Sequence record: PQ898399.1
Length of the DNA stretch: 64,000 nucleotides
Strand: one strand, 5' to 3'
Under the pieces are notes generated by a model that made no database searches, was not told the origin of the DNA, and was given only the letters and a program-made list of their open reading frames with translations. Shown one piece after another: positions 1 through 64,000 of this stretch (within the stretch, counting starts at the first letter, position 1; every line of letters starts with the position of its first letter). The translations under genes were made by a program, and so were the position numbers.

Positions 1-213
1 ATAGAAGATTACGATGAATGGTATGGCATTCGTATGGAAGAAGACTATAAACGTGATTTGATTGATAAGCTTATTGAAGCTGCTTCAATTTACGGTCAAG
101 TTAAATCCAATTGTGCCAATGGCTTTATCTCAGATATTGAAGGCGCAATGCGACCAGCAGGTAAAGACGTTCGTGAAATTCGTAAATCTTTATATGAGGC
201 TCTTGGACTATGA
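1..213 (+). CDS. 3' part of hypothetical protein, truncated by window start
   Basis: Frame 1 open from base 1 to TGA at 211-213 (..IDKLIEAASIYG..SLYEALGL); stop overlaps the next ATG (ATGA). Confidence 0.75.
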   Translation: MEDYDEWYGIRMEEDYKRDLIDKLIEAASIYGQVKSNCANGFISDIEGAMRPAGKDVREIRKSLYEALGL

Positions 214-425
214 ACAAATTTGCTAAAATGGCTCTTGAAGGAGCTATCTCTGAACTTAAGGCTCGTGCGATTGATTATGGTTCAGCAAAGACTCGTATGC
301 AGCTTGAAGATGGCTATTTGACTTATGAAGACCTGGCTACTGAAACAATGCAAGCCAAAGCTCGATATGATGAAGCTGAAGCACGTGTAAACCTCATTAT
401 CGAGGAAATTGCTAATGCCCATTAA
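210..425 (+). CDS. Hypothetical protein, 71 aa
   Basis: ORF coupled to both neighbours; GAGG upstream. Confidence 0.8.
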   Translation: MNKFAKMALEGAISELKARAIDYGSAKTRMQLEDGYLTYEDLATETMQAKARYDEAEARVNLIIEEIANAH

Positions 426-756
426 ACTTCTGCTCGAAAAATATTGTAAAGCATCTTATGGATATGCTTATGGACTTCGTGTAAATGACAATTCTGTTAA
501 AGCAGAACAAGAGCTTGAAAGTATAGCTCGTGATTTAGACGAAGCTGGAGATAATTTACGTAAAGCAATTAAAGAATATAACTCAATTGCTTTGTCAAAT
601 CGATTAATAAGTTTGCTTAGTAATCATGTATTTGCTCAAGGTTCATATCTTTCAGCATTACTAGATGGTCGCAAAGAAGAATGGTTAGCTAAAACTCTGG
701 AAGATTATAATAAGTCTAAATCTGACCTTAATGACTTTGTAAAGGAACTTGAATGA
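415..756 (+). CDS. Hypothetical protein, 113 aa
   Basis: ATG 415 with GAGG at 402-405; stop overlaps the pseT start (ATGA). Confidence 0.8.
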   Translation: MPIKLLLEKYCKASYGYAYGLRVNDNSVKAEQELESIARDLDEAGDNLRKAIKEYNSIALSNRLISLLSNHVFAQGSYLSALLDGRKEEWLAKTLEDYNKSKSDLNDFVKELE

Positions 757-1640
757 AAAAGATTATTTTGACTCGTGGTGCGCCGGGTTGCGGAAAGTCA
801 ACTTGGGCTAATGAATATGTTGCTAAAAATCCTGGTTGGTACATTCTGTCTCGTGATGATTTCCGTGAAAAGCTGTTTGGCCTTGATGCTCGCAATGCTT
901 ACAAATATTCTAAGCATAAAGAGCGTGCAGTAACAGCTGCTCAAATTTCTGCTGCAGTGTCTCTGCTTGACCTTGAACACACCAAAGGTGTTATCGTCTG
1001 CGACACTAACTTGAACCCTAAAACCGTCGAGAAATGGGAACTTCGTTTCAAAGGTCTGTATGAAATGTCTTTCCAGGACTTCCATGTTCCTTGGACTGAA
1101 CTGGTTAAGCGCAACCAATATCGTGGTGATAAAGCAGTCCCGATTGATGTTCTGCGCCATTTTTATGCGCTGATGGAAGTTGAGAAAGTTTACGTTCCTG
1201 ATTTGTCTAAACCAAAAGCGGTTATCTTTGACCTTGATGGAACTCTTGCAGATAACCATCATCGTTCACCATTTGACCTTGATAAATGTGCTGAAGATGC
1301 TCCAAAAGAAATGGTTATTGAACTCCTGAAAATGCTTCGGCAGAAAGGGTTTAAAATTCTTACTGTATCTGGGCGCGAATCTGGTACAAAAGAAGATGAA
1401 ACTGTCTATCGTCGCATGACTCAGAAATGGGTATTAGACCATGTCGGTGAAACTCATGGGCATTGGCAGCGTAAGCAAGGTGATTCTCGTAAAGATGATA
1501 TCGTAAAAGAAGAAATCTTCTGGCGAGATATTGCTCCTCATTATAACATTAAGCTTGCAGTTGATGACCGAGCACAAGTAGTTGAAATGTGGCGTCGTAT
1601 CGGTGTTGAATGCTGGCAAGTTGCTCATGGAGATTTCTAA
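753..1640 (+). CDS. pseT: Polynucleotide 5'-kinase/3'-phosphatase
   Basis: N-terminal P-loop GAPGCGKST, C-terminal HAD motif DLDGT, C-terminus WQVAHGDF as in T4 PNK. Confidence 0.97.
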   Translation: MKKIILTRGAPGCGKSTWANEYVAKNPGWYILSRDDFREKLFGLDARNAYKYSKHKERAVTAAQISAAVSLLDLEHTKGVIVCDTNLNPKTVEKWELRFKGLYEMSFQDFHVPWTELVKRNQYRGDKAVPIDVLRHFYALMEVEKVYVPDLSKPKAVIFDLDGTLADNHHRSPFDLDKCAEDAPKEMVIELLKMLRQKGFKILTVSGRESGTKEDETVYRRMTQKWVLDHVGETHGHWQRKQGDSRKDDIVKEEIFWRDIAPHYNIKLAVDDRAQVVEMWRRIGVECWQVAHGDF

Positions 1641-1831
1641 TGGGTAAGCATGAATGTTGGGTTATCATTAATAGCGATACTGGTTGTGTAGTTGTATTTG
1701 AAAAACAGTATTGCGCGTATATGGATGAAGGTTCGGCTTGGGAAGTATGTTTGAAAGCTCGTAAAACCAATCCAGAGCTAAATTTTACTGTAAAGAAAAC
1801 TAAGCTCATGCTTCCATGGTATCGTCAATAA
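1640..1831 (+). CDS. Hypothetical protein, 63 aa
   Basis: TAATG coupling to the pseT stop; GGAG upstream. Confidence 0.75.
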   Translation: MGKHECWVIINSDTGCVVVFEKQYCAYMDEGSAWEVCLKARKTNPELNFTVKKTKLMLPWYRQ

Positions 1832-1844
1832 TGCATAAGGTGAA

Positions 1845-2063
1845 ATGATGTATAATAAACACGAACAGGTCAAAGAGGAAGCTTACAAGCTTCTTCGTGA
1901 AATTGTCGGTATGAATATGACGCCTGAGCTAATCAATAAGCTTGCTCAAATTCGCACCGATATGAACTCTCGATACAAAGATGAGTATTATGTAGAGTTC
2001 GTTCCAATTGGTGAGGTTGTTACTCACTTTGTTGTTAACGTTAAAGTACACACGGTGCACTAA
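1845..2063 (+). CDS. cd.4: Conserved T-even hypothetical protein (cd.4-like)
   Basis: MYNKH..EEAY..EFVPIGEVVTHFVVNVKVHTVH resembles T4 Cd.4 as recalled; syntenic. Confidence 0.65.
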   Translation: MMYNKHEQVKEEAYKLLREIVGMNMTPELINKLAQIRTDMNSRYKDEYYVEFVPIGEVVTHFVVNVKVHTVH

Positions 2064-2356
2064 TGGGAATTCATACTGAAGTACGTCCAGGTCTTTCAAG
2101 TTTTCGTAAAGTAGCTGAAGTTGTTGTAGCTCAGGTTGCAGATAATTTTCTGTTTGTTCCAGCAACAGCACCAACTCATGCGCAAATTCATGCTGATATT
2201 GTAGGTGCTTTACAAATTCTGTGGAAAGGCCTTAAATTTAAAGTTACGCCATCTTTCAATAGCTATTCAATGACTTTTGATTTCCGTTTAGACATTGATA
2301 AAGATGACCCTATTTTCTTCTCTGTAATTTACAGCTGGGACAACAGTGACTTCTGA
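2063..2356 (+). CDS. cd.3: Conserved hypothetical protein (cd.3-like)
   Basis: TAATG coupling; LFVPAT..QIH motif; synteny. Confidence 0.55.
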   Translation: MGIHTEVRPGLSSFRKVAEVVVAQVADNFLFVPATAPTHAQIHADIVGALQILWKGLKFKVTPSFNSYSMTFDFRLDIDKDDPIFFSVIYSWDNSDF

Positions 2357-2576
2357 TAAAACTTTTAGCCGGATTGAATTTCTGGAAAAGCTTAAAGAAT
2401 TCGCACAGGCTTTAGCAAATAAAGTACCAGGAGCTGAGGTTCAGCTCCGTCCTGACCGCGTTTCTAATGGAGCTTTAATTACAATCACTCATAATGGAAA
2501 AGACCAAACGTCTTTGTTAACTCTTGACCGTTATGGACATGTTACAATGACTAACGTTTTAGGTGATATAATTTGA
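2346..2576 (+). CDS. cd.2: Conserved hypothetical protein (cd.2-like)
   Basis: AQALANK motif; synteny; GTG start. Confidence 0.55.
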   Translation: MTSDKTFSRIEFLEKLKEFAQALANKVPGAEVQLRPDRVSNGALITITHNGKDQTSLLTLDRYGHVTMTNVLGDII

Positions 2577-2920
2577 TGAATTTAACTGACATCTTCGATG
2601 GTGTCCGAAAAGAACATTACAATGCTTGTGGTGACAAGTCTCAATTCACTGAAGACGGTGTTGGATTCATTCGTTCTGTGTTAGCGTGTGACCGTCTGGT
2701 GAACTCTTGCGCCGAGTATGATGGAATCCTTATCACTTCTAAAGACCAAACACCTCCTGTCGTTGGTGAACGTTTTTATGGCGATGTTTTCTTCGATGGA
2801 AAGAAACGCTTTAAAGATGGGGTGTTTATAATCACTGGTACGGTACAAGAGATTATTCCTCTTCATACTGAAATCACACTGATTAAAACTAACCGTTCAA
2901 ACTATTTGGTGATTCAATAA
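2576..2920 (+). CDS. cd.1: Conserved hypothetical protein (cd.1-like)
   Basis: CGDKSQ..RLVNSCAEY..RFKDG..IITG motifs; directly upstream of cd. Confidence 0.65.
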   Translation: MNLTDIFDGVRKEHYNACGDKSQFTEDGVGFIRSVLACDRLVNSCAEYDGILITSKDQTPPVVGERFYGDVFFDGKKRFKDGVFIITGTVQEIIPLHTEITLIKTNRSNYLVIQ

Positions 2921-3486
2921 TGAAAGCTAGCACCGTCTTACAAATCGCTTATCTGATTTCCCAAGAATCTAAATGCTGCTCCTGGAAAGTCGGTGCAGTT
3001 ATTGAGAAAAATGGTCGTATCATTTCTACCGGGTATAATGGTTCTCCTGCTGGTGGAGTTAACTGTTGCGACCATGCCGAAGATAAAGGGTGGTTAGTTA
3101 AGAAACCCGGAACTGGTCTTCGTCAAGATGGTCCAATTCCAAAATATGGATTAGACACTAAATTCCGAGCTGAACATTCTGAATGGTCGAAAATTAACGA
3201 AATACATGCTGAGTTGAATGCTATTCTGTTCGCAGCACGTAATGGTTCTTCAATTGAAGGCGCTACGATGTACGTTACACTTTCACCATGCCCAGACTGC
3301 GCCAAAGCTATTGCTCAATCTGGAATTAAGAAACTCGTATATTGTGAAACATACGATAAAAATGTCGACGGTTGGGATAATATCCTCCGCGATGCTGGTA
3401 TTGAGATTCATCATGTTCCTAAGACGAACTTGAACAAACTCAATTGGTATAATGTTGAAAACTACTGTGGTGTTGAAAATGACTAA
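2920..3486 (+). CDS. cd: dCMP deaminase
   Basis: Zinc motifs HAELNA and SPCPDCAK; N-terminus MKASTVLQIAYL as in T4 Cd. Confidence 0.97.
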   Translation: MKASTVLQIAYLISQESKCCSWKVGAVIEKNGRIISTGYNGSPAGGVNCCDHAEDKGWLVKKPGTGLRQDGPIPKYGLDTKFRAEHSEWSKINEIHAELNAILFAARNGSSIEGATMYVTLSPCPDCAKAIAQSGIKKLVYCETYDKNVDGWDNILRDAGIEIHHVPKTNLNKLNWYNVENYCGVEND

Positions 3487-3808
3487 GAAAACTAAACTGA
3501 CTGAAGCTGAAAAAGTACAAATTCGTGATACTCTGAAACCAATTCTGGCTCGTGGCGAATCTCAAGTAGTATTTGAGAAAGTAGACGGTACTATCCGTTC
3601 TCTACGTTGTACTCGTGACCATGACATCATTCCAAGCGACTTGGTTGAAAGCGTTGGCTCTCAGGTGTCTCGTAAAGAATCTACTGAAGCTATTCCAGTG
3701 TGGGACACTGAAAAACACGCATGGCGTTCATTCAAACTAGATTCTATCGTTTCAGTAAATGGTGTTAAAGTAGAGCATCTGCTGAAACTGGTTCAGGTTA
3801 AAGGTTAA
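3479..3808 (+). CDS. 31.1: Gp31.1-like protein (SH3/WYL-like fold)
   Basis: VVFEKVDGTIR..TRD..PVWD..AWRSF motif; synteny. Confidence 0.8.
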   Translation: MTKKTKLTEAEKVQIRDTLKPILARGESQVVFEKVDGTIRSLRCTRDHDIIPSDLVESVGSQVSRKESTEAIPVWDTEKHAWRSFKLDSIVSVNGVKVEHLLKLVQVKG

Positions 3809-3847
3809 TTGCTTAAATATGAGCATGATAATATTATTTCATGCTCA
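3807..3847 (+). promoter_or_regulatory. MotA-dependent middle promoter for gene 31
   Basis: AATTGCTTA 3807-3815, 13 nt, TAATAT 3829-3834; 9-bp inverted repeat flanks the -10. Confidence 0.75.
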
Positions 3848-3864
3848 AACAACAAGGTGTAACA

Positions 3865-4188
3865 ATGGATTTACCAATTAAAGCTATCGGCGAACATGTT
3901 ATCTTGGTTTCTGAACCTCCTCAGCAAGGTGATGAAATCGTTTCTTCTGGCGGTATTGTTATCGGCAAACAAGAAACCGGACAAATCCCTGATATGTGTG
4001 AAATCTATTCAATCGGCGCGGATGTTCCTGAAGGTATTTTCGAAGTCGGTATGTTAGTGCCGCTGCCAACTGGTCAGATTCGTAATGTACCTCATCCGCT
4101 TGTCGCTGCTGGTATGAAAAAACCAAAAGAAATTGCACAGAAATTTGTTACTTGTCATTGGAAGTCAATTCCGTGTATCTACGGGTGA
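3865..4188 (+). CDS. 31: Co-chaperonin (GroES analogue) for Gp23 folding
   Basis: [36 protein letters not shown] matches T4 Gp31. Confidence 0.95.
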
Positions 4189-4196
4189 TATAAATA
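4189..4196 (+). promoter_or_regulatory. T4-type late promoter upstream of rIII
   Basis: Exact TATAAATA. Confidence 0.85.
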
Positions 4197-4313
4197 TTAT
4201 TGTAATTTGGCTGCCGGACAAAAGTTAACCGGAGAAATTACAAGGTGGTAGACGCGCAGCTTAAATTCTGGTACCGTCTACCTTTTATTAACCTCGTATT
4301 GAGGAATGACATA

Positions 4314-4568
4314 ATGTCAATGAACAAACAACTTGAACACGCTCTGCATCTGCAGCGCAACTCCTGGAACGCAGGTCACGATAACTACGGTGCATCAATC
4401 GACGTTTACGCCGAAGCACTGGAAGTTCTGAAAGGTTTCAAACATCTGAATCCTGTTCAGGCAGACCTCCGCGATGTACTTGCTCTGAAAGATGAGCTGA
4501 AGTTTGCTAAACCTCTGTGTTCAGCAGCTCGTAAAGCGGTTCGTCATTTCGTAGTGACTCTGAAGTAA
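4314..4568 (+). CDS. rIII: Lysis inhibition accessory protein RIII
   Basis: KQLEHALHLQRN..YGASIDV..ARKAVRHFVVTLK; GAGG at 4301. Confidence 0.95.
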   Translation: MSMNKQLEHALHLQRNSWNAGHDNYGASIDVYAEALEVLKGFKHLNPVQADLRDVLALKDELKFAKPLCSAARKAVRHFVVTLK

Positions 4569-4619
4569 TTATGTCATGGTTGTAGGTCATCCCGACGTTA
4601 AATAAATCAAAACCTCCAG

Positions 4620-4870
4620 TGATACGCTACTAAAGTGCGAACTTGAAAATAAACGGCAAGTGCATGCTACCCCGAGGCGATGGCTAATCGGGAGTACGCC
4701 TCAAGGCCTATACATCCATCGGTGTATATCTTATCCTCGAGAAATCGGACCCGGACCCTTTAAGCTAACGGTGTGCAACAGATAAGAGTTTAAACGTACC
4801 CCTTGAGGGCTTGCGGGAACTGACAACATGTACGTGTAGGATGTTCCCATGTATTTCTCCAAAATGGAAG
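4620..4870 (+). ncRNA. Candidate structured RNA or cis-regulatory leader between rIII and 30.9
   Basis: No plausible ORF; several perfect helices read by eye (see findings). Confidence 0.5.
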
Positions 4871-4877
4871 ACTAAAA

Positions 4878-5057
4878 ATGGCTAAACAAACTAAAGCAAA
4901 AACTGCAGTAAAAGAAGTTGTTGGTACCTCTAAACGCGCTGGCTACAAGCGTGGGTCTAACTCTCGTATTAATCCATTGGCTGACCAGCTAGCATCTCGC
5001 GCTCGCAAAGTTATTGCTCATGATGCTGCATTTGGTAATCCACGTAAGAAAGCATAA
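4878..5057 (+). CDS. 30.9: Gp30.9, small Lys/Arg-rich protein, 59 aa (absent from the ORF track)
   Basis: Hand translation MAKQTKAKTAVKEVVGTSKRAGYKRGSNSRINPLADQLASRARKVIAHDAAFGNPRKKA; SKRAGYKRGSNSRIN as in T4 30.9. Confidence 0.9.
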   Translation: MAKQTKAKTAVKEVVGTSKRAGYKRGSNSRINPLADQLASRARKVIAHDAAFGNPRKKA

Positions 5058-5068
5058 AGCATAAGTTC

Positions 5069-5095
5069 GGGACTCCTTCGGGAGTCCCTTTTTTT
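5069..5095 (+). terminator. Rho-independent terminator
   Basis: GGGACTCC-TTCG-GGAGTCCC followed by T7. Confidence 0.92.
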
Positions 5096-5111
5096 GCATC
5101 CAGAGGTTCAT

Positions 5112-5315
5112 ATGTTTAAACGTAAATTTATTTTCAAAGTTATATCAGAATACCCTGCAGAATATTCACATATGGATTCAGTCTTTTTCTATGAAAAGAT
5201 TGCTACACTTTGGCCGTGGGAAGACCCAATTGAAGTTGGAAACTCAATGCTAGAATCATTGCCAGCATTCGGCATTTGGGCAGATGCTGAATACCATAGT
5301 TGCGAAAAACTCTAA
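5112..5315 (+). CDS. Hypothetical protein, 67 aa (C-terminus resembles T4 30.4)
   Basis: GAGG SD, ATG 5112; LPAFGIWADAE similar to my recollection of the 30.4 C-terminus. Confidence 0.65.
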   Translation: MFKRKFIFKVISEYPAEYSHMDSVFFYEKIATLWPWEDPIEVGNSMLESLPAFGIWADAEYHSCEKL

Positions 5316-5317
5316 CC

Positions 5318-5347
5318 GTTTACATCTGCCAAAAGTTGTGTTATGAT
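5318..5347 (+). promoter_or_regulatory. T4-type early promoter
   Basis: GTTTAC 5318-5323, TG extension, TATGAT 5342-5347. Confidence 0.8.
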
Positions 5348-5383
5348 AGAATCTCAATAACCAATATGGTAACGGAGAATAAA

Positions 5384-5758
5384 ATGAACACAATTAATCT
5401 GAATGCTACTATCAAAACGAAAGACCACGATGGATACAAAGCAATCGAAGTAGAAGAGCCAATGTGGCATCTGTCTTCGTGGCAAGGAGATGTAGTTCAC
5501 TGCATGACTCCTGAAGGTCCATCTACTGATTTCTGCTGGTACATTATTCTGACTAATTGGTTCACCGGCACTGAATACGTTTTGAAAACAAGCATTCATG
5601 GTCATATTCGTTCTGAAACTTATGAAGACGAAGATGGTTATTCTGAAGATGTAGTGTGGTATGAAAATGGACGCACTCGTGCAGATAACTTGATTGAAAA
5701 AATGAAGAAAACTGGTACAGTTAATCTTGATAACTGGACCGAACGTAAAATGTTCTAG
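5384..5758 (+). CDS. 30.8: Gp30.8-like protein
   Basis: MNTINLNATIKTK..RADNLIEKMKKTG as in T4 30.8; GGAG SD. Confidence 0.8.
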   Translation: MNTINLNATIKTKDHDGYKAIEVEEPMWHLSSWQGDVVHCMTPEGPSTDFCWYIILTNWFTGTEYVLKTSIHGHIRSETYEDEDGYSEDVVWYENGRTRADNLIEKMKKTGTVNLDNWTERKMF

Positions 5759-5770
5759 GCCTTCGGGCCT
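5757..5770 (+). other. CUUCGG tetraloop hairpin without U-tract (processing or stabilising element)
   Basis: AGGCC-TTCG-GGCCT just before the GAGGAA SD. Confidence 0.7.
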
Positions 5771-5782
5771 TATGAGGAAACT

Positions 5783-6304
5783 ATGAAAAGTGATGTTCTG
5801 TACCGCTTAGAAAAAGAAGGCTTTTTAAAATCCACCGAAGGCTGTAATCAGAGAGTGAATCAGCTTATTGCTGAGTATATCGGTGATAAGTCTTTTTACA
5901 TTGCAAAAGGCGAAGCTATTGCAAGTGGTTCTGTAGGTCTTATCCGATTTGAAAATGAAAGCTGGATAAGCCCAAAAGGTGCTGAAATTGACGGTATGAA
6001 TGGTGATTCATGTCCTTGGTTCACCGGCACTGAAGTCAGAAATTTCCTGGTTGAGGTTGAAGAAAAGACCGTTGAAGTGATGTATGTAGCTTTAGGCCAG
6101 ACTAAGAAAGAAAACGTTTGGTTGAATCTGGACCAAGTAGGGGACGAGCGTTCCATAGCTATTCTTATGACGTCCGAAGAAGCTCATGATGCGTGCAAGT
6201 CGTTCTTGCGTAAAAACATTGAAGGTAAAGCTATCATTATGAAGATGATTGCAACTGCCAAAACCGAGTACGTTCCTCAAACAATTTTCGCAGAAGTGAA
6301 CTAA
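5783..6304 (+). CDS. Hypothetical protein, 173 aa
   Basis: GAGGAA SD; probable paralogue of 6777-7247. Confidence 0.85.
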   Translation: MKSDVLYRLEKEGFLKSTEGCNQRVNQLIAEYIGDKSFYIAKGEAIASGSVGLIRFENESWISPKGAEIDGMNGDSCPWFTGTEVRNFLVEVEEKTVEVMYVALGQTKKENVWLNLDQVGDERSIAILMTSEEAHDACKSFLRKNIEGKAIIMKMIATAKTEYVPQTIFAEVN

Positions 6305-6307
6305 ACC

Positions 6308-6337
6308 GTTTACATCCTCCGTTGTATGTGTTAGTAT
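6308..6337 (+). promoter_or_regulatory. T4-type early promoter
   Basis: GTTTAC 6308-6313 and TAGTAT 6332-6337. Confidence 0.8.
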
Positions 6338-6375
6338 ATAAACTCAATAAACAAACAGATACAACGGAGAACAAA

Positions 6376-6738
6376 ATGGATTACACTAACTTCAAAAAGA
6401 AATACGTTCAAGATAATGCGTGGGACGTTTCAACAACTTTACTCTGGGAACATAAAAACGGCACAGTTGCTCAAATCGATATGTACTGGGAAGATAACTA
6501 CGTCTTCATCAGTTTTGAAAATGGCCCAACTTTAGATGTTAAACTCAAAGGTTCAGTCATTTCTGTTGGTTTTCATGATGACCACCGTAAACGCGATTTA
6601 GGAACTCATCCTTCTTGGAACGGAGACAATCGCAAACTTCTGGTTAAACTTTATCTGCGTCATGTTCTTGGTCAGAAAACAACTGAAGAACAACGTGAAG
6701 CAATTTGGGATATCGTTTCAAACGAATTCGTAATCTAA
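6376..6738 (+). CDS. 30.7: Gp30.7-like protein
   Basis: LLWEHKNG..RDLGTHPSWNGDNRKLLVK as in T4 30.7. Confidence 0.88.
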   Translation: MDYTNFKKKYVQDNAWDVSTTLLWEHKNGTVAQIDMYWEDNYVFISFENGPTLDVKLKGSVISVGFHDDHRKRDLGTHPSWNGDNRKLLVKLYLRHVLGQKTTEEQREAIWDIVSNEFVI

Positions 6739-6742
6739 AATT

Positions 6743-6758
6743 AGGGGCTTCGGCCCCT
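6743..6758 (+). other. CUUCGG tetraloop hairpin without U-tract
   Basis: AGGGGC-TTCG-GCCCCT before the GAGGAA SD. Confidence 0.7.
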
Positions 6759-6776
6759 CCACTTGAGGAAATATGT

Positions 6777-7247
6777 ATGAGTATTATTGATAAAGAATTC
6801 AAATTGTCTGAAGCTGGTATTGGTAGCCTTAAAAATCGCGGAAGTTCTTATTCTGACGAACTTCTTAAGCTGTTAAATAACGGACTAACTTCATTCACAG
6901 TCAAAAAGGTTGATGATGGTGGAAATATTATCGCAATTGATGTTGATGGTAAACTTCATCATGCTAATGTTGGTGTATTCAATATAGTATGGTGCTTCTT
7001 CTTGGCCACTGATATTCGCAAGTACCTTGAAGAAGTTAAACCAACAGAGTCTGATTCAAAAGATTTCTGGATGATGACTATTCCAACTAATCGCTCGCAA
7101 CAGCCTTTCTGTGTTGGTCCTTACACTGAAGAGGAAGCTAACGAAAAAGCTCAAAAGCAAATTCGTAATGCAGTTGAAGGTGTTCGTGTTCTGGTTGTTA
7201 AACAAGTTGCTGAAGCTAAAGTTAAAACTGTATTGGAGACTCTGTAA
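6777..7247 (+). CDS. Hypothetical protein, 156 aa
   Basis: GAGGAA SD, ATG 6777. Confidence 0.85.
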   Translation: MSIIDKEFKLSEAGIGSLKNRGSSYSDELLKLLNNGLTSFTVKKVDDGGNIIAIDVDGKLHHANVGVFNIVWCFFLATDIRKYLEEVKPTESDSKDFWMMTIPTNRSQQPFCVGPYTEEEANEKAQKQIRNAVEGVRVLVVKQVAEAKVKTVLETL

Positions 7248-7414
7248 TGATTATCACTATTCCTCGTAATAAAGCACCTGAATTTGAACGCGGCATGTTG
7301 AGCAATCCGATGATTGAAGTGCTGGGCGTAACTGTCTCTGATACAGAAGTCAAGTATCAGCTTGAATGCCCTGATTTCTTTCATCAAATTCCAACTTATG
7401 CGGTGGCAGAATGA
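7247..7414 (+). CDS. Hypothetical protein, 55 aa (absent from the ORF track)
   Basis: Hand translation MIITIPRNKAPEFERGMLSNPMIEVLGVTVSDTEVKYQLECPDFFHQIPTYAVAE; TAATG and ATGA coupling at its two ends; GGAG SD. Confidence 0.75.
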   Translation: MIITIPRNKAPEFERGMLSNPMIEVLGVTVSDTEVKYQLECPDFFHQIPTYAVAE

Positions 7415-7614
7415 AATACCACATTTTACAACCCGTACAGCTGCGCAAAGGCGGTATTCCGGGAGTCATCTGTGATACTGCTGAATCAATTCCAGAATAT
7501 GGTGTTCAACCTGCTTATGAAGTACAATGGGTTGACGGGAATACTGATATTCGTTTAGAATGTGAAATCGAGCCTCTTAAAGCTGCTAATGACGAAGTTT
7601 ATGAAACAGTTTAA
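7411..7614 (+). CDS. 30.5: Gp30.5-like protein
   Basis: QPVQLRKGGIPG..YEVQWVDG motif; synteny. Confidence 0.65.
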   Translation: MKYHILQPVQLRKGGIPGVICDTAESIPEYGVQPAYEVQWVDGNTDIRLECEIEPLKAANDEVYETV

Positions 7615-7783
7615 TGTAAGAGGGTTAACGAAGGACCTTCTGGAATACGCAAGAACATTAGCCATATGTATATACAGAATTGGTCCTTCAAGTCAGCCTG
7701 GGTTCATAGAGATAACTCTAAGTGGCCCAGCTAACAGTATCACAACCTTTGAGAAAATGTTATGCAAGTCAAATATGATATGA
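7601..7783 (+). CDS. Hypothetical protein, 60 aa
   Basis: ATG 7601 overlapping the previous stop; coupled to the next ORF. Confidence 0.6.
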   Translation: MKQFNVRGLTKDLLEYARTLAICIYRIGPSSQPGFIEITLSGPANSITTFEKMLCKSNMI

Positions 7784-7938
7784 AAGGTCTTGATGTTTTA
7801 AAACGCTTAAATCAAGGCGGTATTAAAGTAGGAGAGTTAACTACTCTATTAAGTGGAGTTGGACAACCATCACTGCCGGGTAAATCTTGTATCGCGGCTT
7901 ACATGATTGCTAAAATGAAGGCTAAAAATGTCAAATAA
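7780..7938 (+). CDS. Hypothetical 52-aa protein resembling the Walker A segment of DnaB/Gp41 helicases (absent from the ORF track)
   Basis: MKGLDVLKRLNQGGIKVGELTTLLSGVGQPSLPGKSCIAAYMIAKMKAKNVK; ATGA coupling; fills the gap before 30.2. Confidence 0.65.
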   Translation: MKGLDVLKRLNQGGIKVGELTTLLSGVGQPSLPGKSCIAAYMIAKMKAKNVK

Positions 7939-8791
7939 ACCAATTATCTCTACTGATGTAGACGGTGTATTAGTAAAGTGGCAATCAGGCTTGCCTTACT
8001 TCGCTCAGAAGTACAATCTGCCTGTTCACCACATTCTTGAAATGATTATTGATGACCAATTCGTTGCGCCAAAAGATCTGTTTGGTGTAGACGAAGAATT
8101 TGCTCAACAGCTGATGGTCAAATATAATTGCTCAGATTTCATTCGCTATCTGGCTGCATACGACGATGCTCTGAAAGTTGTCAATGCTCTGAAAGATAAG
8201 TATGACTTCGTTGCGGTTACTGCGCTTGGTACTTCTGTTGATGCTAAACTGAATCGTCAATTCAACTTGAATGCTTTGTTCCCAGGTGCTTTCCTTGAAA
8301 CTTTCATCTGCGACCACGCTGAGCCAAAAACCAAACTCTTTGAGAAAATCAAAGAGAAGTATGGTGACCGAGTTGTTGCTTATATTGATGACCTTCCTCA
8401 TCACGTAGATTCAGCTTATGAAGTCTTTGGCGGTGAAGTCAATTGCATGTTTATGCCTCGTGGTCAGCGAGACACCTCCTCTAAATATGGAGAAAAGGTG
8501 CATAACTGGGAACATGTTCAACGTCTGATGAACCAGCGCGAATTCCAGGAAAGTCTTGGTGATAAGCTGAGCGACTTATTCAAAAAGGTTGAAAAGACTA
8601 CTCCTAATTGGCCATTTGATAAGTTTCCAGAATTTCCAAAGAAATGGGTAAATCCAGGTCCTTCTGATTATAAGCCATGGTATGAGCATCCAGGAAATCT
8701 TCCTGTGCATCGTCCAAACTTTGGAATCGGGACAGGTATCGAATATCTGAATCGTCAGCCTACAGCTAAAACTACTATAGGTAAAGCATGA
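7928..8791 (+). CDS. 30.2: Gp30.2, HAD-superfamily protein
   Basis: TDVDGV, WQSGLPYFAQKYNLP, NRQFNLNALFPGAF, YIDD as in T4 30.2. Confidence 0.92.
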   Translation: MSNKPIISTDVDGVLVKWQSGLPYFAQKYNLPVHHILEMIIDDQFVAPKDLFGVDEEFAQQLMVKYNCSDFIRYLAAYDDALKVVNALKDKYDFVAVTALGTSVDAKLNRQFNLNALFPGAFLETFICDHAEPKTKLFEKIKEKYGDRVVAYIDDLPHHVDSAYEVFGGEVNCMFMPRGQRDTSSKYGEKVHNWEHVQRLMNQREFQESLGDKLSDLFKKVEKTTPNWPFDKFPEFPKKWVNPGPSDYKPWYEHPGNLPVHRPNFGIGTGIEYLNRQPTAKTTIGKA

Positions 8792-9018
8792 TTAACGTAA
8801 TTGAATGGTTCCCGCAAACAGACACAACCAAGCGTATTGAAAGTTTCGCAAACAAAGAAGAGTTCTTCGAGGCGCGTAACATTCACGCTGATAATCAAAA
8901 GCAACGCGAAATGATTGATGCAATGTTCAACGGTGCAATCTACATTACTCGTAAAAATGGTGGAATACTTTACCACCGAACTTTGGCTGAACTCATTCGT
9001 GAGTATCGCGGTCAATAG
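8788..9018 (+). CDS. 30.1: Gp30.1-like protein
   Basis: YHRTLAEL motif; located between 30.2 and 30. Confidence 0.6.
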   Translation: MINVIEWFPQTDTTKRIESFANKEEFFEARNIHADNQKQREMIDAMFNGAIYITRKNGGILYHRTLAELIREYRGQ

Positions 9019-9051
9019 CTTTACAAAGGGTATGATATAATTGTCATACCC
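9015..9051 (+). promoter_or_regulatory. Probable middle promoter for gene 30
   Basis: MotA-like ATAGCTTTA 9015-9023, 12 nt, TATAAT 9036-9041; 8-bp inverted repeat around the -10. Confidence 0.65.
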
Positions 9052-9076
9052 GCTCGGGACAATAAACGAGGTGAAT

Positions 9077-10522
9077 ATGATTTTAGATATTATCAATGAA
9101 ATTGCTTCAATTGGCTCTACAAAGGAAAAAGAAGCTATCATTCGTCGTCATAAAGATAATGAGCTTTTGAAGCGAGTATTCAGAATGACTTATGATGGTA
9201 AGCTTCAGTATTACATCAAGAAGTGGGATACGAGACCTAAAGGTGATATTCATCTTACTCTTGAAGACATGCTTTATTTGCTAGAAGAAAAATTAGCTAA
9301 GCGAGTTGTGACCGGTAATGCTGCAAAGGAAAAACTTGAAATTGCTTTATCTCAAACATCTGATGCGGATGCAGAAGTTATTAAGAAAGTTCTGCTTCGT
9401 GATTTGCGCTGTGGCGCATCCCGTAGTATTGCGAATAAAGTATGGAAAAATCTAATTCCTGAACAACCTCAAATGCTTGCTTCATCTTACGATGAAAAAG
9501 GCATTAAAAAGAACATTAAGTTCCCTGCATTTGCGCAGCTGAAGGCTGATGGCGCACGAGCATTTGCTGAAATCCGTGGTGATGAATTAGACGATGTAAA
9601 AATTCTGTCTCGTGCTGGTAACGAGTATCTTGGTTTAGATTTGCTGAAACAACAGCTCATCGAAATGACTAAAGAAGCTCGTGAACGCCATCCTGGCGGT
9701 GTAATGATTGACGGTGAACTCGTTTATCATGCTATCGTTGAACCTGCTGGTCCGTTGGACGATATCTTTGGCGATTTACCTGAGTTAAGTGAAGCTAAGG
9801 AATTCAAAGAAGAATCCCGTACAATGTCAAACGGGTTGGCCAATAAATCTCTGAAAGGAACTATCTCAGCTAAAGAAGCTGCTGGTATGAAATTCCAGGT
9901 ATGGGATTACGTTCCGTTGGATGTTGTTTATTCCGAAGGTAAAGAATCTGGATTTGCGTATGATGTTCGCTTCCGTGCATTAGAACTGATGGTTAAAGGT
10001 TACTCTCAGATGATTCTGATTGAGAACCACATCGTTCATAATCTTGATGAAGCCAAGGTCATTTATCGCAAATATGTTGATGAAGGTCTTGAAGGTATTA
10101 TCCTGAAGAACATTGGTGCTTTCTGGGAAAACACTCGTTCTAAAAACCTTTATAAGTTCAAAGAAGTTATTACGATTGACCTTCGTATTGTTGATATCTA
10201 TGAGCACAGTAAACAACCAGGCAAAGCAGGCGGTTTTTATCTTGAATCAGAATGTGGTCTGATTAAAGTTAAAGCTGGTTCAGGTCTTAAAGACAAAATT
10301 TCAGATTGGCATGAGTTAGACCGAACTCGAATTTGGGAAAACAAGAATGACTACATTGGTGGTATTCTTGAATCCGAATGTAATGGCTGGTTAGCTGCTG
10401 AAGGTCGGACGGATTATGTCAAACTGTTCTTGCCTATTGCGATTAAAATGCGTCGTGATAAAGATGTAGCAAATACGTTCGCTGATATTTGGGGCGATTT
10501 CCATGAGGTTACTGGTCTATGA
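9077..10522 (+). CDS. 30: ATP-dependent DNA ligase
   Basis: MILDIINEIASIGS start; adenylation motif QLKADGAR; EGIILKN. Confidence 0.98.
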   Translation: MILDIINEIASIGSTKEKEAIIRRHKDNELLKRVFRMTYDGKLQYYIKKWDTRPKGDIHLTLEDMLYLLEEKLAKRVVTGNAAKEKLEIALSQTSDADAEVIKKVLLRDLRCGASRSIANKVWKNLIPEQPQMLASSYDEKGIKKNIKFPAFAQLKADGARAFAEIRGDELDDVKILSRAGNEYLGLDLLKQQLIEMTKEARERHPGGVMIDGELVYHAIVEPAGPLDDIFGDLPELSEAKEFKEESRTMSNGLANKSLKGTISAKEAAGMKFQVWDYVPLDVVYSEGKESGFAYDVRFRALELMVKGYSQMILIENHIVHNLDEAKVIYRKYVDEGLEGIILKNIGAFWENTRSKNLYKFKEVITIDLRIVDIYEHSKQPGKAGGFYLESECGLIKVKAGSGLKDKISDWHELDRTRIWENKNDYIGGILESECNGWLAAEGRTDYVKLFLPIAIKMRRDKDVANTFADIWGDFHEVTGL

Positions 10523-10737
10523 AATTCTATTTAGAGATTATCACAATTGCTCACCCAGGTGAAGGCTCAGGACGAGCCGCTAATGTAACACAGAGCTTGG
10601 TCGAATTACCATTCCGCCCGCAAGGTGAAGTAGAATCATTTACAGATGGTCGAGTTTCAGGAATCAACAAACACGAGGTCATTGCTACTCGTGGTGGCGG
10701 AAAAGTTGAAATCTTCAGGAATATTATTGCAGTCTAA
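10519..10737 (+). CDS. alt.1: Hypothetical protein at the alt.1 position
   Basis: ATGA overlap with 30; ANVTQS motif; synteny. Confidence 0.5.
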   Translation: MKFYLEIITIAHPGEGSGRAANVTQSLVELPFRPQGEVESFTDGRVSGINKHEVIATRGGGKVEIFRNIIAV

Positions 10738-10767
10738 GCCCTTCGGGGCTTTAATTGTCTATAAATA
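10736..10767 (+). promoter_or_regulatory. UUCG hairpin followed by the late promoter for alt
   Basis: AAGCCC-TTCG-GGGCTT 10736-10751; TATAAATA 10760-10767. Confidence 0.85.
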
Positions 10768-10790
10768 TAAGAAACAATAGAGGACTCATA

Positions 10791-12926
10791 ATGACCGAAT
10801 TTCAATTAAATGAGGTTTTTGACGCGGATTCAGAAATGCTTCCGGTCACTAATCTTTATCCGAAAACTAAAATTCCACAGATTTTTGCAATTGCTGCTCC
10901 AGAAGGTTCAGTAGCTCTTCGTATGTGTTCTTACACTGGCGGTGGTGACGTTAACAAGAACGTTAAACCTGGCGATAAAATGATGCATGCTATTGTGCTT
11001 GGTGTATCTGAAAAAGGTACCTTGGTTAAGCTGAAAAATCTTGGTGGTAATCCATTGGGTGTTATTTCTACCATGTTTGACTTAGTATCTCAAACTGTGA
11101 AGAAATACAAAATGGATGCAGTGATGTTCCGTATTGCTAAAAGCAAAATGGGTGGACAAGCTCGAGCAGTGCAGATGATTATCAACCGTTTGGTAATGAG
11201 TCGTCTGGGTGGTCGTTTTGTTATCCTGAAAGAACTCTATGATTACGATAAGAAGTACGTGTATGTTCTTATTCATCGTAAGAATGTTGACCTCTCAACC
11301 GTCCCTGGCATCCCAGAGATATCAACAGAAGAGTTCACCAAGGTTGATACTGATGTTGGCGATGTTTACATCAACAATAAGTCAGGTAAACAGGTTTCTA
11401 AATCAGAAGCGTTAGCAGCTACTATCGCTCAAGAGAACGACAAACGTACCGACCAATCTGTTATTGCCCGTGCTAAGGTATCTCGTCGTCAGGTAGCAGC
11501 AAGTCAATCTTTAACTTCTGACATTATTCATGACCCAGAAGAATTTGAAAAATACGAAGCTACTGCTGCTGAATTCAGTAAACCCGCAACGGCAAATCCT
11601 ATTCCGGAAGCTCAGCAATTGAAGGATGCGGTAGAATCTAAAGCGGCTAAAGCTCGTTCTGCTCAATTGGCGGCTACTGGTGCTATTTTCCATTTAAAAT
11701 CGTTAACCACGATTAAATTGAGCCAATCTGAAAAATTTGAACAGAGATTTGTAAAAGAGCTTGAATCAAGAATTGGTAACGCTCCATTAACTTCAGTCCA
11801 GAGTATGCAGGCGTATACTCAAACTCTTTTAGACTCTTTAGAAGAACGTAAACATGAAGCAATGGAACATATCATGACTAAAGTTCCACAATACCTTGAG
11901 CCAAAAGATAAAGAGCAAATGGCTAACAATCTTTGGAACATTGAACGTACCAAAATGATTAAAGCAGCTCTTCAAGGTTATGCTAAAAACGTTTCTGCTA
12001 CTATTGAAGATATTACTCGTACTCGTACGCCTCTTCAATATACAAATGCAGAAAAACGAGGCATTAAAGAGTATGTTGGTTCTGGTTATTCAGACATCAA
12101 CAATATGCTTTTAGGTCGTTATAGAGCTGACAATTACGATACACTGTCTTATAAAGAAGTTACTACTGCTATCAAAAATTTGGACGATGCATTTAAACGC
12201 GGTGACAGAATTCCAGAAGGACTTACCTTATGGCGTTCACAATCAGTTCGTAAACCAATTTTTGAAGCTATGGTTAAGAACAGAGTATTCTATTTCAGAA
12301 ACTATGTTTCAACATCTTTATCTCCAATTATCTTTGGTGGTTGGAAAGGTAACCAAGCGGTTGCAATGGCTTCTGATAATACTCGTGCAGTATTGAATCA
12401 GCCAGATAACAGCGCAGAAACTGTCAAGTTAGCTTCTATGACTTATGCTGAATTAGGTCTTACTGATGAGGTTCATGCAGCTAAAGATGTTCAGCAAGCT
12501 GAAAGCACAAGAGTCATGATTGGTTGGGCTATTACTGGCGGCGAGAAAGTCAACGTGGTTTATCCTGGCGACTTAAGTAATATGTCAGGTGAAATGGAAG
12601 TTATTCTGCCTCGTGGTACCATGCTGAAAGTCAACAACATTGTAGATGCTTCTTATAGTGATGGTCTCGTGCATGACAATCAGAAATTCATCCAAGGCGA
12701 AGTAATGACTGCTGACCAATTAGACGAAGCTGTTGTTTATGACGGCGATGTTCTGATGGAAACTGGTGAAGTGGTAGAATACAGTGACGAACCTCAGCCT
12801 GAATCAGGTCCATTTGATTTTGAAGGATTTGTGAAGTCCACAAAGACATCGGAAAGCAACAAGATTCTTGCTCTGTTGGCTTCAATGATTGATGTTGAAG
12901 ACACTCCAGAGAAGTTCGTTCTTTAA
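10791..12926 (+). CDS. alt: Alt NAD:protein ADP-ribosyltransferase (virion-packaged)
   Basis: LPVTNLYPKTKIPQIF; R-STS-ExE motifs (LWRSQ, VSTSLS, GEMEVILPRG) intact; QLNE prohead-protease-type site near the N-terminus. Confidence 0.96.
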   Translation: MTEFQLNEVFDADSEMLPVTNLYPKTKIPQIFAIAAPEGSVALRMCSYTGGGDVNKNVKPGDKMMHAIVLGVSEKGTLVKLKNLGGNPLGVISTMFDLVSQTVKKYKMDAVMFRIAKSKMGGQARAVQMIINRLVMSRLGGRFVILKELYDYDKKYVYVLIHRKNVDLSTVPGIPEISTEEFTKVDTDVGDVYINNKSGKQVSKSEALAATIAQENDKRTDQSVIARAKVSRRQVAASQSLTSDIIHDPEEFEKYEATAAEFSKPATANPIPEAQQLKDAVESKAAKARSAQLAATGAIFHLKSLTTIKLSQSEKFEQRFVKELESRIGNAPLTSVQSMQAYTQTLLDSLEERKHEAMEHIMTKVPQYLEPKDKEQMANNLWNIERTKMIKAALQGYAKNVSATIEDITRTRTPLQYTNAEKRGIKEYVGSGYSDINNMLLGRYRADNYDTLSYKEVTTAIKNLDDAFKRGDRIPEGLTLWRSQSVRKPIFEAMVKNRVFYFRNYVSTSLSPIIFGGWKGNQAVAMASDNTRAVLNQPDNSAETVKLASMTYAELGLTDEVHAAKDVQQAESTRVMIGWAITGGEKVNVVYPGDLSNMSGEMEVILPRGTMLKVNNIVDASYSDGLVHDNQKFIQGEVMTADQLDEAVVYDGDVLMETGEVVEYSDEPQPESGPFDFEGFVKSTKTSESNKILALLASMIDVEDTPEKFVL

Positions 12927-12928
12927 CC

Positions 12929-12958
12929 GTTTACACGCACATGGAAGTGTGTTACTAT
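12929..12958 (+). promoter_or_regulatory. T4-type early promoter
   Basis: GTTTAC 12929-12934, TACTAT 12953-12958. Confidence 0.8.
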
Positions 12959-12985
12959 AGACTTACACTAACTGAGGAGAACATC

Positions 12986-13276
12986 ATGAAATCGATTCTG
13001 CGTATGAATGGCCAAGAAACTGTAGTTGAAGGTGTAGTTCCAGTATCTGACGAATTCAACAACATGGTCTTTAACGAGATTCAAAAGATTGCTAAAGGAA
13101 TGGTTGAAATGGTTCCACTTGCACCGTTCGGAATTCCAGAAGACAAATGCGAAGGGTATATTGCTTATACTCTGAATGGTAAATTCGACGGTGAAGTTCC
13201 GTTTAAAATCACTGTAACTAACGTTGAGCAATCTTCGGAAGTTGTTATTAATGCTTTCGTGGTGTTCCGTAAATAA
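12986..13276 (+). CDS. alt.-3: Alt.-3-like protein, 96 aa
   Basis: MKSILR..GEVPFKI; GAGGAG SD; synteny. Confidence 0.7.
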   Translation: MKSILRMNGQETVVEGVVPVSDEFNNMVFNEIQKIAKGMVEMVPLAPFGIPEDKCEGYIAYTLNGKFDGEVPFKITVTNVEQSSEVVINAFVVFRK

Positions 13277-13279
13277 AAC

Positions 13280-13306
13280 AAAGGGAGCCTTTCGGCTCCC
13301 TTTTTT
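13280..13306. terminator. Probable bidirectional terminator between convergent alt.-3 and 54
   Basis: AAAGGGAGCC-TTTC-GGCTCCCTTT with flanking A and T tracts. Confidence 0.88.
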
Positions 13307-14268
13307 CATAATCCAAGTATCTTGGAAGTACTATTCCACATTCCAGTCTTACGCCCTATTGCATTACCCATCTGAGTAACACCCCCAGCAGCGCCTCCTA
13401 ATCTACTTAGTCTTGACACCGATGGGTCCAGACTCATGTCATCAGAAATATTTCCAATAGAATGAACAAGCCTATCTTCAACCCAATCAGCGGCTGCTTG
13501 ACGGCCAACAGCACCTACCTGCATAACACGATAAGCAAACTGAACATCAAATACAGCAATTTGGTTGTCGCCATCCCAAGTAAATTCAGGTGAACCACAT
13601 GAAACTGGAACACACCCAGTAAACATACACACAGTATGAGGTAATCCATTACGTGCATGTAAGTTAACTTGAATATCAGCTTCAACATCGATAGGAAGAG
13701 CTCTTAATCCAGTGACTGGGTCTTGTACAGAGTTAACCCAGTCTTGCATTGCTCTCCAGTTGCTTGCTTCAGAATCCATTCGGAAACTTAATGTAAGTGG
13801 TTCCAATTCTCTTCCGGTGATACGAATATTCGGAGAGTTATGAAGCCAGTCTGTTTCGTGTGACAGTCTGTTATCAGGAATTTTAGCTGAATAAATCATC
13901 AATCCTGATGTTGGGAAAGCCATATTGAAGAAGTCAAGTAAGTAAGTACCAACTTCAAATTCTCCCAATAAAGATTGAACAACACGGTTTGTCATCGCGC
14001 CGATAAGGTACTTAGATACGCCCGATTTACGAACTAGTTCTTGGGTACCTGCAGTGATAATTGATGTAATTCCTTGTGTAAATTCGCCTTGAGATAATCC
14101 AAGCCAGTCTCCTGAGACTGGCAAGTTATTATAAAGCATTCCACCGAATTGGTCCAACAATAATTGAGACTTTGCAGATGGAGTCGTTGCGAATACACAA
14201 CTAAACATATTTGTACGTTGAAAATCAACGTTCATTACTTGGTTGTTGAATTCATCTAAATTAAGCAT
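13306..14268 (-). CDS. 54: Baseplate-tail tube initiator
   Basis: DFQRTNMFSCVFAT motif; 320 aa; synteny. Confidence 0.95.
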   Translation of the reverse strand: MLNLDEFNNQVMNVDFQRTNMFSCVFATTPSAKSQLLLDQFGGMLYNNLPVSGDWLGLSQGEFTQGITSIITAGTQELVRKSGVSKYLIGAMTNRVVQSLLGEFEVGTYLLDFFNMAFPTSGLMIYSAKIPDNRLSHETDWLHNSPNIRITGRELEPLTLSFRMDSEASNWRAMQDWVNSVQDPVTGLRALPIDVEADIQVNLHARNGLPHTVCMFTGCVPVSCGSPEFTWDGDNQIAVFDVQFAYRVMQVGAVGRQAAADWVEDRLVHSIGNISDDMSLDPSVSRLSRLGGAAGGVTQMGNAIGRKTGMWNSTSKILGL

Positions 14269-15317
14269 TAGAAACCTTCTGCATAAAGTGATGCTCTGCT
14301 TAATGTCAAGATTTCACGGAAAGTAACTTCCAGAGTAAAAGTGCTTGGCATATTAGGAGCAATTGCTAAACCATTGAATTGACCATTCGGAGTTTTATCA
14401 AAGCGAATACTCTGAATCTGACATGGACCAAACAACTCGGTTCTTCCATCAAATTTAGATGTCTTACCAAAGTTTCTGATGAACCATACCGTTGGGTTAG
14501 TTACAACAATAACGTTACTTAAGAATGAAGTGATATTTTCAAACATCGTGTTGTTCAAATCAGCTCCATCTGGAGTTAATGGAGACAGCAGAGTTGTTTT
14601 GTACCACTCATCCAATTGGCCTTTTAATTCTTTAGCGTAACTTGAATTGCCAGTTTCGCCATAGCTGAAATAATTAAAGCACTCGTATATCTGAATAATT
14701 GAAACTAAATCAGCTACTGAACGAGGAGTCAAATCCCAAGTGAATACTTTTGTTCTGTTATCTGCTCCCGCATACATGCTTCGCGCAGTATTATAGATTT
14801 GCTCGTTATTGTCGGCCATCAGACCTTGAGTGACTGAATCTAATGCACCAAATACTGCTGTGGATGCAACGTTACTCAATACTCCAGTAGCTGAATTATT
14901 TCCACGAGTAATTAATGATTCACCAACGTCATTGAACTTGTGAGAAGTTGATTCAACGTCAGATTTAGAACGTGGAAGTAAAATATTCGCAATCGGAGAT
15001 TTATCAACTTGGCCGTTATTTTTAATTCCGAGGCTATTAAGAATAGAACTCGCTGATTTACTCAATTGGGATTGACGCATATTACGAAGGTCCGGAGATG
15101 TTCTTGAACTCATATCATATGCGGTAAAAAGCAATCCATTTTTATAAAGGTCATGAACACGAAGGTCTCCTGCAGCATCGTTACCGGCGGCACGTTGTGC
15201 CGGGTATTGAGCTACTATAGTACTTCTTCGAGTTGACGAAATAGAACTTTGACCGGCAGAGGTCTTTTCTCCACTGCCGAAATCTTTATCTAGAATTTCT
15301 GTAGCTCTTATAGCCAT
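14268..15317 (-). CDS. 48: Baseplate tail tube cap
   Basis: AQYPAQRAAGND, ANILLPRSKSD, FREILTL motifs. Confidence 0.95.
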   Translation of the reverse strand: MAIRATEILDKDFGSGEKTSAGQSSISSTRRSTIVAQYPAQRAAGNDAAGDLRVHDLYKNGLLFTAYDMSSRTSPDLRNMRQSQLSKSASSILNSLGIKNNGQVDKSPIANILLPRSKSDVESTSHKFNDVGESLITRGNNSATGVLSNVASTAVFGALDSVTQGLMADNNEQIYNTARSMYAGADNRTKVFTWDLTPRSVADLVSIIQIYECFNYFSYGETGNSSYAKELKGQLDEWYKTTLLSPLTPDGADLNNTMFENITSFLSNVIVVTNPTVWFIRNFGKTSKFDGRTELFGPCQIQSIRFDKTPNGQFNGLAIAPNMPSTFTLEVTFREILTLSRASLYAEGF

Positions 15318-15326
15318 GATTATTCC

Positions 15327-17087
15327 TTAGTTAACACCAGTTGCACCAAATACGCCTGGAGCATTAGTGCTCGTTACAGGACTAACAGTATTTATAGTTC
15401 TACTGTTGTTAATGACGTTATTTGTATTGAACAAGTTAGCCGCAGCAGCTCCAGCACTAGTACCTAATGAAGCCTCTTTAGCCGCTTTATTCTTCTCAAT
15501 GCTTTCGACTTTTTTAACATCCTCAGATTGAGACGATGGAGCAGGCTGAGGTTCTTTACCTTTGAGCTTATCATACTTAGCAGTAACAATATTCATACGA
15601 GCACTTAATTCTTTTTTAGTTACAGGAGAATTATTCAGGTCAGTGTCGTTTAACTGCGTTTGAAGATTAGCATACGCTTTGTCAGCTGATTCAACTGAAC
15701 GTTTATCGTCAGGGTTGATTTGTTCCATGTATTTTTCAAATCTAACGATAGCAGCACGAGCTTCATTCCCTTTCTTCAGAACTTGTTCCCTTTCTTCGGG
15801 TTTCATCTGACGAAGTTTTTCATTCTGGGATTCTCTTTCTTCATCTGTAACAAAATCAGAAATGTTAGCATCTCCAGTTATTTTGTTAACAATCCAAGTT
15901 TTGCCTTGAGATACTTTATCGAAGAAGTTTTCGCCTTTTTCAATCTTAGATGATTGATACTTAGCTAATGTGTCTTGGTCTTCTTTAGAAAGAGAGTTAC
16001 CCGTTCTTTCTTGGAAACCTTCCAACGCAGCTCCTTCAACAGATAATGCAGCATCTCCTAAACCAGGAATAAGTGAAAGAATAGCAGCAGCCACTTTTGA
16101 CATTCCCAAAGAAATGAGTTCGCCGAGGTTGTAAATGATTTCAGTTACGCCTTTTACAATAGCCACAGTTAATCCAGACCAATCTCCAGCTTCCCAGAAC
16201 TTCTGAATATTTTCAAGTGTTCCAAATATAGATGATAATGTGCTTCCCCACGCTCCAGCTTCTTCGGAGAACTTATCAAAATCAGAAGTGAATTTATCTG
16301 ACCAATACTTGAAGTGCTTCATTATAACATCTATACCGAGCACGATAGAGAACAGCAGTGCAGCTGTTTTAGCAGCTTCAATCACAGCAGTTACAGTGTA
16401 CTTGAAAAGCATTCCAGCTATTCTGTCCGTAATGCTCATTGAAGCTTTGAATCCGCTTTTTGTCGCTTTAAGCAGATTGCTCAGAGTGTCAGAGTCTTTC
16501 TTCTTACGTTCCTCATCAGCTCCCTTTTTAGAATCACTCTCTGGGTTCTCTGGAACGGTAGGGAAGAACGCATCATTAGGGTTATTGGTATTATTGACCG
16601 GGTCCGGAATTAACTCCTGAAGTAATTCTGGTAACCCTGGTGTCACTATATCAACAGGTACTGCATCTTCAACTACAGACAGTGATGTATCTGGAACAGA
16701 TATCTGTGGAAGATTTGGAGTAATAGCTGAAAGACGCTCATTTAAAAGTTCTGTTAGCTTACTGAGCTTATCTGAAATCTTGTTTGATACTTCAGTCTGC
16801 TGCTTAACAGCTTCTGTAGTTCTTTCAGATGCTTCGGCGGTTAATTCAGCTCCGGCTGTAGTATCAATTATGCTTTGGTCAACGCGATTCAAGGCATCAA
16901 TAACTTGATTACCTTTATCCTCAATTACTTCAGACGTAAGCTCAGCTTGAGTTTGTAAATCATCAAGCTGAGAAGAAAGAACTGATAAAGATTCGGCTTG
17001 AGTTGATGCAGCTTTCGCTGCATCTCTTTCACTACGACCCTCTTCAATAACCTTCCGACGCATCGTCTTCATGTTTTCGGTTTTCAT
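15327..17087 (-). CDS. 29: Baseplate hub subunit / tape measure protein
   Basis: 586 aa; C-terminal SPVTSTNAPGVFGATGVN; synteny. Confidence 0.93.
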   Translation of the reverse strand: MKTENMKTMRRKVIEEGRSERDAAKAASTQAESLSVLSSQLDDLQTQAELTSEVIEDKGNQVIDALNRVDQSIIDTTAGAELTAEASERTTEAVKQQTEVSNKISDKLSKLTELLNERLSAITPNLPQISVPDTSLSVVEDAVPVDIVTPGLPELLQELIPDPVNNTNNPNDAFFPTVPENPESDSKKGADEERKKKDSDTLSNLLKATKSGFKASMSITDRIAGMLFKYTVTAVIEAAKTAALLFSIVLGIDVIMKHFKYWSDKFTSDFDKFSEEAGAWGSTLSSIFGTLENIQKFWEAGDWSGLTVAIVKGVTEIIYNLGELISLGMSKVAAAILSLIPGLGDAALSVEGAALEGFQERTGNSLSKEDQDTLAKYQSSKIEKGENFFDKVSQGKTWIVNKITGDANISDFVTDEERESQNEKLRQMKPEEREQVLKKGNEARAAIVRFEKYMEQINPDDKRSVESADKAYANLQTQLNDTDLNNSPVTKKELSARMNIVTAKYDKLKGKEPQPAPSSQSEDVKKVESIEKNKAAKEASLGTSAGAAAANLFNTNNVINNSRTINTVSPVTSTNAPGVFGATGVN

Positions 17088-17611
17088 TCAAAAATTCCTA
17101 TGATTTTGGCAACTCCTCTGATGTCGCCATTAGGGCCGCTTACTGCTACGGTACTTGAAATGTCGTCTGCCCATTTAGTTACAAATGCTGGCATCTTCAT
17201 GAAGTCGACATCTTCTTTTTTACCGTCTACCGTTTCAAGGCATTTTGAAAGCATCTTATCAACACCGCCAAATCCTTCAAACTGCTTAGGAGCTCTGAAT
17301 TTGAAAGTATGACCAGCGAATTGAAATTCTAATCGTTGAACAATTCTTAAAGTTGAAAGGTCATATTCAAAATCATCTTTGACTACCTTACTTTTAATCT
17401 TACCGTTGAACTCAAGTAAATGAATTGAAACGTAATCGATTTCGGCTGGTGTTAAACCTGGATGAATTGAATTAATCAGCAGCGATAAATTCTCTTCCGG
17501 AGATTTAACTTCTTTCAGCATGTTGTGATGCTTCAATCCAAGCTTAGGAATTTTTATTTCCTTCTGGTTCACTTGAATTGTTTTCATTGGAAGTATTAGG
17601 TTTAAATTCAT
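17084..17611 (-). CDS. 28: Baseplate hub distal subunit
   Basis: [10 protein letters not shown] motif. Confidence 0.9.
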
Positions 17612-18728
17612 TTTTCACCTTAATTGGTTCTACTGGACTTAAGTTCTGTCCGTTAGTAAACATGTATAATGTAGTTATTGACTGGTTGTTAGAAACTTCA
17701 TGAATAACTTCATCTACGTAAAAGTTTGTGCGGAATTGGTTTTTAGGGTCAAAGAAGTTTATCTTTTTTCCTGGAGTATATTCAAAGTTACCAACCATAG
17801 TGCACTTAGCATAACCGTCATATTGCGCCATTGTTCCTAATCGTAAAGCTTCTTCATATGCATTACGATAAGTCATTTCAGAATATGAACCTGAGCGAGA
17901 TACCAAAACCGAGTTATAACCATCGCCAGTAATAATTCGAGGGAATTGGTTATCCAAGAAGCTGTGGGCATAAAATGTAGCATTAGCCATTGGGTTACGC
18001 GTGAATTGATTAGCTTTAGTAAGCCACTCGAAATTATAAGCAAGGTCGGTGTTCAGTTCATTAATCATTTGGCCAATTTGGCGAGGTTCACCAACAACAA
18101 CCGGGATAGGCTCTTGGGCAATCATAAACGCGTAGTCCATCATGTTGATGCCATAGATATCTTCCCACACAAACACGAACTGGTCACTTTCAACAGCAAG
18201 AGATATTTCTCTAACCCAAGCTAAATAGTCTTTTAACGTACTCGTCCATGGAACTCGTGGAACGTAAGTGTTAATTGAGTTTATAGCTGGAGCAATATGA
18301 GGAGTGTCTTGGTAAATTACACCAATCATCTCTTTAATTGACTCTCCAGCATCGTTGAAGAAACAACGACTAAATTTGAGGTTGATAATCTCATGCACCA
18401 ATCCAAGTTGAATTGCGATGATGTTATCGCCTTTAGAGTCAACCGAAACCGAAAAGTGTTTGCATCCATAAATGCGGTTCAATGTTCTTTTACTGTTTGC
18501 ATTGGCCACAGAAATTTGAATGATTTGGTCACCATTCATTTTGGTATGCATATTTTTGTTATCATAGAATTGCAGCATTCCTTCATTTCTTCCATAAAGA
18601 CCATCGCGCATAGTGAGTGTCGTTACAGTTGCTGCTAATTCAAGGAAACGGTTATCTAACCAAGCATCGTAATTTTCATAGAGCTTTATGCTTAAGTTAG
18701 GAAAACCTGGACGTTGTAGTACTGTCAT
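17544..18728 (-). CDS. 27: Baseplate hub subunit
   Basis: [23 protein letters not shown]. Confidence 0.95.
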
Positions 18729-19477
18729 TTCTTATTGTCCTTCTCTACTAACGAAAGGGCGATGCTTCGCTCGATTGGAATCATACCCATTATACTATTC
18801 AAATCGTATGAACTTTTAACAAGAGTGTGATTGATTTGGTAGAAGCTAAAAATTTCATCCGGGTTTATCAGAAGCTTAAAGACTGATAAAATGTCTTCAT
18901 ACACGTTTGTTCTCAACTCGCAACATTTCATCTTAAGTTCAAATCTCATCGGAGTTAATTGAGTGTAAATCTTTTCAAACGTTGTGAAGTCAATTGCTTC
19001 TATTACTTGGATTTGGTTGTCTTCCGACATCTCTTTCCAAGGATACCATTGATTGTTGTATTTAATTGCTTTAATGCAATCATAAATCATTGCAGCTTTA
19101 TCTTCGTATTCCTTCTCAGGGAATTTGAAAGCTATTGTGATTCCAGCCACTTCAATAGTAGGTTCAACCAAATCCTCTTGACTGATATCAAACAGAACTT
19201 GCTTTTGTTTTTCGCAAGTCGGACAAGTGAAAGCTACTGGAATTTTTGTTTTACCGATTGAGCCAGTGAATACTTTCATGAACATGTATGGACGTAAAGT
19301 CTCAGGGTATTCACCAAAGTAATCAGCTAAAAGTTCTTTTATAATCACCTTCTGTTCTTCGTAAGTTTTATGTTGCATATCGTTACGAACCAGAAGGAAA
19401 TCTCTGTAATCAGCTACCGTGAAGGGTTTAAAACGATGGACCCCGTCCGGTAGTACACAACGAATTATATTGGCCAT
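18725..19477 (-). CDS. 51: Baseplate hub assembly protein
   Basis: [23 protein letters not shown]-terminal MIPIERSI. Confidence 0.93.
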
Positions 19478-19497
19478 AGAGGTCTCCTTTATTGAAA

Positions 19498-19509
19498 TAT
19501 TTATAAATA
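19498..19509. promoter_or_regulatory. Overlapping divergent late promoters (51 leftward, 26 rightward)
   Basis: Palindrome TATTTATAAATA gives TATAAATA on both strands. Confidence 0.88.
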
Positions 19510-19526
19510 GTCCGTAAGGAGCTAAT

Positions 19527-20156
19527 ATGAACTACGATTACAAATTTGAAGTCCAGATTAATGGCTCTGATATTCAATGCAGAGCTTTTACGTTAGAAGA
19601 ATACAAAGAGCTCATCGATGGCAAAATCAATGGAAACATTGATGAAGTAGTAAAACGGCTGATTAATAATTGTACATCAGCGAAAAACCTTAACAAGCAA
19701 GAATCAGAACTTCTGCTGATTCAGTTATGGTCTCACTCATTAGGTGAGGTTAATCATGAGAACATCTGGATATGTCCAGAAGGTCACGAAACATTAACAC
19801 CGATTAACTTTACATCTGCACAAATCGATGAACCAGAGGAACTCTGGTATCCTCTAGCGAATTTTAAACTTAAGCTTCGTTATCCAAAATTATTCGATGA
19901 TAAGAACATCGCACAGATGATTGCTACATGTATAGAGTACATCTATGTGAATGGTGAAACCATTTCAATCGAAGATTTGAATGACAAAGAAATCGATGAC
20001 CTTTACTCAGCTATCACTGAAGAGGATATTATCCGCATCAAAAATATGCTTTTAAAGCCTACCGTTTATCTAGCAGTTCCTGTGAAATGTCAGAAATGCG
20101 GAGCAACTCACGTTGAAGTGATTAAAGGCCTTAAAGAATTCTTCAGGTATCTGTAA
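19527..20156 (+). CDS. 26: Baseplate hub assembly chaperone
   Basis: CRAFTLEEY, LWSHSLGEVN, KGLKEFF motifs. Confidence 0.93.
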   Translation: MNYDYKFEVQINGSDIQCRAFTLEEYKELIDGKINGNIDEVVKRLINNCTSAKNLNKQESELLLIQLWSHSLGEVNHENIWICPEGHETLTPINFTSAQIDEPEELWYPLANFKLKLRYPKLFDDKNIAQMIATCIEYIYVNGETISIEDLNDKEIDDLYSAITEEDIIRIKNMLLKPTVYLAVPVKCQKCGATHVEVIKGLKEFFRYL

Positions 20157-20554
20157 TGGCAAATATAAATGACCTTTATTCGGATTTGGACCCTGAACTT
20201 AAAATGGATTGGTCCAAAGACGTTGCACGTGCTCGTGGGTTACGAGCAATTAAAAACTCTCTTTTAGGTATTATAACAACAAGAAAGGGAAGCCGTCCAT
20301 TCGACCCTAACTTTGGGTGTGATTTACAAGACCAGCTTTTCGAGAACATGACTCCTCTGACAGCTGATACAGTAGAACGAAATATCATATCTGCTATAAG
20401 AAACTATGAACCGCGAGTCCGTCGTCTACAAGTGAATGTTACTCCGGTTTACGATGACCATACGCTTATCGTTGAAGTTCGGTTCTCTGTAGTTGATAAC
20501 CCGGACGACCTTGAGCAGATTAAGCTTCAGTTGGCAAGCTCAAGCCGTAACTAA
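20156..20554 (+). CDS. 25: Baseplate wedge subunit
   Basis: LYSDLDP, KGSRPFDP, NYEPRV. Confidence 0.96.
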   Translation: MANINDLYSDLDPELKMDWSKDVARARGLRAIKNSLLGIITTRKGSRPFDPNFGCDLQDQLFENMTPLTADTVERNIISAIRNYEPRVRRLQVNVTPVYDDHTLIVEVRFSVVDNPDDLEQIKLQLASSSRN

Positions 20555-20581
20555 TCGCTTTCATTTCAAGATGGTTATAAT
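20553..20581 (+). promoter_or_regulatory. Probable middle promoter for uvsY (ori(uvsY) position in T4)
   Basis: Degenerate MotA box AATCGCTTTC, 13 nt, TATAAT 20576-20581. Confidence 0.55.
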
Positions 20582-20630
20582 GGTTTTGAGTTCCTTGCTA
20601 GAGTAACAAATTGAACAAAGAAAGGTGATT

Positions 20631-21044
20631 ATGAAGCTTGAAGATTTACAGGAAGAGTTGAAACAAGATTTGATTATTGATTCAACTAAATTGCAGTATG
20701 AAGCAGCTAATAATCCAGTTCTTTATGGTAAATGGTTGACAAAATTGTCTGCTATTCGTAAAGAAATGCTTCGCATCGAAGCTTCGAAGAAGTCCGCGTT
20801 AAAGCAGAAGTTGGATTATTACACAGGCAGAGGCGATGGTGACGAGTTCAGCATGGACCGTTATGAAAAGTCCGAAATGAAGACTGTTCTGTCTGCTGAT
20901 AAAGAAGTTCTTCGTATTGATACAAGTTTGCAATATTGGGGGATTTTGTTGGAGTTCTGTCGTGATGCGATGGATGCTATCAAATCTCGTGGATTCTCAA
21001 TCAAGCATATTATTGATATGCGTAGGTTTGAAGCAGGTGACTAA
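20631..21044 (+). CDS. uvsY: Recombination mediator UvsY
   Basis: MKLEDLQEEL, KLDYYTGRGDG, AIKSRGFSIK. Confidence 0.97.
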   Translation: MKLEDLQEELKQDLIIDSTKLQYEAANNPVLYGKWLTKLSAIRKEMLRIEASKKSALKQKLDYYTGRGDGDEFSMDRYEKSEMKTVLSADKEVLRIDTSLQYWGILLEFCRDAMDAIKSRGFSIKHIIDMRRFEAGD

Positions 21045-21077
21045 TAAATAGAATTGTTAATAACTGAGGAGACAATC

Positions 21078-21245
21078 ATGTCTGAAAAGATTTGTGCTGT
21101 CTGTAAGCAACCGATTGATTCGGCGTTGGTTGTTGAAACAGATAAAGGCCCTGTTCATCCAGGTGCTTGTTATAATTATGCGATTGAATTGCCGGTAAGC
21201 GAAAGCGCAGAAGAGCAATTAAACGAAACGCAACTTTTAATGTAG
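21078..21245 (+). CDS. uvsY.-2: UvsY.-2 small Cys/His protein
   Basis: CAVCKQPIDSALVVETDKGPVHPGACY. Confidence 0.9.
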   Translation: MSEKICAVCKQPIDSALVVETDKGPVHPGACYNYAIELPVSESAEEQLNETQLLM

Positions 21246-21272
21246 CCTAGTGTTTTATGCCACTTGTGGTTT

Positions 21273-21297
21273 GCCCCTCTTTCGAGGGGCCTTTTTA
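21273..21297. terminator. Terminator hairpin between convergent genes
   Basis: GCCCCTC-TTTC-GAGGGGC then CTTTTT. Confidence 0.8.
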
Positions 21298-21537
21298 TTA
21301 GAAGTCTTCTTCCGACTCAGAATCATCTGCAGCTTCGAGTTCAGCTCGACGCCCCGCCAAAGCATCCCGTACACTGATGTCATCAGAATCAGCCAGCTCA
21401 GCTTCTTTTGAGCGCTTCTCATAATACTTCTCAAGCTCTTTCAAACCATCTAAAGTCTGACAAGAATTAATTTTGCTCATGAAGTTATCAATCGATGCCT
21501 CGTAAATGATTTGTTCAAAAGTTTTAAGATTGCTCAT
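21298..21537 (-). CDS. uvsW.1: UvsW.1
   Basis: EASIDNFMSKI..DDISVRDALAG. Confidence 0.9.
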   Translation of the reverse strand: MSNLKTFEQIIYEASIDNFMSKINSCQTLDGLKELEKYYEKRSKEAELADSDDISVRDALAGRRAELEAADDSESEEDF

Positions 21538-21544
21538 AGCTTCC

Positions 21545-23047
21545 TCAAATATCGATTTGTTTCATTACGTAATTGAATTTTTCGTCTGCATATCTCTGAA
21601 TGCGCTCCAGCGCGTGCTTTAAAGCATAGTTCAAATGAACGTATTTCTTCTTAGCATTTGCTGATTTTGGTTTAACACCCATATCATCGATGATATCCCA
21701 TACTGTAGCAATTGATTTAGAATCATGCTTACGAAGTACACGACCGATAGTCTGCAGAACGATAATTTTAGACTTAACTGGATGAGCTAAAATAACATGG
21801 TGAAGATTCTTAACGGAAATACCAGTAGAGAATACACCGTAAGATGCAACTACAATAATCCCCGTACCACTTTCAGCCATCGCTTTCAATGCGTTACGAA
21901 CTTCAGTTGATACTTCGCCTGAAACGTAATACACCTTATCATGTCCAAGTTCTTTAATCATTTCAAACAGCTCTTTACCATGAGCAACATGTTTGAACAT
22001 CAAGAACGCGTTTTCATTTCTTTTGGCCAGTTTAACAGCTAAATTAGCTACCCATTTGTTACGACGTTTTGCACTGGTAATTACCTTGATTTCTTCTTGG
22101 TAAGTTTTACCTTTCATCTTAGTGGTGAATTCGTCTGGGTAACGAAGGAAGATTGAGTTAATTTTTAAGTCAGTTACTTGACCATCTTCCATAAGCTGGG
22201 ATGTTGAAACTGGACGGAAAATTTCACCGAACATTCCAACATACTGCATCACGTTAGCTTTACCGTCTTTTAATGAACCGGATAAGCCGAACTTAAACAT
22301 GCAATTATTTAAACCAGCAACGATAGTTGAAATAGATTTGCCAGTAGCTAAATGACATTCGTCATTCATCATCATGCCGAATTGGTGAAACCATTCTTTT
22401 GGTTGTTTAACGGCTGTCTGCCATGTGGCAACATAAATCATTGCATCTGAATCGCGCTTTGTACCAGAGCGAATACCAAGACAGTGCTGTTTACCAAACA
22501 GACGATAATCACAGAAGTCATTAATCATCTGGTCAACCAATGCTGTTGTTGGAACGATGATTAAAATTTTACCTTCGTAGTTCTCAACATAATAACGAGC
22601 AAGCAAGCATTGGATTAAAGATTTACCAGCAGATGTTGGGAGGTTTAGAATTCGACGACGATTCACTAATCCTTCAAACACAGCATCTTTCTGATACCAG
22701 TGAGGCTCAATCTTTTTACTCCCAGAGTAAATGTTAAGATTACCAAGCCAGTCATCAAAATCTTTACGAGTAATTTCTTCAGTCTCAAAAATCTTCGGTT
22801 CGAAGTAAACTGAATAACCCATGTTGTTTGCGAATTTACGGATTTGTCCGACGAGGCCGAACGGTAACAGACGGTCATAGTTCAGAAGGCGAATACGTCC
22901 ATCCCAATGTCCATAACGATACTTTGGATTGAATTTGTAGCCATCAGCTTCAAAACTAAAATAGTCTCTTAGTTCATGGAATGTGGATTCATCACACTCA
23001 ATAAACACATGACTAAAATCATGAAATTTTACATTGATATCGTGCAT
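21545..23047 (-). CDS. uvsW: UvsW SF2 helicase
   Basis: LPTSAGKS, NDECH, QTIGRVLRKH; start at MHDINVKF. Confidence 0.97.
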   Translation of the reverse strand: MHDINVKFHDFSHVFIECDESTFHELRDYFSFEADGYKFNPKYRYGHWDGRIRLLNYDRLLPFGLVGQIRKFANNMGYSVYFEPKIFETEEITRKDFDDWLGNLNIYSGSKKIEPHWYQKDAVFEGLVNRRRILNLPTSAGKSLIQCLLARYYVENYEGKILIIVPTTALVDQMINDFCDYRLFGKQHCLGIRSGTKRDSDAMIYVATWQTAVKQPKEWFHQFGMMMNDECHLATGKSISTIVAGLNNCMFKFGLSGSLKDGKANVMQYVGMFGEIFRPVSTSQLMEDGQVTDLKINSIFLRYPDEFTTKMKGKTYQEEIKVITSAKRRNKWVANLAVKLAKRNENAFLMFKHVAHGKELFEMIKELGHDKVYYVSGEVSTEVRNALKAMAESGTGIIVVASYGVFSTGISVKNLHHVILAHPVKSKIIVLQTIGRVLRKHDSKSIATVWDIIDDMGVKPKSANAKKKYVHLNYALKHALERIQRYADEKFNYVMKQIDI

Positions 23048-23062
23048 TGCCGATTCCTTAGT

Positions 23063-23084
23063 TATAAATACATTTATATTTATA
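23063..23084. promoter_or_regulatory. Face-to-face late promoters for inh (+) and uvsW (-)
   Basis: TATAAATA 23063-23070 on +; TATTTATA 23077-23084 (TATAAATA on -). Confidence 0.85.
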
Positions 23085-23099
23085 CACAACGAGGCTACT

Positions 23100-23819
23100 A
23101 TGTTAGATAAAGATTATATTGCTGAAATCGGTGCACTTGAGAAAAAAGAAGCCAAAGAAAAGCTTGCCGAGTACGCTGAAACCTTCGGCATCAAGCTGAA
23201 GAAAACTAAAGCCTTTGACAATATGGTCGCTGACCTTGAAGTCGAATTGGCCAAACTTGCTAATGAACCCATGCCAGAGCAGAATGACGGTCTTTCAATC
23301 TATGACCTTATTCAAGCTGACGACGAGGCCAAAGGCACTGCTATTTTTAAAGATGAGGCTAAAGAAGAAGCTCGTCTATTGATTGATTCTGTATCTTCTG
23401 ATGCGCCACAAGTGAAAGTAACTGATATTGACCCTCATTTTGGTAAGCCAATGGACCCGGTTAAAGGCGTTATTCTTGAAGCCCCAATCGGTGATTCCGT
23501 GATTACAGTTGCAGATGATAAAGTTCATACTATTCCAGTGACTGAAATCACTCAAGAAAAGTTTAATGAAGAAATTGTTGAGCTTCCCGAAAACTTTAGT
23601 CCAAACACACAATTGTTAGGTAAGAATCCAGGATATGTTACTCTTCCTTGGTGGATTTACCAATGGATTAAAGATAATCCGGATTGGAAATCTCGCCCAA
23701 CATCGTTTGGACACCCATCAGCTCACCAAACGTTATTTAGCTTAATTTATTACATTAAAAGAAACGGGTCTATTATGATTCGTGAAACTCGCAATTCTTC
23801 ATTTGTGACTTTAAAATAA
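23100..23819 (+). CDS. inh: Inhibitor of prohead protease
   Basis: MLDKDYIAE, YVTLPWWIYQWI, IRETRNSSF. Confidence 0.93.
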   Translation: MLDKDYIAEIGALEKKEAKEKLAEYAETFGIKLKKTKAFDNMVADLEVELAKLANEPMPEQNDGLSIYDLIQADDEAKGTAIFKDEAKEEARLLIDSVSSDAPQVKVTDIDPHFGKPMDPVKGVILEAPIGDSVITVADDKVHTIPVTEITQEKFNEEIVELPENFSPNTQLLGKNPGYVTLPWWIYQWIKDNPDWKSRPTSFGHPSAHQTLFSLIYYIKRNGSIMIRETRNSSFVTLK

Positions 23820-23829
23820 GGAAATTCTT

Positions 23830-24951
23830 ATGGCGTATACCGTATCTATTGCTCCTTTGGCTGCTTCAGCAGTCATTGGAACTACAACTAATTTTACTGC
23901 AACAACTTCTGGCGCCACAGCTGAAGGTACAGAATCGTTTGTATGGACTGTAAATGGCACACCGCAATCTTCTGTTACCGAAGCTATGAATTATATTGCT
24001 GAAGGACCCGCAGGTAGTAAGACTGTTAAAGTAGTTGCTACTGTTACTCCTGCTGAGGGTGAACCTGAAACGGCTGAAGCAGAAACTACTCTGACAGTTC
24101 AGAACAAAACTATGCCTGCGATTACTTTAACTTTGAGCCCAACATCTGTTTCTAAAGAAATTGGGCAATCTCAAGTAGTTACAGCTGATGTTACTGGCGC
24201 ACCAGCAGGAGCAAGCATTGCTTATGTTTGGAAACGTGGTGCTGACGTTATTGAGGGCCAAACAGCTAAAACAATTACAGTAACTGAATCAGCAGAAGCT
24301 AATTACACTCTGAACTGTGAAGCCACGGTTTCTGCAGCAGATTACAACCCGGCTACTGCGACTAAAGGGGTTGCGGTTATTTTTACTAAAAAGACCATGA
24401 GTGGGGTTTCTGTTGCTTTGACTCCTGAGTCTATTACAGTCGAACAGGGGTCTGATGCATCTTTTAAAGCCAACGTTATCGGTGCTCCAGAAGGTGCATC
24501 CGGAGTTTATTCATGGACAAAAGACGGTTCCCCTGTTGAAGGTTCAACAAGTACTCTAGAAGTTGATACATCTACTATCGGGTCACAAGTAATTGAGGTT
24601 TCGGTTGTTGTTTCTGCTCCAGATTATAAACCCGTTACAGTCACTACAACTGGTGATGTAACTATTACTAAAAGGGTAGCTCCTGTTCCTGATGGAGAAC
24701 TTCCGTATATTCATCCTCTGCCATTCCGAGGAACAGCCTATATCTGGTGTGGTTGGTGGGTCATGGATGAAATCCAAGAAATGACTGTCGCAGGAAAAGA
24801 TTGGAAACTTGATGACACCGACAGCGATTATTACTTGCATCGATATACACTAGCTAAAATGCTAGATGATTATCCAGAAGTTGATGTGCAAGAATCACGG
24901 AATGGACGTATTGTTCATCGTTCAGCTTTAGAAGCTGGTATCATCTATTAA
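23830..24951 (+). CDS. hoc: Highly antigenic outer capsid protein with Ig-like domains
   Basis: Three Ig-like repeats (WTVNG, WKRG, WTKDG) and conserved C-terminal PYIHPLP..WCGWW..ESRNG domain. Confidence 0.95.
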   Translation: MAYTVSIAPLAASAVIGTTTNFTATTSGATAEGTESFVWTVNGTPQSSVTEAMNYIAEGPAGSKTVKVVATVTPAEGEPETAEAETTLTVQNKTMPAITLTLSPTSVSKEIGQSQVVTADVTGAPAGASIAYVWKRGADVIEGQTAKTITVTESAEANYTLNCEATVSAADYNPATATKGVAVIFTKKTMSGVSVALTPESITVEQGSDASFKANVIGAPEGASGVYSWTKDGSPVEGSTSTLEVDTSTIGSQVIEVSVVVSAPDYKPVTVTTTGDVTITKRVAPVPDGELPYIHPLPFRGTAYIWCGWWVMDEIQEMTVAGKDWKLDDTDSDYYLHRYTLAKMLDDYPEVDVQESRNGRIVHRSALEAGIIY

Positions 24952-24973
24952 AAGGAGCCTTCGGGCTCCTTTT
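24950..24973 (+). terminator. Rho-independent terminator after hoc
   Basis: AAAAGGAGCC-TTCG-GGCTCCTTTT. Confidence 0.9.
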
Positions 24974-25001
24974 GCTTTTTCTAGAGAGTGGTATTATACC
25001 A
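24971..25001 (+). promoter_or_regulatory. Probable middle promoter overlapping the terminator T-tract
   Basis: TTTGCTTT 24971-24978 and TATTAT 24992-24997 within palindrome TGGTAT-T-ATACCA. Confidence 0.6.
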
Positions 25002-25026
25002 ACAACTTTCACTGTAGGATAAAGTA

Positions 25027-25269
25027 ATGACACCGATTGAGATTCATTTTAAGCATGAAAACGGCATGAGCTTTATTGAAATCGCTCGAGAAGCTGGCAT
25101 TAAGCCAGAAGAAGCTGCACTGCATTACGCAAAGGTTGAAGCCGCTCGGGCACGAGTTAAACGAAGAGAAATCATCGTCTATCGTAAACGCTTATCTAAT
25201 ACTGATGTAGAATCTCGTCATCAACAACTCGTAAAACATATGAGGGGATTTAATGAATCAGTATCCTGA
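25027..25269 (+). CDS. 24.3: Gp24.3-like HTH protein
   Basis: GMSFIEIARE..VYRKR. Confidence 0.75.
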   Translation: MTPIEIHFKHENGMSFIEIAREAGIKPEEAALHYAKVEAARARVKRREIIVYRKRLSNTDVESRHQQLVKHMRGFNESVS

Positions 25270-25606
25270 AAAACACCTTGGATATTCTAAGGTAGTTATC
25301 AAAAACATTCAGCATGCATTAGATAACACATTTGTAGCTGCAGCTCATGGTTATAACAAATTCCTGAGTCCGTCTGCATTTTCTCGAGCATTGGCTGACC
25401 ATGTACAACAAGAATCGAAGTTCTATAAATCTGGAACGAAGATTATGGTTGAAGTTGAAAAATCTTTTAACCCATCTGGAATGGTATTAGACTGGATGCG
25501 GATGAAGGTTGATGAAGATTACACTATCGCAAGCGGTACGAAGTGCAAATTAGTTTGTAAGCGTGATGCTCGTGGCAATAAGAAGTATAAAGTAATCCCT
25601 CTATAA
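25253..25606 (+). CDS. 24.2: Gp24.2-like protein
   Basis: KHLGYSKVV..F..AA.G; synteny. Confidence 0.6.
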   Translation: MNQYPEKHLGYSKVVIKNIQHALDNTFVAAAHGYNKFLSPSAFSRALADHVQQESKFYKSGTKIMVEVEKSFNPSGMVLDWMRMKVDEDYTIASGTKCKLVCKRDARGNKKYKVIPL

Positions 25607-25651
25607 TATGCTTAAAGAATCCGCGTGGTATAATGGTTTCACGGATTCTTT
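25606..25651 (+). promoter_or_regulatory. MotA-dependent middle promoter
   Basis: ATATGCTTAA 25606-25615, TATAAT 25629-25634; 10-bp inverted repeat around the -10. Confidence 0.75.
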
Positions 25652-25720
25652 CTAGTACATACGCTTGACCATAGAAGGATAGAACCCTCCCTAATTATTG
25701 ATATTTATACGGTGATTATA

Positions 25721-25969
25721 ATGAGTCTAGCTCAAGAATACAGAGCATTGGCGCAGGGTGTGCGTGATGAACTACCAGAAGATATTAAAGCTCATATTAA
25801 AGATAACCTGCGGAACGCAGCACAACGTGGTAAGTTTGAAACGTTTTATATTGTTCCAGAAAAATGGAGCAATAATGTAGAAGCTATGAAAGTATTCTTT
25901 TCTAAAAATGGCTTCTCATATGAGTTCAATGCTGACTATCAAGGTCAGTCTTTCAAAATTAAATTCTAA
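25721..25969 (+). CDS. Hypothetical protein, 82 aa
   Basis: GGTG SD, ATG 25721; phage-like codon use. Confidence 0.75.
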   Translation: MSLAQEYRALAQGVRDELPEDIKAHIKDNLRNAAQRGKFETFYIVPEKWSNNVEAMKVFFSKNGFSYEFNADYQGQSFKIKF

Positions 25970-25977
25970 GGTGAAAT

Positions 25978-26982
25978 ATGTTTGAGAAATATTCAACGCT
26001 CGAGAACCACTACAACGGTAAATTCATTGAGCGTATTCGTAATGCTGGTTTTGATGTCTCTGAAACTTGGGTAGCGCGTGAGAAAATTCACGGCACTAAC
26101 TTCTCTGTTATCGTAACTAAAGATTCAATTCAGCCTGCTAAGCGTACTGGCCCTATTCTGCCAGCAGAAGACTTCTTTGGCTATATGGTTATCATGGGTC
26201 GTTATAATGAGTCCTTTAAAGCTGTTCAAGCTGCACTGACTGGAGCTACTGTAGCTTATCAAATCTTTGGTGAATTTGCCGGTGGCGGAATTCAGAAAGG
26301 TGTTGATTACGGTGAAAAAGACTTCTATGTCTTTGATATTAAAGTGACTACCGAATCCGGTGAATCGTCTTATGTTGATGATTTTATGATGGAACGCATG
26401 TGTAATGTCTTTGGGTTTAAAATGGCTCCACTGCTGGGTCGTGGTAAATTCGATGACTTGATTCAAATTCCTAATATGTTGGATGTTGTAGTTAATCGCT
26501 ATAATCAAGCTATTGAAGCTCACGGTCTTGAAGAAGCCAATACTATGCCATTCCAGGCGGTTGTTTCGGAAAGCAACATCGCTGAAGGCTACGTTCTGAA
26601 ACCATGCTATCCTAAATTCTTCCCTAATGGTTCTCGTGTAGCTATCAAATGCAAGAACTCCAAGTTCTCTGAGAAAGCTAAATCCGATAAGCCTATTAAA
26701 GCTAAGGTTGAACTGACTGATGCTGATAAGGTAGCTTTCTCCACCCTGGCAGCTTATGCTACTCTGAACCGAGTCAATAACGTTATCAGTAAGATTGGTC
26801 AAGTTGGTCCAAAAGACTTTGGCAAAGTTATGGGTCTTACTGTCCAGGACATTCTGGAAGAAGCTGGTCGTGAAGAAATCTTCATTACCGATGCAGACAA
26901 TCCTGATGTAGTCAAGAAAGAGCTTGTCAATTACGTGCAAGGCGTAATTCGTCCGGTTTGGATTGAACTGGTAAGTAACTAA
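25978..26982 (+). CDS. rnlB: RNA ligase 2
   Basis: 334 aa; [32 protein letters not shown]. Confidence 0.98.
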
Positions 26983-27527
26983 TGCGTTTGGCGTTAATCG
27001 GTTCTCGAGAGACGCCACGTCGTGTTTTAGATGTCATGTCATTAACTGGTCAGGCTCTTTCGGAGTCGGGCCATTTTTCGTATTCGGGAGGAGCTCCTGG
27101 TGCAGATGAATCATGGCTCAGTAGATACGACCGTGAGCGCTCATTACGTATAATACCATACGAAGGCTTCAATGGTCTTAAAACCGGAGTTGGAGTAAAG
27201 GTGTGGAAAGATTTTCCAAATGAAGTGAGAATCAGGAGTGTAATTAAAGCAAGAGAAGTGACAAGTTACTGGGATGAGTGCCGGGATATAGTGAAGACTT
27301 TATTTGCCCGCAATGCACTTCAGGTGCTCGGAGAGGACTGCCAGTCGCCCGTGGATATGGTACTATTCTATGCTCCAATAAAACTCTCTAGCGTTACTGG
27401 AGGGACACGAGTGGCCGTTGATATAGCTAAGCGTCATGGGATACCTTGCTACAATCTGTATGAGAAGGAAATCTATCAGAGATTCAAAGACAAGTACGCG
27501 CCAACATTCGATATATTTGCTTTATAA
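26982..27527 (+). CDS. SLOG-superfamily (DprA/Smf-like) Rossmannoid protein
   Basis: LIGSR, SGGAPGAD, GGT..A..A...GIPCYNL motifs; TAATG coupling to rnlB. Confidence 0.8.
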   Translation: MRLALIGSRETPRRVLDVMSLTGQALSESGHFSYSGGAPGADESWLSRYDRERSLRIIPYEGFNGLKTGVGVKVWKDFPNEVRIRSVIKAREVTSYWDECRDIVKTLFARNALQVLGEDCQSPVDMVLFYAPIKLSSVTGGTRVAVDIAKRHGIPCYNLYEKEIYQRFKDKYAPTFDIFAL

Positions 27528-27532
27528 CTACA

Positions 27533-27560
27533 AAAGGGAACCTCACGGTTCCCTTTCTTT
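27533..27560. terminator. Probable bidirectional terminator
   Basis: AAAGGGAACC-TCAC-GGTTCCCTTT. Confidence 0.88.
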
Positions 27561-28843
27561 TAGTCTTCAATGATGATTTTTGGTAACTTAACACCAAGAA
27601 GAACTGATAAATCAGAACGTCCTGCCATCTTATCCATATCCCCGCCATCAATGATTCGAGCTTCCTTTTCATCTTTAGCTACAGTATACGGGTTAGCAGA
27701 CAGTGCATAACGAACGAGTAAAGCTACAGAAGGCTGTAAGCTTTCTGGGTCAACAATTACTTTAAATGCACCAACGTGTTCCGGGTCATCAAGGTCGATA
27801 CCTTCAGTGTATGGAGCATAGAAAATACTCGATACAACTTCTTTATCACCAATATCTTCTACTACACCAACAATTACATAATCAAGTGGAGTGTTAGTAT
27901 CGCAATACAGAGGCAAACCGTTTGCCAGGAAACCATAAGCATTCTCTGATAGATATTCATCATCTCCAGCTTGATGTTTCAACCAACCTGATGCAGCAAG
28001 AACAGCGGCAGCACGAGTAGATGCTACAGCGAATGTTGCTGTAAAGGATGTTGAGCGCTGAATATGAGAAACCATTTCGCATACCATGCGATACAGAGAA
28101 CGACCAGCTTCTGGGGCAGATGCATAAGATAAATCGATGAATCCAGTATCTGTGATACCTTCAACTTTATATCGTTTTGAAACTGTCACAAGACTTTGTA
28201 AAATGTCTTTGTTAATTTCATCGGCCATTTCAGTAGCCAGTAAATCATCGATAAAATTAGAAGCATCAAAGCCGTTAGCTTCAAGGTCCTGGGCCAATTC
28301 AACAGTCAAACTCGTTTTAAGTTTACGAGATTTAACCTGAGTCTGCCATTTATCAATTTGGAATTTAGCTTCAGCGATATCAGCTCCAGCAGTTTCAAAC
28401 TTGGAAGTGATAGCAGCATCAGACATTAAACGAGTAGTGAGTTTAACCAGAGAAATCTGAATTACAACTTCTAAATCAGTTTCAGTAATCTGGTCAAATG
28501 GATTATCTACAAGTACTTTGTAAACAATGTCATTGTATTTGAATAAATCGCCCTTGCCAAATGAATCTTTATTTGAAGCAGTTAATGTTTCAATAGACTT
28601 ACGGTCCTCAGTACCAGTTTGACCTGCGTAGGTAGCACCAGTAAGGAACGTTAATTCTTTGTTAGGGTTCAAATATTTGATACCATAGAAAGCAGCAGTA
28701 GGTTGAGTAGTACGCTGAGTAGCTACAATATCAGAGTAAATTAATTTAGTAGTAGCGCGAGTCAATGCAACGAGGCTAGGACGGGCAGAAATTGAACTCG
28801 TCGTTGTAGTTGATTCGCGCAGAAGGTCATGGATGTTAGCCAT
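27560..28843 (-). CDS. 24: Capsid vertex protein
   Basis: 427 aa; LLRESTTTTSS..RPSLVALTRATTKLIY. Confidence 0.97.
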   Translation of the reverse strand: MANIHDLLRESTTTTSSISARPSLVALTRATTKLIYSDIVATQRTTQPTAAFYGIKYLNPNKELTFLTGATYAGQTGTEDRKSIETLTASNKDSFGKGDLFKYNDIVYKVLVDNPFDQITETDLEVVIQISLVKLTTRLMSDAAITSKFETAGADIAEAKFQIDKWQTQVKSRKLKTSLTVELAQDLEANGFDASNFIDDLLATEMADEINKDILQSLVTVSKRYKVEGITDTGFIDLSYASAPEAGRSLYRMVCEMVSHIQRSTSFTATFAVASTRAAAVLAASGWLKHQAGDDEYLSENAYGFLANGLPLYCDTNTPLDYVIVGVVEDIGDKEVVSSIFYAPYTEGIDLDDPEHVGAFKVIVDPESLQPSVALLVRYALSANPYTVAKDEKEARIIDGGDMDKMAGRSDLSVLLGVKLPKIIIED

Positions 28844-28896
28844 CGTCGCTTTTCCTCTAGTGGATTATACTTTTATTTATCATCCGTAGAAACAAC

Positions 28897-28920
28897 AATG
28901 GGAGCCTTGCGGCTCCCATT
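28897..28920 (-). terminator. Terminator after gene 23
   Basis: AATGGGAGCC-GCAA-GGCTCCCATT on the minus strand. Confidence 0.85.
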
Positions 28921-28928
28921 TAATTGGA

Positions 28929-30491
28929 TTACAGACCTTTAACCCAGATGCGACGGAAGTACGCGTTCTTACCAACGGAGTTGACGATAGAAGGCATACC
29001 AGACTGAATGCGAGCATTCGGCTGCTGTGATGCACTATCAGCAAACGGGTTGATACCAATACCGTAACGGGTTTTGAACCCCATGACCGGCTGGAAGTTT
29101 TTCGGGTCGGAACCACGCAGTGGAGTCAGAGCAACGTATGGAGCGTAGTAGATACCAGCATCCATCTCGTTAGCACCTTTGTAACCAATGGTGAAGTAGT
29201 CCTGACGAGCGTACTGGTCGATGTATACTTTATAACGACCGCCCAGAATACCTGCGAACACAGTCTTAGTGGTATCAGCGTTGAAGCCTTGACCCAGACC
29301 CTGAGCAGCAGGAGTAACGCCAGTGTCAACAGCTGCCAGAGCGTTAACTACGTTACGAGAAGCGATGATGAAGTTACCAGCACCACGACCAGTCTGACGT
29401 GCGATTTCAGCAGCTTCTTTATCGATTTGGAACAGAAGAGCTTTGAAGCTTTCACCTGCCCAACGAGCGCCACGAATATCTACTGGGTCCTGGAAGTCAA
29501 ATACACCAGCTTTAGAACCAACGGTCTGAGTCATACCGGTTTTACCCAGTTGCGCAGAGTAGTTAATCCAGTCTACAACTTCACGGTTGATTTCCAGCAT
29601 GATTTCGGTAGCCAGAATACCAGACAGTTCAGCATCTGCATCCATACCGTGAACAGCACGTAAGTCTTGAGCCAGTTCAATAGAGTACTGAGCTTTCAGC
29701 TGACGGGATTTAGCTTCGATAACTTGCTTATCGATACGGAAGCCCATTTCATTCCATGGGTTGTCAGTAGAACCGTTGAAGTTCTCCTGCAGTTCCGCAA
29801 CAGAGGTAGCCATACCTTCAGCGATTTCTACCAGCTGACCAGCTTCTTCAGCAGCTTTAACTGCTTTATCCAGTTTTTCAGCATCGGTAGCAGTAGCGTC
29901 TACAGTGAAACCTTCAGCAACCTGGAAGTAAGCGCGACCAACATCAGCGAAATCATGAACTACGATAGTACCAACAGTCAGAACATCGGAAGCTTTAACA
30001 GCTGCGAATTTCTGAGCAGCACCCTGACCAGAGAACATTGCATCTGGAGCGTACATTGGGTGGAATGCTTCTTTAGCACCAGCGGCCAGAGGGTCTTTAC
30101 CGTAAACAGCACGCAGAGCGAATACCTGTCCGGTTGGAGAACTCATTGGCTGAACACCGCAGATGTCGAAAGCAATCAGGTTAGGAATTGCACGACGTAC
30201 CATGCCCATAACAGCTGGTCCAATCTGAGTTACTGCGCCTGATGTCTGGCCAGCAGCGATGTTTTGAGCATCATAACCGTGGTCACCACCAATTTCTGCT
30301 TCAGTCAGGAACGAACCAAATGCTTCAGCGATTTTTTCATCACGGAATGCAGGTTCAGTTTTAATAGCTGATTCCTGGTTTTCCATGATTTTTGCAATCA
30401 GAGCTTTTTTACCAGCACCAACGATTTCAGGCAGTGCTTCGTTCTCAAGCAGCGGAGTCCATTTTTCTACTAACGGATTAATCTTTTTCAT
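28929..30491 (-). CDS. 23: Major capsid protein
   Basis: FLTEAEIGGDHGY, VRRAIPNLIAFDICGVQPM, YFRRIWVKGL. Confidence 0.99.
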   Translation of the reverse strand: MKKINPLVEKWTPLLENEALPEIVGAGKKALIAKIMENQESAIKTEPAFRDEKIAEAFGSFLTEAEIGGDHGYDAQNIAAGQTSGAVTQIGPAVMGMVRRAIPNLIAFDICGVQPMSSPTGQVFALRAVYGKDPLAAGAKEAFHPMYAPDAMFSGQGAAQKFAAVKASDVLTVGTIVVHDFADVGRAYFQVAEGFTVDATATDAEKLDKAVKAAEEAGQLVEIAEGMATSVAELQENFNGSTDNPWNEMGFRIDKQVIEAKSRQLKAQYSIELAQDLRAVHGMDADAELSGILATEIMLEINREVVDWINYSAQLGKTGMTQTVGSKAGVFDFQDPVDIRGARWAGESFKALLFQIDKEAAEIARQTGRGAGNFIIASRNVVNALAAVDTGVTPAAQGLGQGFNADTTKTVFAGILGGRYKVYIDQYARQDYFTIGYKGANEMDAGIYYAPYVALTPLRGSDPKNFQPVMGFKTRYGIGINPFADSASQQPNARIQSGMPSIVNSVGKNAYFRRIWVKGL

Positions 30492-30513
30492 GTGTTTTAT
30501 AACCTTTTAAAAA

Positions 30514-31329
30514 TTAAGAAAGACGTGCCGCAGAGGCTACGTATGCGTCCATCATCGATGGCTGTTTTGATACTTTTTCTTCTGGCTCAATGTGTTCTTC
30601 AGTAATGAAGTTGAGACCGTCAGCATCATTGTCGGTAGTATTTATGCTTTCATTTACTACCTCTTTCTCGACGGAGCCTTTAACCATTTCGACGATGGCA
30701 GACAGCTTACTTGAGAATTCGTCGGAATATTCCATACCTTCGGTCAGAGAAGCTACTTTCTCTTTCTGAACGTCGGTCAAGTCTTTAGTTGATTCCATTA
30801 CAGCGCTTTCACGCAGCATGGTATTAATTTTTTCGTCGCGAGCAGAAATACCTTCGAACAGATTGCTGATTTCTTCACGAGCTTCAGCCAGTTCTTCTTC
30901 CATTTCAGCAACTACATCAACTGATTCTTCTGGCAGAACAACGTTGTGTTCAACGAACAGTTCTTTCATACCAGCGAACATGGATTCAAACAGTTCAGCT
31001 TTGATGCCTTTATCAACAGCCAGTTTGTTTTCGTTCATCCATTCTTGAGCGATGTGATTGAAGAAACGTGAAGCATGTTCGGTCAGTTTCTTTTCAGCTT
31101 TTTCTTCGGCTTCTTCTTTAGCGTCTTTCAGCTTTTCGTCAGCCATTTCAGCAATTTTGGTAATGTGGGATTCAGCCAATTCAACGGCATGTTTCTTTAC
31201 AGTTGCTTCGAATACAGTTTCGAACTTCGCTTTTACTTCCGGAGAAAGCTCGACCGATTCGAAAATACTGTCCACAGCTACGGTAGCTTCAATATTCTGA
31301 GCTTCCTGGAGCAGGATGTCTTTCAGCAT
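30514..31329 (-). CDS. 22: Prohead core scaffold protein
   Basis: MLKDILLQEAQNI; acidic coiled coil; synteny. Confidence 0.95.
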   Translation of the reverse strand: MLKDILLQEAQNIEATVAVDSIFESVELSPEVKAKFETVFEATVKKHAVELAESHITKIAEMADEKLKDAKEEAEEKAEKKLTEHASRFFNHIAQEWMNENKLAVDKGIKAELFESMFAGMKELFVEHNVVLPEESVDVVAEMEEELAEAREEISNLFEGISARDEKINTMLRESAVMESTKDLTDVQKEKVASLTEGMEYSDEFSSKLSAIVEMVKGSVEKEVVNESINTTDNDADGLNFITEEHIEPEEKVSKQPSMMDAYVASAARLS

Positions 31330-31359
31330 TTTGTTAGTCCTGTTGTTAAGTTACATTAT

Positions 31360-31367
31360 TATTTATA
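31360..31367 (-). promoter_or_regulatory. Late promoter for 22/23
   Basis: TATAAATA on the minus strand. Confidence 0.8.
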
Positions 31368-32004
31368 ATGCTTTTTCGAGACTCTCTACGAGAGCTTTAA
31401 ATGACTCATCGTCATTCTTTTTGGCGACTTGCGCCTCAGCGGATTCCGAAATCTGCTTCGGAGTTACCCAAGCATCTGGTGCAGAAGGTCCCCACACAGC
31501 ATCAACGCCAACGGTGAGTTTAAATCCTTCGTTTACGATACGGTAGCCTTTATTGGTTTCCGTTAATGAGCCTAGTCCACGACTAGATACTCCAGGAATC
31601 CAGCCAGCACGAATGTTTGCAGCGAGTTTATCTCCAGGACCATGGTCACCTTCAATAATACGAGCTCGTCCATAAACATCGTTTCCTTTCCACCACATAT
31701 CTTCGATGATGATTGCGGCTTGCATCGGGTCAACGTTAGCACGTGGTGGGTGATTTAATTCTCCAAGTGCTTGTTTAGTAGAAACCTGCTCTTTAATATA
31801 ATTAGCTACGGCTTTTTCCAATACTCTCTTTGGATAAAGACGCTTGTTTCGGTTAACTACTTCGGCTTGCATGAACACGCCTTCGATGTATAATCCAGGT
31901 TTTAGCCCTGCATCTGAGCCATCGTATGACTCAAGCATCGGTACGCCATTCAAAATTTCGCCGGGTTGACCCCAATGCTCAATGAGTAATTGGGGTTCAT
32001 TCAT
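31363..32004 (-). CDS. 21: Prohead protease
   Basis: VNRNKRLYP, GELNHP, GVSSRGLG. Confidence 0.97.
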   Translation of the reverse strand: MNEPQLLIEHWGQPGEILNGVPMLESYDGSDAGLKPGLYIEGVFMQAEVVNRNKRLYPKRVLEKAVANYIKEQVSTKQALGELNHPPRANVDPMQAAIIIEDMWWKGNDVYGRARIIEGDHGPGDKLAANIRAGWIPGVSSRGLGSLTETNKGYRIVNEGFKLTVGVDAVWGPSAPDAWVTPKQISESAEAQVAKKNDDESFKALVESLEKAL

Positions 32005-32429
32005 TAGCTTAATCCTAACGCCTGACGACGTTTCATAGCTTTCTTACGTTTGCGGTTGCCTCGTACAGTACCAGACGGATTAGCGCGTTTGGACTTAACG
32101 ACTTTTCGAGCGATAGCGCGACGTTTAGCTTTAGATAAACCAGTTGTTTGGAATGCTTGGCGCTCGCGGGTTTTACGGTCTTTAGTACGCGTAATTTCTC
32201 CACGAGAAGAAACATGCTTAACGATAAATTCATTGAGCTGCATTTCTTCATTCAGTGAACCCATAGCAATTGCTACTTCAGGTTCAATTGGCAACATGTT
32301 TTCTACAATTGTATTTATGTCTGCTTTATCGAGAGCTTCTGACAACTGCTTAAAACGAGATTCGGCTTCAGGAATAGCTGCTTCGATGTTTTCAAGTACG
32401 ACTTCGTACTCATCAGGAACAATCAGCAT
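32004..32429 (-). CDS. 68: Prohead core protein
   Basis: [12 protein letters not shown]; basic C-terminus. Confidence 0.93.
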
Positions 32430-32438
32430 TGCGACTCC

Positions 32439-32687
32439 TTATTCTTCGTCTTCGTCTTCAGAATCTTTTTCATCTTTAGATTCAGGTTTTTCTTTACCTT
32501 CATCTTTAGAATCATCATTCTCGTCTTCGTCGTCTTCTTTTTCTTCGCCTTCAATCATAATAGATTGGGCAATCTCAACACGACGTTGGCTAATCAAATC
32601 AGCGGTCTGTTCAAGCATAATAGCACCAAAGGCTTTCTTAGCTTTAACGAGGTCGTTGGATTTGAGTGCGGAGATGAAATCTTCCAT
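32439..32687 (-). CDS. 67: Prohead core protein
   Basis: ALKSNDLVKAKK; acidic tail. Confidence 0.92.
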   Translation of the reverse strand: MEDFISALKSNDLVKAKKAFGAIMLEQTADLISQRRVEIAQSIMIEGEEKEDDEDENDDSKDEGKEKPESKDEKDSEDEDEE

Positions 32688-34252
32688 TAGAAATCCTCTT
32701 GTTCTTGGTCTGGGTCTTGGAAACGAGCCTCTTTAGACTCTAGCTCAATTTGCTTAGCCTCTTGGTCAATTTGTTCATCAGTCATTTGAAGAATAGTCTT
32801 CATTGCAGTCTGATGAGAAATATACTTACCGATAAACGGTTCGGCCATTTGAAGCATATTGAATCTGCGTTCAGTGACTTCAGCATCTTTAAGTTCAGTG
32901 AAGTAACTGTCACGATGAAATACTATCTTAATGTTATTTATTTCATCTTTCCAATCATCTTCGCTCATTACGCCTTTCAAAATAAGGTTTGTTTTAAGAG
33001 GGTCGAGGAAAATTTCTTCAAACTTATGCTGCAGTTCACGAATGAATTTAGCAAATTGTAACTCGTCACGTGTAATTCCAGTTCCAGCATCAAACTGAAC
33101 TCCACTTTGTTGGTCATTCGGGATACGAGACAGTGGAACACGTAATGCTTGGTAAAGGTTGTTCTTGAACCAACGGACATCGTCCATTTCGTTCATGCCT
33201 GAAGCACCAGGCATATTATCAATTTCAGTAACAGCTTTACCATCGCGGCGCTGTAACCAATAATCTTCTGTCATTGACATATTGTGCTGCTGGTTTTTAA
33301 TTTTACCAGTAGACGCATCATATACCACACGGTTTTTCATGGTGTTCATGATGTGTTGCATATGAGCAGCAGCTTTACGGGAAGGCATGTTCCCTGTGTC
33401 AATGTAAAATACTCGACGGTCTGGCGCACGTGTAATACGATAAATCACCATTGCGTCTTCAAGCAGTTTAAGCTGGTTAGCAGGTTTAACAGCTCGGTGC
33501 AAATAACCGATGATGTTTCTTCCTGAACAATCAACTAATCCAGAGTGTGCATAAACAACTGCAGCCTTTGGAATTTTAATTTTTGTTCCAGCGTCGTAAA
33601 TTCGACCGTCACATTGATAAGACTCGTGACCGGTGTTATAAACGAAATATTCTTTGTAGCCTTTAACAATTTTCACGCCCGCTTCAGTGTCAGTGATAAC
33701 TTCACGAACGAACTGAATATTGCGAGGGTCTAAACGACGAAGCTCTTGAATACCTTCTTTCGGTTTTTTAGGGTTAATAATTTTATGGAAGAAGATACGA
33801 GAATCGACATACCAGCGACGGAAATGGTCAAGACCCTTTCTTTCAAAATTCAGACAAGTAAGAACTTCGTTAAATTCTTCTTGTAAACGGTCTTTAATCG
33901 CCTGGCTAAAATCAGTGTTATCTAAATCCAATGAAACCACTGGATGATCATCTTCGTATACAATTGCATCTAAGACGATTTCTTGGACAGCGTTATCTAC
34001 TTCGTAGTTATTCATTAACTGACGGTAAGTATCGATAAGCTCCCTGGTGTTTTTCATTCCCGGTTCATTTTGACCGTACATTCTCTGGAATAATCCAGCG
34101 CCTGCAATGTCTCCACGTTCCGATTCAATCTCTGTCGCGCCGTCATCAAATTTAGGGGCCGTGATAGACTCTAAATTATTATTTAGCTGCTGGTCGTATT
34201 CCTGTTCGTCGACTTTGGCCCACGGCGCGAACAAACTTAAGACGTCAAATTT
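32687..34252 (-). CDS. 20: Portal vertex protein
   Basis: [29 protein letters not shown]. Confidence 0.98.
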
Positions 34253-34287
34253 CATTAGAGTCTCCAATAAGGGTTAAAGCATACTAA

Positions 34288-34310
34288 TATTTATATGGGC
34301 CCGAAGGCCC
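34288..34310 (-). promoter_or_regulatory. UUCG hairpin plus late promoter for gene 20
   Basis: GGGCC-TTCG-GGCCC on - (34297-34310); TATAAATA on - (34288-34295). Confidence 0.8.
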
Positions 34311-34315
34311 ACATT

Positions 34316-34807
34316 TTACAACCACCAGTCGAGACAGAATGTTACTTCAAAGGTCTCAACTTCGTTGTTTGAATCCCAGTCGAGCTGGACTTCACCAACG
34401 TTAGTTGGCCAAACGCCCGTAATTTCAATTTCACGAGTAATTGTTTTACTATCACGTGCGAATTGACGGACAATTGCTTTTTTCTTATACTCTGCAGGCG
34501 AGCCACCAGTAATTTCATTACCCTGACCTGCTGCAATACCCTGCCATTCAACAATAGCTTGACGAGTATTATGAGCGTCATCATTATAGATAGTCACGGT
34601 CCAATCGTCGAATGTACGGTCACCGGCAACGTTAAGTTTACGGTTCATATAACCGACCGGAATTTTTTCAACGATACCAGCAGGCAGTGGAGCTGCTTTA
34701 CATTTGAAGCTGAAGTTCTTACCGAGATAAGGAATTTCTACCTCAAACAAGTTAGGACGCGCGAAATCACCGGATTCAAATGCACGAGTTAAATCTGTAA
34801 GTTCCAT
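34316..34807 (-). CDS. 19: Tail tube protein
   Basis: RAFESGDFARPNLF; 163 aa. Confidence 0.98.
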   Translation of the reverse strand: MELTDLTRAFESGDFARPNLFEVEIPYLGKNFSFKCKAAPLPAGIVEKIPVGYMNRKLNVAGDRTFDDWTVTIYNDDAHNTRQAIVEWQGIAAGQGNEITGGSPAEYKKKAIVRQFARDSKTITREIEITGVWPTNVGEVQLDWDSNNEVETFEVTFCLDWWL

Positions 34808-34821
34808 GTGAGTTCCTGTTA

Positions 34822-34829
34822 TATTTATA
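34822..34829 (-). promoter_or_regulatory. Late promoter for gene 19
   Basis: TATAAATA on the minus strand. Confidence 0.8.
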
Positions 34830-34924
34830 CCGCTCTGATTCGCCAGAGCGGCCGAGATGAATTAGTTTTCCTAAGATGATTGTATTTATGGACCTCCTCT
34901 CGAAGGTCCCTAAGTGTCTTAGAA

Positions 34925-36907
34925 TTATTGAGCTTGCGGTCCAATCAGTTCATCGAAATCAGCACCCGTAGCAGTAGCAACGAAGTTCAGAGTGATGTAG
35001 TTGATAGAACGAGCTGGCTTGATGTAGAACGATGCAACAAATTCATTGCGGTCGATTACAGCAGGCGTGTTGTTCGTAGTATCACATACCACACGGAATT
35101 CATATACACCACCCAGAGATTTAATTCCAGACAGGTACTGAGAAGTTTCCATACGGAAGCTTGAACGAGTGAAGTTGTCGTTCATCTCGAACAGACGATA
35201 TTTAGAAGCGTTTCCAATATTCGTTTTCAGCATGTTGAACAGACGACGTACGTTGATGCGGTCAAACGGAGTAGGAACTTTGGTTGCAGTCTTATCGCCG
35301 AACAGAACGAATCCGTCACCACCGGTGCCAGTAACAGGGTTAATTGCTTCCTGATACAGACGGTCACGTTGGCTCTGACGAGGTTCGATTGCCAATTTAA
35401 TGACGTTCAGAATCTGTCCACGGTTATAACCAGCTGGAGACATCCAAGGTTGACTGACATTATCAGTACGAGCACACAGACCAGCCATATCAGCAGCTAA
35501 CGGAACCCAACGGTTAACATCATTGTATTTGTCATACTGATATTTGTAGTTACCGTCGATAGATGCGTAAGTAGAACTGATGTTCATATTTGCATCTGCA
35601 TAAGTTCCAGTACCTGTACGCCAATCGACTAAGTTATCAATTGCACGAGTCAGAGGAATATTTACCAACACACTACGTGGAGGAGAAATAAGAGCCAGAC
35701 AGTCTTGACGTTCATCAGCAATTGATACTACGTGTTTTTGAACAGTAGATGCAAATTCGTCATCTTCACCAGCACATGCACCTGCAATCAAGAGATTAAC
35801 ATGCAGAGCTTCACGGTCAGCAAATAAATCCCATGCCTGCATTACATCACCAGCTGTAACTGATTCGTTTGCAGATACACCACCGGACAACTGAACAATA
35901 CCAGAGAATCCAGTTGGCCAGCCTTCAGCAGTAGCGAAGATATAATTGCTTGAACCCTTAGAGAAGAAATCATCAATGAAGATGTTATTTCCGTAAACGT
36001 CCTTAGAACCGCGTTTAGTTGAAAGAACAAAGCTTTCTACAATTGCTCCGTCACGACGAACGATAATGCAATATTGGTCATCTGACTGAGGACCGTATCC
36101 AAATACTGCACGAGCAGTAGAAACACGAGTTCCGCCAGCAGGGTAAATTGGAAGCTGTGTAGCAGCGCCCTGTTCAAATCCAGCTTTAGAAACAATTTCA
36201 ATTTCTAATTGAGAACCAAGTTCACCTGGATAAAGAGCAGCGATACCTGGCATGCCATAAGTTTTCAAAGCAGCTTGGAATTCGACCGAAGTCATTTGCT
36301 CAGTAGCAGTTTCTGGCTCAGTTAAAAGAACACCAGAATCAGTTACAATTTTTCCAACAGCCAGAGTTGCAGCTACACCAGAAGATGCAGAAGTAACTTC
36401 AGCAGTCCAGTTTGCTCCAAGGCCAGGGTATTGATTAATTGATTTTGCGTATGCAATAATTTTTGCGCTTGGTACTGAAACTGAAACAATACCACCGTTA
36501 CCATCAACCGCAGTAACTTTACCAGCTGATTCAATAACGTTTACGTTGTATTTAACTCGAACGGTATCGCCTACAGCATAGTTTGAACCCGCAGCAGAAA
36601 TGGTAATTTCAACGTTCCCAGCAATTGGAGATGAGTTTTTAGCTACTTCGCGATTTACTGCACGAGAAATACGAAGATCATTGCCATATTGCAGGAAGTT
36701 CATTGCTGACATGAAGTAATCAGCAGTTTCGCTATCTGGAGTGCCGAAAATATCGACTAATTCGACTTCGTTAGTCACTTGAACAACTTGACCAACCGGA
36801 CCCCACTGGAATTTACCAGCCAGGGCCGCACGCCCAGTAGCATTATTAACAATAGTGCTTTGTACACTAGTTTCTTTGAGCTCAACGCCCGGAGATAATA
36901 AAGCCAT
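34925..36907 (-). CDS. 18: Tail sheath protein
   Basis: LLSPGVELKET, FDRINVRRLF. Confidence 0.98.
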   Translation of the reverse strand: MALLSPGVELKETSVQSTIVNNATGRAALAGKFQWGPVGQVVQVTNEVELVDIFGTPDSETADYFMSAMNFLQYGNDLRISRAVNREVAKNSSPIAGNVEITISAAGSNYAVGDTVRVKYNVNVIESAGKVTAVDGNGGIVSVSVPSAKIIAYAKSINQYPGLGANWTAEVTSASSGVAATLAVGKIVTDSGVLLTEPETATEQMTSVEFQAALKTYGMPGIAALYPGELGSQLEIEIVSKAGFEQGAATQLPIYPAGGTRVSTARAVFGYGPQSDDQYCIIVRRDGAIVESFVLSTKRGSKDVYGNNIFIDDFFSKGSSNYIFATAEGWPTGFSGIVQLSGGVSANESVTAGDVMQAWDLFADREALHVNLLIAGACAGEDDEFASTVQKHVVSIADERQDCLALISPPRSVLVNIPLTRAIDNLVDWRTGTGTYADANMNISSTYASIDGNYKYQYDKYNDVNRWVPLAADMAGLCARTDNVSQPWMSPAGYNRGQILNVIKLAIEPRQSQRDRLYQEAINPVTGTGGDGFVLFGDKTATKVPTPFDRINVRRLFNMLKTNIGNASKYRLFEMNDNFTRSSFRMETSQYLSGIKSLGGVYEFRVVCDTTNNTPAVIDRNEFVASFYIKPARSINYITLNFVATATGADFDELIGPQAQ

Positions 36908-36937
36908 TAAGAATTCCTCTACATGTGTGCTTTAGTA

Positions 36938-39253
<2,316 letters not shown>

Positions 39254-39254
<1 letters not shown>

Positions 39255-40084
39255 TATACACCTCGTGGTCCAGGCGGTTCAGGCTCTTTTGGAATTGGAG
39301 TTGAATCGCTGTCATATTTCTGAATAGATTTTCCGTCCCAATCTTCAATTTCAACATCGCGCGGGTCTACTTCAGAATCCACAGATTCAAATACACCTTC
39401 ATTTACCAATTCACGACTGTTAGCATGGAAATCAAGATAAATTGTACGGATTTCACCACTTAAATCGAAAGCTGGAGGATAAAGCCAACCATTAACTTCA
39501 AACATGATGGACCATTCTAATCTTCTTCTAGATTGTTTGTCTCCATCGATTTGTTCGTCAATTGAAATAGATTGGAAAGTTATTCTTATATCTCTTTCAA
39601 ATGTAATTTCGTTTTCGAATAGTTCAGTCATTGTGGTGTTAAAATGAGGTTGGAAGTAGGGCATAATTTGCTCTACAATTTGAAACATATCGTCCTGGTG
39701 ACGAGTAAAAATTCCAAGCTCAAAAATCATTTTAATCGGAGTTGGGTTGTATTGAGAAATAGTCCCAGTCTTCGAATTAGGATTGCTCATTGCTGAACGA
39801 TTAAGTTGTCCAGTCTTATAAGTTGGGTTGTACATCATATCAACTAAATGAAGGTTGATACGTGGAAGAATTGTCTCTACTTTCGCAGGACCATCTTCGT
39901 TATTAACAGAAGTCCATTTATTCAGCTTCATCATAAAATGTTCTTTAGAAGCATAAGTAATTGGAACTCTGATATATGTCTTGCCTATGTCTTCGCGCAC
40001 TCTCTGAACTTGAATATTGGAGAACAAGTCACCCAGCATTAGGATGTATCTGCGCAAAGACGAGTTATAAAAATATCCGAACAT
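39254..40084 (-). CDS. 15: Tail sheath stabiliser / completion protein
   Basis: [13 protein letters not shown]. Confidence 0.96.
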
Positions 40085-40095
40085 TGTTTCTCCTA

Positions 40096-40134
40096 ACGGC
40101 TCCGAAGAGCCGTATATGCTTTTAACTATTTATA
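40096..40134 (-). promoter_or_regulatory. Late promoter and UUCG hairpin upstream of gene 15
   Basis: TATAAATA on - (40127-40134); ACGGCTC-TTCG-GAGCCGT on - (40096-40113). Confidence 0.75.
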
Positions 40135-40930
40135 GCATAAAACCATCATCAAATGGAGATGCTACATGGTTAGCAGGTGGTCTGTTTCTTGGTGGTTCTA
40201 CCTTAGGTGAACCGGTACCATTAACGACTTCATATTGCTTAACGTCTTTATCAGCTTCATCATTCATTTGGTCTACTTCTTGATACGGAACTTCATTGAT
40301 ATCAGAAAGACCATCTAATTCATGAATAGGGTCTAAATCAAGCTCACTGAATTCAGGAATGTTAATTCCATCATTACGCTGAAGCTCAGGTTTAAGCTGC
40401 TCGCCAGAGTAAATGAATTTTTCTGCTGTAATCTTACGAATAGCATTTCGTCCAGCTTGATAGAATGGGTCATACGGCTCTACCCAAGAAATTTCAAACA
40501 AGCTGTTGTCCATCGGAAAGTAAATTAAGTCTCCTTCCTTAGGTTCTTGCCCATTTACTTGATGCTTAAAGAGACCTGGGTTAATTGACAAAGTAACTTC
40601 ATCATTAACCTGCATTCCGAACTTGCTATAAAATGTATTTGCTCCTTCATAACCCTCAAATGAGTTAATGTAAGCTGCAAATTGCCAAGCTTTAGTGAAC
40701 TTGGACTGAAGGTCTTCACCAAAGACGTAGTCAGGTTTTACATATTCACGCGGAACATAGTAACATTTAACCCCACGCATTTGAATACTTTCAGCCACAA
40801 GAGTATCAAACAGAGCTTGGGTGTTAAAATGATTGTGGAAGTTCACATATGGATTGAGAACTTCCTCTTCATTAGTGCGTGAATAACCTGATTTGTTCTC
40901 GAGCTTCGCGAACAAATTTTTATTCATCAT
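40130..40930 (-). CDS. 14: Neck protein
   Basis: [23 protein letters not shown]. Confidence 0.96.
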
Positions 40931-41865
40931 CCTACAAGTACTCCTGTTGGAGGGTCAAGTAAGTAAAGCTGTTCTAAAGCATATTCTTTTTCTAATCGAG
41001 CTTCTTCAATTAAACGTTCACCATTTAATGTGACACCACCTGGAAGCTGCATGCCTTGGTGACGAGCTAATACTTGACCAAGTAATTCTTTTGCCAGAAT
41101 ATGAGCATAATCTTTTACCCAACGATTGTTATAAGAGCCTTGAACAATTGAAAGTTCTTCACCAGCCCTATATCCAGTCAAACGCTTATCTGGATTATCA
41201 TACACATCAGGAAGAGCCCAAGATGTTTCTGGGCCTGCTGTTCCATATCCAGCTTTATTTCCAACCATTTTGTCCACGTCAATATAAGATTTAGTCCAGC
41301 ATTCAACTACAATTACATCGCCTAACTGGAAGTTGCCCATAATTTTAAGCTGGCCGGTAGCATCGTTGAACCAAAAGTCTGGTAATGGAGCGAGCATGTC
41401 TTGCATCATTGACCAATAAGTTGTGAGCTGAGTAAAATAACCAAGGTCAGCTCCAAAGGCATTTGGCCCATAAGCTTTATTACAAGAGCTACCCATGCCA
41501 CCATTAATTCCAGCCATTCCTAATAGGAAATCAGTGAACCATGGATAAGTAGCATTACCGTCCATACTCGTTAATGAACCAACGTTAGTACGAACAATTT
41601 GCGTGACTGCGAAAATGTTGCGGTCTGAAAAATCAAACACACCGTTTTTGAATTGACCACGACCAATTTCGTCATCGCCAATGTGAATTACTTGATAGCC
41701 TTTGTTTAAGCCGTCATAATGATATTCACCGAATAGCTCTAAAGCTCGTTGGATACAATCATAAATCATATCTTCGGTTAATTCGACGTTAATGATTGGT
41801 GCACCAAGGCGGCGCAGAATAACGTCTTTAAGTTCTTTTGGATTTCGTGCGGTATTTGCGGCCAT
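40927..41865 (-). CDS. 13: Neck protein
   Basis: [22 protein letters not shown]. Confidence 0.96.
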
Positions 41866-41875
41866 ATAAACCTCT

Positions 41876-41893
41876 AAGGGCCCGAAGGCCCTT
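41876..41893 (-). terminator. Hairpin/terminator after wac
   Basis: AAGGGCC-TTCG-GGCCCTT on the minus strand. Confidence 0.75.
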
Positions 41894-41895
41894 TA

Positions 41896-43308
41896 TTATG
41901 GAGTAGGATTAAGAATGGTGTCTAAGTCGACCCAAGCACCGTCTTTACGAACATAAGCTTTTCCATCACGAGGAGCTTCTGGAATTAAGTTTTGAAGTTC
42001 GGTTTTAATATTTGAAATATCAGTGTCTTGAGTTTTTGCTACGTTTAAAAGTCCTCTTTCTTCAACAGTAGCACCGTTAGGGTTTGTACCCATTACAAGA
42101 CTATTTAAACGAATTACTTGGCCTTTTAAACCTTCGTTATTGTTACCAATATCTACCTGGATATCCTGAATGGTATTAGCCATTTGGTTTTGCATGGTAG
42201 TCAAAGTATTAATTTGTCCAATTAAAGAATTAGACGGAGCAGGAGTTCCGCTTTCATTAATACCAACTACTTGGTTAATCCATGCAACTTGTCCACGTAA
42301 ACCAGACGAAGTATCTGCACCAACAATAGATTTCAGAGCTGTAATTTCATCACGGTTAATTTTAATTCTTCCGTTGATGCTTGACGGCTGAGAATCTTTT
42401 CCGATAGCTGATTCAATTAAATCTACACGAGGAATTAATCCTATTGTAGGGTCACTTAATTTACGATTAACCTCGGTGATTGCATCACGGTTTATTACAA
42501 CCAAGTTGTGTAAATCGATAACTCCATTGTTATACCCAATCGAATCTAAAACATTTTCCATGTCCATTGCTAAAGTACTAATAGTTCCATTCATTTTGTT
42601 CAAACGAACGTAAACACTATCAATACCAGCAGATGCTCTTGAACCCATTTCGTTTCGAAGGTTTTGGACTTCAATCGTTAATGAACCAACATCTGAGTCA
42701 TTGAATTGTTTTTCAATATTAGCGATACGAATTGAGTTATCATTTACAACTTTAGCAGTGTCAATAACACGCTTCTTCAAACCTAACGCAGGGGCCATAG
42801 GAATAGACATACCGTTGATGTCTTGGCCTGGATAAGCGCCTAACTCAGTTTTAATCCAAAGCAAGTCTTCACGAACTGGACGATAAACAGAATCACGTGA
42901 CGGGTCATATTCACCTACATCTTCTTCGATGTGAGTTATACGCAGACCATGGTCATCTGATGTGGTTTTAAGTCCCTCTGTGTCACTCTGGAGAACTTTA
43001 ATTGCAGATGTGTTAATACCTATTTGTTTGACAACATCGACATCCCCAATGACTCCTAGGGCATCCTCGACATTCTTAATTCTTACATTTGATTGCTCAA
43101 GAGAATCACGGACAACTACGATATTCCCGTCGAGCACTTCCACGTTTTGTTGGACCTGTACCGGTCCACGGTTCAAATTACCGTCTACACCATTCTTGGT
43201 GGATGCTCCTGTTAATTCCTCGCCATTTTTAATCCAGTTCACACGAGATTGGCCTTCATCCGGAAGGCCGTTGACGTAAGGAAGGGGAGTTAAATCAATA
43301 GTTGACAT
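41896..43308 (-). CDS. wac: Fibritin (neck whiskers)
   Basis: LPYVNGLP..WIKNGE; coiled coil; C-terminal foldon IPEAPRDGKAYVRKDGAW. Confidence 0.97.
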   Translation of the reverse strand: MSTIDLTPLPYVNGLPDEGQSRVNWIKNGEELTGASTKNGVDGNLNRGPVQVQQNVEVLDGNIVVVRDSLEQSNVRIKNVEDALGVIGDVDVVKQIGINTSAIKVLQSDTEGLKTTSDDHGLRITHIEEDVGEYDPSRDSVYRPVREDLLWIKTELGAYPGQDINGMSIPMAPALGLKKRVIDTAKVVNDNSIRIANIEKQFNDSDVGSLTIEVQNLRNEMGSRASAGIDSVYVRLNKMNGTISTLAMDMENVLDSIGYNNGVIDLHNLVVINRDAITEVNRKLSDPTIGLIPRVDLIESAIGKDSQPSSINGRIKINRDEITALKSIVGADTSSGLRGQVAWINQVVGINESGTPAPSNSLIGQINTLTTMQNQMANTIQDIQVDIGNNNEGLKGQVIRLNSLVMGTNPNGATVEERGLLNVAKTQDTDISNIKTELQNLIPEAPRDGKAYVRKDGAWVDLDTILNPTP

Positions 43309-43316
43309 ATTTTTCC

Positions 43317-44867
43317 TTATCTTACTTTTATTACAAAGTTTAGAGCAATTGACCAAGGACGGTTTTCATCGCCCATTAGACCTTCTGTATTCATTGTGCC
43401 AAATCCATCACGAATATTAGCAGCTTCTACTTCACTACCGTCGTTAGTAAACCACTTATAGTTATCATAGTCAGTTTTATTAGACCCTACATAACCATTT
43501 CTTACAGTACAGCCATTACGAGCTTCATTGCGTTTGTGATGCTCTCCCCAACTCGACTCGTGTTTATGTTTACGAACAGATTGCGGCATTGATTGGCCTA
43601 ATGAAGCATTACCACAACCAGCTCCTAAACCAGGTTTACCTTTTGAGTCGTTTCCTGAATACTGGTTCATGATGTTTGACTTACCAACACCACGAGGGAA
43701 CATACCGCGCATATCAGGAAGAGCGAACCGAGTAGCGTCTCCACCATATATAGTGCCAATAATGCTGTATAAAGTAGAATATTGAGAATCCCCTTTATTC
43801 AATAACGCTCCATGACAGTGCATCCAATCTGAGCTTGGAGGGTTATGTCCTGGCCACATGATAATTGTTCCAATTGGAACGGAATCAACTAACATGTTTA
43901 CTGTAGCAATTTGCTGGTTGTTAATAAAACCAGAACCAACATCAAGACGACCATTTACTCGCGCAGCACCAAACGTTGTGGTTCCATTAATTGTTTGTCC
44001 GCCGCGAGTATGAACAACGTCAGCGTTATATGCTAATGCAGTATTTGCGTCACCTGAGCCTACAGTAGTAGTTAATTTAACAAGACCTTTTGTTGAAGTA
44101 GTACCAACTCTTTGGTTCAATCCATTTGGAGTAACAAAAATATCTCCGGCGGTGTTTGCATTAACTTCGGCGATAGTAGCGGAACGAGCTAAACCTCTGC
44201 GAGAAGATGTAGCTGTTAAAGAGGCTAATCCACTTGGAGATACGGCATACCCGTCTCTTAGAGTTCCTTGAGCAACTTGCCCGTTAGTAGCAATACGCAC
44301 AGTACCACTTACTGATTCTGTCGCTGGTCCATAAACTGGAAGAACTGCTGTTGCTTTTGCAATTGCTCTTTGGGTTTTCAATGGAGTCATTGCCGAGGTA
44401 TCATCAGTACCGGCTTCAGCCATTGCAACTGTAGCAATTTTAATTACACCTAAAACTGACTCTTTAGAAATACGAGTAGCAAACGCATTGTCAATTGAAG
44501 CTTTTAATCCAGTCGGAACAACCGCAGCATTGCCAATAGACCCCGCAGTGGCTTCAGCTGTAGTAGCATATCGAGTTAAACCAATTACTGTAGTAGAAGC
44601 TTGCGGATTACCAAGACGTTCTTTTAAAGTTTTTGGAGTAACTACAGTATTAGCTGAATCACCATCATCAACTTCTTGCTGTGTAGCAATACGAATTATT
44701 CCTTTAACAGTTTCAGTTGCGTCAGGAACGCCGTTAACTGCTATTGGCTTTAATGCGGCTAATGCTGATTGAACGTTTGTTATGTTGGCTGGAAAACTAG
44801 TTCCAGCCGGGTTAAATGTTTTATATTTTGATTCGTCACTTATGTGGTTTAGAGTATTAGTAGCCAT
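43317..44867 (-). CDS. 12: Short tail fibre
   Basis: NHISDESKY, GIIRIAT repeats, collar domain, HKHE, RPWSIALNFVIKV. Confidence 0.96.
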   Translation of the reverse strand: MATNTLNHISDESKYKTFNPAGTSFPANITNVQSALAALKPIAVNGVPDATETVKGIIRIATQQEVDDGDSANTVVTPKTLKERLGNPQASTTVIGLTRYATTAEATAGSIGNAAVVPTGLKASIDNAFATRISKESVLGVIKIATVAMAEAGTDDTSAMTPLKTQRAIAKATAVLPVYGPATESVSGTVRIATNGQVAQGTLRDGYAVSPSGLASLTATSSRRGLARSATIAEVNANTAGDIFVTPNGLNQRVGTTSTKGLVKLTTTVGSGDANTALAYNADVVHTRGGQTINGTTTFGAARVNGRLDVGSGFINNQQIATVNMLVDSVPIGTIIMWPGHNPPSSDWMHCHGALLNKGDSQYSTLYSIIGTIYGGDATRFALPDMRGMFPRGVGKSNIMNQYSGNDSKGKPGLGAGCGNASLGQSMPQSVRKHKHESSWGEHHKRNEARNGCTVRNGYVGSNKTDYDNYKWFTNDGSEVEAANIRDGFGTMNTEGLMGDENRPWSIALNFVIKVR

Positions 44868-45529
44868 TAACCCATTCTCTTAAAGTATTGTAAAACTGTC
44901 GGTGAAGTAGCTCCATCGAAAGTTAATGATTGACGACCGATTAAATCCCATGACCCATAACCAACCTTAGAAGGAGACTGGATTGAAGCAGAGATGGAAA
45001 CTCCACATGAAGAATATGAGGGAAGAATATGTTCTTGGTTATCGATATATTTAACGTTTAAAATATTACCGGCAGATGTAGATACTTCAACTGAAGAAAT
45101 TACGTCACCGGCGGTAATAGCGTCTTCAAGAACTAATTTAACTTTCGCAGCAAATTCAGTGTCGGTATCACCAATTAAAGCTGGAACCATAAATCCGTAC
45201 ACATCAACTAAAACTGATTCACCTTCAGATTTTCCATCAACTGCTACTGTTCCAGTGAAAGTCCAATCATCAATTTGTTGAATACCTTCAGGAGAAACGC
45301 CAGTATCGTTAATTACAATTGTTCCAATTGGAAGAATAGCGAATCCACGAACATCTTCTATCGCCGATTGAACATTTGGAAAATCAACACCTTTATATTT
45401 TTGTGAAATCGTATTTGACCCAATTGGCTGAGTATTCATAACATCAATACTACCTGGGGCGATTTCATATTGCAAGAAATCTGCATTGCGGGACTTAAGT
45501 CCCGCCTTTGAAGAAGATACACTAATCAT
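44867..45529 (-). CDS. 11: Baseplate wedge subunit / tail pin
   Basis: KAG..SR.ADFL, PNVQSAI; synteny. Confidence 0.93.
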   Translation of the reverse strand: MISVSSSKAGLKSRNADFLQYEIAPGSIDVMNTQPIGSNTISQKYKGVDFPNVQSAIEDVRGFAILPIGTIVINDTGVSPEGIQQIDDWTFTGTVAVDGKSEGESVLVDVYGFMVPALIGDTDTEFAAKVKLVLEDAITAGDVISSVEVSTSAGNILNVKYIDNQEHILPSYSSCGVSISASIQSPSKVGYGSWDLIGRQSLTFDGATSPTVLQYFKRMG

Positions 45530-47337
45530 TAAGAAACCCTTAACCAACGATATGCGGTAACATATGGCTGAATATTAGTTACTGATTTTGGAGGTGTGTG
45601 AGTCGGGTTGATGTTAGCAACCGATTCACGATATTTAGTATAAGCCGGCCCTTGTTCATTCGGGTCAAATTGACATCCGCCGACGACAATAGGTCCGTTA
45701 GGGTCAACTACTAAAACTTTTTCGGTTGTTTGAGAAGCAGGAATTTGAGCATTTTCTAATTCATTGCTAATTACACCACCAGTTCCACCAGCAGTATGAC
45801 TTGGATTACCATTTACATCCAAATCGTTATTGTTCATTGCGAAATTAGGGTCGGTTGTATCGTTATTCCATCCAGCAACAACTTTACCTTGCCCCCACAG
45901 AACCCAAGTACCAAATCCCATATATGTTGCTGGGTTATTAGGGTTTACTGCGTTTTCGTAAATTGTTCCAATCGGATAAACTAAATCAAATAAGTTTTGA
46001 ACATTATTTACTTCAAATGCAGTAGAAGGCTCAGGAGCAACATTAGGCCAACCTGGTTTGTTTTGGTTAGTAATACGTACTTGACCAGTGAGATTGAGAA
46101 CTTCGCCTTTAGATACATATTTTGCATCAGTTTCATTAAGAATGTCTTCAAGCTCCATTACTGTACCAATTTGGTTGTTGTACCAAGTTAAAGTAATAAT
46201 GTCGCCATCTTCCATTTCACGGTCTGTTTCGATACCAATCAATTTATTATTGTCATCGATATCAAGAACATAGTCAAGTTTACTGTTTTGCCAAGTTCCA
46301 CCAAGTGCCTGACATGTAAATGCGTCGTCTGCAATAGCATCAATACAACGAGCTAATGGAAGACCTGCAGTACCAGCTTCATTCTGAAGTATTCCGTTAA
46401 AACGAACTTCCATGGATTGATGGTTTACAGGAGAAAAACTATCAATACCAAATGCACTCAATGGAAAATATCTGAGAGTTTTTAAATTGTCAACTAATAA
46501 TGAACCTTCAATAGATGTCTGGTTAGTTTTAGATGAATCTCTCAGAGTAACTGATCGTCTATTGTAAGAACTACGGAACTGAGAAATACCGTCTAAGTAA
46601 GATACTACAATTACAGTATCACCCGCATTAGCCGGGTTTTTCAACTTAATGCTTTTGCCATCAAGCGCAACTCTTGTTCCATTTGGTCCAATTGAGCCAA
46701 AATCAGAATCAGTTGCACTGAATTTCTCGCCGTAATACAGAATGTTACCACGATGGAATACTTGGGTATTTCCAATGTTGTATTCTGTTCCACTGAATAC
46801 ATCAGGGAAATCAGTTTGTCCGTTAGTTTTAACTAAAAACTCTTTACGAACTACTGTACTCAATTCGCTATTTGAAATTCTGTTGATTTGCTTATTTTCA
46901 ACATATTCCCAACGACCCGGAGGGCAGTATACCATTTCCAAGTCAGCGAATTGAGTGCGAATTTCTCTTGGACGAGAATCACCTTTTAAAGTATCTCCTG
47001 AACCAGGAATAATAGTTATAGGGTTAACTTGCCAAGTTGCATAAACGTCTCGTAAACGAATGACTTTATTATAATCATTCGCAGTACCTTTAGGAAGACG
47101 CACATTTAAACGGCCGGTTGAAGTATCAAGCACATAAGCTTTACCCCATTCAGCGTTTAATGTAGCTGCTGTAGAGGTCTTGTGGTTTTTCCATGCACCA
47201 GCAGCAAATGGAACATCTCCGTCGCCAAGCTCGTAATACAACTCATCAAAGTTATCATTAATTTTTTGACCACCCTTACGCAGGTAGTCGCCGGAGCCGT
47301 CGTCAACAGCTTGACCAATTTTAATATCTTGCTTCAT
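45529..47337 (-). CDS. 10: Baseplate wedge subunit
   Basis: IGQAVDDGSGDYLRKGGQKIN, YPIGTIY. Confidence 0.97.
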   Translation of the reverse strand: MKQDIKIGQAVDDGSGDYLRKGGQKINDNFDELYYELGDGDVPFAAGAWKNHKTSTAATLNAEWGKAYVLDTSTGRLNVRLPKGTANDYNKVIRLRDVYATWQVNPITIIPGSGDTLKGDSRPREIRTQFADLEMVYCPPGRWEYVENKQINRISNSELSTVVRKEFLVKTNGQTDFPDVFSGTEYNIGNTQVFHRGNILYYGEKFSATDSDFGSIGPNGTRVALDGKSIKLKNPANAGDTVIVVSYLDGISQFRSSYNRRSVTLRDSSKTNQTSIEGSLLVDNLKTLRYFPLSAFGIDSFSPVNHQSMEVRFNGILQNEAGTAGLPLARCIDAIADDAFTCQALGGTWQNSKLDYVLDIDDNNKLIGIETDREMEDGDIITLTWYNNQIGTVMELEDILNETDAKYVSKGEVLNLTGQVRITNQNKPGWPNVAPEPSTAFEVNNVQNLFDLVYPIGTIYENAVNPNNPATYMGFGTWVLWGQGKVVAGWNNDTTDPNFAMNNNDLDVNGNPSHTAGGTGGVISNELENAQIPASQTTEKVLVVDPNGPIVVGGCQFDPNEQGPAYTKYRESVANINPTHTPPKSVTNIQPYVTAYRWLRVS

Positions 47338-48242
47338 CTTGGATTCCCAATTTTCTGTGTAGCGATAGCTTTAACTGCCGCTCTCAAACCAGCGACTCCT
47401 GGCGTTAATGTCAGGACTACATATCCTGTGCTAGGGTTAATAGCAAATGAAGGAACGAAAATTTTATCAATCACTTCAGGTGTAGTAGAAGTAGCTGGAG
47501 TGTCAACTGCTCCAATTCGAATTACCGCATATTCTACACTATTAACTTCTTTCTTAATTCTGTCTATGTGAATATTTATTTCGCAACTTTTGGCTTTTGA
47601 ACCATTACTAGTTTCGGCAGTAATAAGATACTTCGCTACAGTAAATTCAGTATTATGAAATAATGGAATATCTACTGAAGTACCAACGGCTCCTAATTGC
47701 CAAGTGCCATCAGTTGGAATATGTTTTTCACCAAACATACTTTCTACTGAATAATCCCAAACGGAACGGCCGCCTTCGTCAGAAATACACCAGCATTTTA
47801 CAAATACGTAAGGAGATGTAATTCTTAATGAACCTGTTACAGTTGCAAATGTGTCGTTTGCATCAATAGTTAATGGGTTAGTTGGAGAGAATGAGCCATT
47901 GCTGTTGCAGAAAAATACTGCTTCTCCGCGAACACCTTTACTTAAAGTAACTTGTACAGCTCCTCCTGAAGTGTCAATGTCATATTGCGAGCCGTTTGGT
48001 ACTGGAGTAGTAAATTCCAGTGGGTCATTTGATTTCTGCCAATAGCCAGTAGCATGAATTACTTGTCCAACTCCAGAACCTTGGCCATTGTCTAAGGCCA
48101 TTTTTCTTTGGTCACCAAATGCATTATAAATGCCATTGAAGTTGTTATTAATTTTGTTACCGCCATCGAACAAAATATCACCAGTCGATGCGTTACCAAT
48201 TTCACCGACGTCAATTAGTTGCTTTGCTTCTTGTTCGAACAT
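47334..48242 (-). CDS. 9: Baseplate wedge, long tail fibre connector
   Basis: KQLIDVGEIGNASTGDILFDGGNKIN. Confidence 0.96.
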   Translation of the reverse strand: MFEQEAKQLIDVGEIGNASTGDILFDGGNKINNNFNGIYNAFGDQRKMALDNGQGSGVGQVIHATGYWQKSNDPLEFTTPVPNGSQYDIDTSGGAVQVTLSKGVRGEAVFFCNSNGSFSPTNPLTIDANDTFATVTGSLRITSPYVFVKCWCISDEGGRSVWDYSVESMFGEKHIPTDGTWQLGAVGTSVDIPLFHNTEFTVAKYLITAETSNGSKAKSCEINIHIDRIKKEVNSVEYAVIRIGAVDTPATSTTPEVIDKIFVPSFAINPSTGYVVLTLTPGVAGLRAAVKAIATQKIGNPR

Positions 48243-48266
48243 AATAAGTCCTCTATTGATATATGC

Positions 48267-48299
48267 TATTTATACAAAAATGGGAGCCCTCAGGCTCCC
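48267..48299 (-). promoter_or_regulatory. Hairpin after gene 8 and late promoter for gene 9
   Basis: GGGAGCC/GGCTCCC 48282-48299; TATAAATA on - (48267-48274). Confidence 0.8.
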
Positions 48300-48302
48300 G
48301 CA

Positions 48303-49313
48303 TTAGAATTCGAAGATGATGTTAATTTCTTCGGTTTGGTCCATAGCCATAATGATAGGAGGCCTGTTTTCCATGTAAATCATTTCACCGGAATGACGGC
48401 TTAAATCAATAGGGTTGTACCATAAATTCTTAGCCTTTTTATTTGGCTCAGAAGGTATCTTTTTAGCTTCTAATGGATTAGTAATAACTGAAATTTGACG
48501 GAAGCCTTTGTTACCAGGTAAAGCTGCTTCTGGGAAATATACTGAATCGAAATATGCTTTAAATCGAATAGTATATGCTTTTACGCGATAGATAATTCCA
48601 TACGCGTCGTGTTCCCATTCCAAGTTATTGTTGTAACCCCAACGTTCTGGGTCTTCTTTAACTTCATCAGGCCAAGGAACGACAATATATTCGTTTGTGC
48701 AACGGTTGATAGAAACATCAGGTGGAATCTCATAAAGATATTCCCAAAGATATCCGTCTTTCATATCAATCTTATTATCGTTTATTGCATCGCCACGTCC
48801 TCTTGGAGGAAATGCTGATTGAACAGAAGAAGTCCATTTACCACCGAGCTTAATACACTCTTCTTTATTTTTGATAGTATTAATTGAGCATGTGCCTGCA
48901 TCAGGAATATCAATACAACGATATACCAACCAGCCACTACCTACTTCTGTGGCGTTATATGGAGCACTGTTTACAACAACAATTTCACCAATTGAAAAGT
49001 TTCTTGGGTTAGGATAACGAATATCTCCCCAATCTTTACGGGGAATAATTGCGTCCAGCATAGAAGGCATTACTTTTACTGAACCCATCATATGAGTCCA
49101 CATATCTTCAACACCTTGTGTATTATCTACTGGATATGGTGGGGCGAACCCCACCTCCGATTCGTTATCTGACCAAGGTTCACTTCGTCCGAATGTGATG
49201 TAAATTGTGTTTTGATTATCGCCATCACCAATTGACTCATAAAAATTCAGCATCTTTTCAGTACGGAATTTTGAAGTCACTATGGAACGATAGATTACAC
49301 TTGAATCATTCAT
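48303..49313 (-). CDS. 8: Baseplate wedge subunit
   Basis: MNDSSVIYRSIVTSKFRTEK, YMENRPPI. Confidence 0.97.
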   Translation of the reverse strand: MNDSSVIYRSIVTSKFRTEKMLNFYESIGDGDNQNTIYITFGRSEPWSDNESEVGFAPPYPVDNTQGVEDMWTHMMGSVKVMPSMLDAIIPRKDWGDIRYPNPRNFSIGEIVVVNSAPYNATEVGSGWLVYRCIDIPDAGTCSINTIKNKEECIKLGGKWTSSVQSAFPPRGRGDAINDNKIDMKDGYLWEYLYEIPPDVSINRCTNEYIVVPWPDEVKEDPERWGYNNNLEWEHDAYGIIYRVKAYTIRFKAYFDSVYFPEAALPGNKGFRQISVITNPLEAKKIPSEPNKKAKNLWYNPIDLSRHSGEMIYMENRPPIIMAMDQTEEINIIFEF

Positions 49314-52300
49314 TAATCTTAACCTGTGTTGGATTAGCCGGGTCACGAGGGATATTAACTTTATCAATAAGTCTTGAATTAACCAAATCTCTCCAATTGG
49401 AGAATGTTACTGCACTTTGGTCGAATGTAGGGCTCATTGGTTTTCGTCTTTCCGATGGAAGCTGACCAGCTATTACTGAGTTATTGTTTTCAGCATCATA
49501 GTCGTCAGGAATATCAAAGTCTTCGTTTGCTCTTGGATGAGGTAAATAAAGAGCCTCTCCAGTAACATCGTTATGCTCGATATTTCCATTTGAATCTAAT
49601 TGAGCTACTCGGTCAGGCCAAATAAGTGGAAGTCCTGCATCCCATTTGTAGTTTTTGTATTTATTGATTATAGTTTGAACGTGTTTAAGGGTCAAACCAA
49701 CGTTAATGAACATAGTCAATAACGTGATACCAATAAATCCAAAACCGACTGGATGAACAAATCTTAAAACATCATTTCTGTATCTTGACGTAGGAAGATT
49801 TGATTTAATTTTCATCACATAGTAAGAACGGTTACGGTTGATATACTCGATGGTATTTTCAACCAATTCTTTACCACGAACGCCTTGGACAATTGTTCCA
49901 CTAAATCCGGGCATACGCTCCGCTTTAATCTCTTGGCCCACAATTAAACGACCTAAAAGGTTGTGAATTGTGATTCGCCATTGCAAACGACCTTCATTAT
50001 AGTGGCGTTCAACATAAGTAACGTTTGTACGCCCGGTCGCTGTATAAATTGTATGACCAACTAAATCGTCATTCACTGAATCAGATTCAATGATAATATC
50101 GTATTCTGTTCCAGGATTTGATTCAATTTCAATTTCAACGTTTTCATTGTATAACAATTTGAACAAGAATTGATAAGAAGCTTCAATACCTTTAGTTGAA
50201 TAAAAATCAGACTTACGAGCTTCAAAGAATCTTGAGACAGCATCTCGTTTATCTGGATTCAAATAGATATTGCGCTTATAAACTTCAGACCACAAATATT
50301 CCCAAGCGTCTTTTTCACGAGGATATTTGTTACGAATTAAATTCAGCAAATTGTTGTACTGAGTTCCATACCCATCTGACAGGTACTGAATATAAGCTTC
50401 GCAGAAAGCCTCAAAGTTGCTTTCTTCTAACAAATAGCTATCTGGCATCATTGTATTCAGTAATGGACGCAAATCAGGGTCTTTAAGTCCGTCACGATTG
50501 TCTGGAGTCCAAGGAACAACTCTTTCTTGGTTCTGAAGATATGCTTTTAAGAAAATTTCAGATGGTTTCCATATGATAGACACTTCATCACGAACTCGAT
50601 AATCAAATTCGAAGTATGAAATGATTTCACCTGACATTTTGTGGAATAAAATACCAGAAGCATATTTTGTGAAATTGTCAAACTGAATGTTAGGACTTGT
50701 TACTGTACAAGTGCCTTTATCCCAGTATTCGTGCAACACTCGGTCAGGAGAACCCGAGCCATTAATATCAATGACTTTAGAGTGAGTGATATCAGAATAA
50801 ACAACCACAATTCTGTATGATGTGTCAATCCAGCAACGAGTTTTTGATTTACGAGACCAGTTAAAGAATGGTTCAGCGTAGTAATTCATCGCGCCTGGAA
50901 CAAAAGTTTTAAATCCGCTCTTAGAATTGGTTCTGAAACTCATCATATGATAATGTTTGTCAGACAACCATTCTCTTGTGAATTCATACTTAACAGCGCC
51001 TAAAAGACCATATTTTGCAGTTGTTTCTGGGTCTGGTACCACATTAGAGTCCAGAAACTTAAAGTTACTTGAACTGAAGAAAATATCAGTTCCATTAGTA
51101 GACATTGAAGTATAACCATGTTCTATACGTCTACGTTCTTCTGCAGTGTTTCCAAAGACTCTTACCCAGTTATCCCCTTCTAAAAGATAAACACCTTTAG
51201 ATTCTGAATCGATAACATTATCTGGAATAGTACGATCGTCTAATTCGTTTCTAACTTCACCAGTGATTAATGCTAAAGTTACACCATCTACGGAAACTAA
51301 GTTATGACAAACTGCTTTTGAATTACCAGTGATTCTTGAAGTCCAATTATCGAACAGTTTTTCACCAAACGTAGGTGATAATGGGTCTTGGTCGATAGGA
51401 GCATTTCTAGTCTTAGCTCTGTAAACAACATCACGACCAGCAACATAAATCATACTATCTGTTGCTGTGATAGCTTCAGCATATTTCTGAACTGCTAATG
51501 GAAGCCGAGCATAAGTACCAAAAATTTCTACATCAAATCCGAGTTTAAGTTGGTCACCAATTTTAGCAAACGTAACATCCTGTGAACTAAATTTTACGTC
51601 ATCTGCCGACCAACGAATGTCATTACTCTTACGTCCGTAGAAGACCCTGTCGTATCCCAGGAGATACGTAGTGTTCCGCGTTTGGTAATATACATTTTTT
51701 GATACTGGGTTCCCTACGCGATCATTGAGTAATCGTACGGCCTTCCAAGTCTGTCCTTTATCGTTTGATACTTTAACGATATTCTGGAATCTTTCAAAGA
51801 GATAAAGAACTCCCTCAGATTCCATAAGCATTACACGCTCTTTATCTTTACAGATTTTAGCTATGTCGCCTTGAATTTCATGGTATTCATCTTCTTTAAG
51901 AATAAAATTGTTAACAGAAGAAGCCGTGCGATATTCAGGAGAAAATTGGAATGTTTCATCCATCAAAGATGCCACGATAGTATCACGGTTAAAATTCACA
52001 AAATCTTCGTTATCTTTAGTGAATTTTTCTTCAATGAACTGCTTAGATAAAGTCATCTGACGCATCATTTCAAACGTATAGACGTTCGTTTCGAATGACT
52101 GAAATTCTTCAGTCATTTTCCAATTTGATTGCTCGAATCCTTCAGCGGCCACAGCCACTCGCATAACATAATAACTCAATGGGCGAATGTAGTTGTCTTC
52201 GAAAAATTCATTTTCAGCAGTATAGCCTAAATTTCTCCATTGATAATTTTCGGGGAGTATAATCTCCCCGTTTTGGTTACGAGTCTCTGCAAGTTCAACA

Positions 52301-52404
52301 AAATAGAAGAAGTTAGCACCAACGTCATCCCACTTAATTTGAACTTGGTTTGCAGATAGTTTTGTTATTCTGAGACTTGTAACAGAAGGTGCTTTTACAG
52401 TCAT
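49306..52404 (-). CDS. 7: Baseplate wedge initiator
   Basis: MTVKAPSVTSLRI; 1032 aa; VHPVGF. Confidence 0.97.
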   Translation of the reverse strand: MTVKAPSVTSLRITKLSANQVQIKWDDVGANFFYFVELAETRNQNGEIILPENYQWRNLGYTAENEFFEDNYIRPLSYYVMRVAVAAEGFEQSNWKMTEEFQSFETNVYTFEMMRQMTLSKQFIEEKFTKDNEDFVNFNRDTIVASLMDETFQFSPEYRTASSVNNFILKEDEYHEIQGDIAKICKDKERVMLMESEGVLYLFERFQNIVKVSNDKGQTWKAVRLLNDRVGNPVSKNVYYQTRNTTYLLGYDRVFYGRKSNDIRWSADDVKFSSQDVTFAKIGDQLKLGFDVEIFGTYARLPLAVQKYAEAITATDSMIYVAGRDVVYRAKTRNAPIDQDPLSPTFGEKLFDNWTSRITGNSKAVCHNLVSVDGVTLALITGEVRNELDDRTIPDNVIDSESKGVYLLEGDNWVRVFGNTAEERRRIEHGYTSMSTNGTDIFFSSSNFKFLDSNVVPDPETTAKYGLLGAVKYEFTREWLSDKHYHMMSFRTNSKSGFKTFVPGAMNYYAEPFFNWSRKSKTRCWIDTSYRIVVVYSDITHSKVIDINGSGSPDRVLHEYWDKGTCTVTSPNIQFDNFTKYASGILFHKMSGEIISYFEFDYRVRDEVSIIWKPSEIFLKAYLQNQERVVPWTPDNRDGLKDPDLRPLLNTMMPDSYLLEESNFEAFCEAYIQYLSDGYGTQYNNLLNLIRNKYPREKDAWEYLWSEVYKRNIYLNPDKRDAVSRFFEARKSDFYSTKGIEASYQFLFKLLYNENVEIEIESNPGTEYDIIIESDSVNDDLVGHTIYTATGRTNVTYVERHYNEGRLQWRITIHNLLGRLIVGQEIKAERMPGFSGTIVQGVRGKELVENTIEYINRNRSYYVMKIKSNLPTSRYRNDVLRFVHPVGFGFIGITLLTMFINVGLTLKHVQTIINKYKNYKWDAGLPLIWPDRVAQLDSNGNIEHNDVTGEALYLPHPRANEDFDIPDDYDAENNNSVIAGQLPSERRKPMSPTFDQSAVTFSNWRDLVNSRLIDKVNIPRDPANPTQVKINE

Positions 52405-54347
52405 TGTGCAATAGGCTCCAATGTGATGGTCGTGTATTGAGGACGAAGATCATTCTCAAATACAATCAATGAACCATCTTTAGTGAAAATGTTGTTTTCT
52501 TTTGGTGAAGAATAAAGCTCAATTGATTGAACGTCAAATAAACTTGAGTTAATATTAAGAGCTGCGATATTCCAATAGATATAATCAGATGGATAATCTA
52601 CTTCACCAACAACGAAATATGTATTTCTTCCATCAGTTACTGGAAGCTTTTCAAAATCACTACCGGTATAAATTGGAGCGGCTGGAGTAGCTGCTAAATC
52701 CCCGGCTTTAAATGGCCCAAGAACAATTTTACCTTTTTTGCCATCACCGACAGTACCAGCTAAACGTACCATGTAAGATGAAGAGCCTTTAATGAATTTG
52801 AATTCGCTTGATTTTAAACTGCGTGGAGTAATCTGGTTATAGTATTTAATACCTGAAGATGGAGTTTCAAAGAAGTTTTGAACTTCACGAATCATTTCAA
52901 TTTCGGCAGATGAACCGATAATTGAATGGTCTGCTCTGTCAACATAAGTCAGCATTCTTGACTTAGCAAATTGAGCATTGAAAATTTCAACTTCATTTGT
53001 GTAATACTCATCAATTTTATCGATGATTTGTCCATGTAACCACTGCTCTGATTCTTGAAGTTTGTTTAAAGCATAAGTAACTTTAATTTTATGCTTCAAG
53101 AACAAATAGTTCGGAGAAATAACAGATGGAGTAATCGTAGCCAAGTTAAATGGCTTCAGATAGTTCTGAATGTCTTCTCTTTGAACAGAAGTTAAGTACA
53201 GTCCAGATTTTGGTTTAATTGCAATAAATGCATAGCCAGGTTTATATTGGTCAGTAAATGTCTGTACAGCTTGAACTATTGAACCGAAGCGCTCTGAAAC
53301 GAAAGTATCATAGTCAGTTGCGGTTACGCAACGAGCTTGAGCTTCTCTTTTGATAGTTCCTAGTTCACGAATACGTTCAATATCTTCAGGGTCACCACCA
53401 CCATCAGCACCAACGTAATCTGGAGAATCATCTGGGTTTTCGTAGATTTTCTGTACACTTATATACGGGAGTGTATCAGCATAAGAAAATTCAGTAGCAC
53501 CGTTTGCTCGTTCACCATCAGTACGAATATATTCAATAACGATAGTTTGGTCTTGAATAGGTTTTAACCCGCCGATGTAGTTAGCTTCTAAAGCTGCGCC
53601 AGCGACGGAAACAGATTGCTCACCTTCTCCAAAGAAGAATTCGGTGTGACCATCTACAGTTTCGCGCATGTAATAAATTGTTGATGTAGAACCAGCGTGC
53701 ACCATTGACTTGTAAGTCCAGTTAGTCCATTCTGCACCATCAACGAATAAACGAACCTCTGAACGGTCGATATTTTCGTCCCTGATGATAATTGGTTTCA
53801 ACTTATTGTATTTTAATTCAGTGCGAACAATACGACCTTGTGCTAGTTTAACACGAGGGAAATATAAGTTGTTTTGGTCTTTTAACGCAATTACGTCTTC
53901 AGTAGTTACGAATGGATACGGGTCAGCACTTGTGTCTCGAGCGTATGCAAGGAATCTTGTTCCGCGAGGAATTCTTAAACTGTTTTCATTCAATGCATGA
54001 GTACATTCCAGCATGATTTGTGTTTTAGCTGCCGAACGAGAAGATGGAAGATATCCATTATCTTGAGCTGCTTGAACAACTGAGCTTCTGAGGTTGGCAG
54101 TACGCATGAATGATTCATACACTGCACTATTACCGAATTGCTGAATGTAAAGAGTGTTGTATGCTAAGAGGTCCAGCAGTACGTTCATGCGTGAACCTTC
54201 GAAATCATAATCTAAAAACTCATTTTGGCCACGCAGCCAGTCAACGAAGTTCTTTTTAATTTCTTGGAACGTGCCGCCGATGAAAACTTCAGGAATCGCA
54301 TTCGCGGTTCTTTTTAATTGATAGTTAAAGGGTTCAGTAGTTGCCAT
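52401..54347 (-). CDS. 6: Baseplate wedge subunit
   Basis: DYDFEGSR, LLAYNT, RCVTATDY. Confidence 0.97.
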   Translation of the reverse strand: MATTEPFNYQLKRTANAIPEVFIGGTFQEIKKNFVDWLRGQNEFLDYDFEGSRMNVLLDLLAYNTLYIQQFGNSAVYESFMRTANLRSSVVQAAQDNGYLPSSRSAAKTQIMLECTHALNENSLRIPRGTRFLAYARDTSADPYPFVTTEDVIALKDQNNLYFPRVKLAQGRIVRTELKYNKLKPIIIRDENIDRSEVRLFVDGAEWTNWTYKSMVHAGSTSTIYYMRETVDGHTEFFFGEGEQSVSVAGAALEANYIGGLKPIQDQTIVIEYIRTDGERANGATEFSYADTLPYISVQKIYENPDDSPDYVGADGGGDPEDIERIRELGTIKREAQARCVTATDYDTFVSERFGSIVQAVQTFTDQYKPGYAFIAIKPKSGLYLTSVQREDIQNYLKPFNLATITPSVISPNYLFLKHKIKVTYALNKLQESEQWLHGQIIDKIDEYYTNEVEIFNAQFAKSRMLTYVDRADHSIIGSSAEIEMIREVQNFFETPSSGIKYYNQITPRSLKSSEFKFIKGSSSYMVRLAGTVGDGKKGKIVLGPFKAGDLAATPAAPIYTGSDFEKLPVTDGRNTYFVVGEVDYPSDYIYWNIAALNINSSLFDVQSIELYSSPKENNIFTKDGSLIVFENDLRPQYTTITLEPIAQ

Positions 54348-54351
54348 TGTT

Positions 54352-54648
54352 TTATCCGTGAATGAATACTTTGTTACTCGATTCGGCTACAGTGTCACCG
54401 CAAGAAATAGGGTCAGCCATTTGAACGGCTTTCTTTCCTGTAACGAACACTTTACTTGTACGAGGTTGAACAGAACCCCCGTGAGTGTCGTAGGGTTTAA
54501 CTGTTTTAGTATGAGGAGTTATTTGGTCTCCATCTACTAGAACTGCAATTCCACCAACAAATACTTTTCCTTGAGTCGCATTTACTTGCGTTGGAGGATA
54601 AGCAGAGTGGCCTGCAGTTAAAGCTTTGTCATAACTTAATCCGGCCAT
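54352..54648 (-). CDS. 5.4: PAAR-repeat spike tip
   Basis: [24 protein letters not shown]. Confidence 0.95.
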
Positions 54649-55152
54649 TTATGGTCTCGCATATACGTATGAGCGAAGTTGTTCAGCCCATTTGCTCCAA
54701 TTACCATACACCAGCTGAGAATATGTTTTGGTCATTTCCATTTTAACTGGAGGAGGTGTGACAGGTTCACCAGATGGTCCTGTAGTGTCTTCGCCTTGTC
54801 TCCAATATATAACCTTAACTGTGTACGTAAAGGTCCTCTCAAGTTTAGAGGGGGCTTTCCAGAGGTATAAATCGGCTGTACCAGAAGGTGGTAAAGATTC
54901 CCACGATTGGGCTACTTTAAATTCATCACCTTCTCGATATTTAAGAGCATCTCCTGCAAAGGAAAAGACGCTTTCATATACGCCTTTGTAATTGGCTCCT
55001 GAAACCGTAATCCCAGGAGTAGGTTGAAAATCAATTATATTTATAGACTCTAATGTGTCTGTTGCTTCTAATTGAGCTGTGAATGTTTGATTAACTGAAC
55101 CGCCTTCTTGAATATCAGGCAGTTCAGTGTTTACTGGAAGTATGTCAACCAT
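54649..55152 (-). CDS. 5.1: Gp5.1
   Basis: ADLYLWKAP, GNWSKWA..LRSYVY. Confidence 0.9.
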   Translation of the reverse strand: MVDILPVNTELPDIQEGGSVNQTFTAQLEATDTLESINIIDFQPTPGITVSGANYKGVYESVFSFAGDALKYREGDEFKVAQSWESLPPSGTADLYLWKAPSKLERTFTYTVKVIYWRQGEDTTGPSGEPVTPPPVKMEMTKTYSQLVYGNWSKWAEQLRSYVYARP

Positions 55153-55159
55153 TATTACC

Positions 55160-56890
55160 TCAACCGATATCGATACGTGAACCGTCGACAGTGTACTGAC
55201 CAGATGCTTTAGAACTCATTGTCTGCATAGTTTCAGCCCAGTTTCCGGTGACATTCATTGACACGTTACCTTTAACAGACCAAGTGACATTACCATTGAC
55301 AGTGTAGTCGTGGTTGCCTTCAACTTGTGTTTTTGCATCGCCCTTCACAAGAATATCAGCATTTCCATCAACAACAATTTTGATATTACCCTTCACATAA
55401 AGGGTTCCGTCGCCTTCAATAGTTTTAGTTTCATCACCACGAATAAAGAGAGTATTGTTTCCATCGATTTGGTTAATCTTATTAGCCATATTGTAATAAG
55501 TTTCATCACCACCGACGTTGACTTTCTTATCGCCTGAAATTAAAATATTTCCGTCACCACCGGTCATATCATAAAGGTCGCCTACAGTTTTTCTTGTTCT
55601 TCGTCCGTCAGGAGCAACTTCTTCGTATGTTCCGGTTGGATGAACAATACGATAACGTTCATATCCTGGAGTATCATCAAATTCTTGAATATGTCCAGAC
55701 TCAGTTTCCATTGTATGGACATATGGATATTGACCGTTATATGACGATGGCGGTTCTTTAAAAAGTATTCTTCCGGTTTGAGGAACTGGTGGTCCCCACG
55801 GGTCAGATGACCCAGTTGCCATAGCTACAGCAGCCGCTGATAAACTTTTTGGGCTTGGAGGAGATACTGGAATACCATATGACTCCAAGTTACCGGTCAA
55901 TATAATCATTGAAACACGAGATGCTCGTCCTTTGGTCTGTTGGAACCAACGAGAATTTCTTGCTTCATTATAGGCAGTTTTCCAATCACCAATGAACATA
56001 GCTGCGAGCATGCCAGTGAATTTAGCTACACCACCTACACCCATCTGGAAACTCATATTTTCCAAAGCCATTTGACGAGACTTATTCATCTTGGCATAAA
56101 CTGGACCAACAGCAGAGTTAGCTTTAATATCTTTTTGAACTTTTTCAACATCTTGTTCAAAGAGCATAGATGCTTCATCAATTGAAATAGAACCTGGGTT
56201 TCCAGTCACTTCTCGTCCTATTTGCTTAGAAAGAGCTTTATTTGCTCCAGCCATGTCTCCCTGAGAGAATTCACCGATAAAATGACCTATACCAACTGTG
56301 TATCCTTTAACGTCCCAATAAACTTTCAAACGGAGACCTTCGTCACGACGAAGCATTGCTTCTATTGTGTAATTCGGATTATTGTCTTCCGGGATATTAG
56401 AAAGGTCAGTATCATCTGGATTAATACCAGTGTCAAGGTTACTATCTTGAACTATATTCGCGGTATAATCGTCGCCTTCGACTCCACCCTGGTTCAATGC
56501 GTTAGTGTCATTACCAAGATATCGAGGATATTGTCCAGTCGGGTCAGAGAATCCTTCTGTTCTATTTGGACGAGCAGTTGCGTTTGCTGCATACGTTCCA
56601 AGAATAATTCCGTTTTGTCTGTATTTGTCTAAAAAATGACCATACACATGAGTCCCTTCAACGGGGCCAGTAACTGAACCACCAACACCAGAAATAGCTG
56701 CAGATGTTACAGGAAATATTGGACTCATCCATGGAAGGTCTTCAGTTGGAACACCCATTACTGGGCCTTGAGTCTTCTGGAATGGATGAAGCCCATGCAC
56801 TCTTACGCGTACGCGACCACGCTTAAGCGGGTCCATTCTATCTTCAACAACCCCTGTGAACCATTGAAGAGAGTTACTAATCATTTCCAT
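55160..56890 (-). CDS. 5: Baseplate hub needle with T4-lysozyme domain
   Basis: OB fold GVVEDRMDP, MLRRDEGLRLKVYWD, C-terminal VxGxxxxx beta-helix repeats. Confidence 0.98.
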   Translation of the reverse strand: MEMISNSLQWFTGVVEDRMDPLKRGRVRVRVHGLHPFQKTQGPVMGVPTEDLPWMSPIFPVTSAAISGVGGSVTGPVEGTHVYGHFLDKYRQNGIILGTYAANATARPNRTEGFSDPTGQYPRYLGNDTNALNQGGVEGDDYTANIVQDSNLDTGINPDDTDLSNIPEDNNPNYTIEAMLRRDEGLRLKVYWDVKGYTVGIGHFIGEFSQGDMAGANKALSKQIGREVTGNPGSISIDEASMLFEQDVEKVQKDIKANSAVGPVYAKMNKSRQMALENMSFQMGVGGVAKFTGMLAAMFIGDWKTAYNEARNSRWFQQTKGRASRVSMIILTGNLESYGIPVSPPSPKSLSAAAVAMATGSSDPWGPPVPQTGRILFKEPPSSYNGQYPYVHTMETESGHIQEFDDTPGYERYRIVHPTGTYEEVAPDGRRTRKTVGDLYDMTGGDGNILISGDKKVNVGGDETYYNMANKINQIDGNNTLFIRGDETKTIEGDGTLYVKGNIKIVVDGNADILVKGDAKTQVEGNHDYTVNGNVTWSVKGNVSMNVTGNWAETMQTMSSKASGQYTVDGSRIDIG

Positions 56891-57465
56891 TATGCAATCT
56901 CCATCTCACGGATTAAGTCTGCAATAAAAGTGTCAATATCAGCAGGAGAAATAATTTTGATTTGACGTTTCTTTTCATTTTCAAGAATAGCTGCTTCATA
57001 AACATCTACAGCTGCTAAAGCACCTTGATATTGAGGATGTTCTTGAAGAGTATCTCCTTTGTCATACCATGTGCCTGGATTAGTTTCAGATTCTACTAAG
57101 TTATAGTATCTTTCTCCTTTAGCATCAACATGGTACAACACCTGATTTCCACCAGCATTTTCATATCTCTGTTCAGAAGCTCTATAAGCCGCTTCTTGGC
57201 TTGTAATCCAACCGTAGTAAGGGTCATAGTTATCATTACACATCAGAAGTACCCAATACAATTGAGGGTTGCCATAAATGATGTTAGACAACTCTTCAGG
57301 TCGTGGAGAACCTTGGATATAATATGTGCGCAGACGATAGTTAGCAGCAACTCTTTTGAAGTATGCTTTATAGTTTCTGAAAATGTCTGTCATGGAAATA
57401 GGCTTAGCGTTTTCATCAACCGTTTTAGCGGTGTATGTAATAGGGTCAAAAAAGCTGAATAACAT
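56890..57465 (-). CDS. 53: Baseplate wedge subunit
   Basis: MLFSFFDPI, GSPRPEELS..YGN..LYW. Confidence 0.96.
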   Translation of the reverse strand: MLFSFFDPITYTAKTVDENAKPISMTDIFRNYKAYFKRVAANYRLRTYYIQGSPRPEELSNIIYGNPQLYWVLLMCNDNYDPYYGWITSQEAAYRASEQRYENAGGNQVLYHVDAKGERYYNLVESETNPGTWYDKGDTLQEHPQYQGALAAVDVYEAAILENEKKRQIKIISPADIDTFIADLIREMEIA

Positions 57466-57478
57466 AAAGCCTCCACTT

Positions 57479-57486
57479 TATAAATA
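57479..57486 (+). promoter_or_regulatory. Late promoter for gene 4
   Basis: TATAAATA. Confidence 0.85.
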
Positions 57487-57514
57487 GTAATATTATTTAT
57501 TAGAGGAAAATGAA

Positions 57515-57964
57515 ATGGCGTACTCCGGCAAATTCATGCCTAAGAACCATGAAAAGTACAGGGGTGATATTCGTAAAATTACATATCGCTCATCCTGGGA
57601 GTCGTGGTTCATGAAATGGCTCGATGCAAATCCAGAAATAGTTAAATGGAATAGTGAAGAAGTTGTTATTCCTTATTTCTGTAATGCGGATGGTAAAAAA
57701 CGTAGATACTTTATGGATTTTTGGTTCAGAGATGTAAATGGCCAAGAATTCTTTGTTGAAGTTAAACCAAAGAAAGAGACTCAACCGCCTCCAAAGCCTG
57801 CTAAACTTACAACAGCAGCAAAGAAAAGATATATCGATGAGATATACACGTGGAGCGTGAATCAGGATAAATGGACAGCTGCTCAAAAGGTTGCTGAAAA
57901 GAATAACATCAAATTCAGATTGCTTACAGAAGATGGTCTGAAGAGATTAGGGTGGAAAGGCTAA
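57515..57964 (+). CDS. 4: Head completion protein (TnsA-like endonuclease fold)
   Basis: MAYSGKF, YRSSWE, RRYFMDF, EVKP. Confidence 0.96.
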
Positions 57965-58794
57965 TGGCTATATTTGAATTGCTTAATGAAGGTGCTCAAC
58001 CGATAGCTCGAACAGTCCCTAAAGACGAAAGAAAATGGGTAGAGATAGGTGTAGAATATGCTGAAGCGAAAAAGAAAGGTGCCACCGCCAAATCTTTTGC
58101 CGAAGAAAAAGGCATAAAATATGCTACATTCACAAAAGCTATGAGCAGATATTCTTCGAGAATTAAGACAGCTGTTCAAGTTGCTAAACTCGAAGGAAAG
58201 AATCCAAAGAAACTTACTCGTCAAGAAAGACAACTTGTGATGATTAACAGTTTCCGTCAGAGCATTCGTCAAAAGATTGCTAACGAAGGCGCAGCTGTTA
58301 ACAATAAGTCAGCTCGTTGGTTCAACGAGACAATGAAGAAAAATATTCGTGGTCATCAGGTATCAAAACCTACTCCAGGAAAACTTTATGCTTATATGTA
58401 TGATGCTAAACATAAAGACACACTTCCATTCTGGGATAGATTTCCATTGATTATTTATTTGGGATTGGGTAAACAAGGCTCAACTACGTTGATGTATGGC
58501 TTGAACTTGCACTATATTCCACCAAAAGCACGACAACAGTTTCTCGAAGAGTTGCTAAAGCAATATGCTAACACTCCGACTATTACTAACAAAACTAAGT
58601 TGAAGATTAATTGGAGCCAAGTTAAGGGTTTCGCTGGCGCGGATAAGATGATTAAAGCTTATCTTCCTGGTCATATCAAAGGAAGTTTAGTAGAAATTAA
58701 GCCAGCAGACTGGGCTAACGTTGTTATGTTACCAACTCAACAGTTCATGTCAAAAGGCAAACGTTATTCTGCTACTGCTGTTTGGAAATCTTAA
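57964..58794 (+). CDS. 2: DNA end protector protein
   Basis: [29 protein letters not shown]. Confidence 0.96.
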
Positions 58795-58875
58795 TCCATC
58801 TTCTTCCGGATTGATTGATATTGATTGCTCCGGAAGAACTCAAAACCATTATAACTACTTCAGAAGGAAAGCGAA

Positions 58876-59466
58876 TTGGACGCCAATCAACTTTTTAACC
58901 AAACGAATATTACTAACTTTATAGTAGATATTCCTGATGCTGGATTGACAAAAGCTTTTACGCTTAACGTGCAATCAGCTAATATACCAGGTATACGCAT
59001 CCCTATCACTGAAACTCCATCTGGACAAGGTGGTCTAGCACGTTCTCAACTGCCAGGCTCAACTTTTGAGCATGACCCACTGGTCATACGCTTTTTAGTC
59101 GATGAAGACCTAAACTCTTGGCTTCAGATGTATCAATGGATGCTTTCGATTAACAACTACGTAGATTTTAACTCTCAAGCGTGGAAACCCGGATTCGTTC
59201 CACCTCATGTTTCTGTGCATATGCTTGATAACTCCAAGAAGAAAATTGTAATGAGTTTTCATTATTATGGAGCTTGGTGTTCTGATTTAGGCGAAGTAGA
59301 ATTCAGCTATACTGAAGATACTGACCCGGCTGTTATTTGCACTGCAATGTTCCCATTCAAGTATTTGCAAATAGAAAAAGATGGTAAAATCATAGTAGGT
59401 AAACAAAATATCGAACAGGCTGCTCAGTCTCGTTCATCTGTTGGAATGCATCCTTCTATGAGGTAA
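58876..59466 (+). CDS. 3: Tail tube terminator
   Basis: FNQTNITNF, IPGIRIP, DPLVIRFLVDE; apparent TTG start with AAGGA SD. Confidence 0.92.
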   Translation: MDANQLFNQTNITNFIVDIPDAGLTKAFTLNVQSANIPGIRIPITETPSGQGGLARSQLPGSTFEHDPLVIRFLVDEDLNSWLQMYQWMLSINNYVDFNSQAWKPGFVPPHVSVHMLDNSKKKIVMSFHYYGAWCSDLGEVEFSYTEDTDPAVICTAMFPFKYLQIEKDGKIIVGKQNIEQAAQSRSSVGMHPSMR

Positions 59467-59467
59467 T

Positions 59468-60192
59468 ATGAAACTTATTTTCATCATAGGTAAGAAACGG
59501 TCAGGTAAAGATACCACCGCTGACTATCTTGCGAATAACTACAAAACTAAAAAGTTCCAGCTTGCTGGTCCAATTAAAGATACATTAGCTGATTGCTGGA
59601 ATCCAGATTTGACCCAAAAAACTGGTGTATCTTTGAACCGCCTTGATTTTGAAGGTAAAGGTTATGACCGCGAACAGATTCTGTTGCTGAATAACAAAGA
59701 CGTCATCGATTACATGAAACGGTGTGTTTATCGTCTTTTGGACCGCAAATTAAAAGCTGGAAAAAGAGAAAACGGGTTCTTCATTCATGACAATGGTGAT
59801 TTTTCATTTAGTGGAAATACCAAGATTGAAGCCTTAATAAATAAAAATACCAAACCATGGACAGTACGTCGTCTCATGCAGACCCTTGGGACTGATATTT
59901 TCTGCAACATGGTTGACCGCATGTATTGGTTGAAGTTATTCGCTATTGATTATGTCGATAGCTTCCACGACGACCTGGATTTTTACATTGTTCCAGATAC
60001 TCGTCAGGACCATGAACTCGATGCTGCTCGGGCGATGGGTGCTACAGTAATTCATGTAGTTCGTCCAGATAGTGAAAGTTCACAAGATACTCACATCACT
60101 GAAGCTGGTTTACCAATCAGAGACGGTGATATTGTAATAACAAACGATGGTTCTTTAGAGGACCTCTATTCTAAAATTGAAAAGGTAATTAA

Positions 60193-60196
<4 letters not shown>
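59468..60196 (+). CDS. 1: Deoxynucleoside monophosphate kinase
   Basis: GKKRSGKDT, RRLMQTLGTD, PDTRQDHE. Confidence 0.97.
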
Positions 60197-61207
<1,011 letters not shown>

Positions 61208-61215
61208 TTTTAGCC

Positions 61216-61251
61216 GTTTACTTTCCTTGAGGGCTATGATACTATAGCCCT
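61216..61251 (+). promoter_or_regulatory. T4-type early promoter with inverted repeat
   Basis: GTTTAC 61216-61221, TACTAT 61240-61245; AGGGCTAT/ATAGCCCT. Confidence 0.82.
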
Positions 61252-61272
61252 ATCAACACAAGGAGATTAAAA

Positions 61273-61452
61273 ATGAAACGTTGCGAAATCATCGGAAACA
61301 TCTTTACTGTAGTAACCCTGGGAGCACTTGGAACTTCAATCTTCGGATGGCCGTTCCTTTCAAATTCTGAACTCATCAGTAGCGTAGTACTTACACTCGT
61401 TGCTGGTATCATTTCATTCGTTATGGATAAAATTGCAAATGAACCAAATTAA
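61273..61452 (+). CDS. trna.4: Small membrane protein, trna.4-like, 59 aa (absent from the ORF track)
   Basis: MKRCEIIGNIFTVVTLGALG..GIISFVMDKIANEPN; two hydrophobic segments; AGGAG SD. Confidence 0.8.
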   Translation: MKRCEIIGNIFTVVTLGALGTSIFGWPFLSNSELISSVVLTLVAGIISFVMDKIANEPN

Positions 61453-61636
61453 AGAACTGTACACCAAAGCTAAAGCATGGGTTAAGAAAACTTATGATGT
61501 CGATTCTCCGATGAATAAGTTTGACTGGATTCTTATCGGCGTTGCTACTGGCGTTGTTTTAACTGTTATTAAAAGCGTTATAGTTTCTTGTGGTGTACTT
61601 GGTATTTTGATTCATCACGCATACAAACGCGGTTAA
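61439..61636 (+). CDS. Small membrane protein, 65 aa
   Basis: ATG 61439; hydrophobic C-terminal half. Confidence 0.7.
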   Translation: MNQIKELYTKAKAWVKKTYDVDSPMNKFDWILIGVATGVVLTVIKSVIVSCGVLGILIHHAYKRG

Positions 61637-61662
61637 ATGCTTAAAGAGTTACTTGATATTAT
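61635..61662 (+). promoter_or_regulatory. MotA-dependent middle promoter
   Basis: AAATGCTTA 61635-61643, 13 nt, TATTAT 61657-61662. Confidence 0.72.
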
Positions 61663-61679
61663 TAATCTATCGACGGAAC

Positions 61680-61904
61680 ATGATGACTAATCTTGCTCAC
61701 ATGAGGACCGCTTCCAAGGAGACGGTCCGGAATCGGAAAAAGAAGCTCAAAGAACGAATGGCGAGAATCATCAACAATACGTCGATGGAGCCTTCTGAAA
61801 AAATTTTTGTGAAAAATGCAATGAAGTCAATCTTCGATGAATTATCGTTGATTCACCAAAACACTGCGAGAGAACATTATGAGCATCAGCAAAACTTGGC
61901 ATAA
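61680..61904 (+). CDS. Hypothetical basic protein
   Basis: ATG 61680/61683 after GGAA. Confidence 0.65.
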   Translation: MMTNLAHMRTASKETVRNRKKKLKERMARIINNTSMEPSEKIFVKNAMKSIFDELSLIHQNTAREHYEHQQNLA

Positions 61905-62238
61905 AGTCTTTAAAAGCATTCAGGGCTTACGTTCAGACGAATATTACAGCTTTTCAAGCGGTATAAATATACCTATAGAACTGGTTACTCCACAATGGAT
62001 TAAGTCTGATTCAATGGGTAATGAAATTGCTCCTGGCGATATTGTAGCTTTCGATAAAGGTGGAAAAACTGCCGGGTGTATGGTTGGTATCCTTTTAGGA
62101 TGGACTGAGCAAGGTTACCGTGTAGCTGGTTTTCAGACTTCAACCAATTTTCCAGAACATCGCACTATTGAAGGTTCACTTCGTTCACCGCACCAAGTTT
62201 TCTTGGTTAAATCGATGAACTCAACAGTTCTTAAATAA
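61879..62238 (+). CDS. Conserved tRNA-region protein (trna.2/trna.3-like)
   Basis: IELVTP..GNEIAPGDIVAF..GILLG..VFLVKS; synteny. Confidence 0.75.
   Translation: MSISKTWHKVFKSIQGLRSDEYYSFSSGINIPIELVTPQWIKSDSMGNEIAPGDIVAFDKGGKTAGCMVGILLGWTEQGYRVAGFQTSTNFPEHRTIEGSLRSPHQVFLVKSMNSTVLK
61962..61969 (+). promoter_or_regulatory. Intragenic late promoter, probably for the tRNA cluster
   Basis: TATAAATA about 275 nt upstream of the first tRNA. Confidence 0.6.
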
Positions 62239-62243
62239 ATTTC

Positions 62244-62331
62244 GGGGAGTTAATTCCGTAGAGGTAGCGGTGCAGACTGTAAATCTGTTGTCATTGCGAC
62301 TCGGGTGGTTCGACTCCATCACTCCCCACCA
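62244..62331 (+). tRNA. tRNA-Tyr(GTA)
   Basis: Acceptor GGGGAGT/ACTCCCC, loop CT-GTA-AA, long variable arm, encoded CCA. Confidence 0.95.
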
Positions 62332-62337
62332 AATTCA

Positions 62338-62413
62338 GGGAATATAGCTCAGTTGGTAGAGCAAACGACCGATAATCGTTAGGTCACTGGTTCGAGTCCA
62401 GTTATTCCCACCA
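62338..62413 (+). tRNA. tRNA-Ile(GAT) with C33
   Basis: Acceptor GGGAATA/TATTCCC, stem AACGA/TCGTT, loop CC-GAT-AA, CCA. Confidence 0.93.
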
Positions 62414-62449
62414 ATTTGCTTAAAGATATTTTTGATATTATAAATATCT
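62414..62449 (+). promoter_or_regulatory. Overlapping middle and late promoters inside the tRNA cluster
   Basis: ATTTGCTTA 62414-62422, TATTAT 62436-62441, TATAAATA 62439-62446; inverted repeat AGATATTT/AAATATCT. Confidence 0.8.
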
Positions 62450-62451
62450 AC

Positions 62452-62528
62452 AGGACACTAGCTCAGCTGGTTAGAGCACCGGACTTTTAATCCGGGTGTC
62501 GAAAGTTCGAATCTTTCGTGTCCTACCA
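62452..62528 (+). tRNA. tRNA-Lys(TTT)
   Basis: AGGACAC/GTGTCCT, CCGGA-CTTTTAA-TCCGG, CCA. Confidence 0.95.
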
Positions 62529-62529
62529 A

Positions 62530-62604
62530 TCTCCGTTCGTCTATCGGTTAGGACGCCGGCCTTTCACGTCGGAAAGAAGAGTTCAATTCTCTTACGGAGA
62601 ACCA
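62530..62604 (+). tRNA. tRNA-Glu(TTC)
   Basis: TCTCCGT/ACGGAGA, loop CT-TTC-AC, CCA. Confidence 0.94.
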
Positions 62605-62609
62605 AATTT

Positions 62610-62694
62610 GGGTCGTTGGCTGAGAGGGTAAGCGGCGGACTGTTAATCCGTGTCAGAAATGACTAGGCAGGTTCGATACCTGCACGACCCGCCA
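62610..62694 (+). tRNA. tRNA-Asn(GTT) with long variable arm
   Basis: GGGTCGT/ACGACCC, loop CT-GTT-AA, extra arm GTCA-GAAA-TGAC, CCA. Confidence 0.93.
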
Positions 62695-62696
62695 AA

Positions 62697-62800
62697 TATA
62701 GAAATCAGAAGACGTTCTGATAAGTCGTCGGCACTTTAATCCCTGTCTGTGAGTTCCCTCAACGATAACTACACAGTCCAAATTAAATACGGCGCCGAAA
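62697..62800 (+). ncRNA. rnaD: Probable homologue of T4 stable RNA D (species II)
   Basis: AGAAA-hairpin-TAAGTCGTCGG 5' part and ACGGCG 3' part match my recollection of T4 rnaD; helices 62704-62721, 62724-28/62789-93, 62747-55/62767-76. Confidence 0.6.
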
Positions 62801-62801
62801 G

Positions 62802-62934
62802 TTTACTTTCGGAGTATATTGATGAAGTTATTGCGTTAATGAAGATTATATCTGTGCACGGGTATATGAGAGCCAATAACGCCTATTCAGCTTTCCGGAA
62901 GGCTTGAGGGTAATCCCATACTCACGAAAGTAAA
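62802..62934 (+). ncRNA. Unassigned structured RNA X1
   Basis: 16-bp closing helix with one bulge plus internal helices; directly 5' of tRNA-Asp. Confidence 0.55.
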
Positions 62935-62937
62935 TTT

Positions 62938-63013
62938 GGACCTATAGTTTCAGCGGTGAAAATACTCGCCTGTCACGCGAGAGTCACGGGTTCGAATCCC
63001 GTTAGGTCCGCCA
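62938..63013 (+). tRNA. tRNA-Asp(GTC)
   Basis: GGACCTA/TAGGTCC, CTCGC-CTGTCAC-GCGAG, CCA. Confidence 0.95.
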
Positions 63014-63025
63014 AATACGAGGCAG

Positions 63026-63160
63026 TTCTTGAAGATGAGTTTGAGTCCTATAAGATAATGCCGAGGACGAAGCTGTTTGTTCCCACGGGATAAGCTCTAT
63101 ATTCGGAAGATTATATCTTTAGCGTGTTCTACATCAAGCTACTTGTTAGTACTTCAAGAA
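63026..63160 (+). ncRNA. Unassigned structured RNA X2
   Basis: TTCTTGAAG/CTTCAAGAA closing helix, AGTTTGA/TCAAGCT, GTCC/GGAC, AGCT/AGCT. Confidence 0.55.
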
Positions 63161-63170
63161 TCCGGATAGA

Positions 63171-63247
63171 TGCGGGTTAACTTCAGTTGGTAGAATGACG
63201 GGTTCATATCCCGTTACGCGATGGTTCGAGTCCATCACCCGCCTCCA
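63171..63247 (+). tRNA. tRNA-Met(CAT), initiator-like
   Basis: T1:C72 mismatch, three G:C pairs in the anticodon stem (ACGGG/CCCGT), loop TT-CAT-AT, CCA. Confidence 0.85.
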
Positions 63248-63253
63248 AATAAT

Positions 63254-63329
63254 TGGGGTATAGCCAAGTTGGTAAGGCAGTAGATTTTGATTCTACGATT
63301 CCCTGGTTCGAGTCCAGGTACCCCAGCCA
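63254..63329 (+). tRNA. tRNA-Gln(TTG)
   Basis: TGGGGTA/TACCCCA, loop TT-TTG-AT, CCA. Confidence 0.95.
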
Positions 63330-63333
63330 AATT

Positions 63334-63430
63334 AGAGTGTAACGGTAAGTCCATTTATCGGAAGTGCGAACCGCGCGATAGCTGCCAATGCATAAATGGT
63401 TACTCCGTACAAGACTGGGACTCTCACTCT
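63334..63430 (+). ncRNA. Unassigned structured RNA X3
   Basis: AGAGTG/CACTCT, GTAA/TTAC, CCATTTAT/ATAAATGG. Confidence 0.5.
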
Positions 63431-63451
63431 TCTTAAATAAGCTGTCACATC

Positions 63452-63540
63452 AATATTTACTTGACGCGTCTACAAGGGTTGAACTGATCACTCTTCTCTC
63501 AATTTCGTGTGAAGGCATCATGATTGCTGGAGTGAATATT
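63452..63540 (+). ncRNA. Possible structured RNA X4
   Basis: AATATTTACTT/GAGTGAATATT closing helix just 5' of tRNA-His. Confidence 0.35.
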
Positions 63541-63543
63541 AAT

Positions 63544-63619
63544 GTGGCCGTAGTTCAGTTGGTAGAACTCGAGATTGTGATTCTCGTAGCCATGGGTTCA
63601 ACTCCCATCGGTCACCCCA
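63544..63619 (+). tRNA. tRNA-His(GTG)
   Basis: GTGGCCG/CGGTCAC, C73, loop TT-GTG-AT, CCA. Confidence 0.94.
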
Positions 63620-63623
63620 ATTC

Positions 63624-63715
63624 GGAAGCGTGGTAGAGCGGCTTATTACACCGGTCTTGAAAACCGGAGGCCGTAGTGATACGGTCCGTGGGTTCGAATC
63701 CCACCGCTTCCTCCA
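63624..63715 (+). tRNA. tRNA-Ser(TGA)
   Basis: GGAAGCG/CGCTTCC, loop CT-TGA-AA, long variable arm, CCA. Confidence 0.95.
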
Positions 63716-63719
63716 TTTT

Positions 63720-63793
63720 AGGTCTCTCGTATAGTGGTATTATCCTGAGCTCCAACCTCAGTGACGTGGGTTCGATTCCTACGGGGCCTGCCA
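63720..63793 (+). tRNA. tRNA-Trp(CCA)
   Basis: AGGTCTC/GGGGCCT, CTGAG-CTCCAAC-CTCAG, CCA. Confidence 0.92.
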
Positions 63794-63797
63794 AATT

Positions 63798-63940
63798 ATC
63801 GGTTCGAGGAATTGCCTAAGCCGTAAGCCGAGTAGCGTTTTTGACGGAACGTTCGGATATGGTAGAGGCATGGCCTTCATAAGATAAATTGTGACGTCAA
63901 TCGCAATTTAACCTGGTTCGAATCCAGGCGTTCCGTACAA
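63798..63940 (+). ncRNA. rnaC: Homologue of T4 stable RNA C (species I)
   Basis: GCCGTAAGCCGAGTAGCGTTTTTGACGGAACGTTCGGATATGG core as I recall from T4 rnaC; tRNA-like 3' end with T-arm CCTGG-TTCGAAT-CCAGG. Confidence 0.8.
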
Positions 63941-63943
63941 ATT

Positions 63944-64000
63944 GCATCCATCGTATAGCGGCTATTATGACTGGCTTCCACCCAGTAGATGAGAGTTCGA
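63944..64000 (+). tRNA. tRNA-Gly(TCC), truncated by window end
   Basis: ACTGG-CTTCCAC-CCAGT anticodon arm; T-loop begins GTTCGA. Confidence 0.88.

Follow-up and report, generated by a model that had tools for sequence, protein, structure and literature searches.

Several small structured RNAs and regulatory RNA elements have been described in T4-type phages. T4 itself has two stable RNAs, rnaC (species 1, 139 nt) and rnaD (species 2, 119 nt), whose biological roles are still unknown (PMC3014915). The translational operators of T4 include the pseudoknot of gene 32 mRNA and the hairpins that sequester the Shine-Dalgarno sequences of e, soc and 49 (PMC3014915), and the PeSLs of T4-type phages are cassettes composed of an early promoter and a stem-loop (Arbiol 2010; Comeau 2014; PMC4122927). 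Here we describe an RNA of about 143 nt, located between the genes rIII and 30.9 in a 64,000-nt stretch of sequence record PQ898399.1 (the whole of this stretch is called the window below). Neither this RNA nor its fold matches any described family; the claim of novelty covers family and fold, not mechanism.

The new RNA, which we call the core RNA, resembles rnaC and rnaD in being a small RNA of T4-type phages of comparable size. However, rnaC and rnaD sit in the tRNA cluster, T4 has both of them and lacks the core RNA, and the best score that they obtain with our covariance model is 0.1 bits with filters off, which indicates that they are not homologous to it; the 3' end of rnaC, judged by eye, is like a tRNA T-arm. 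The hairpins that precede 30.9, namely SL4 and the one over the Shine-Dalgarno sequence, may be translational operators of the T4 kind; the core RNA differs from such operators in that it is separable from 30.9 and forms a cassette of its own. PeSLs have their likeness in modX and modY, two short conserved stem-loop modules next to the core that also occur in differing order among related phages, whereas the core is a folded RNA of 143 nt and not a regulatory cassette, and no sigma-70-type promoter was found in the gap, 4569-4877, in which it resides.

Likenesses can also be drawn to RNAs outside the T4 group. The pRNA of the phi29 family is a phage RNA of about 120-170 nt, in which complementary loops covary and pair between molecules to build a ring. 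Two complementary and covarying loops are present in the core RNA as well, but no model of the Rfam library, which may or may not include one for pRNA, was matched in any scan, and the T4 packaging motor works without RNA. The aptamers of SAM-I, cobalamin and lysine riboswitches share with the core RNA a closing helix, a multi-way junction, a pseudoknot or kissing loop, and many invariant unpaired nucleotides; unlike them, the core RNA has no constant downstream gene and no expression platform, and one of its sites lies between convergent genes.

The gap between rIII and 30.9

At this locus the window is 100% identical to Enterobacter T4-like phages SonariX and vB_Ecl_id4496, and the Karamvirus group is close. 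The SonariX record has 248,734 bp, as opposed to about 172 kb in its relatives. Another record, "Aeromonas phage PS49", is 93% identical to the Enterobacter phages across the region. Length and host label of these records (PQ898399.1 and PP212877.1) may need checking. Genes follow in the order cd, 31, rIII, then a gap of 309 nt, 30.9, and a strong terminator (Table 1). Far away, at 62244-64000, the same strand carries a cluster of 12 tRNA genes, the last of which is truncated by the end of the window.

The first-pass annotation, which was made by a model from the letters of the window, had picked out the gap as a long, relatively GC-rich non-coding interval with many helices, followed by 30.9 and its terminator. 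Coordinates and GC count agree with this: the gap has 45.3% GC, against 40.1% in the window, and falls within the top 6% of 309-nt windows, while the core RNA reaches 49.7%. The terminator is genuine, with a T-run after its stem, and all eight helices on the list of the first-pass annotation are exact in sequence and coordinates.

Table 1. Features at and around the rIII-30.9 gap; coordinates are positions in the window.
Feature	Coordinates	Strand	Description	Support
Late-promoter box	4189..4196	+	TATAAATA, T4-type late-promoter consensus, 5' of rIII	
rIII	4314..4568	+	Lysis inhibition accessory protein; gene 5' of the gap	phrog_1457, E 7.6e-41
modX	4571..4615	+	Stem-loop cassette plus GTTAAATA tail, outside the RNA core; seen in the single-sequence fold	
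modY	4618..4650	+	Small stem-loop (CGC...GCG)	
Core RNA	4650..4792	+	Structured RNA core, ~143 nt, closed by P0 (4650-4654 with 4788-4792)	Covariance model, covariation
5' domain	4655..4708	+	P1 4655-4657/4706-4708; Pa 4668-4675/4688-4696, bulged A4693; pseudoknot Pb 4676-4678/4698-4700	
Loop-loop (kissing) pairing	4678..4721	+	CGATGG 4678-4683 (Pa loop) with CCATCG 4716-4721 (whole Pc loop)	
Pc hairpin	4709..4728	+	4709-4715/4722-4728	97.6% paired, 4 compensatory pairs
3' domain	4729..4787	+	Pd 4729-4735/4781-4787 around Pe 4737-4740/4745-4748 and Pf 4751-4753/4769-4771	
SL3	4795..4815	+	Hairpin (GTACCCC-TTGA-GGGCTTG)	Single-sequence fold; unique in the window
SL4	4815..4848	+	Hairpin (GGGAAC/GTTCCC), 30.9 5' UTR	Fold -12.4 kcal/mol, z -1.6
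30.9	4878..5057	+	59 aa, basic; neighbour, not partner	phrog_1427
Terminator	5069..5095	+	Intrinsic, 3' of 30.9; 5069-5088 plus T-run	

Comparative evidence for the fold

Folding energies are unremarkable when compared to shuffled sequences, with z of -0.55 (+ strand) and +0.24 (- strand) for the 309 nt, and of -0.48 for the core. Helices predicted from a single sequence are thus no better than chance, and the evidence for a fold must come from relatives. We built a covariance model from 25 sequences, using nested helices alone, and then realigned 36 distinct homologues to it. The model (R1) finds one copy only in the window, at 179.6 bits. Across the 36 homologues, the full model of 45 pairs has 97.6% standard pairing. 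Compensatory changes are seen at 36 of the 45 pairs. None of 500 column shuffles reached any of the five measures used, and sliding the partners by 1-3 columns reduced pairing to 30-43%. RNAalifold finds the nested helices independently.

In the fold supported by these data, P0 joins both ends of the RNA at a perfect four-way junction of P0, P1, Pc and Pd, in which there are zero unpaired bases. All five pairs of P0 are compensatory. P1 leads on to Pa, and the loop of Pa is engaged twice, in a pseudoknot of 2-3 bp and in a 6-bp pairing with the entire loop of Pc. The latter is complementary at six of six positions in every one of the 36 sequences, and comes in six versions (CGAUGG/CCAUCG, UGAUGG/CCAUCA, CUAUGG/CCAUAG, CAAUGA/UCAUUG, UGUAUU/AAUACA and UGCAUU/AAUGCA). 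Both P0 and the loop-loop pairing are absent from the covariance model, so that the alignment cannot have favoured either of them. By its sequence, the loop-loop pairing may form within one molecule or between molecules, either of which is compatible with the observed complementarity.

In the 5' domain, all eight pairs of Pa are compensatory, and the C-G of P1 is replaced by U-A or U.G in relatives; the short pseudoknot Pb is 92-95% paired, with one compensatory pair. In the 3' domain, compensatory pairs number six in Pd, four in Pe and two in Pf, and the junction of these three helices carries a 33-nt stretch (4749-4781) that is invariant across the first 25 homologues. Copies from the Slopekvirus clade have a few base changes in this stretch, which are compensated at paired sites. 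Recurrent G.U pairs are seen on the + strand only (for example, U.G in 28 sequences), indicating that the folded strand is the one transcribed together with rIII and 30.9.

No reading frame is conserved across the homologues, and the 45-codon open frame of the window is shortened to 15-34 codons in many of them. For this reason a 41-aa ORF at 4660-4785 was considered and rejected. In several public records, short "hypothetical protein" ORFs are annotated over the RNA (ACG-C40_0208a, COW86c_228, SHINKOU_222/221 and JC221_170); given the lack of a conserved frame, these annotations are probably spurious.

Judged by covariation counts, four helices on the list of the first-pass annotation belong to this fold: CCCGA/TCGGG, TATACATC/GGTGTATA, TCTTATC/GATAAGA and the CGA-loop-TCG hairpin. 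In the last of these, only the stem is upheld, whereas the proposed GAAA tetraloop gives way to TAAA, GTAA, U-rich or longer loops in relatives. GAGGCG/CGCCTC persists only in the reduced form of the pseudoknot Pb and not as a full helix, and GGGAAC/GTTCCC turns out to be a separate hairpin in the 30.9 leader that covaries by eye (GGGAGC/GCTCCC and GCAGG/CCTGC in relatives). Two helices did not survive. ACTTG/CAAGT shows no covariation, its CAAG being invariant even where the upstream complement is missing. The long-range helix CCTCAAGG/CCTTGAGG (4699-4706 with 4801-4808), which competes with GAGGCG/CGCCTC and had been taken as the signature of a switch or pseudoknot, has changes in either partner that are uncompensated, and there is no such complementarity in the copy of phiEap-3; its 3' partner is part of the autonomous hairpin SL3, which is also present in T4, where there is no core. 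There is accordingly no support for the "switch" signature, and the "pseudoknot" signature is supported. The weak hairpin over the Shine-Dalgarno sequence of 30.9 is present in the single-sequence fold, which was obtained for this sequence only. P0, P1, Pf and the 6-bp loop-loop pairing were missing from the list. The idea of a structured non-coding RNA with a pseudoknot is accordingly well supported by covariation, but its extent is that of the core, smaller than the 309-nt gap to which it had been assigned.

Searches for known families were negative, in agreement with the first-pass annotation, which had been unable to match the RNA to a named family. None of the 4227 covariance models of Rfam 15 matched at the gathering threshold, and positions 4640-4820 remain empty even at E<=10; the divergent copy from phiEap-3 gave two Rfam matches, both at chance level. 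No tRNA or tmRNA was found, either with ARAGORN or with the corresponding Rfam models. The conserved run CAAG-N-GCATGC at the 5' side, followed by a pseudoknot, resembles the beginning of E. coli tmRNA pseudoknot 1; helix registers are different, and, with Rfam and ARAGORN negative, we attribute this resemblance to chance. For self-cleaving ribozymes (hammerhead, twister, twister-sister, pistol, hatchet, HDV-like, glmS, hairpin and VS), the same library-wide result applies: no Rfam family was matched at E<=10, whichever of these classes the library includes. Full-text literature searches on the invariant sequence, on RNAs of rIII and 30.9, and on structured RNAs of Straboviridae found no description. 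The RNA is unmentioned in the text of a survey of phage RNAs (PMC10690425), though it may be among the more than ten thousand unnamed candidates of that survey. With Rfam, ARAGORN, the comparison to rnaC and rnaD, and the literature all negative, we treat the core RNA as a new RNA family.

Distribution of the RNA and exchange of cassettes

BLAST searches with the sequence of the gap retrieved 404 phage records, and only the middle part, about 4654-4788, is common to all of them. The core is about 95% identical in Dhakavirus (JS98), Tequatrovirus (ACG-C40), Jiaodavirus (phages of Klebsiella) and Karamvirus; it is recognisable in Tegunavirus (fHe-Yen9-01), and identity is 82% in the 76-kb phage PKM.Lu.22.1, which belongs to another family (Grimontviridae). 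A second clade of about 20 records, found with the divergent JC221 sequence as the query, includes Slopekvirus (phiEap-3, K41P2, CPRSA) and Pseudotevenvirus (GAP161). Pattern scans of viral and metagenome contigs gave further copies; additional 18-mer matches in viral contigs were not detected by the profile of the core, and were dismissed as chance. Sequenced phages that carry the core number about 400, with hosts in Escherichia, Klebsiella, Enterobacter, Yersinia, Serratia and other Enterobacterales. When 185,579 species genomes were scanned twice for exact patterns, there was no true match (none in the first scan, and 19 in the second, all failing the model), and BLAST against E. coli genomes and plasmids produced no match; so far, this RNA is found in phages only.

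Across its genomic settings, the RNA has no constant neighbour on the 3' side. In T4, rIII, 30.9 and the flanking stem-loops are all present, and the covariance model finds nothing between them; JS98 looks like T4 into which the core has been put, between CTTGAATGT and ATGATGACG. The copies of Slopekvirus, Pseudotevenvirus and JC221, an unclassified Yersinia phage, come after uvsY and uvsY.-2, and have neither rIII nor 30.9 next to them. The next annotated gene in four Slopekvirus and Pseudotevenvirus records is uvsW.1, on the opposite strand, and no convincing ORF was found between the RNA and uvsW.1 in those genomes; JC221 has an annotated ORF of 39 aa 3' of the RNA. In PKM.Lu.22.1, neither tblastn nor a profile search of all ORFs found homologues of 30.9 or rIII, and comparison to the 64-kb window revealed no other common DNA. 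A gene for a sigma-70-family factor with regions 2 and 4 (927-1481 of the locus examined) lies 3' of the RNA in this phage; this being a single case, we claim no connection between the two.

Comparison of these genomes shows the RNA to be a discrete and evidently movable cassette, which is present or absent with sharp edges and is exchanged among phage lineages. At the rIII locus, phages whose cores have 90-100% DNA identity share only 50-80% identity in the flanking proteins; this difference points to very strong constraint, to recent exchange of the cassette, or to both. Part of the extreme conservation of the sequence could thus reflect recent horizontal spread instead of constraint.

The rest of the gap is a mosaic of smaller modules (modX, modY, SL3 and SL4, at 4571-4650 and 4795-4848), and their order around the core varies among phages. 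This resembles the shuffling of PeSL cassettes, except that an early promoter is not evident. The modX cassette is 5' of the core here, 3' of it in JS98, and stands without the core in T4; modY is likewise 5' of the core here and 3' of it in PKM.Lu.22.1 and JC221, and its stem covaries by eye (TGC/GCA in PKO111, TAC/GTA in JS98 and T4). A hairpin of the type GTACCC-loop-GGGGCTTG is found 3' of the RNA at both the rIII and the uvsY loci. In the window this is SL3, a candidate 3'-end or weak terminator hairpin that would accompany the RNA; T4 has SL3 without the core, and in PKM.Lu.22.1 a canonical terminator takes the place where a hairpin of the SL3 type would be. In many phages, inserts of about 45-60 nt, such as modX, modY and others, part the RNA from the next hairpin.

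Slopekvirus phages have about 200 nt more of conserved non-coding sequence 3' of the RNA. A second conserved non-coding stretch, of about 125 nt, is seen between the hairpin of the RNA and the bidirectional terminator where uvsY and uvsW.1 meet (1690-1815 of the phiEap-3 locus examined). This stretch is common to Slopekvirus and JC221, partial in two records, devoid of annotated ORFs, and absent from the window. It may represent a further structured RNA.

Transcription, possible functions and significance

The late-promoter motif TATAAATA has 18 matches on both strands of the window, with 4.0 expected. Early, middle and late promoters have been reported for rIII of T4 (PMC9409239), and transcripts with the RNA are likely to come in part from the box 5' of rIII in the window. 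No promoter adjoins the RNA itself at this locus, and it may therefore act only within the rIII-30.9 mRNA. At the uvsY locus, a box like that of late promoters (TATAAATA, CATAAATA or AGTAAATA) precedes P0 in all five copies, by 6-9 nt as read by eye, a spacing that suits a late transcript starting at or just before P0. In the window the RNA would be co-transcribed with rIII from promoters upstream of that gene, its 3' end being formed at SL3, either directly or by trimming; in other genera, the copies at the uvsY locus would be made from a late promoter of their own.

The explanation that we prefer, and consider probable, is that 4650-4792 on the + strand encodes an autonomous structured non-coding RNA and not a cis-acting leader. 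Such an RNA would not regulate the next gene in cis; it might, to put it more weakly, act in trans on a conserved factor, protein or small ligand, that belongs to the Enterobacterales host or to the infection. The self-closed fold, a late-promoter-like box of its own at one locus, the lack of a constant downstream gene and the transfer of the RNA alone all fit an RNA that requires no phage-specific protein partner and is probably host-acting. Counting against an autonomous RNA are its folding energy, which does not surpass that of shuffled sequences, the lack of an adjoining promoter at the rIII locus, the possible part of recent spread in its conservation, the 39-aa ORF annotated 3' of it in JC221, and the extra conserved non-coding sequence of about 200 nt in Slopekvirus. 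The narrower proposal that it binds a host factor in trans is argued by exclusion, and, even if the RNA is granted to be autonomous, we hold it only tentatively, as a serious possibility somewhat short of an even chance.

Other explanations have to be weighed against an autonomous RNA. If the core were a ligand-sensing aptamer that controls the downstream gene (30.9 in the window) through SL3 or the Shine-Dalgarno hairpin, this would account for its architecture, in which a closing helix, a multi-way junction, a pseudoknot and numerous invariant unpaired bases recall an aptamer, and also for the hairpin that stands 3' of the RNA in every context, including the canonical terminator between the RNA and the sigma-factor gene of PKM.Lu.22.1. 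A riboswitch is nonetheless very unlikely, considering that the genes 3' of the RNA have no relation to each other (30.9, a sigma factor, or none annotated) and that the next annotated one is, in the four Slopekvirus and Pseudotevenvirus genomes, on the opposite strand; that inserts of variable length precede the hairpin in many phages, which in the form of SL3 exists in T4 without the RNA; and that the competing helix does not covary and no riboswitch family is matched. A fixed position in a 5' UTR, combined with an expression platform overlapping the closing helix, was looked for and not found. It is quite unlikely, too, that the RNA is a self-cleaving ribozyme or some other processing element cutting the rIII-30.9 transcript. 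Several classes of self-cleaving ribozymes are common in phage intergenic regions, where a complex conserved fold such as this one would be in place, and at the rIII locus, with no adjacent promoter, processing would be needed if a discrete RNA exists. On the other hand, most classes of small self-cleaving ribozymes are smaller than about 143 nt, no ribozyme in Rfam is matched even at E<=10, and at the uvsY locus the late-promoter-like box a few bases 5' of P0 makes 5' cleavage unneeded.

The first-pass annotation had proposed that the RNA and the protein encoded downstream form one module, either an autoregulatory leader of 30.9 or a ribonucleoprotein of the RNA with basic Gp30.9. The RNA does adjoin 30.9 in every rIII locus that was checked, Gp30.9 is small and basic, and hairpins lie over the 5' UTR and Shine-Dalgarno sequence of its gene. 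The distribution of the RNA, however, rules against this proposal and largely refutes it: constant linkage of the RNA to a partner gene is broken in T4, which keeps 30.9 and the hairpins of its UTR without the RNA, in the uvsY-locus phages, where the RNA is elsewhere, and in PKM.Lu.22.1, where the RNA is found without 30.9. We give it hardly any credence. As for constraint that acts not on RNA but on single-stranded DNA (such as a signal for priming or recombination) or on the 41-aa ORF as a small protein, the two together are barely worth entertaining. It is true that G.T pairs are tolerated in folded single-stranded DNA, that one of the loci is near uvsY, and that small ORFs are annotated over the element in public records; but no frame is conserved, some indels are not multiples of three, and a late-promoter-like box is directly upstream at the uvsY locus, while pseudoknots, kissing loops and four-way junctions with invariant unpaired bases, as observed here, are typical of RNA.

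An autonomous RNA might also turn out to open a new functional class among phage RNAs, whose members would need no dedicated phage protein; this we regard as unlikely, though not negligibly so. The RNA alone moved to an unrelated phage family with no other detectable DNA similarity, and this fits a function that needs host components only. One form of such a class would be a ribozyme of a new kind, or an aptamer that stands alone and, for example, soaks up a host metabolite or an immune signalling molecule; another would be a homo-oligomer assembled, as pRNA is, via the covarying 6-bp loop-loop pairing. Homo-oligomers are reportedly formed also by ROOL and GOLLD.

T4 and its relatives are among the best-studied viruses. 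Nevertheless, a review of 2010 knew of no functionally characterised riboswitch or small trans-acting RNA in T4, and suggested that relatives might supply candidates (PMC3014915). The core RNA answers this description, and the comparative support for it is unusually strong; its conservation exceeds that of the flanking protein genes, and it has moved alone to an unrelated phage family. Many of the phages that carry it are candidates for therapy, and several of their public records mis-annotate small ORFs over the RNA. RNAs of such structural complexity are usually catalysts, sensors or scaffolds, and this makes the core RNA a direct, testable lead.

Follow-up and report, generated by a model that had tools for sequence, protein, structure and literature searches.

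The four long gaps in the tRNA cluster of this Karamvirus hold six elements that are homologous across phages, structured, non-coding and flush with the adjoining tRNA genes. It is probable that they are six separate genes for small structured noncoding RNAs (ncRNAs), which would be co-transcribed with the tRNAs and released by tRNA-processing enzymes as stable molecules. Their release as discrete, stable RNAs is suggested by the analogy with T4 RNAs C and D, by the flush junctions and by the tRNA-like ends that some of them carry.

A tRNA cluster with six structured elements in its gaps

The window (the whole 64,000-nt stretch of record PQ898399.1 that was analysed) is from a Karamvirus and is 100% identical to Enterobacter phage SonariX. 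ARAGORN and Rfam together place 12 tRNA genes at 62244-64000, all on the + strand, of which 11 are complete, each with an encoded CCA end, while tRNA-Gly is cut (Table 1). The spacers between them are mostly 1-6 nt long, with one of 38 nt and four long ones of 243, 157, 214 and 150 nt (gaps 1 to 4), in agreement with an earlier note that had counted 12 tRNAs (11 complete, with CCA) and gaps of 150-245 nt. The tRNA clusters of relatives contain homing endonuclease genes (GIY-YIG or HNH), and the tRNA-Lys of AS6 is a chimera, an example of the defective copies made by recombination inside tRNA genes.

Gaps 1 and 3 each split into two modules that are independently distributed by blastn and nhmmer, giving six elements in total, the same six that the earlier note had proposed (rnaD-like, X1, X2, X3, X4 and rnaC-like). 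In other phages, modules are also seen alone in a gap: 96-nt Gln-His gaps contain only X4, 125-nt Asn-Met gaps only X2, one Asn-Asp gap of 106 nt only the rnaD-like element and one Lys-Asn gap of 150 nt only X1. The start of each element lies 1-4 nt past the CCA of the tRNA before it, or immediately behind another element, and its end coincides with the +1 of the next tRNA or falls a few nt short of it; strand and register are those of the tRNAs in every phage.

Table 1. tRNA genes, elements and the promoter-like spacer, in order along the cluster.
Feature	Position	Strand	Remarks
tRNA-Tyr (GTA)	62244..62331	+	long variable arm, encoded CCA; Rfam tRNA 39.1 bits; annotated tRNA-Tyr in AS6, CC31
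tRNA-Ile (GAT)	62338..62413	+	ARAGORN and Rfam
Ile-Lys spacer, 38 nt	62414..62451	+	MotA-box-like, -10-like and late-promoter-like (62439-62446) motifs
tRNA-Lys (TTT)	62452..62528	+	ARAGORN and Rfam
tRNA-Glu (TTC)	62530..62604	+	ARAGORN and Rfam
tRNA-Asn (GTT)	62610..62694	+	unusual 85-nt form, long variable arm
Element A, rnaD-like RNA	62696..62797	+	5' hairpin, then 6-bp stem enclosing two further stems; first half of gap 1
Element B, X1	62798..62937	+	19-bp terminal helix closing two conserved hairpin arms; abuts tRNA-Asp
tRNA-Asp (GTC)	62938..63013	+	ARAGORN and Rfam
Element C, X2	63014..63170	+	structured core 63021-63163; 12-bp terminal helix, covarying hairpin, invariant inner segments
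tRNA-Met (CAT), initiator-like	63171..63247	+	1:72 mismatch; three G-C pairs adjoining anticodon loop
tRNA-Gln (TTG)	63254..63329	+	ARAGORN and Rfam
Element D, X3	63330..63442	+	structured core 63334-63429; stem P1 closes long arm (P2, P3, apical module) and small 3' hairpin, 7-nt loop
Element E, X4	63443..63543	+	14-18-bp A/U-rich terminal helix, variable interior, small covarying hairpin
tRNA-His (GTG)	63544..63619	+	C73 present; T at position -1
tRNA-Ser (TGA)	63624..63715	+	ARAGORN and Rfam
tRNA-Trp (CCA)	63720..63793	+	ARAGORN and Rfam
Element F, rnaC ortholog (T4 species 1 RNA)	63800..63938	+	7-bp acceptor-like terminal stem, long 5' hairpin, variable hairpin, T-arm
tRNA-Gly (TCC)	63944..64000	+	cut by window end; then Pro, Phe in full record

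The support for structure is covariation, not single-sequence folding. Across 10-18 distinct relatives, the six elements keep standard pairs at 94-98%, against 25-50% in slid-partner controls, with many compensatory changes (the alignments have 10-18 rows of related sequences, and the compensatory counts include inherited changes). For each of the six elements, none of 300-500 shuffles reached the observed covariation values. The helices tolerate G-U pairs and change on both sides, the pairing being kept only by the logic of the transcribed strand. Folding energies are better than those of shuffles for gap 1 (z -3.4) and gap 4 (z -3.9) and no better for gaps 2 and 3 (z -0.5 and +0.6); they are likewise uninformative for X3. 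Covariation, one of the checks proposed in the earlier note, is thus present in all six elements relative to both types of control, and the claim that the spacers hold discrete, conserved, structured non-tRNA elements is upheld by the homologs, the covariation and the Rfam results.

There are two structural classes. The rnaC ortholog, the rnaD-like element and X3 have tRNA-like ends, with an acceptor-like stem that is followed in many relatives by 1-4 bases and CCA and, in rnaC, a true T-arm; the other class, X1, X2 and X4, has long terminal helices (12-19 bp) that close the element. By element, the terminal helix is of 19 bp in X1, 12 bp in X2, 14-18 bp in X4, 6-7 bp in X3 and 7 bp in rnaC, and the rnaD-like element has a 6-bp stem.

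When the gaps were scanned against Rfam 15, tRNA was the sole match at the gathering threshold and at E <= 10, the one exception at E <= 10 being a tRNA-Sec score of 18.8 bits (gathering score 47) inside rnaC; apart from this weak score, the gap elements match no Rfam family. GenBank records leave X1-X4 unannotated or call them “hypothetical protein,” so the description of the repertoire as largely new holds for these four families, which are missing from both Rfam and the inspected GenBank annotations. Our literature search found no description of X1-X4; it did not extend to the tables of a 10,006-motif viral catalogue (PMC10690425), which could contain them.

The six families

Element F, previously called rnaC-like, is a clear ortholog of rnaC by identity, shared fold and position. 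Against the Tequatrovirus copies that carry the rnaC annotation in Kha5h, Aplg8 and NC_000866.4, its identity is 81% across 148 of 150 nt (80.4% to T4 itself), its bounds map onto the NC_000866.4 annotation, and homologs occur in 741 phage records. The fold is paired in 94% of cells, with 27 of its 44 pairs compensatory (10 rows). The 7-bp terminal stem includes two U-U and has undergone compensatory change between the T4, window and JD18 types; in JD18 and Potts1 it is followed by one base and then CCA. The element sits between tRNA-Trp and tRNA-Gly with spacers of 0-6 nt, and the same neighbors flank it in 7 architectures; in AS6 the rnaC allele has been replaced. A “tRNA-Met” called by ARAGORN at 63844-63938 is not a tRNA and lies within the 3' part of the rnaC homolog.

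Element A appears to be a profile-level relative of T4 rnaD, without strong direct similarity. A profile built from the T4 type only has element A as its top match on the window, at E = 1.7 (weak direct similarity), whereas group profiles connect the T4 and Karamvirus types at E 0.003-0.006, near full length, and at 2e-5 to 7e-9 by way of intermediate types. Element A and the annotated T4 rnaD also share the same order of motifs (5' hairpin, invariant single-stranded motifs, enclosing stem), and with the group profiles this bears out the earlier assignment as rnaD-like. Pairing is kept in 97% of cells, with 7 of 14 pairs compensatory (15 rows); the 5' hairpin is fully compensated, and the 6-bp stem, which is not at the 5' end, is 100% paired with 2 compensatory pairs. 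The rnaD 3' end consists of the stem, A and CCA (ACC(A)) in T4, L045, L022 and L042; element A has no 3' CCA in this phage, its stem running directly into X1. A hint of a link to the host comes from a T4-like phage that was evolved on a semi-permissive E. coli strain and acquired a convergent SNP in rnaD (PMC12685909).

X3 occurs in the tRNA clusters of three phage families. The 17 distinct copies in the pair-count alignment come from Straboviridae, Schitoviridae, Ackermannviridae and ENT3-like phages, and there are 3 more from metagenomes. Pairing is complete (100%) in P1 and P2, where 8 of 10 pairs are compensatory, and 91% overall, against 34-49% in slid controls; none of 500 shuffles reaches the observed value. 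The apical module (63358-63390), a 33-nt core, varies at a single position. In the ENT3-like copies, the N4-like ones and several from metagenomes, 2-4 bases and CCA come after P1; the window copy has no encoded CCA. X3 is missing from three otherwise near-identical Karamvirus clusters (L034, L037, L094). Neither the 185,579 species genomes nor the 5,426 E. coli genomes searched contained a true copy, and the exact 27-mer core had no match in the 185,579 species genomes; 21 matches to a 19-mer, in GC-rich genomes, extend no further than the seed and are due to chance. Hammerhead, k-turn, loop-E and T-loop motifs, considered by eye for the conserved segments of X2 and X3, were rejected, being broken in relatives and without Rfam support.

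Of the long-helix families, X1, with homologs in Karamvirus, Marfavirus and Kagamiyamavirus, keeps 97.5% of its cells paired (16 of 47 pairs compensatory, 11 rows), and its 19-bp helix has one bulge; the tips of its hairpins are short palindromes. X2 is present in 194 phage records and is paired in 98.5% of cells (12 of 33 pairs compensatory, 18 rows); the window copy includes an optional inserted hairpin. X4, for which nhmmer was used as a filter because matches in the pattern scan were mostly chance, has homologs in Karamvirus, Tequatrovirus (wV7), Jiaodavirus, Winklervirus, Gelderlandvirus, Kagamiyamavirus and Moonvirus, with 95% of cells paired and 13 of 23 pairs compensatory (17 rows). 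For X3 and X4, neither a host copy nor an antisense target was found, with no match in E. coli.

Proposed release from a tRNA precursor and other explanations

If the six elements are genes in their own right, they and the tRNAs would be transcribed as one precursor. The Ile-Lys spacer, which is 38 nt long in all Karamvirus copies, is by its motifs a candidate internal middle/late promoter upstream of all six elements. Its late-promoter-like motif stands 6 nt before tRNA-Lys (18 such motifs in the window vs. 4.0 expected), and another MotA-type motif lies upstream of the tRNA cluster. A scan for sigma-70 promoters and terminators found fewer promoter-like sites than in shuffled sequence, and none of use on the + strand. 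Of the “layered” early, middle and late promoters in the earlier note, the middle and late ones thus stand as motifs, while the early layer is without a verified promoter. The position of the late-promoter-like motif fits the finding that T4 RNAC and RNAD, detected by northern blot, are late RNAs (PMC9697503).

Since the elements are flush with the tRNAs, tRNA maturation itself would release every one of them as a by-product: RNase P would cut at the 3' boundaries, and endonucleolytic cleavage together with 3' trimming would define the 5' boundaries. The rnaC, rnaD-like and X3 RNAs would probably be handled like tRNAs, although the lack of an encoded CCA in the window copies of the rnaD-like element and X3 makes this less clear here than in relatives. 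In X1, X2 and X4, the terminal helices would protect the two ends against exonucleases. The example of T4 RNAs C and D suggests that the elements may accumulate as stable RNAs of ~100-155 nt.

As to function, three features (apical modules that are invariant despite covarying stems, patchiness among near-identical phages and movement between unrelated families) fit putative accessory RNAs that act in trans on the host by binding a conserved partner in it. A decoy or “sponge” role in a tRNA-centered contest between phage and host is a speculative possibility; decoys for tRNA-targeting nucleases and antitoxin or sensor mimics, the functions put forward in the earlier note, are likewise speculative. 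Rather unlikely, in our view, is the broader idea of an exchangeable repertoire of trans-acting RNAs, shared by at least three families of virulent enterobacterial phages and with at least six RNA families in the window, whose invariant apical modules, clearest in the 33-nt core of X3, bind and neutralize a host factor that is itself conserved; candidates would be a tRNA-targeting immune nuclease, an acceptor-end toxin or an RNA-processing enzyme. Were this so, T4 RNAs C and D would be the first-seen members of a broad class of RNA-based counter-defense.

X1, X2 and X4 might instead be cis-acting parts of the precursor, either structured 5' leaders or RNase III-type stalks, that have no job of their own as RNAs but divide up the precursor, govern the order in which it folds or adjust how the next tRNA is matured at its 5' end and how much of it is made; we consider this possible, though not likely. 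The downstream tRNA is nearly constant regardless of the upstream gene (tRNA-Met(CAT) follows X2 in 20 of 22 distinct architectures and tRNA-His follows X4 in 18 of 22), so that for X2 and X4 a role in cis fits at least as well as one in trans. Both tRNAs also have odd features at the RNase P site: the initiator traits of a 1:72 mismatch and three G-C pairs occur in 7 of 9 distinct copies of the tRNA after X2, and tRNA-His has C73 without an encoded G-1, with T at -1 in all 11 distinct copies. The X4 helix can be extended by 4 bp into the first bases of tRNA-His and, where tRNA-Gln is adjacent, into its last bases in 15 of 17 rows, and terminal helices of 12-19 bp look like RNase III stalks. 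Processing of the T4 tRNA precursor involves RNase III and RNase E, and RNase III cuts T4 species 1 RNA in vitro. On the other hand, the interior loops and hairpins of X1 and X2 are conserved beyond the needs of a mere stalk, and the 12-bp helix of X2 is short for RNase III. Nor is the pairing of element and tRNA strict: tRNA-His occurs without X4 in L049, L053 and ENT3, X4 occurs without tRNA-His in SEA1, and the initiator-like tRNA of Marfavirus follows an X4-like element, not X2. Gene order is generally conserved in these clusters, so the linkage may simply be historical.

It is very unlikely that the inverted repeats act as DNA, whether they would serve as promoters, as targets of homing endonucleases, as recombination joints or as mobile DNA of the MITE type. 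The modules do move and are patchily distributed, the clusters of relatives do carry the homing endonuclease genes mentioned above, and the palindromic X1 tips and the promoter-like motif of the Ile-Lys spacer would suit such an explanation; but the G-U tolerance and two-sided changes follow the pairing of the transcribed strand, where protein-bound terminal repeats would keep their sequence instead, strand and register are constant with respect to the tRNAs, and the homologs in T4 are proven to be RNAs. Decayed tRNA genes or tRNA-derived pseudogenes without present function are a highly improbable source of the elements, even though these lie in a tRNA cluster, rnaC has a T-arm and an acceptor-like stem (and draws the ARAGORN miscall), the rnaD-like element and X3 have acceptor-like stems, and the AS6 chimera illustrates how defective copies arise. 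Aside from the tRNA-Sec score in rnaC, no gap matches the Rfam tRNA model (RF00005) at E <= 10, and compensatory upkeep of folds that are not cloverleaves, over several genera and, for X3, three families, largely refutes this explanation. There is next to no chance that the gaps encode small proteins: ORFs of 30-82 codons exist and CDSs are annotated in the gaps of AS6, Potts1, KM16 and others, but the starts are mostly GTG or TTG without an SD sequence (as the earlier note had observed in finding no convincing SD-led ORF), one ORF extends into tRNA-His, and a search of the six alignments for a codon signature found multiple-of-3 indels in the minority in 5 of 6, variable columns spread evenly over the three phases and substitutions paired across helices.

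Relation to known systems

Structured ncRNAs of unknown function are often found beside phage tRNA genes, as here, in the form of GOLLD and ROOL; these are several hundred nt long and in Rfam, and the gap elements do not match them. The RtT RNA of the E. coli tyrT operon and other spacer-derived RNAs, which are released from a tRNA precursor by tRNA processing, would be similar in origin; there is no sequence or Rfam similarity to RtT, and the phage elements have much more structure, with a conservation that spans genera. In YrlA (bacterial Y RNA-like) and in tmRNA with its tRNA-like domain, a module resembling an acceptor/T-arm is joined to a non-tRNA body, and tRNA enzymes act on the RNA. 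This design is shared by rnaC and partly by X3, but there is no Rfam match to YrlA or tmRNA, and a link to Ro/Rsr or SmpB is not evident. RNase III stalks (in rRNA operons and T7 early transcripts) are likewise long helices of flanking sequence in a polycistronic precursor with tRNAs, and the helices of X1, at 19 bp, and of X4, which reaches 22 bp when extended, come near the size of a stalk (about two turns), with X2 at only 12 bp. In contrast to the rRNA operons, the helix here encloses a small conserved RNA rather than rRNA, and any cleavage by RNase III is putative.

These findings also matter for annotation. Standard methods mislabel these regions (a false tRNA-Met inside rnaC, spurious “hypothetical proteins”), which affects phage tRNA counts in studies of codon usage and defense evasion, and four covariance models are missing from Rfam.

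The closest relatives are the T4 RNAs themselves. rnaC and rnaD are stable late RNAs of unknown function (NC_000866.4 annotation; PMC3014915; PMC9697503) that have been known for ~50 years, and papers up to 2025 still call their function unknown. T4 rnaC (species 1 RNA, 139 nt) and rnaD (species 2 RNA, 119 nt) likewise lie in the tRNA cluster, on the tRNA strand and flush with the tRNAs. T4 rnaD has an encoded 3' CCA, unlike the rnaD-like element of the window; T4 has only these two, side by side after tRNA-Arg, whereas here they are apart and joined by four extra families, X1-X4, that are not homologous to either. Relatives possess more RNAs of this kind, every one of them with a fold backed by covariation, and the invariant single-stranded modules suggest where a putative partner would bind. 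With these folds and modules, natural presence/absence variants and one element that crosses phage families, what had been an anecdote of T4 biology becomes a comparative problem.

The four gaps and the elements they hold

The 62200-64000 region is the start of a phage tRNA cluster and lies 3' of the gene 1 / 57A / 57B / ip7 / tRNA.4 block, just as the T4 cluster lies downstream of that block. It is 100% identical to Enterobacter phages SonariX and vB_Ecl_id4496 and 95.7-98.7% identical to PG7, AS6 and the other full-length matches; AS6 belongs to the genus Karamvirus (Straboviridae, Tevenvirinae). The SonariX record itself (PQ898399.1) is 248,734 bp long and labelled a partial genome; with close relatives of 171-174 kb, part of the deposited sequence is probably repeated.

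An earlier note had counted 12 tRNA genes, 11 of them complete with CCA and one cut, and ARAGORN, Rfam and a reading of the sequence gave the same result: Tyr, Ile, Lys, Glu, Asn, Asp, Met, Gln, His, Ser, Trp and Gly, all on the + strand, with tRNA-Gly truncated at the window end and CCA encoded in each of the 11 complete genes. The spacers are 1-6 nt, apart from the 38-nt Ile-Lys spacer and four long gaps (Table), in agreement with the counts and coordinates of the note. The six elements it had listed in these gaps were also borne out. In distant blastn searches against 50,697 phage records, gaps 1 and 3 each split into two halves that differ in distribution, and gaps 2 and 4 each acted as one unit; in profile searches of 105 fetched loci, each of the six pieces was the sole gap occupant in some other phage, and each time the piece lay on the tRNA strand, 0-6 nt from its neighbours.

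Table. Features of the tRNA cluster. Standard pairs are the percentage of alignment cells; both pair counts come from related rows, with structures predicted from the same alignments.
Feature	Coordinates	Strand	Length (nt)	Standard pairs (%)	Compensatory pairs	Setting in other phages
MotA-box-like and -10-like arrangement	near 61636-61668
Ile-Lys spacer	62414-62451		38
tRNA-Asn (GTT)	62610-62694	+	85
Gap 1	62695-62937		243
rnaD-like	62696-62797	+		97	7/14	sole occupant of a 106-nt Asn-Asp gap (Moonvirus KM16)
X1	62798-62937	+		97.5	16/47	sole occupant of a 150-nt Lys-Asn gap (EcS1)
Gap 2 (X2)	63014-63170	+	157	98.5	12/33	sole occupant of 125-127-nt Asn-Met gaps (Winklervirus, EcS1)
tRNA-Met (CAT)	63171-63247	+
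Gap 3	63330-63543		214
X3	63330-63442	+		91	17/29	immediately 3' of tRNA-Gln (Gelderlandvirus, N4-like phages)
X3 apical module	63358-63390	+	33
X4	63443-63543	+		95	13/23	sole occupant of 96-114-nt gaps 5' of tRNA-His (Jiaodavirus, Winklervirus, Tequatrovirus wV7)
tRNA-His, with position -1	63543-63619	+
Gap 4	63794-63943		150
rnaC (equivalent of the annotated T4 bounds)	63800-63938	+		94	27/44	between Trp and Gly, or elsewhere
False tRNA-Met	63844-63938		95

Within the gaps, Rfam searches gave no match, whether at gathering scores or at E <= 10. The note's view that no convincing ORF led by a Shine-Dalgarno (SD) sequence is present also stood: the ORFs are short, start mostly with GTG or TTG and have no SD sequence, the indels in the element alignments are mainly not multiples of three, and the variable columns favour none of the three phases. 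The “hypothetical proteins” with which several records annotate the gaps are thus in all likelihood spurious. We found no description of X1-X4 in the literature searched; the tables of a large catalogue of viral structured-RNA candidates, which may include them, lay outside that search (PMC10690425).

Relatives of T4 RNAs C and D

In the T4 reference record, the genes directly 3' of tRNA-Arg are annotated as rnaC (139 nt) and rnaD (119 nt). Gap 4 is 81% identical over 148 nt to T4-type rnaC, with the 5' two-thirds nearly invariant, and the element there is rnaC-like, as the note had it. The “tRNA-Met” that ARAGORN calls inside this homolog, and that the SonariX GenBank record carries, is the tRNA-like 3' domain of rnaC, and we rejected it as a tRNA gene. 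The AS6 copy of rnaC (4093-4250 of its fetched locus, L002) is only ~82% identical to window 63794-63946 in clusters that are 97.5% identical as a whole, a sign that the allele of this one RNA gene has been replaced. Natural isolates thus vary at single elements: clusters exist with either of two rnaC alleles, and others have or lack X3.

The likeness of the first part of gap 1 to rnaD, also proposed in the note, was upheld with a caveat. Both have a 5' hairpin whose sequence is entirely different and whose pairing is nevertheless kept, and they share the enclosing stem and a series of invariant single-stranded motifs in unchanged order; T4 rnaD encodes CCA, whereas the window element does not. 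With a T4-type rnaD profile the window element ranked first, but at E = 1.7, a weak match by sequence alone; profiles of different rnaD types match one another at E 0.003-0.006, and the types are linked through intermediates at E 2e-5 to 7e-9. We thus take the element as a probable relative of rnaD.

Conserved structure and the spread of X3

For each element, 10-18 distinct copies from GenBank phages and IMG/VR were aligned and the alignments folded. Covariation was present in all six: when the 3' partners were slid by 1-3 columns pairing fell to only 25-50%, and none of 300 shuffles (500 for X3) reached the observed pairing or compensatory counts. The margin over controls is large and holds for each helix. 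Single-sequence folding energy was uninformative for gaps 2 and 3, and the evidence for structure is evolutionary, not thermodynamic.

The elements fall into two structural classes. Those with tRNA-like ends are rnaC, rnaD and X3. In rnaC the outermost 5' and 3' ends pair as a 7-bp stem adjoining a genuine T-arm. This stem is fully paired in JD18 and contains two U-U mismatches in the types of T4 and the window; 3' of it come one base and then CCA in JD18 and Potts1, or ACA in T4 and the window. The 3' end of rnaD is a stem followed by ACC(A) in four types, and many copies of X3 have 2-4 bases and then CCA 3' of the first stem (P1). X1, X2 and X4 instead have long terminal helices (19, 12 and 14-18 bp, respectively) without CCA.

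X3 consists of P1 (6-7 bp), P2 (4 bp) and P3 (7 bp), with a 3-bp hairpin with a 7-nt loop beside the 3' strand of P1. Its apical module is identical in 17 of 17 distinct copies in the pair-count alignment but for one position, at which the window differs from the other 16. The element, nearly always directly 3' of a tRNA, occurs in the tRNA clusters of Karamvirus and Gelderlandvirus (Straboviridae), of an N4-like Schitoviridae phage and ENT3-like phages, and of Ackermannviridae (Taipeivirus and Salmonella, Klebsiella and Serratia phages of about 155-160 kb). That the stems diverged with compensation while the core stayed unchanged argues for constraint over recent transfer. No true copies were found in 185,579 bacterial and archaeal species (one genome each) or in 5,426 E. 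coli genomes.

In Klebsiella phage Menlow (Ackermannviridae; locus L015, 2282-2473), the 192 nt between tRNA-Asn and X3 fold as two more pieces, each with a closing terminal helix and ending in CCA, so that other phage families too carry unannotated non-tRNA elements in their tRNA clusters.

Neighbouring tRNAs, expression and possible roles

The next gene after X2 is tRNA-Met(CAT) in 20 of 22 distinct cluster architectures, and the one after X4 is tRNA-His in 18 of 22; the X4 helix can be extended by four pairs into tRNA-His. This coupling supports a rival reading of the long-helix elements (X1, X2, X4) as cis-acting leaders, but tRNA-His occurs without X4 and X4 without tRNA-His, and in Marfavirus the initiator-like tRNA comes after an X4-like element. 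Gene order in these clusters is conserved overall, so that the linkage may simply be historical. The note's reading of the gap elements as separate, structured RNAs that encode no protein, two akin to C and D and the rest undescribed, appears right; the initial observation is real and stronger than a sequence-only reading could show.

The tRNA-Met after X2 shows hallmarks of an initiator, a 1:72 mismatch and three G-C pairs adjoining the anticodon loop. These are present in 7 of 9 distinct copies from several genera, and the phage may thus encode an initiator-like tRNA. In bacteria the tRNA-His gene as a rule encodes G-1; all 11 distinct phage copies have C73 and a T at -1, so that the usual encoded G-1 is missing, and the phage tRNA must be charged, or matured at its 5' end, in another way than the host tRNA. 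The tRNA-Asn has a long variable arm, a class-II shape that in bacteria is normally confined to Ser, Leu and Tyr tRNAs; the same 85-nt form occurs in Jiaodavirus, Winklervirus and Marfavirus, whereas in T4-type phages tRNA-Asn is an ordinary 75 nt. The tRNA-Lys of AS6 (L002, 2750-2833) joins a SonariX-type 5' half to a 3' half of the CC31 type; this chimera, which has mismatched pairs in both its anticodon stem and its acceptor stem and to which ARAGORN assigns no anticodon, marks a recombination joint within a tRNA gene.

The Ile-Lys spacer, of the same length in every Karamvirus copy, carries a MotA-box-like motif separated by 12 bp from a -10-like hexamer; a late-promoter-like octamer overlaps this arrangement and ends 6 nt 5' of tRNA-Lys. 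The octamer is found 18 times in the window, where 4 occurrences are expected. A second MotA-box-like and -10-like arrangement lies upstream (Table). By motif match the spacer holds a candidate middle/late promoter, in keeping with RNAC and RNAD being reported as late RNAs in T4 (PMC9697503).

Release of the elements by RNase P and 3' trimming, as the note proposed, is plausible; the roles it offered (nuclease decoys, antitoxin or sensor mimics) are unsupported. Reviews and recent papers still assign no function to RNAs C and D (PMC3014915, PMC9697503). In a 2025 study of a T4-like phage evolved on semi-permissive E. coli, the same rnaD SNP arose in all lines, hinting at a host-dependent role (PMC12685909). 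Winklervirus phages carry X2 and X4 (the Kc304 isolate also rnaC), and deletions of 6.5-10 kb removing much of their tRNA cluster let the phages evade abortive infection by ToxIN, at a cost to their fitness (PMC5449768); the region is thus dispensable in that host, with the RNAs not singled out. Set beside T4, with its RNAs C and D, the “small stable RNA” type gains more families, one of which crosses phage families.

Follow-up and report, generated by a model that had tools for sequence, protein, structure and literature searches.

X1, a conserved structured RNA family in the tRNA gene clusters of T4-like phages of Enterobacterales

The window analyzed here, a stretch of 64,000 nucleotides from sequence record PQ898399.1, contains a member of a previously undescribed family of conserved structured non-coding RNAs in T4-like phages of Enterobacterales, which we confirmed and term X1. 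The whole conserved unit of 133 nt (62802–62934, + strand) was delimited with a covariance model, and its boundaries agreed across all homologs. We define the family by the elements P1, P1.1, P2, K-loop, P3, and P4 together with an invariant AAGAU...UGAGAG core, located inside a T4-like tRNA cluster; 18 non-identical members were recognized, and the window copy scored 141–149 bits. The original prediction had proposed a multi-branch structured RNA, and this was borne out by the same fold in the homologs, by compensatory covariation, and by a strand-specific excess of G·U pairs. As to function, we favor, at a probability of roughly 0.55, a stable trans-acting RNA whose kink-turn-like loop and palindromic loops would bind a protein or another copy of X1.

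Genomic context and distribution of X1

X1 lies in a tRNA gene cluster on the + strand that occupies the last 1.8 kb of the window (62244–64000), in which ARAGORN called 11 tRNAs and Rfam called 12. BLAST placed this cluster among T4-like phages of the genus Karamvirus, with 100% identity to Enterobacter phages SonariX, id4496, and AS6, 99.7% identity to PG7, and 83% identity to CC31. Every gene around X1 is on the + strand. A scan of that strand found no promoter-like site inside the cluster and two weak terminator-like matches, which fall in tRNA-Lys and in X2 (see below) and neither in nor beside X1. The most natural reading is therefore that the cluster forms a single polycistronic unit, as it does in T4.

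The spacer between tRNA-Asn and tRNA-Asp is 243 nt long and consists of two separable modules, since BLAST matches span either query positions 1–116 or 106–242. The upstream module (62697–62801, + strand), identified by local alignment, is a homolog of T4 rnaD, and the downstream module is X1. Over the 5' part of the upstream module 34 of 43 positions were identical to T4 rnaD, and the ACGGCGC 3' motif is common to both; the part homologous to T4 rnaD (71053–71171 in T4) is 62700–62745, upstream of X1. The rnaD-like module has compensatory changes of its own (CUGUG/CACAG in the window phage versus AUAUG/CAUAU in CC31), and a stretch related to it (query 25–101) is also present in the rV5-like Escherichia phages UPEC06 and W70. 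On the other side of X1, tRNA-Asp(GTC) (62938–63013, + strand) was called by both ARAGORN and Rfam. Its start at 62938 agrees with the earlier claim that X1 ends 3 nt before this tRNA, the three nucleotides being TTT.

Neither program called a tRNA in 62695–62937, while the flanking tRNAs were detected. The original prediction could not assign X1 to a known family, and neither could we: Rfam 15, searched at the gathering threshold and, over 62690–63560, with cmscan at E ≤ 10, returned only tRNAs plus chance plastid-model matches on the tRNAs, and we found no paper or Rfam family describing X1.

Two further non-tRNA RNAs are encoded downstream on the + strand. A full-length homolog of T4 rnaC (species 1 RNA) is located at 63799–63937 (117 of 135 positions identical); ARAGORN miscalled its tRNA-like 3' half as a tRNA-Met at 63844–63938. 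A conserved non-tRNA RNA that we term X2 (63014–63170) has a long closing helix (CAGUUCUUGAAG.../...CUUCAAGAAUC) and was also found in Marfa, ATCCa, PM2, and L153. One X2 hairpin has GA on either side, which may be a G·A motif like that of X1. An exact 13-mer, GAAGATTATATCT, occurs in both X1 (62841–62853) and X2 (63106–63118), though the covariance model did not recognize X2 as a homolog of X1; because the segment is missing from the X2 of Marfa, we regard the 13-mer in X2 as a lineage-specific insertion or duplication. A model search with filters off found no X1 paralog in the other spacers of the cluster.

We gathered relatives of X1 with BLAST searches that took successive variants as queries, with pattern scans, and with the covariance model. 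These searches yielded relatives in roughly 200 of 50,697 phage records, from T4-like phages of Enterobacter, Klebsiella, and related bacteria. They fall into nine sequence types of X1a and a shorter, syntenic subtype, X1b, with two versions. The X1a types comprise those of PG7 and the window, CC31, the Marfa-type Klebsiella phages, a Marfa-like copy in the metagenome phage L153, Escherichia phage EcS1, Serratia phage LC53, Erwinia phages Virsaitis27 and FBB1, and Pectobacterium phages PM2 and POP12. X1b was found in 137 Klebsiella and Raoultella phage records. In the one X1b record inspected, that of phage ATCCa (Jiaodavirus), the order tRNA-Asn, rnaD-like module, X1b, tRNA-Asp, X2, and tRNA-Met puts X1b in the syntenic place; the tRNA-Asp after X1b carries no annotation in this record. 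In L153 (2899–3154), X1a and X1b stand in tandem, 5 nt apart, followed by X2 and tRNA-Met, and the two subtypes are thus able to coexist.

Model searches of whole records found one copy of X1 each in Marfa, EcS1, PM2, and ATCCa, and no match over the whole T4 genome. In a pattern scan of the viral collection, true matches were confined to T4-like phages. Pattern scanning of metagenomes gave at least 120 matches, and among the matches listed only L057 and L153 were real, the rest being due to chance. At least 120 matches were also obtained in bacterial genomes; the 100 that were scored with model R2 were all chance matches, and no host-encoded copy was found.

Covariation, fold, and invariant core

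The 133-nt sequence folded at −39.3 kcal/mol (z = −3.65), and none of 200 shuffled sequences was as stable. Ten other homologs, folded singly, each adopted the same architecture with z-scores from −4.0 to −5.1. In a MAFFT alignment, RNAalifold predicted 36 pairs, 22 of which had compensatory double changes. In the alignment made with model R2 (18 sequences), 96.2% of 787 cells could pair and double changes occurred at 28 of 45 pairs; when the partners were slid, only 5–11 pairs had double changes, and none of 500 shuffles reached the observed values, for all five measures. Because the R2 alignment is fitted to its model, the MAFFT result serves as an independent check. Within the helices of X1, 77 cells were G·U versus one A·C, and the covariance-model score fell to 13.5 bits on the − strand. 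The G·U excess and the difference in score between strands therefore indicate selection on the + strand transcript, which is the tRNA strand.

These data bear on two readings in which X1 is not an RNA at all. It could be a DNA-level element, either a miniature mobile element or a cluster of palindromes for recombination or protein binding. Terminal inverted repeats of 16 bp, a direct repeat of the 3' arm just upstream (GAAAGT..), hairpin tips that are perfect DNA palindromes, and a place within the cluster that varies among phages would all suit such an element. However, X1 is present as a single copy in each of four phage genomes and is not associated with a transposase; its arms covary instead of preserving a transposase-binding sequence; the upstream repeat copies the arm itself and is no flanking duplication; and compensatory internal helices with a 77:1 ratio of G·U over A·C make sense only for a + strand transcript. 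A DNA element is thus highly improbable.

X1 could also encode a small protein, whether from a 52-codon GTG ORF (62749–62907) or from the CDSs annotated in Marfa, AS6, CW742, and the Roth phages. The ORF exists in the window, several GenBank records carry a hypothetical protein here, and conservation of this ORF at the protein level, with no covariation, was what the original prediction had set against a structured RNA. We found that the ORF is not kept open and that its frame is not preserved in relatives: it contains stops in EcS1, LC53, and Virsaitis27, indels in CC31 and in one metagenome copy shift the conserved stretch into another frame, and no reading frame is open across all homologs. 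The start of the ORF, with its 5' third, falls in the separate rnaD-like module, which does not precede X1 in EcS1, Virsaitis27, and FBB1, and the substitutions in X1 are paired across helices and lack a codon pattern. We consider a small protein hardly credible. CDSs annotated as hypothetical proteins over rnaD-like or X1 RNAs occur in Marfa (HWC54_gp276), AS6, CW742, the Roth phages, and others; those over X1 in the four named are probably gene-caller artefacts.

The fold consists of a 16-bp closing helix P1, a short helix P1.1, and a three-way junction with two arms. P2 and P3, with an invariant GA-rich internal loop between them, make up one arm, and a two-part P4 forms the other. Position n of X1 corresponds to window position 62801+n. 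The 5' strand of P1 (62802–62817, TTTACTTTCG+GAGTAT, 10 bp + 6 bp) pairs with 62918–62934 (ATACTC-A-CGAAAGTAAA), at positions 1–10/124–133 and 11–16/117–122, with A123 (A62924) bulged. This is the pairing that had been claimed, and covariation supports it: 98.3% of cells were paired and 8 of 16 pairs had double compensatory changes. The bulged A is present in types with a CG...CG stem and missing from EcS1-type stems. On top of P1, P1.1 pairs GAU at 62821–62823 (positions 20–22) with AUC at 62913–62915 (positions 112–114). Alignment columns 22–128 were paired in 18 of 18 sequences, with four double changes, and columns 23–127 in 16 of 18; in these two central pairs G-C is exchanged for A-U or U·G and A-U for C-G or G-C. 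P1.1 was also seen independently when single sequences were folded. A noisy search for extra covarying contacts or pseudoknots gave nothing convincing beyond P1.1.

The 5' strand of P2 (62827–62837) comprises 7 bp, a bulged C62834, and 3 bp, and pairs with 62871–62880 (positions 26–32/73–79 and 34–36/70–72), with double changes in 7 of 10 pairs and 95.5% of cells paired. The predicted GTTATTG/CAATAAC helix was supported by covariation as well. P3 (62847–62866) is a hairpin of 8 bp (positions 46–53/58–65) with a UGCA tetraloop at 62855–62858 and double changes in 7 of 8 pairs. The ATATCTG/CGGGTAT hairpin proposed for it does covary; its 8-bp version had an impossible 2-nt loop, and the actual hairpin has 7–8 bp closed by UGCA. 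The P4 arm (62882–62910) has an outer CCU/GGG, a middle UCA/UGA, and an inner GCUUU/AAGGC helix (positions 81–83/107–109, 86–88/104–106, and 89–93/98–102) and a CCGG loop at 62895–62898; 6 of 11 pairs had double changes, 95% of cells were paired, and the outer pair was C-G versus U-A at 8:8. From the AGCTTTC/GAAGGCT helix first proposed here, AGCTTT/AAGGCT covaries, and the 7-bp version, again with an impossible 2-nt loop, gives way to 5 bp with a CCGG loop and an outer extension. A GGG-TAAT-CCC hairpin (62908–62910/62915–62917), one of five helices listed in the original prediction, occurs in this lineage only and was discarded: across the family the GGG pairs with CCU at 62882–62884, and C62915 pairs with G62821 in P1.1. 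Mimicry of a T-loop or of a tRNA by P4 was ruled out by its sequence.

The stems of X1 vary freely, and about 13 nucleotides flanking P3 (7 + 6 unpaired) are invariant in both X1a and X1b. The invariant set is U36, A37, A38, A41, A42, G43, A44, and U45 on one side and U66, G67, A68, G69, A70, and G71 on the other; A37, A38, A41, A42, G43, A44, and U45 were invariant in all 16–18 sequences, X1b included. The internal loop is formed by a long strand (62838–62846, positions 37–45, AAUGAAGAU), which is the candidate bulged strand of a kink-turn, and a short invariant strand, UGAG (62867–62870, positions 66–69).

Tentatively, this loop resembles a kink-turn. The hallmark of kink-turns is tandem G·A plus U·U adjoining a purine bulge (PMC8191799), and the U·U can be compared with that of box C/D kink-turns (PMC5689011). 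In the layout that we propose, Y39-G69 would be the -1b:-1n pair, R40-A41-A42 the bulge, G43·A68 and A44·G67 the sheared pairs, followed by U45·U66, and P3 would be the non-canonical helix. G43/A44 and G67/A68 are invariant and placed as tandem trans sugar-Hoogsteen G·A and A·G pairs beside a bulge would require, a match at the level of sequence. Y39 is able to pair with G69 in all X1a, which leaves an RAA bulge, and an AA bulge (A37-A38) separates this pair from P2. Like kink-turns of the Kt-7 or box C/D type, X1 would thus have a purine bulge, tandem G·A and A·G, and a U·U between a Watson-Crick helix and a hairpin helix, with U45·U66 presumably comparable to the box C/D U·U. Unlike them, X1 requires a further AA bulge within its C helix, the loop spacing is longer by one nucleotide in X1b, and the phages lack an L7Ae-type protein: no member of this family (PF01248) was found in five phage genomes, nor in E. 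coli-type hosts according to a control list. U:U at 3b:3n is not among the combinations listed as folding well in metal ions alone (PMC8191799), which hints at a protein partner for the loop.

The hairpin loops show a second regularity. The P3 loop was UGCA in 16 of 16 X1a sequences, even in POP12, where the closing pair has changed from G-C to A-U, and GUAC in X1b. The P4 loops were CCGG, CGCG (POP12), an 8-nt loop (Virsaitis27), and UCG (X1b). Four of the six loop types are therefore self-complementary tetranucleotides (UGCA, GUAC, CCGG, and CGCG), each with a chance of 1 in 16, which suggests loop-loop self-association of X1. The palindromic loops could also be a by-product of the birth of hairpins by inverted duplication.

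Upstream hairpin, processing, and expression

Immediately upstream, CCGAAAG (62795–62801) can pair across a UUUA loop with CUUUCGG (62806–62812) to form an alternative hairpin (62795–62812, + strand) that is incompatible with the outer half of P1. The 8–12 nt before X1 were complementary to the first 6–10 nt of the P1 5' strand in 11 of 13 contexts, the exceptions being POP12 (5 bp only) and the second L153 copy (none). The hairpin did not depend on whether the upstream neighbor was an rnaD-like RNA, tRNA-Lys, or tRNA-Asn, and it was kept by compensatory and wobble changes, such as CCGAAAG/CUUUCGG versus UUGAAAG/CUUUCAG. Compared with shuffled upstream sequences, it outdid 95% or more of them in 9 of the 13 contexts. 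The minimum-energy fold of the full spacer kept P1 and added 3 bp, so that the resulting 19-bp helix ended exactly at tRNA-Asp +1. We infer that the upstream hairpin briefly protects the P1 5' strand during transcription, is the site of the 5' cut, or both.

A tRNA followed X1 in 8 of 13 contexts, at a distance of 3–5 nt in seven and 11 nt in POP12. The proposal that RNase P sets the 3' end of X1 is accordingly plausible in the window phage. RNase P is not the general 3' route, because in Marfa, PM2, and the metagenome phage L153 X1 is followed by another non-tRNA RNA.

The RNA data were assembled Logan contigs from wastewater RNA libraries, in which the ends of contigs are not the ends of molecules. 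Contigs from these libraries covered X1, at a depth equal to that over coding DNA, and for this reason they are no proof of X1 transcription. One wastewater metatranscriptome contained a contig of 137 nt that corresponded in its entirety to 62801–62937, and a contig from a second run also stopped at 62937, the predicted RNase P site; both are suggestive only. Ends at 62801 and 62937 would give a P1 closed by G·U with a 2-nt 3' overhang. One further metatranscriptome contig joined the end of tRNA-Asn (62688) to the end of tRNA-Asp (63008), with the rnaD-like module, X1, and the greater part of tRNA-Asp left out. This contig probably came from a related phage that lacks these modules or from an assembly chimera via the similar tRNA ends.

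Our preferred reading, that X1 is a stable trans-acting RNA, would involve the following steps. X1 would be made within the polycistronic transcript of the tRNA cluster, an origin suggested by the lack of a promoter or terminator inside the cluster, and tRNA-processing enzymes would cut it from the precursor. In the window phage, RNase P cleavage at tRNA-Asp +1 would leave the 3' end ...AAAUUU, and a second endonuclease would cut in or beside the loop of the small upstream hairpin. That hairpin would hold the P1 5' strand during transcription and be displaced once the 3' strand is made. The excised X1 would then accumulate as a stable trans-acting RNA, like the species 1 and 2 RNAs of T4. Its active part would consist of the invariant kink-turn-like loop and the self-complementary hairpin loops, likewise invariant, so that the X1 core may offer a host or phage protein a place to dock, pair with a second X1 copy, or both.

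The main rival is that X1 acts in cis as a spacer, which ensures correct folding and cutting of the tRNA-cluster precursor and is then degraded with no function of its own. Such a spacer would insulate the neighboring tRNAs from misfolding and present sites for RNase P, E, or III. In keeping with this, X1 lies between processed RNAs in every phage, usually 3–5 nt from a tRNA 5' end, P1 extends in the precursor to the +1 of tRNA-Asp, and the conserved upstream alternative hairpin resembles a folding or processing device. However, a three-way junction, about 13 unpaired nucleotides that are invariant in the two subtypes, and an invariant tetraloop are more than a processing signal should require. 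X1 is not tuned to one tRNA, since its downstream neighbor may be tRNA-Asp, Asn, or Ser or another ncRNA, and in T4 and most T4-like phages the clusters are processed although X1 is missing. We regard the spacer reading as possible, though unlikely.

Some cut beside the upstream hairpin must make the 5' end of X1, and X1 might make it itself as a new small self-cleaving ribozyme, which would also free the 3' end of the upstream RNA. The compact junction fold with its invariant unpaired nucleotides is of the right kind, and UGAUGA and GAAA strings in the window recall the core of the hammerhead. These strings vary among types, UGAUGA being replaced by GAUUCA, CAAUUA, or CGCCUC, and a hammerhead built from UGAUGA...GAAA was ruled out on this basis. 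There was no match to an Rfam ribozyme model at E ≤ 10 (hammerhead, HDV-like, twister, pistol, and hatchet), and the noisy covariation search gave no convincing pseudoknot or other extra contact beyond P1.1. A self-cleaving ribozyme is very unlikely.

Relation to known RNAs and significance

That the tRNA cluster of T4 encodes two stable RNAs other than tRNAs, RNAC and RNAD, has been clear since the 1970s; both accumulate late in infection, and their role is unknown (PMC3014915, PMC9697503), as is also stated elsewhere (PMC12685909). Like rnaC (species 1) and rnaD (species 2), X1 is a non-tRNA structured RNA in the size range of 119–139 nt, encoded on the tRNA strand inside a T4-type tRNA cluster. 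Unlike them, it has no sequence or structural homology to either, and it lacks the tRNA-like T-arm of rnaC; the rnaC homolog of the window is a separate gene, as described above, and the likeness between X1 and T4 rnaD does not go beyond one shared 11-mer, ATTGCGTTAAT (62830–62840 in X1). The 11-mer has a chance expectation of roughly 0.004 and lies in different surrounding structures, and it may have arisen by chance or be left over from an old recombination event. X1 is a third, independent RNA class that is missing from T4.

Bacterial Y RNAs (YrlA), some of which are encoded by phages, are about 100–130 nt long, with their 5' and 3' ends in a long bulged helix and a branched module opposite. 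X1 is similar in length, in its long bulged end helix, and in its branched far end, but it lacks a T/D module and a recognizable Ro-binding helix. With no match to an Rfam Y-RNA model at E ≤ 10, the identification of X1 as a Y RNA was rejected. ROOL and GOLLD are structured RNAs of phages and prophages whose function is unknown, which are encoded near tRNA islands and assemble via kissing loops (PMC12286853). X1 shares the location near tRNA islands, and its self-complementary loops could allow it to assemble likewise. In contrast to X1, which has no Rfam match, ROOL and GOLLD are 4–6 times larger and belong to other phage groups.

X1 is thus a new family of a known kind of RNA, the stable RNAs other than tRNAs that phage tRNA clusters encode. 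Its functional core is sharply conserved, about 200 carriers have been sequenced, and genetics, structure probing, and pull-downs are straightforward because the carriers CC31 and EcS1 infect laboratory E. coli. Its description corrects spurious hypothetical protein entries in many phage records, including therapeutic Klebsiella and Enterobacter candidates, and its covariance model could be deposited as a new RNA family. The non-tRNA RNAs of T4-type clusters now appear as a wider, modular phenomenon, in which relatives of T4 carry at least one further unrelated class.

Beyond the docking of a protein or a second copy, it is conceivable, if rather improbable, that X1 represents a new class of phage effector RNA. 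A host or phage protein would be recruited by its kink-turn-like platform, or its two self-complementary loops would drive RNA-only dimers or oligomers, and X1 would thereby alter tRNA processing, translation, or tRNA-targeting host defense in Enterobacterales other than E. coli. If this were true, X1 would offer a first way into the function of the non-tRNA RNAs in T4-type clusters, a puzzle now 50 years old.
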